The notes under the pieces were generated by a model. It had not been told where the DNA came from. It saw nothing but the letters and a program-made list of their open reading frames with translations, and did no database searches. From positions 1 through 10,276 of the forward strand of contig JBJMMA010000011.1 of assembly GCA_045805065.1 (NCBI GenBank): a stretch of 10,276 bases of DNA, in the 5' to 3' direction. Source of the stretch: Bdellovibrionia bacterium. GTDB taxonomy: Bacteria > Bdellovibrionota > UBA1018. This document shows, in pieces, positions 1 through 10,276 of the stretch. The position numbers and the translations under genes are program-made. Positions within the stretch are counted from its first letter, which is position 1; every line of letters starts with the position of its first letter.

Positions 1-474
1 ACGCAGTCGCACAACCACGTCACGAAGCGTATCCAGAAGACCTCTCAAGCGCTCCAGCTCATCCATCGTGAGCTCATCGGTTGAGCCGCCCAGAAGCGTT
101 TTCTTGAGCTCCATGAATTCGGACAAAAGTGCATCAGAGATCGTGAAATCACGCAAAAAGTAGCGCTCAAGAAACTTTCTCAGCTCGGCCGGCGAGTAAA
201 CCCCCGGACGCGCACCGCGGGTTCGTTCCTGAAAGAGCTTCAGGGAATTGGAGGCGCAATTGAAGACGCCTGAAATCTGATTATCCGAAGCATGGCCGTG
301 GAAATAATCTGAAAGCGTATGCGCGGCGCCGGACAGGCAAGCCGTCTCAGCGGATCCCAGCTGAACCGTGACGTCCTGATTGGGGCGCTCCCCGATCTTC
401 AGACCGCAGCCTGAAAAAGCTGAAGCTCCGGCAAGCACAGTAAGAAGGACAGTGCCCGTACGTTTAAAAAACAT
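1..474 (-). CDS. Putative lipoprotein of unknown function, 3'-truncated at the window edge
   Basis: Not in the ORF track; translated manually. ATG at 474 overlaps the 3' end of the upstream gene. The frame is open to position 1: MFFKRTGTVLLTVLAGASAFSGCGLKIGERPNQDVTVQLGSAETACLSGAAHTLSDYFHGHASDNQISGVFNCASNSLKLFQERTRGARPGVYSPAELRKFLERYFLRDFTISDALLSEFMELKKTLLGGSTDELTMDELERLRGLLDTLRDVVVRLR. It has a basic N-terminus, a hydrophobic stretch and the lipobox FSG-C. Confidence 0.85.
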   Translation of the reverse strand, partial: MFFKRTGTVLLTVLAGASAFSGCGLKIGERPNQDVTVQLGSAETACLSGAAHTLSDYFHGHASDNQISGVFNCASNSLKLFQERTRGARPGVYSPAELRKFLERYFLRDFTISDALLSEFMELKKTLLGGSTDELTMDELERLRGLLDTLRDVVVRLR

Positions 475-1960
475 ATCTCACCCCGGCGCGCACGCGGTCA
501 TTGGCCTGATAGCGACCGATGAAATCGTTGGGCGTTTCGTTGCTGCCTGCTCCGCCTTTCGGGTCCTGGCTTCCGAGCACGTCGGCACCCAGCCCGATCT
601 CCCAGCGCGTGGAAGGAAGATATTTGAAATCCATGGAGAGAATCGATCCGTGATTTTTCGTATCGTAAAGAAGACTCGATGCCACGACAACGGTTCCCGA
701 ATTATGAATGCCAATGGTAGAGAGCAGGCCAGGCATCTCAAGCTCGCCGCCGGCCTTCAAGGCGCTCTGATAGGGATAGCGGGATTCGAAAACCGATTGC
801 CCGCCCAGAAGCGCGTTTCCATCGCCCGAAACGTCAGGGCCGTTTCCACCATCCTGATAAAGATAGCTCAACGCAGCTTTCATCTGATTCTCTTTTTGGT
901 CCGTGATGTGGAACTGCAAAGTCGGGCTGATCGAGATGGCGCGAGTCACCGTCTGCTCGGTCCAGGTTCTCGTGAGCTCCGGGCCGTAATCATGTCCCGG
1001 GCGATCAATGAGTGAAGAAATCCATCCTGAAACGATCTCATGATTGAAGCCTGCTTCAGCGGAAATCAGGTGGTGGTACACCACGCGAGGCGCAACCGGC
1101 ACGTCAGCAACGTCCACGGTGGAGCGATTGCCATCCACAACCAGCTGACCTTGATACGAGAGAAGAAGCTGGTTCATGGGCTTGTAAGCATAACCGCCGG
1201 CGATCCACGGGCCCATCTTGTCGCCAATGCGAACCATCGCGGATCCAGCCGGATGAAGCAAAAGCTTGCTCATGGACGGGATCTGCAGATCGTATTTCAG
1301 CGGAGTGTCGCGGTCCATGACCTGGATTTTTCTTGGAGGCGAAATGAACCACGGCGAATCCGAGATCAACTGCCCATTATCGTTACTGATGGGAACGCCC
1401 CGCTCAGGAATCGAAATCGGAGTGCCGAAAATCACAGCTTTGAAGAGCGGGCGCTCCACTTCAACCGTAATTCCTGTAAGCGCGACGGTATCCGGGCGAA
1501 GATAATCCCAGCGATAGCGCGGCTGCCAGATCCCCAGACGCCACTCTTCATCGAGATGGTTCCAATCCTCGAGCTTTCGTCCGAGCGAAATCTTTGCAAC
1601 CTCAATCTTGGAGGAGGTCGAAATATAGCCTTCCGGCATCTCAATATAGGCTTGAGTCGAGTCCTGCTTGGAGAGCGGCGCCATGGCGATGGCCTCAAGC
1701 CCTGCTCGCATCTCCACCCAGCTGCCTTCAAGATGCGCATAAGGCCGAGCAATCAAAGTCGAATACACGTCCTCGGTCTTGGTTCGAGGAGAATAAAGAT
1801 AGCCTGCAGCTTCAGCGGAGAGCGTTCCACCCCAATCAAACGCCTTGCGGGGAGCGAGCGAGATCTCGCCTAAGTCCTGATTGGAGAGTTCCGCTGTCCA
1901 GGCGGAGTGCGCTAATAGGAGAAAGCCCGCGCCCAGAGCGGCGCTGGAAAGCTTCTTCAA
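464..1960 (-). CDS. Exported protein, probable outer-membrane beta-barrel
   Basis: 498-aa ORF with a signal peptide (KKLSSAALGAGFLLLAHSAWTA), many amphipathic aromatic-rich strands and a BAM-type C-terminal beta-signal (RVRAGVRYVF). The start is TTG at 1960 or possibly CTG at 1987. Confidence 0.75.
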   Translation of the reverse strand: MKKLSSAALGAGFLLLAHSAWTAELSNQDLGEISLAPRKAFDWGGTLSAEAAGYLYSPRTKTEDVYSTLIARPYAHLEGSWVEMRAGLEAIAMAPLSKQDSTQAYIEMPEGYISTSSKIEVAKISLGRKLEDWNHLDEEWRLGIWQPRYRWDYLRPDTVALTGITVEVERPLFKAVIFGTPISIPERGVPISNDNGQLISDSPWFISPPRKIQVMDRDTPLKYDLQIPSMSKLLLHPAGSAMVRIGDKMGPWIAGGYAYKPMNQLLLSYQGQLVVDGNRSTVDVADVPVAPRVVYHHLISAEAGFNHEIVSGWISSLIDRPGHDYGPELTRTWTEQTVTRAISISPTLQFHITDQKENQMKAALSYLYQDGGNGPDVSGDGNALLGGQSVFESRYPYQSALKAGGELEMPGLLSTIGIHNSGTVVVASSLLYDTKNHGSILSMDFKYLPSTRWEIGLGADVLGSQDPKGGAGSNETPNDFIGRYQANDRVRAGVRYVF

Positions 1961-2112
1961 TTGCGTGATACCTGAGTTCTTCTTCAGAACACATTCTCCT
2001 ATAAAATTTCCGGTAAAGATTCCGGACTTAGCCGCTCGCTTGAGGTTTCACTCAAGTTAACCCGGACCAAAGCTTTTTGCTAGCTTGCGTCAGGGCGCTG
2101 TCAGCCGCCGGT

Positions 2113-2142
2113 AGACTAGCATGGTTCATCCTTTATAGTCAA
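2113..2142 (-). promoter_or_regulatory. Putative sigma70 promoter of the barrel/lipoprotein operon
   Basis: Minus strand TTGACT (2142-2137), 18-nt spacer, then extended -10 TG-C-TAGTCT (2121-2113). Confidence 0.55.
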
Positions 2143-2196
2143 CCTTTTTGGTCAGGTACTATACTTCAGAAGTTTAGTTATAAGATTTGGAGATAA

Positions 2197-2724
2197 TTAG
2201 GCTTTTGCCTTTAGAGAAAGCGTTAAAACGAACTCAGCAACGGGTTCGCTCCCGGACTTGCTTGGAACGGTCGCATAAACCCGGACCGGAAGGTTTTGGC
2301 GTTCCTTGGTTTCCATGGCCGCACTGATGGCCTCACGGATCTTTTGGCCTTCCTCACAGATAAAGCGCGTATCGCCTTCAGCGCGTTTGAGGAAGTCGGC
2401 TTTGAAATCCTTGAACAAAATCCCGATTTTTCCGCCGGCATGCTTTTCCGCAAGGAACTGAGCCATGAGACCCGCCCCCAGGTCCGCACCTGCAGCCATG
2501 ACTCCAAAGTACATGGAACGATAATGGTTTCTCGTCCTGCGATTGAGCGGGATCTCAATCACGCAATGCTCGTCATCAATCTCCATGACCTTCGGGCCCA
2601 CAAAGAAGATGACTGGAATCTTAAAAAGCCCAAACAGCCTGAGACGCGCGGTCTCGCGAAAGGTGGCCGGAACTTTATCTTTTAAAAACTCTGGCAAGAA
2701 TCCTAAAGCGGAGGACTTAAGCAT
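2197..2724 (-). CDS. Hotdog-fold thioesterase-like protein (YiiD C-terminal/DUF4442/PaaI-like)
   Basis: 175 aa with motifs IPLNRRTRNHYRSMYFGVMAAGADLAG-like and ADFLKRAEGD, typical of PaaI/YiiD-type hotdog proteins. Confidence 0.85.
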   Translation of the reverse strand: MLKSSALGFLPEFLKDKVPATFRETARLRLFGLFKIPVIFFVGPKVMEIDDEHCVIEIPLNRRTRNHYRSMYFGVMAAGADLGAGLMAQFLAEKHAGGKIGILFKDFKADFLKRAEGDTRFICEEGQKIREAISAAMETKERQNLPVRVYATVPSKSGSEPVAEFVLTLSLKAKA

Positions 2725-2762
2725 GGGGCTAGCTTAATAACAAATGGACTAAATAGAAATAG

Positions 2763-2806
2763 CAAAGGCTCGGAGCTTCACATCAATGTGAAATCCCGAG
2801 CCTTTG
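2763..2806 (-). terminator. Intrinsic terminator-like hairpin downstream of the small basic protein gene
   Basis: 11-bp inverted repeat CAAAGGCTCGG (2763-2773) / CCGAGCCTTTG (2796-2806) with an inner TTCACA/TGTGAA stem. It is followed on the minus strand by T-rich CTATTTCTATTT. Confidence 0.7.
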
Positions 2807-2867
2807 AACTCGTTACATTCTCGGCCCGGCATACGCCCGGCCTGGTCATGTAGCTAAAAGCTAAATC

Positions 2868-3089
2868 TTACTTCTTACGAGCTTTTTTCTTACGGAATGC
2901 GACTTTCTTTTCGGTTTGGCGCTTGGAGCGTGCCTCGAAATAAGTTTTCGCAAATTCCTTATCAGAGCTCAGTTTTGCAACGAGCTTCTTCTTGCCTGCG
3001 CGGCGAGCAGTTTTACGTGCATTGCGCTTGGTTGCCACAGCAGCTTTATCGGTCTTGGCAGCAGAGGTCGCTGCGGTTTGGGTAGCCAT
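2868..3089 (-). CDS. Small, highly basic Lys/Arg/Ala-rich protein of unknown function (73 aa)
   Basis: Strong SD AAGGAG (3103-3098) 8 nt before ATG. It has its own terminator and uses CGT/CGC/GCT/AAA codons typical of highly expressed genes. Composition is 18 K + 8 R against 5 D/E. Confidence 0.85.
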   Translation of the reverse strand: MATQTAATSAAKTDKAAVATKRNARKTARRAGKKKLVAKLSSDKEFAKTYFEARSKRQTEKKVAFRKKKARKK

Positions 3090-3134
3090 CTAAAAATCTC
3101 CTTTTTTGCTAGAATCTTACTAAACTAGAACAGA

Positions 3135-3809
3135 ATGCCTGTCACGCACTTTCCTGACCCGCGTCGTGCTCCAAAGGATGGTCTTTTGGCCGTAGGGGGT
3201 GATTTGCATCCTAAAAGTCTCCTCCTTGCCTATTCCCAAGGCATTTTTCCATGGCCAGTCCATGATCCTGACGAACCCGAGCCGATCCTTGCCTGGTTTT
3301 GCCCCAACCCACGGGCCATTCTGAGATTTTCAGACATTCACATCCCGGAAAGCTTGGCCAGAGCCCAACGAAAAGCCCAAAGCGCATGGCGCTTCAGCGT
3401 TGATGAGGCGTTTGAGAAAGTGATCCTCGCCTGCTCGCAAGTTCCCCGTCCCGGCCAGGATGGAACTTGGATCACGCCTGAGATGATCGATGCCTACATC
3501 GAGTTTCATCGCCTGGGTTACGCCCATAGCGTGGAAGTTTGGGAAGGCGCCGAGCTCGTGGGTGGAATTTATGGAGTGGATGCCGGAGGCGCGTTTGCGG
3601 GCGAGAGCATGTTTTATCGTAAGCCCAACGCCTCAAAGCTCGCGCTCCTCTACCTGATTGAGCACCTAAAAAAAGGCGGAGCCAGCTGGATCGATATCCA
3701 AATGCTGACTCCGCACATGAAGGCATTAGGCGCCGTTGAGATTAAGCGCGATGATTTCCTGAATGAACTGTCACGGACTCGCGCTCTCGGCCTTCGCCTT
3801 TTTCATTAA
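3135..3809 (+). CDS. aat: Leucyl/phenylalanyl-tRNA--protein transferase
   Basis: Hallmark motifs GLLAVGGDL, LLLAYSQGIFPW, WFCPNPRA, GTWITPEM, AHSVEVW, LVGGIYGV, FAGESMF, NASKLAL and IDIQMLTPHM..LGA. Confidence 0.97.
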   Translation: MPVTHFPDPRRAPKDGLLAVGGDLHPKSLLLAYSQGIFPWPVHDPDEPEPILAWFCPNPRAILRFSDIHIPESLARAQRKAQSAWRFSVDEAFEKVILACSQVPRPGQDGTWITPEMIDAYIEFHRLGYAHSVEVWEGAELVGGIYGVDAGGAFAGESMFYRKPNASKLALLYLIEHLKKGGASWIDIQMLTPHMKALGAVEIKRDDFLNELSRTRALGLRLFH

Positions 3810-6396
3810 CTGATGGAGCCTTCGATTTGATTTCAAAGGCGACGTCGTCATTCTTGATCACGATCGTCACATCACCACCGTTTTCAAGCTTGCCGAAGAG
3901 GATTTCCTCAGCCAGTGGCTTCTTGATCTTATCCTGAATGAGACGAGCCAATGGGCGCGCCCCCATCTGCTTGTCATAGCCCTTGCGTGCAAGCCATTCG
4001 CGAGCATCTGCCTCCAGGTGTACATCGACACCCTTGGCAAGAAGCTGTGACTCAAGCTCGACGATCTGCTTGCCGACCACCTGGCCCACCGTCATGATAT
4101 CGAGTGGGTTGAAGTAGACGATCGCATCCAGACGGTTTCTGAACTCTGGCGAGAAGGTTTGCTCCACGGCCTTCTGAGCGGCGGCACCCTTCGCTTCCTT
4201 GGCATCCGGTGGAACCAGGCCCAGGCTTCGCTTCTCAAGCTCTCGAGATCCGACGTTTGACGTCAGGATGATGATCGAGTTCCTGAAATCCGCCTTGCGA
4301 CCGTTGTTATCGGTCAAGGTTCCATGGTCCATCACCTGAAGCAGGATATTCCAGATATCGCCATGAGCCTTCTCAATTTCGTCGAGAAGGATGATCGAGT
4401 GCGGATTCTTGATCACGGCATCCGTGAGAAGACCTGCTTGCTCAAATCCCACATAGCCCGGAGGCGCTCCGATGAGTCGCGAGACGGTGTGCTTTTCACT
4501 GTACTCGGACATATCAAAGCGAAGGAATGGAACTCCCATGCAGTGTGCGAGTTGCTTGCTGAGCTCCGTCTTACCGACACCGGTTGGACCGCAGAACAAG
4601 AAGCATCCCACAGGGCGCTCACCTGTTCTCAGTCCCGACCTTGCCAGACGGATGGAGGTCACCAATGCATCGACCGCATGATCTTGTCCAAAGATCGTGA
4701 GTTTCAAATCACGCTCAAGATTTTTGAGACGCGTCTTCTGGCTCACGCTCACGGAGCGTGCCGGAATGCGCGCGATCTGAGCAATGACTTCCTCAATCGC
4801 CTCACTATCCAGAGTTGGCTTTTGAGCCGCAGGCTCAAGCGCTGCTCCCTTTTTGGCCGAAGCAATGCTTGCAACGCTTGCGGAAGCATTTCCAGCCGCG
4901 ACCTTGAGCCTTGCCTTGGCACCCGCCTCATCGATCACGTCAATTGCCTTGTCTGGCAAGAAACGATCGGTGAGATGCTTGGATGAGAGCTCAACGGCAG
5001 AGCGAATCGACTCAGGCGTATATTTCACGCCGTGATGCTCTTCGAACTTGAGCTTGAGTCCGTTGAGAATCTGAATCGCTTCTTCCTGCGTAGGCTCTGG
5101 CACATCGATCTTCTGGAACCTGCGTGCAAGCGCATGATCCTTTTCAAAGACGCTGCGATATTCGGCATAGGTGGTTGAACCGATGCAACGAAGCTCGCCT
5201 TGCGAGAGCACAGGCTTCAAGAGGTTTGCCGCATCGAGCGCACCTCCACTCACCGAGCCCGCACCCACAATGGTGTGGATCTCATCAATGAGCAGGATCG
5301 GAAGGAAGCCTTTGTCGCGCTTTCTTTCGATCGAGTGAATGACCTTTTTCAAGCGTTGCTCGAAATCGCCGCGGAACTTGGCGCCCGCAAGGAGCGATCC
5401 CAGGTCCAGGGCGTAGACAATCGCGTTCTCCAGAAGATCCGGCACATTGCCTTCAACGATCCGCAGAGCCAGTCCTTCAGCCAGTGCCGTTTTACCGACA
5501 CCTGCTTCGCCGACCAGAAGCGGATTGTTTTTCCGTCTGCGGCAAAGCGTCTGGATCATTCGCTCAAGCTCGTTCTGACGACCCACGAGTGGGTCAATCT
5601 TTCCGATTCTTGCGCGCTCATTGAGATTGACGGTGTACTGAGAAAGCGCGTCGTCTCCGACGGTTTTTCCTCCGTGACGAGTGTCACGACCCATTCCACG
5701 ATCTTCGCGCTCTTTATCCATATCGCTCCCGAATGGCCCCATATGTGATCCCGAATGATCCCCTGAGTGATCTGAAGAATCATCGCTCTCGTCATCTGAG
5801 CCACTTCCTGAGCCCATTCCGCTGGACGCGTCGGTGAAGTCGCCCAGCGTAGGCTCGTCGCGATCGCGTCGATCCGAGCGAATGCCATGGCTAACGAAAT
5901 TGAGGACATCAAGTCTTTCAATTCCCTGCTTTGTCAGGCTGTAAAGAGCGTGTGAGTCTTTTGCCTGAAACATTGCGACAAAAAGGTCTGTTGGCTGGAT
6001 TTCGTCCTTGCCTGCTGATTGAACCTGAAACAACGCACGCTGGATGAGCCGCTGAATGCTGAGCGTTGCAACCGGATGTTCGAGCCGTCCCTCGTCTTCT
6101 GAACCATTACTGGACGGATCGCTATTCGAGGAGTCAGGCGAATTAGGATCACCTGAGCCATCTGTTGAGAGACGATCGGATGCAGGCGCTGCCTTTGGAA
6201 TTTCCGTCCGCAGGTAAAGCTCCAGCTCGTTTCTGAGTTTTTCCGCATCGCCCCCACAGGCTTGCACCGTTTCAATAATGCTCTTTTCCGAGAGCAGGCT
6301 CCAGAGAACGTGTTCCAGGGTAAAATATTCGTGTTCGTATTCGACTGCGAAGCGAACTGCCCGATTGAGCACCGCCTCTGCTTTGCGACCGATCAT
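3742..6396 (-). CDS. clpA: ATP-dependent Clp protease ATP-binding subunit ClpA
   Basis: Clp N-domain (HEYFTLEHVL), two AAA+ modules (GEAGVGKT, IDEIH; GPTGVGKT, LDEIEK), RFDMSEY, PPGYVG and the ClpP-docking loop SLGL. There is no ClpB/ClpC middle coiled coil. It lies downstream of clpS and has SD GGGGAGG. Confidence 0.96.
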   Translation of the reverse strand: MIGRKAEAVLNRAVRFAVEYEHEYFTLEHVLWSLLSEKSIIETVQACGGDAEKLRNELELYLRTEIPKAAPASDRLSTDGSGDPNSPDSSNSDPSSNGSEDEGRLEHPVATLSIQRLIQRALFQVQSAGKDEIQPTDLFVAMFQAKDSHALYSLTKQGIERLDVLNFVSHGIRSDRRDRDEPTLGDFTDASSGMGSGSGSDDESDDSSDHSGDHSGSHMGPFGSDMDKEREDRGMGRDTRHGGKTVGDDALSQYTVNLNERARIGKIDPLVGRQNELERMIQTLCRRRKNNPLLVGEAGVGKTALAEGLALRIVEGNVPDLLENAIVYALDLGSLLAGAKFRGDFEQRLKKVIHSIERKRDKGFLPILLIDEIHTIVGAGSVSGGALDAANLLKPVLSQGELRCIGSTTYAEYRSVFEKDHALARRFQKIDVPEPTQEEAIQILNGLKLKFEEHHGVKYTPESIRSAVELSSKHLTDRFLPDKAIDVIDEAGAKARLKVAAGNASASVASIASAKKGAALEPAAQKPTLDSEAIEEVIAQIARIPARSVSVSQKTRLKNLERDLKLTIFGQDHAVDALVTSIRLARSGLRTGERPVGCFLFCGPTGVGKTELSKQLAHCMGVPFLRFDMSEYSEKHTVSRLIGAPPGYVGFEQAGLLTDAVIKNPHSIILLDEIEKAHGDIWNILLQVMDHGTLTDNNGRKADFRNSIIILTSNVGSRELEKRSLGLVPPDAKEAKGAAAQKAVEQTFSPEFRNRLDAIVYFNPLDIMTVGQVVGKQIVELESQLLAKGVDVHLEADAREWLARKGYDKQMGARPLARLIQDKIKKPLAEEILFGKLENGGDVTIVIKNDDVAFEIKSKAPSVNEKGEGRERESVTVHSGNHRA

Positions 6397-6436
6397 GTTG
6401 GCCTCCCCAAGTCAGTTTGTGATCCAAAGCCTAAGA

Positions 6437-6474
6437 GCCTCTTTATACGCGTTGCGGGCGTAGCCCGCCTCGAC
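6437..6474 (-). repeat. Hairpin motif copy A (GTCGAG-GCGGGC-TAC-GCCCGC-AACGCGTATAAAGAGGC)
   Basis: 31 of 38 aligned columns are identical to copy B at 7150-7185 (+). It lies in the clpS-clpA intergenic region. Confidence 0.75.
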
Positions 6475-6498
6475 AGGTACTCTCGGTTGATGAAAAGG

Positions 6499-6514
6499 TG
6501 CACCAGAAGTGCCA
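6499..6514 (-). promoter_or_regulatory. Putative sigma54 (-24/-12) promoter upstream of clpA
   Basis: Minus strand TGGCAC-TTCTG-GTGCA. It has the correct GG-N10-GC spacing and one mismatch to the consensus TGGCAC-N5-TTGCW. Confidence 0.5.
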
Positions 6515-6553
6515 CTTTAGATACTACTTAGTCGATTCTAAGTACCACTCAAA

Positions 6554-6913
6554 TCACTTGAGAGGCTCGATCACACAATGGAGCGGATAGCCGCGGGACT
6601 TTGCAAGCTGTAGAACCTGAAACACCTTGGTTTCTGCAATATCATGGCTGTATACGCCTGCTACGCCCCGGCCTTCCTGATGAACGCGAAGCATTATTTG
6701 CATCGCCTCTTCTCCAGTTTTTTTGAAGAAGCGTTGCAGAACTTCGACTACGAACTCCATCGTGGTGTAGTCGTCATTCAATAACACGACCGCGAACTTC
6801 GGAGGTTGCTGCAACTCGTCTCGAACATCATCTTCGAGTGCGACGTCGATGCCCCCAGATCCCTCTTCAGAATTCGGCGAATTTGCCGACTCAGACGAAT
6901 GGGACGATGCCAT
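6554..6913 (-). CDS. clpS: ATP-dependent Clp protease adaptor ClpS
   Basis: [23 protein letters not shown]...[21 protein letters not shown]...GYPL. The likely start is ATG at 6913 (119 aa), not 7072, because a promoter-like element lies at 6960-6933. Confidence 0.96.
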
Positions 6914-6932
6914 ATTCCAGATACTTCCTCTA

Positions 6933-6960
6933 ATACTACGCCTAATACGCCCCGTATCAA
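6933..6960 (-). promoter_or_regulatory. Putative sigma70 promoter of clpS(-clpA)
   Basis: Minus strand TTGATA (6960-6955), 16-nt spacer, TAGTAT (6938-6933), ending 19 nt before the clpS ATG. Confidence 0.5.
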
Positions 6961-7149
6961 AACCTGTATCTCGACCGAGTCCATTTGGACGATGCGGCAG
7001 GTTCGAGGAATGACTGGACTGGACCGAGCCACCTTGTTGGGATCTATTCCGCCTATAAGGCCTGTGTATCATAATTTCATATTAGATGAATAGTTCATGA
7101 AGACCACGATTTTTGTAAGAGCTGTGTAATCGCTTGCTGACTCAGATTA

Positions 7150-7185
7150 GTCGAGGCGGCCTCGCCGCTACGCTTATAAAGATGC
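7150..7185 (+). repeat. Hairpin motif copy B (GTCGAG-GCGGC-CTC-GCCGC-TACGCTTATAAAGATGC)
   Basis: Homologous to copy A. One base pair is missing from both stem arms, so pairing is preserved. It lies upstream of the fic gene. Confidence 0.75.
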
Positions 7186-7227
7186 GAGCGGCTTGCGGCC
7201 AATTCAATCCTATGGGACAACTATTCT

Positions 7228-7791
7228 ATGAGTGAAACCAATTCAGGCGGAAACACCAGCGGCGCAAACTCTCTCCGACGTCAGTTGGAGATGACCCGTT
7301 TTGACCGTGCCATGGAAGTTGCGGAGAGCTTGGCAGATCATCGGGCGCTTCTGACGACTGCCGAGCTTGCTCGCATGAACAATATCCTGACTGGTAAACC
7401 ACAGGACTCGAGCGAAGAGCCATGGCGAGAAAAGCCAGTGACCGTCACACTTCCCTCAGGTCGCACGGAGACTCTTGCGCTGATCGCTGATCCGAAAATC
7501 ACCGCACGCGAAAAGCTTCATCATGCGACAGAGCTTGGCGAGAACGGCGCCGTCATCGACGCTGCTGTCGACATTTACGCTGCCCTGGTTCTTTCGCACG
7601 TCTTTGAAGACGCAAACCGCAGAACCGCAGCCCTTGCCGCTCATTACTTCTTGCGCCGCTATGGCGCGCCGATCTCAGGCCTTGCGCTCCATGAACTGGG
7701 CCTGGGCGACTTGCGCGAAGAAGGACAAATCGAGTCCCTTCGCGAAACCGTCACTCAGATGGCAAAGTTTGCCAGTAAAGCCAAAAAATAA
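7228..7791 (+). CDS. Fic/Doc family protein with a Doc-like active-site motif
   Basis: 187 aa with HVFEDANRRTA, matching the Fic/Doc signature HxFx(D/E)(G/A)N(G/K)R. It is preceded by the typical AAVDIYAALVLS helix. Confidence 0.9.
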   Translation: MSETNSGGNTSGANSLRRQLEMTRFDRAMEVAESLADHRALLTTAELARMNNILTGKPQDSSEEPWREKPVTVTLPSGRTETLALIADPKITAREKLHHATELGENGAVIDAAVDIYAALVLSHVFEDANRRTAALAAHYFLRRYGAPISGLALHELGLGDLREEGQIESLRETVTQMAKFASKAKK

Positions 7792-7792
7792 A

Positions 7793-7825
7793 AAAAGCCT
7801 GAAAGGTTTGACCTTTCAGGCTTTT
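7793..7825. terminator. Bidirectional intrinsic terminator between fic and ettA
   Basis: Perfect 15-bp inverted repeat AAAAGCCTGAAAGGT-TTG-ACCTTTCAGGCTTTT, flanked by an A-tract and a T-tract, between convergent genes. Confidence 0.9.
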
Positions 7826-7848
7826 GCTTTTTAAGAGTTCTGTAACGC

Positions 7849-9534
7849 TTATTCGTGCGTAAGTTTCTTGTACTTCACGCGCGTAGGCTTGAGAGCCTCA
7901 GCGCCCAGACGCTTCTTCTTATCTTCTTCGTACTCTTGGAAGTTGCCTTCAAACAACACAACGCGCGAATCCCCTTCGAACGCCATGATGTGCGTGCAGA
8001 TACGATCGAGGAACCAGCGATCATGGCTGATGATCATCGCGCAACCCGCAAAGGTTGTGAGCGCATCTTCCAGCGCACGAAGCGTGTTCACATCCAGGTC
8101 ATTGGTCGGTTCGTCGAGAAGAAGAACGTTTCCACCGGACTTGAGCATCTTGGCCAGGTGAACACGATTGCGTTCACCGCCTGAGAGCGATCCAACTTTT
8201 TTCTGCTGGTCTGAGCCCGTGAAGTTAAAGCGCGCGCAATAAGCACGCGATTGGACTTCGCGGTTACCCAGCATGATCGTTTCGTTCTTACCGTCAGAGA
8301 TTTCTTCCCAGACGGATTTCTCAGGATCCAGCGCGTCACGGTTCTGATCCACATAAGCAAGCTTCACGGTATCGCCCACACGAAGCGTTCCGGAATCCGG
8401 CTTTTCCTGGCCCGTGATCATTCGGAAGAGCGTCGTCTTACCCGCGCCGTTACCGCCGATAATGCCGACAATTGAGCCCGCAGGAATCATGAACGAGAGA
8501 TCATCCATGAGAAGCTTGTCGCCGAAAGCTTTCTTCACGTCCTTGGCTTCGATGACCAGGTTTCCAAGGCGAGGGCCTGATGGAATATAGATTTCCATCT
8601 CCTCAACTCTTTCCGGACGATCTTCAGCCAGAAGTTTTTCGTAAGCCGAGACGCGCGCCTTGCTCTTGGCCTGACGAGCCCGTGGGCTCATGCGAATCCA
8701 CTCCAGCTCACGCTCAAGAGTCTTCTGACGCTTGGTCTCGGTCTTCTCTTCCTGAGCCAGGCGATTCTGCTTTTGCTCCAGCCAAGACGAGTAATTTCCT
8801 TCCCAAGGAATTCCGTGACCGCGATCGAGTTCCAGGATCCAGCCCGCGATATTATCGAGAAAGTAGCGATCATGGGTGACCGCCACAACGGTGCCCTGGT
8901 AATTTTTCAGGAACTGTTCAAGCCACCAAACAGATTCAGCGTCGAGATGATTGGTCGGTTCGTCCAAAAGCAGGATGTCCGGCTTTTGAAGAAGCAGACG
9001 GCAGAGCGCCACGCGGCGCTTTTCACCACCGGAAAGCTTGCTGACGTCCGCTTCAGGCGGCGGGCAGCGAAGTGCTTCCATGGCGATATCGAGCGTACGA
9101 TCAATTTCCCAGCCGTTCGCATGTTCGATCTTCTCCTGAAGCTCGCCTTGCTCGCCGAGAAGCTTTTCCATTTTGTCTGGATCCAGATCCGGATCCGCAA
9201 AGGAGTTCGTAATCTCTTCGTAGCGCTTGAGCCACTTCACGAGATCGCCCATTCCGGATGCGACGTTATCGCGCACGTTGAGCTTTGGATCGAGCTGCGG
9301 CTCTTGTTGTAAGTAGCCAACCGTGATGCCGTCGCCTGGACGAGCATCGCCGTTAAAATTTTTCTCGACGCCTGCCATGATTTTCAAAAGCGTCGACTTA
9401 CCCGCGCCGTTCAGACCGAGAACGCCGATCTTCGCGCCGTAAAAGAATGAAAGATAGATATCCCGAAGGACCTGCTTATTCGGTGGATAGGTCTTACCCA
9501 CCCCCTGCATAGAGAACGCAAACTTTTGTGCCAT
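7849..9534 (-). CDS. ettA: Energy-dependent translational throttle protein EttA (ABC-F)
   Basis: [99 protein letters not shown]. The true start is the ATG at 9534 (MAQKFAFSM, 561 aa). The ORF-track extension to 9630 runs into the palindromic element. Confidence 0.96.
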
Positions 9535-9573
9535 AGGCTTATCTTTCTGACACATTCCGTCTTTGATTACCAG

Positions 9574-9806
9574 AAGGTGGTCGCCTACTTTTGGTAGCGA
9601 CACCGCGTCATAATTGCCGCACGTGAGCAAATCAAAAAGGAACTAAGCGTTGAGCTAAAAGCCCTCGTTGCGACTTCCTGTCGCATTCCCGTTCGGCATC
9701 CTGCCTGGGAACGACTCGGTTTTTAGCTCAACGCTTAGTTCCTTTTTGATTTGTTCAATTGCCGCGCTTTGACGCACATGCGCTACCAAAAGTAGGCGAC
9801 CACCTT
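9574..9806. mobile_element. 233-bp nested palindromic element (MITE/REPIN-like or structured RNA)
   Basis: Perfect 26-bp terminal inverted repeat (9574-9599 / 9781-9806), a 6-bp stem (9605-9610 / 9770-9775), a 40-bp inner inverted repeat with 2 G.T wobbles (9624-9663 / 9718-9757), and apical hairpins GCGAC-TTCCT-GTCGC and GGCA-TCC-TGCC. The structure is certain; mobility is inferred. Confidence 0.65.
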
Positions 9807-9859
9807 AATGAAAGCTCTTTCACTTGAGTTCATACGAACAACCGATTAGAAATGACTTT

Positions 9860-10276
9860 ATGCGCCGAACTTTACTTGCTCGTTTGCTTGTTTCTGTAGC
9901 CGCATTCACGACCTCGATGAACGGATCACTTCCAGGCATAGCCAGCTTAGGAGGTAGTTCCGCAAATGCGGCAGCCCTGACTCCCGCCAACTTTCCTGAT
10001 CTGGTCGAAAAAGTCCTGCCAGGTGTCGTCAACGTCAGCTCGACCACTGTCTCCATCCAACCCGTTTATGGAATGGACGAATTCATGCGCTTTTGGGGCA
10101 TCCCTCAGGAGCGTAAGCAGACTTCGCTGGGCTCAGGATTTCTCATCAATAAAGATGGTTTCCTAATCACGAACAATCACGTCGTCAGAGACGCAAAAGA
10201 AGTCATCGTCACGCTTTATGATAAACGCCAATTCAAGGCGAAGCTCGTTGGATCCGACCAAAAAACGGATTTAGCG
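9860..10276 (+). CDS. htrA: HtrA/DegP (Do family) periplasmic serine protease, 3'-truncated
   Basis: Not in the ORF track; translated manually as MRRTLLARLLVSVAAF...FPDLVEKVLPGVVNVSS...SLGSGFLINKDGFLITNNHVVRDAKEVIVTLYDKRQFKAKLVGSDQKTDLA. It contains the catalytic His (TNNHVV) and Asp (TDLA) motifs. Confidence 0.93.
   Translation, partial: MRRTLLARLLVSVAAFTTSMNGSLPGIASLGGSSANAAALTPANFPDLVEKVLPGVVNVSSTTVSIQPVYGMDEFMRFWGIPQERKQTSLGSGFLINKDGFLITNNHVVRDAKEVIVTLYDKRQFKAKLVGSDQKTDLA

What the first reader, a model, noticed from the sequence alone, without database searches (positions are those of the whole stretch)
9574..9806. 233-nt rod-like fold-back element with two-fold symmetric internal loops and plus-strand wobble bias
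Seen: nearly the whole ettA-htrA divergent spacer folds into one rod. In order, there is a 26-bp perfect stem, a 5x5 loop (ACACC/ACATG), a 6-bp stem, a 13x12 loop, a 40-bp stem and a branched cap. The large internal loop carries the same 9-mer AATTGCCGC on both arms (9612-9620 and 9757-9765) as a direct repeat. This gives a two-fold symmetric bubble that a simple inverted duplication would not produce. Both mismatches of the 40-bp stem (G9627.T9754, G9661.T9720) and one in the cap (TTCCCG/TGGGAA) are G.T on the plus strand, which points to selection on a single-stranded plus-sense RNA or ssDNA. The two cap hairpins share a TCC(T) loop. Inference: either a non-autonomous element mobilised as ssDNA by an HUH (RAYT/TnpA-like) dimer, or an undescribed structured RNA with a symmetric protein-binding bubble.
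Basis: partly seen in the sequence, partly recalled or inferred. Interest (0 to 1): 0.75.

Follow-up and report, generated by a model that had tools for sequence, protein, structure and literature searches.

The report
REPIN-like hairpin repeat with nested core
The 233-base rod is one of about fifteen copies of a small hairpin-shaped mobile repeat of a Bdellovibrio-like soil bacterium; its ends match the sequences flanking a tyrosine transposase gene elsewhere in the genome, and it carries a second, still unexplained hairpin repeat inside it.

Summary
It is not a single copy. The genome holds 15 full-length copies (69-81% identity), 41 copies of the 26-nt end and 35-37 copies of the central cap.

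The 26-nt ends are REP-like. The same sequence, inverted, flanks a RAYT-type HUH/Y1 transposase gene on contig C111. Related RAYT genes in other Bdellovibrionales MAGs carry matching flanks.

Between the REPs lies a separate repeat family: twin hairpins with CATCCTG loops on top of a long stem. The arms of that stem differ widely between copies yet stay complementary, even through a mirrored indel. This inner family also occurs without REPs and in other families of the order. What copies it, and what it does, is unknown.

The AATTGCCGC "symmetric bubble" is peculiar to this one copy (1 of 15). The plus-strand wobble bias is weak. No Rfam family matches.

Earlier notes of this scan describe similar capped hairpin repeats in other Bdellovibrio-like genomes.

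The parts
9574..9599 (+). Left REP-like end. It is a 26-nt core whose weak local hairpin is followed by GTAG. In most other copies the inverted repeat extends outward as (T)AACCAA; this copy has ACCAG.
   Evidence: Perfect 26-bp pairing with 9781-9806. The genome holds 41 matches to this 26-mer at up to 5 mismatches. The same sequence flanks the RAYT gene on C111. Outward extension of the repeat is seen. The local DNA hairpin is only -7.7 kcal/mol.
9600..9623 (+). Left inner part of the REP and spacer. It holds the conserved GCGTCA (9605-9610) and the copy-specific 9-mer AATTGCCGC (9612-9620).
   Evidence: GCGTCAT is near-invariant in alignment A1 and also lies beside the REP hairpins that flank relatives' RAYT genes. 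The 9-mer repeat occurs in 1 of 15 copies only.
9624..9663 (+). Left arm of the inner 40-bp stem. Base (GAGCAAATCA) and top (TAAAAG) are semi-conserved; the middle is hypervariable.
   Evidence: Helix. In the variable stem, mean between-copy identity is 0.62 while mean within-copy Watson-Crick complementarity is 0.93. Of the 31 pairs of this helix, 21 show changes on both sides.
9664..9717 (+). Cap: a three-way junction with two hairpins whose loops read (A/T)TCCT, closed by C-G. This gives CATCCTG on the plus strand and CAGGATG on the minus strand.
   Evidence: nhmmer finds 37 caps in the own genome. The covariance model R1 finds 35 in the own genome and 10 in the same-genus genome, and hits 15 of 75 family genomes in all and 20 of 127 in the class. 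The hairpin stems covary. As DNA the cap folds with z -4.5 on the plus strand and -3.5 on the minus strand.
9718..9757 (+). Right arm of the inner 40-bp stem.
   Evidence: Pairs with 9624-9663, with G.T wobbles at 9720 and 9754.
9758..9780 (+). Right spacer and inner part of the REP. It holds the second AATTGCCGC (9757-9765) and TGACGC (9770-9775).
9781..9806 (-). Right REP-like end, the inverted copy of 9574-9599.
   Evidence: Zero mismatches to the 26-mer on the minus strand. The junction with the htrA side is covered by independent contigs of public soil runs (records 8 and 11).
7849..9534 (-). Flanking gene: EttA-like ABC-F ATPase. Its start codon lies 39 nt from the element.
   Evidence: Pfam ABC_tran (two stretches) and ABC_tran_Xtn. 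The G001 orthologue keeps the sequence up to about 15 nt before a REP singlet at the same place.
9860..10276 (+). Flanking gene: HtrA-like serine protease, N-terminal part, running off the window.
   Evidence: Pfam Trypsin_2. The conserved upstream stretch shared with G001 starts right after the element's end, near 9810.

Best explanation
The 233-nt rod is a non-autonomous, REPIN-like mobile repeat. It consists of two inverted REP-type ends plus an internal spacer.

Its cognate enzyme is most likely the RAYT-type HUH/Y1 tyrosine transposase encoded on contig C111, whose gene is flanked by the same REPs. By analogy with TnpA-REP and the IS200/IS605 family, the enzyme would act on the folded single strand at the REP hairpins and would leave no target duplication. 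This mechanistic step is inferred, not shown.

The spacer is unusual. It is itself a copy of a second repeat family: a conserved three-way cap with twin CATCCTG-loop hairpins on a long, hypervariable, perfectly paired stem. That family also lives on its own in this genome and in related Bdellovibrionales.

The composite was formed once and then spread as a unit. The copies are old: orthologous, partly deleted copies exist in the sister species.

The perfect arms are best explained by copying of one arm from the other, through hairpin-templated repair or template switching in the folded strand. Selection for a rod may add to this. Substitutions and also indels are mirrored between the arms.
For: Shown:
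(1) Copy number. The genome holds 15 full-length copies at 69-81% identity on 14 contigs and 41 REP 26-mers.
(2) The RAYT locus. C111:8332-9187 carries a 218-aa ORF flanked by this REP: twice on one side as a plain 119-bp doublet, and once inverted on the other side.
(3) The protein. It matches NCBIfam NF047646, REP-associated tyrosine transposase, at E 3.4e-18. Its only PDB relative is 4ER8, TnpArep, with the HUH and Y-x-x-NPVK motifs aligned.
(4) Flanking 16-mer. The most abundant 16-mer beside this gene occurs 22 times in the genome. For two paralogous RAYTs the figures are 3-9, and each paralogue has its own REP variant of the same architecture.
(5) Relatives. The closest RAYT homologues (37-65% identity) lie in Bdellovibrionales/Bdellovibrionota MAGs. 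REP hairpins next to GCGTCAT flank the gene on both sides, inverted, in 3 of these 5 loci, and on one side in 2.
(6) Co-occurrence. Of 24 same-family relatives searched with both queries, 5 of the 6 with REP-like hits also have the RAYT clade, against 4 of the 18 without.
(7) No consistent target-site duplication: 0-3 nt in 13 copies, and none at all in 8.
(8) Covariation. 94.6% of cells pair against 84.8+-0.6 in shuffles. 33 pairs show double changes against 18.1+-2.5, reached by 0 of 500 shuffles. Slid controls pair at 36-46%.
(9) A 5-nt insertion in the C72 copy is mirrored exactly in both arms.
(10) Location. All copies lie between genes. Of 34 caps, 13 sit between convergent genes, 14 between co-directional genes, 2 between divergent genes and 5 at contig ends. 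Many abut a stop codon within 6 nt.
(11) Orthologous sites. In same-genus G001 the C148 site holds the same REP doublet with its centre deleted. The ettA site holds a REP singlet.

From the literature (passages read): REPINs are inverted REP doublets with a spacer that form hairpins in ssDNA or mRNA, and compensatory changes in them are common (PMC3116915). RAYT genes are flanked by REPs, or by highly abundant 16-mers (PMC3686654 and PMC5581495).
Against: - No transposition, excision or empty-site allele was seen. Contigs from 4 soil runs show no joint across the element.
- No two copies are near-identical (best 81%), so there is no sign of recent activity.
- The RAYT scores below the curated cut-offs: 65.9 bits against 80 for NCBIfam, and 17.5 against 23 for Pfam.
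- The canonical REP layout is GT[A/G]G on the 5' side of a stable palindrome. Here GTAG lies on the 3' side of the main hairpin, and as single-stranded DNA the local REP hairpins are weak: -3.6 to -8.3 kcal/mol, z -0.4 to -2.3.
- The same-genus genome G001 has REPs and caps but no RAYT hit at E<=1e-10. It is 95% complete in 490 contigs.
- The inner module occurs without REPs: about 12 copies here have no REP within 100 nt. It also occurs in 6 of 15 cap-positive genomes that lack this RAYT clade. RAYT therefore does not explain that layer.
Confidence: 0.72

Rival explanations
1. The conserved part is a structured RNA (or a structured single-stranded DNA site) with a function of its own, and the REP ends are secondary. 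The twin cap hairpins would present CAUCCUG loops on the plus strand. On the minus strand they would present CAGGAUG loops of the GGA type bound by CsrA/RsmA. The long stem would serve as a scaffold or as an RNase III substrate in the 3' UTRs of neighbouring genes.
For: - The cap is conserved with covarying hairpin stems across genera and families: 15 of 75 family genomes, 20 of 127 in the class, with alignments.
- The loop letters C, T, C, C are invariant in 34 own copies.
- There is an excess of G.T over A.C on the plus strand in own copies: 56 against 32 in the arms, and 54 against 15 in the 15 composites, of which 15 G.T come from one invariant pair.
- A csrA gene is present in the genome.
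- The minus-strand loops match the CsrB repeat consensus as I recall it. This was not checked against any call.
- Most copies lie just downstream of genes, so read-through transcripts would contain them.
Against: - There are 35 or more copies per genome, in both orientations relative to neighbouring genes: 10 in the same sense and 4 opposite in co-directional settings.
- The scan of this copy finds no promoter-like site, and its two terminator-like sites lie at the left REP and inside the cap, not beyond the element's end.
- No Rfam family reaches its threshold. The best is TwoAYGGAY at 24.9 bits against a gathering score of 43.
- Mirrored indels and arm lengths that vary from 33 to over 100 bp point to DNA-level arm copying.
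- Folding energies give no consistent strand: plus is better in 15 of 34 own copies and in 2 of 21 relatives.
- The variable arms match nothing else in the genome: 0 of 75 BLAST hits lie outside elements. A guide-like role therefore has no target here.
Confidence: 0.15
2. It is an ordinary MITE left by a DDE-type insertion sequence. The 26-31-bp terminal inverted repeats would be transposase binding sites, and the hairpin would be a by-product.
For: The terminal inverted repeats are long, perfect and conserved. The size of about 230 bp and the intergenic location fit a MITE.
Against: There is no consistent direct target-site duplication. The only gene found bounded by these ends is an HUH/Y1 RAYT-type gene, not a DDE transposase. 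Related RAYT genes in other genera carry homologous flanks.
Confidence: 0.05
3. It is a one-off inverted duplication, or chance palindrome, in the ettA-htrA spacer.
For: None beyond the perfect arms of this copy.
Against: The genome holds 15 full-length and many partial copies. Copies also occur in relatives.
Confidence: 0.01

Closest known systems
REPIN-RAYT systems (REP doublets forming hairpins, Pseudomonas fluorescens SBW25; E. coli REP/BIME with TnpA-REP, PDB 4ER8)
   Same: - Two inverted, conserved ends separated by a spacer, folding into a hairpin.
- Compensatory changes in the stem.
- Extragenic location.
- A tyrosine HUH transposase gene flanked by the same ends.
- A flanking 16-mer that is highly repeated in the genome.
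- No target duplication.
- Copies kept at orthologous sites in a sister species.

   Different: - The host is a Bdellovibrionales MAG. My searches of the held library found no paper on REPs, REPINs or MITEs in Bdellovibrio.
- The element is 233 nt. In SBW25 GI REPINs the two invariant 16-mers start 71 bp apart.
- GTAG lies on the 3' side of the main REP hairpin, and a conserved GCGTCAT box follows it.
- The spacer is a copy of another repeat family with a three-way cap.
- Copies are diverged (69-81% identity), not a cloud around a master sequence.
IS200/IS605-family ssDNA transposons and their miniature derivatives
   Same: An HUH/Y1 enzyme, recognition of subterminal hairpins on one strand, and no target-site duplication. 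These family properties are established knowledge that I recall. Pfam Y1_Tnp gives a weak hit.
   Different: The ends here are symmetric inverted repeats, whereas IS200/IS605 elements have distinct left and right ends. The protein is nearer to RAYT than to IS200 TnpA. No TnpB gene was looked for or seen next to it.
Correia/NEMIS, ERIC and BOX-type hairpin repeats
   Same: They are abundant intergenic repeats of 100-250 bp that fold into long hairpins in transcripts. These properties are recalled, not checked in a call.
   Different: Those families are linked to DDE-type transposition or have no known enzyme. None has the twin CATCCTG-loop cap, and there is no sequence or Rfam match.
Rfam RF01731 TwoAYGGAY RNA
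   Same: Two neighbouring hairpins with purine-rich GGA-containing loops, when the minus strand is read. This is the best Rfam match.
   Different: The score of 24.9 bits is below the gathering score of 43, with E 0.17. The loops read AGGAU rather than AYGGAY. The element is embedded in a long palindrome and is multi-copy.

Membership tests
REPIN / REP-RAYT system | The REP ends flank a RAYT gene as inverted repeats | tested here: met
   On C111, the REP stands at L043 1036-1061 (+), 1773-1798 (+) and 1866-1891 (-), around the ORF at 1114-1767 (-). Among relatives' loci, L033/L045, L044 and L047 show inverted flanks, L048 a divergent pair, and L046 one side only.
REPIN / REP-RAYT system | The enzyme is a RAYT: an HUH motif and a catalytic Tyr in a Y1 fold, nearer to TnpA-REP than to IS200 TnpA | tested here: met
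   NF047646 REP_Tyr_transpos matches at E 3.4e-18 with 65.9 bits, below the equivalog cut-off of 80. The only PDB hit is 4ER8 TnpArep at E 2.5e-6, with HfH and YvYrNPVK aligned to HmH and YiYiNPVK. Pfam Y1_Tnp gives only 17.5 bits.
REPIN / REP-RAYT system | The REP is a conserved GT[A/G]G tetranucleotide on the 5' side of a palindrome (definition read in PMC3686654) | tested here: inconclusive
   By my reading of the list, GT[A/G]G is present in 37 of 41 REP hits. However, it lies on the 3' side of the roughly 10-bp AAAAGG..CCTTTT hairpin and on the 5' side of only a 3-4-bp CGCAnnTGCG mini-palindrome. The local hairpins are weak as ssDNA.
REPIN / REP-RAYT system | Two REPs in inverted orientation, with a spacer, form a hairpin (a REPIN) | tested here: met
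   The 15 full-length doublets fold at -91 to -155 kcal/mol. A plain 119-bp doublet lies next to the RAYT gene.
REPIN / REP-RAYT system | The most abundant 16-mer flanking the RAYT gene is highly repeated in the genome | tested here: met
   It occurs 22 times. The paper gives about 5 for random genomes of 6.7 Mb (PMC5581495 passage).
REPIN / REP-RAYT system | Extragenic location, with compensatory changes in the hairpin | tested here: met
   All 34 caps lie between the long ORFs of a rough ORF call, although 4 are overlapped by a doubtful ORF. 33 of 81 pairs show changes on both sides, reached by 0 of 500 shuffles.
REPIN / REP-RAYT system | Mobilisation by the RAYT (excision or transposition intermediates, or insertion polymorphism) | not testable with these tools
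   No RNA or raw-read run was available. Contigs of 4 soil runs show no joint that skips the element.
DDE-transposase MITE | Direct target-site duplication of fixed length at both ends | tested here: not met
   Across 13 copies, 0-3 nt are shared, with none at all in 8 and no constant length.
Rfam TwoAYGGAY RNA (RF01731) | Score at or above the family's gathering threshold | tested here: not met
   24.9 bits against 43, E 0.17, on the minus strand.
CsrB/Rsm-type CsrA-binding RNA | GGA motifs in the loops of short hairpins on a transcribed RNA, in an organism that has CsrA | tested here: inconclusive
   The minus-strand loops read CAGGAUG and CAGGAAG (from the sequence). A csrA gene is present at 90.9 bits. 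Transcription and strand are unknown. The orientation relative to neighbouring genes does not favour the minus strand: 4 of 14.

The most novel reading that the evidence does not exclude
The inner module is a class of element in its own right, a "palindrome-apex" repeat. Its twin CATCCTG/CAGGATG-loop hairpins would be the recognition site of an unidentified single-strand-specific protein: a transposase or nickase other than this RAYT, or CsrA on the minus-strand RNA. Its arms would be regenerated by fold-back copying each time it moves. That would explain arms of any sequence and any length, from 33 to over 100 bp, that are always exact mirrors. On this reading the REPIN here merely captured one such element and now carries it around.
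Probability: 0.2. Interest if true: 0.7.

Novelty: new variant of a known kind. Interest (0 to 1): 0.45.

Why it matters
REPIN-RAYT systems have been studied almost entirely in Pseudomonas, enterobacteria and Stenotrophomonas. This finding places one in predatory-type Bdellovibrionales, with a different REP layout and three paralogous RAYT/REP pairs in a single genome.

It also shows one structured repeat family riding inside another. The inner family has mirrored substitutions and mirrored indels and a cap conserved across families. That makes it a clean natural case for asking how long DNA palindromes are kept perfect: by selection on a folded strand, or by copying of one arm from the other.

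In practical terms:
- These repeats break assemblies; several contigs end inside them.
- They sit within 6 nt of many stop codons.
- In this window, one fills the whole regulatory gap between ettA and htrA.
- In the sister species, gene order changes exactly at the REP.

Tried and rejected
- **Exact-pattern scan of genome contigs for the 25-nt REP:** 0 matches. The REP varies between species, so this says little.
- **RNA evidence:** no RNA holder is listed for the window stretch.
- **Contigs of 4 soil DNA runs laid on 9000-10276:** short pieces that stop at the repeat borders. There was no joint across the element, and one opposite-strand joint at 9656/9770 in a single contig. This is neither evidence for nor against mobility.
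- **Guide-like role of the variable arms:** 40-nt left arms of the modules were compared by BLAST with the whole genome. 0 of 75 hits lie outside elements.
- **Loose cap pattern scanned in viral contigs and metagenome contigs:** Only 1 of the 239 stored loci passed a twin-hairpin filter (L167, a viral contig, with no enclosing long stem). The hits are mostly chance, and no statement on range or phage carriage can be made.
- **Strand choice from folding energy:** no plus-strand preference. The measure is confounded by loop-energy terms.
  - At the C148 site, G001 keeps the base of the left arm and most of the right arm. This fits a central deletion of a full composite better than an empty site.
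  - At the C170 site, G001 keeps 18 nt of one arm base.
  - At the C134 site, synteny is lost.
  - The idea is not settled.
- **Promoter scan of 9450-9900:** no sigma-70-like site.
- **Sequence look-up in earlier findings:** no look-alike window.
Full report
**1. Observation**

Window 9574-9806 folds into a single rod. As RNA the energy is -155.2 kcal/mol, z -20.15, and 0 of 200 dinucleotide shuffles fold as well. As DNA it is -96.2 kcal/mol, z -18.6.

- a perfect 26-bp helix, 9574-9599 with 9781-9806;
- a small internal loop;
- a 6-bp helix, 9605-9610 with 9770-9775;
- a large internal loop;
- a 40-bp helix, 9624-9663 with 9718-9757;
- a branched cap with two hairpins.

The wobbles G9627.T9754, G9661.T9720 and G9691.T9706 are there, plus T9615.G9766. 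The 9-mer AATTGCCGC stands on both sides of the large loop.

**2. It is a repeat family, not a one-off**

A BLAST search of the whole assembly (4.22 Mb, 262 contigs, 51.7% G+C) finds 15 full-length copies of 230-240 nt at 69-81% identity, on 14 contigs, plus many partial matches. Each full copy folds into the same rod, at -91 to -155 kcal/mol.

The 26-nt end occurs 41 times at up to 5 mismatches. In most copies the inverted repeat runs a few bases further out, as (T)AACCAA|AAGG...CCTT|TTGG(TTA). The window copy is slightly degenerate there.

Several contigs end inside a copy, so the count is a lower bound.

**3. The ends are REPs of a RAYT**

A search of the genome with Pfam Y1_Tnp gives 7 places. 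One of them, C111:8410-9063 on the minus strand, lies between copies of the 26-mer:
- one copy downstream;
- one directly before the start codon;
- one inverted copy 70 nt further on, so that a plain 119-bp REP doublet sits upstream of the gene.

The 218-aa product matches NCBIfam NF047646, REP-associated tyrosine transposase, at E 3.4e-18. Its 65.9 bits are under the equivalog cut-off of 80. Its only relative among solved structures is 4ER8, E. coli TnpArep, with the HUH motif and the Y-x-x-NPVK tyrosine motif aligned.

The most abundant 16-mer beside the gene occurs 22 times in the genome. This is the signature used to tell RAYTs from other genes (PMC5581495, passages).

Two paralogues, on C34 (61% identity) and C152 (55%), carry their own REP variants of the same design: an A-rich hairpin AAAGG..CCTTT, then 8-12 nt, then a TGACGC box. 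Their flanking 16-mers occur 3-9 times.

The nearest homologues in the species-level genome collection (37-65% identity) are all labelled Bdellovibrionales or Bdellovibrionota, which gives the taxon. REP hairpins next to GCGTCAT flank 3 of these 5 genes on both sides, inverted, and 2 of them on one side.

Among the 24 same-family genomes searched with both queries, 5 of the 6 with REP-like BLAST hits have this RAYT clade, against 4 of the 18 without. Kin are not independent, and the REP query detects only variants close to this genome's.

There is no regular target-site duplication. That fits an HUH/Y1 enzyme and argues against a DDE-type MITE.

**4. Comparison with the definition of REPINs**

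Passages of PMC3116915 define REPINs as REP doublets in inverted orientation whose spacer lets them form hairpins in ssDNA or mRNA, with common compensatory changes. PMC3686654 defines a REP as GT[A/G]G on the 5' side of a palindrome and identifies cognate REPs as inverted repeats on both sides of the rayt gene.

Features met here:
- doublets;
- hairpin;
- flanking of the gene;
- 16-mer abundance;
- extragenic position;
- compensatory change.

One feature is only half met. By my reading, GT[A/G]G is present in 37 of 41 ends. But it follows the main hairpin instead of preceding it, and what follows it is only a 3-4-bp mini-palindrome before the conserved GCGTCAT. As ssDNA the local hairpins are weak. 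I therefore file the element as a variant of the kind, not as a textbook member.

**5. A second family sits inside**

An alignment of the 15 copies (A1) shows four zones:
- conserved ends;
- variable internal loops;
- a stem with a semi-conserved base (GAGCAAATCA) and top (TAAAAG) and a hypervariable middle;
- a conserved 70-nt cap.

A profile of the cap finds 37 places in the genome. A covariance model of the cap plus 20 bp of stem (R1) finds 35.

About half of them are not inside a REP doublet. Some keep one REP or a decayed one (C60:42582, C60:75424, C134:1248, C237, C262). About a dozen have no REP within 100 nt (C10:11033, three on C51, C60:40550, three on C134, two on C170, C171, two on C247). 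Their stems are 33-48 bp, perfectly paired, and differ almost completely between copies. The two C247 copies share nothing with the rest but the cap.

The model also hits:
- 10 places in the same-genus genome G001;
- 1-4 places in 13 other genomes of the family, making 15 of 75 with a match including the own genome;
- 20 of 127 genomes of the class at E<=1e-5, in five families.

The alignments show the twin C-ATCCT-G loops kept while the hairpin stems change. In some relatives the palindrome around the cap runs to more than 100 bp per arm and is itself layered.

Of the 15 cap-positive genomes, 9 have the RAYT clade and 6 do not. So the inner family is wider than, and separable from, the REP/RAYT layer. 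What copies it is unknown.

**6. Covariation and how the arms stay perfect**

On A1 with the RNAalifold structure:

| Measure | Observed | Shuffles |
|---|---|---|
| Cells that pair | 94.6% | 84.8+-0.6% |
| Pairs with changes on both sides (of 81) | 33 | 18.1+-2.5 |
| Covariation score | 0.299 | 0.111 |

None of 500 shuffles reaches any of the observed values. Sliding the partner by 1-3 columns drops pairing to 36-46%.

In the variable stem, the left arms of different copies are 62% identical on average, while the arms within a copy are 93% Watson-Crick. The two low values are alignment shifts.

Indels are mirrored as well as substitutions. The C72 copy has five extra bases in the left arm and their exact complement in the right arm. 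Stem length varies freely among the solo copies.

Independent mutation plus selection can explain paired substitutions, but hardly exact mirrored insertions. I therefore infer that one arm is copied from the other, by repair or template switching in the folded strand, possibly in the single-stranded transposition intermediate. Template-switch correction of quasi-palindromes is established knowledge that I recall; I did not check it in a paper.

The 5x5 and 13x12 loops, which are too large for mismatch repair, stay unpaired and vary between copies.

**7.

*The symmetric bubble.* The direct 9-mer is significant within this copy (0 of 500 shuffles). But only this 1 of 15 copies has it. The others share 3-6 nt between the two loop sides, as shuffles do. 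It is a local peculiarity.

*The plus-strand wobble bias.*
- In the arms of 29 modules there are 56 G.T against 32 A.C.
- In the 15 composites there are 54 against 15, of which 15 G.T come from one invariant pair at the junction.
- The copies are related, so these are not independent events.
- RNA folding energies show no preference: plus is more stable in 15 of 34 own modules and in 2 of 21 matches in relatives. That measure is itself confounded by loop terms.

The bias is at best a weak hint for the plus strand.

**8. Context and age**

With a rough ORF call, the 34 caps lie as follows:
- 13 between convergent genes;
- 14 between co-directional genes;
- 2 between divergent genes;
- 5 at contig ends.

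At 12 or more ends the composite starts or stops within 6 nt of a stop codon. The window copy is one of the two divergent cases. It leaves 39 nt before the ettA start and 53 nt before the htrA start, and the scan finds no sigma-70-like promoter in 9450-9900.

In the same-genus genome G001:
- The ettA upstream region is conserved up to about 15 nt before a REP singlet at the same position. Beyond the REP the neighbour is a different gene. The htrA upstream region, conserved from about window 9810, has no element.
- At the orthologous C148 site, the same two flanking genes (74-75% identity) enclose a REP doublet. Its centre lacks the cap, but it keeps the base of the left arm and 18 nt of the right arm, so it is a deletion derivative of a full composite.

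The composite therefore predates the split of the two species. This agrees with the long vertical persistence described for REPINs (abstracts listed).

No copy pair is closer than 81% identity, so there is no sign of recent spread.

**9. Other checks**

- Rfam: only sub-threshold matches, TwoAYGGAY at 24.9 bits against 43 on the minus strand and Bacillaceae-1 at 15.6 against 35.
- A csrA gene is present. The minus-strand loops read CAGGAUG and CAGGAAG, which I recall as the CsrB repeat motif. In co-directional settings, however, only 4 of 14 modules would put the minus strand into the upstream gene's transcript.
- The variable arms have no other match in the genome.
- No RNA run holds the stretch.
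- Contigs of four soil runs confirm both junctions of the element with its flanks but show no empty site.
- Pattern scans of viral and metagenome contigs were dominated by chance hits.

**10. Literature and earlier notes**

Full-text searches for Bdellovibrio together with "repetitive extragenic palindromic", "REPIN" or "miniature inverted-repeat" returned 2, 3 and 1 papers. By title and abstract none is about such repeats in this group. The library lacks most subscription journals.

Earlier AI notes of this scan describe capped hairpin repeats with co-varying arms in other Bdellovibrio-like genomes, and name REPINs as the closest known kind. One of them reports a REPIN-like palindrome with a single-copy RAYT. 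A sequence look-up found no stored window that resembles this cap, so identity with those families is unproven.

What this window adds:
- a direct physical link of such a capped hairpin to a REP doublet and its RAYT in one genome;
- the mirrored indel;
- orthologous decayed copies in a sister species.

**11. Verdict**

The finding is real and is explained in the main. It is a REPIN-like non-autonomous element of a RAYT system (confidence about 0.7), a new variant of a known kind in an unstudied phylum.

The unexplained part is the nested cap-and-stem family: what copies it, what its invariant twin loops bind, and how its arms stay perfect.

Noticed in passing
Own genome, contigs C34:40743-41396 (-) and C152:10083-10733 (+): Two further RAYT paralogues (61% and 55% identical to the C111 protein). 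Each is flanked by its own REP variant of the same hairpin-plus-TGACGC design, with flanking 16-mers repeated 5 and 9 times. Four more weak Y1_Tnp hits lie on C251, C243, C226 and C143.
   Followed up: partly
window 9559-9573, compared with G001:C123 (L124): Gene order differs between the two species of the genus exactly at the REP upstream of ettA. G001 has a REP singlet there, followed by a different neighbour, and its htrA lies on another contig behind an unrelated gene.
   Followed up: partly
Own genome C134:1016-1339 and 5629-5974, C170:18393-18782, C247:13760-14090, C51:10277-10963: Solo cap modules often come in convergent pairs (a plus-oriented copy followed by a minus-oriented one), with starts 210-570 nt apart, in the gap between two genes.
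   Followed up: no
L106 and L120 (G018), L111 (G002), L112 (G023): In other genera the cap sits at the apex of much longer, layered palindromes, with arms over 100 bp and fold energies of -145 to -174 kcal/mol for about 290 nt. Two G018 copies share an outer arm module that is unrelated to the REP of this genome.
   Followed up: partly
L167 (viral contig of IMG/VR), about 140-190: This is the only one of 239 pattern hits with two proper CATCCTG-loop hairpins. It has no enclosing long stem, and an unrelated hairpin lies just upstream. It may be chance.
   Followed up: no
window 7228-7791 (+), 6554-7072 (-), 3742-6396 (-): A Fic/DOC-family gene (weak Pfam hit, 26.9 bits) lies next to a ClpS-ClpA pair. 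They are ordinary neighbours of the finding.
   Followed up: no
window 7849-9630 (-): The mechanical ORF of the ettA-like gene runs 96 nt upstream of the conserved ATG (9534) into the left REP. A gene caller could therefore over-extend the gene into the repeat.
   Followed up: no
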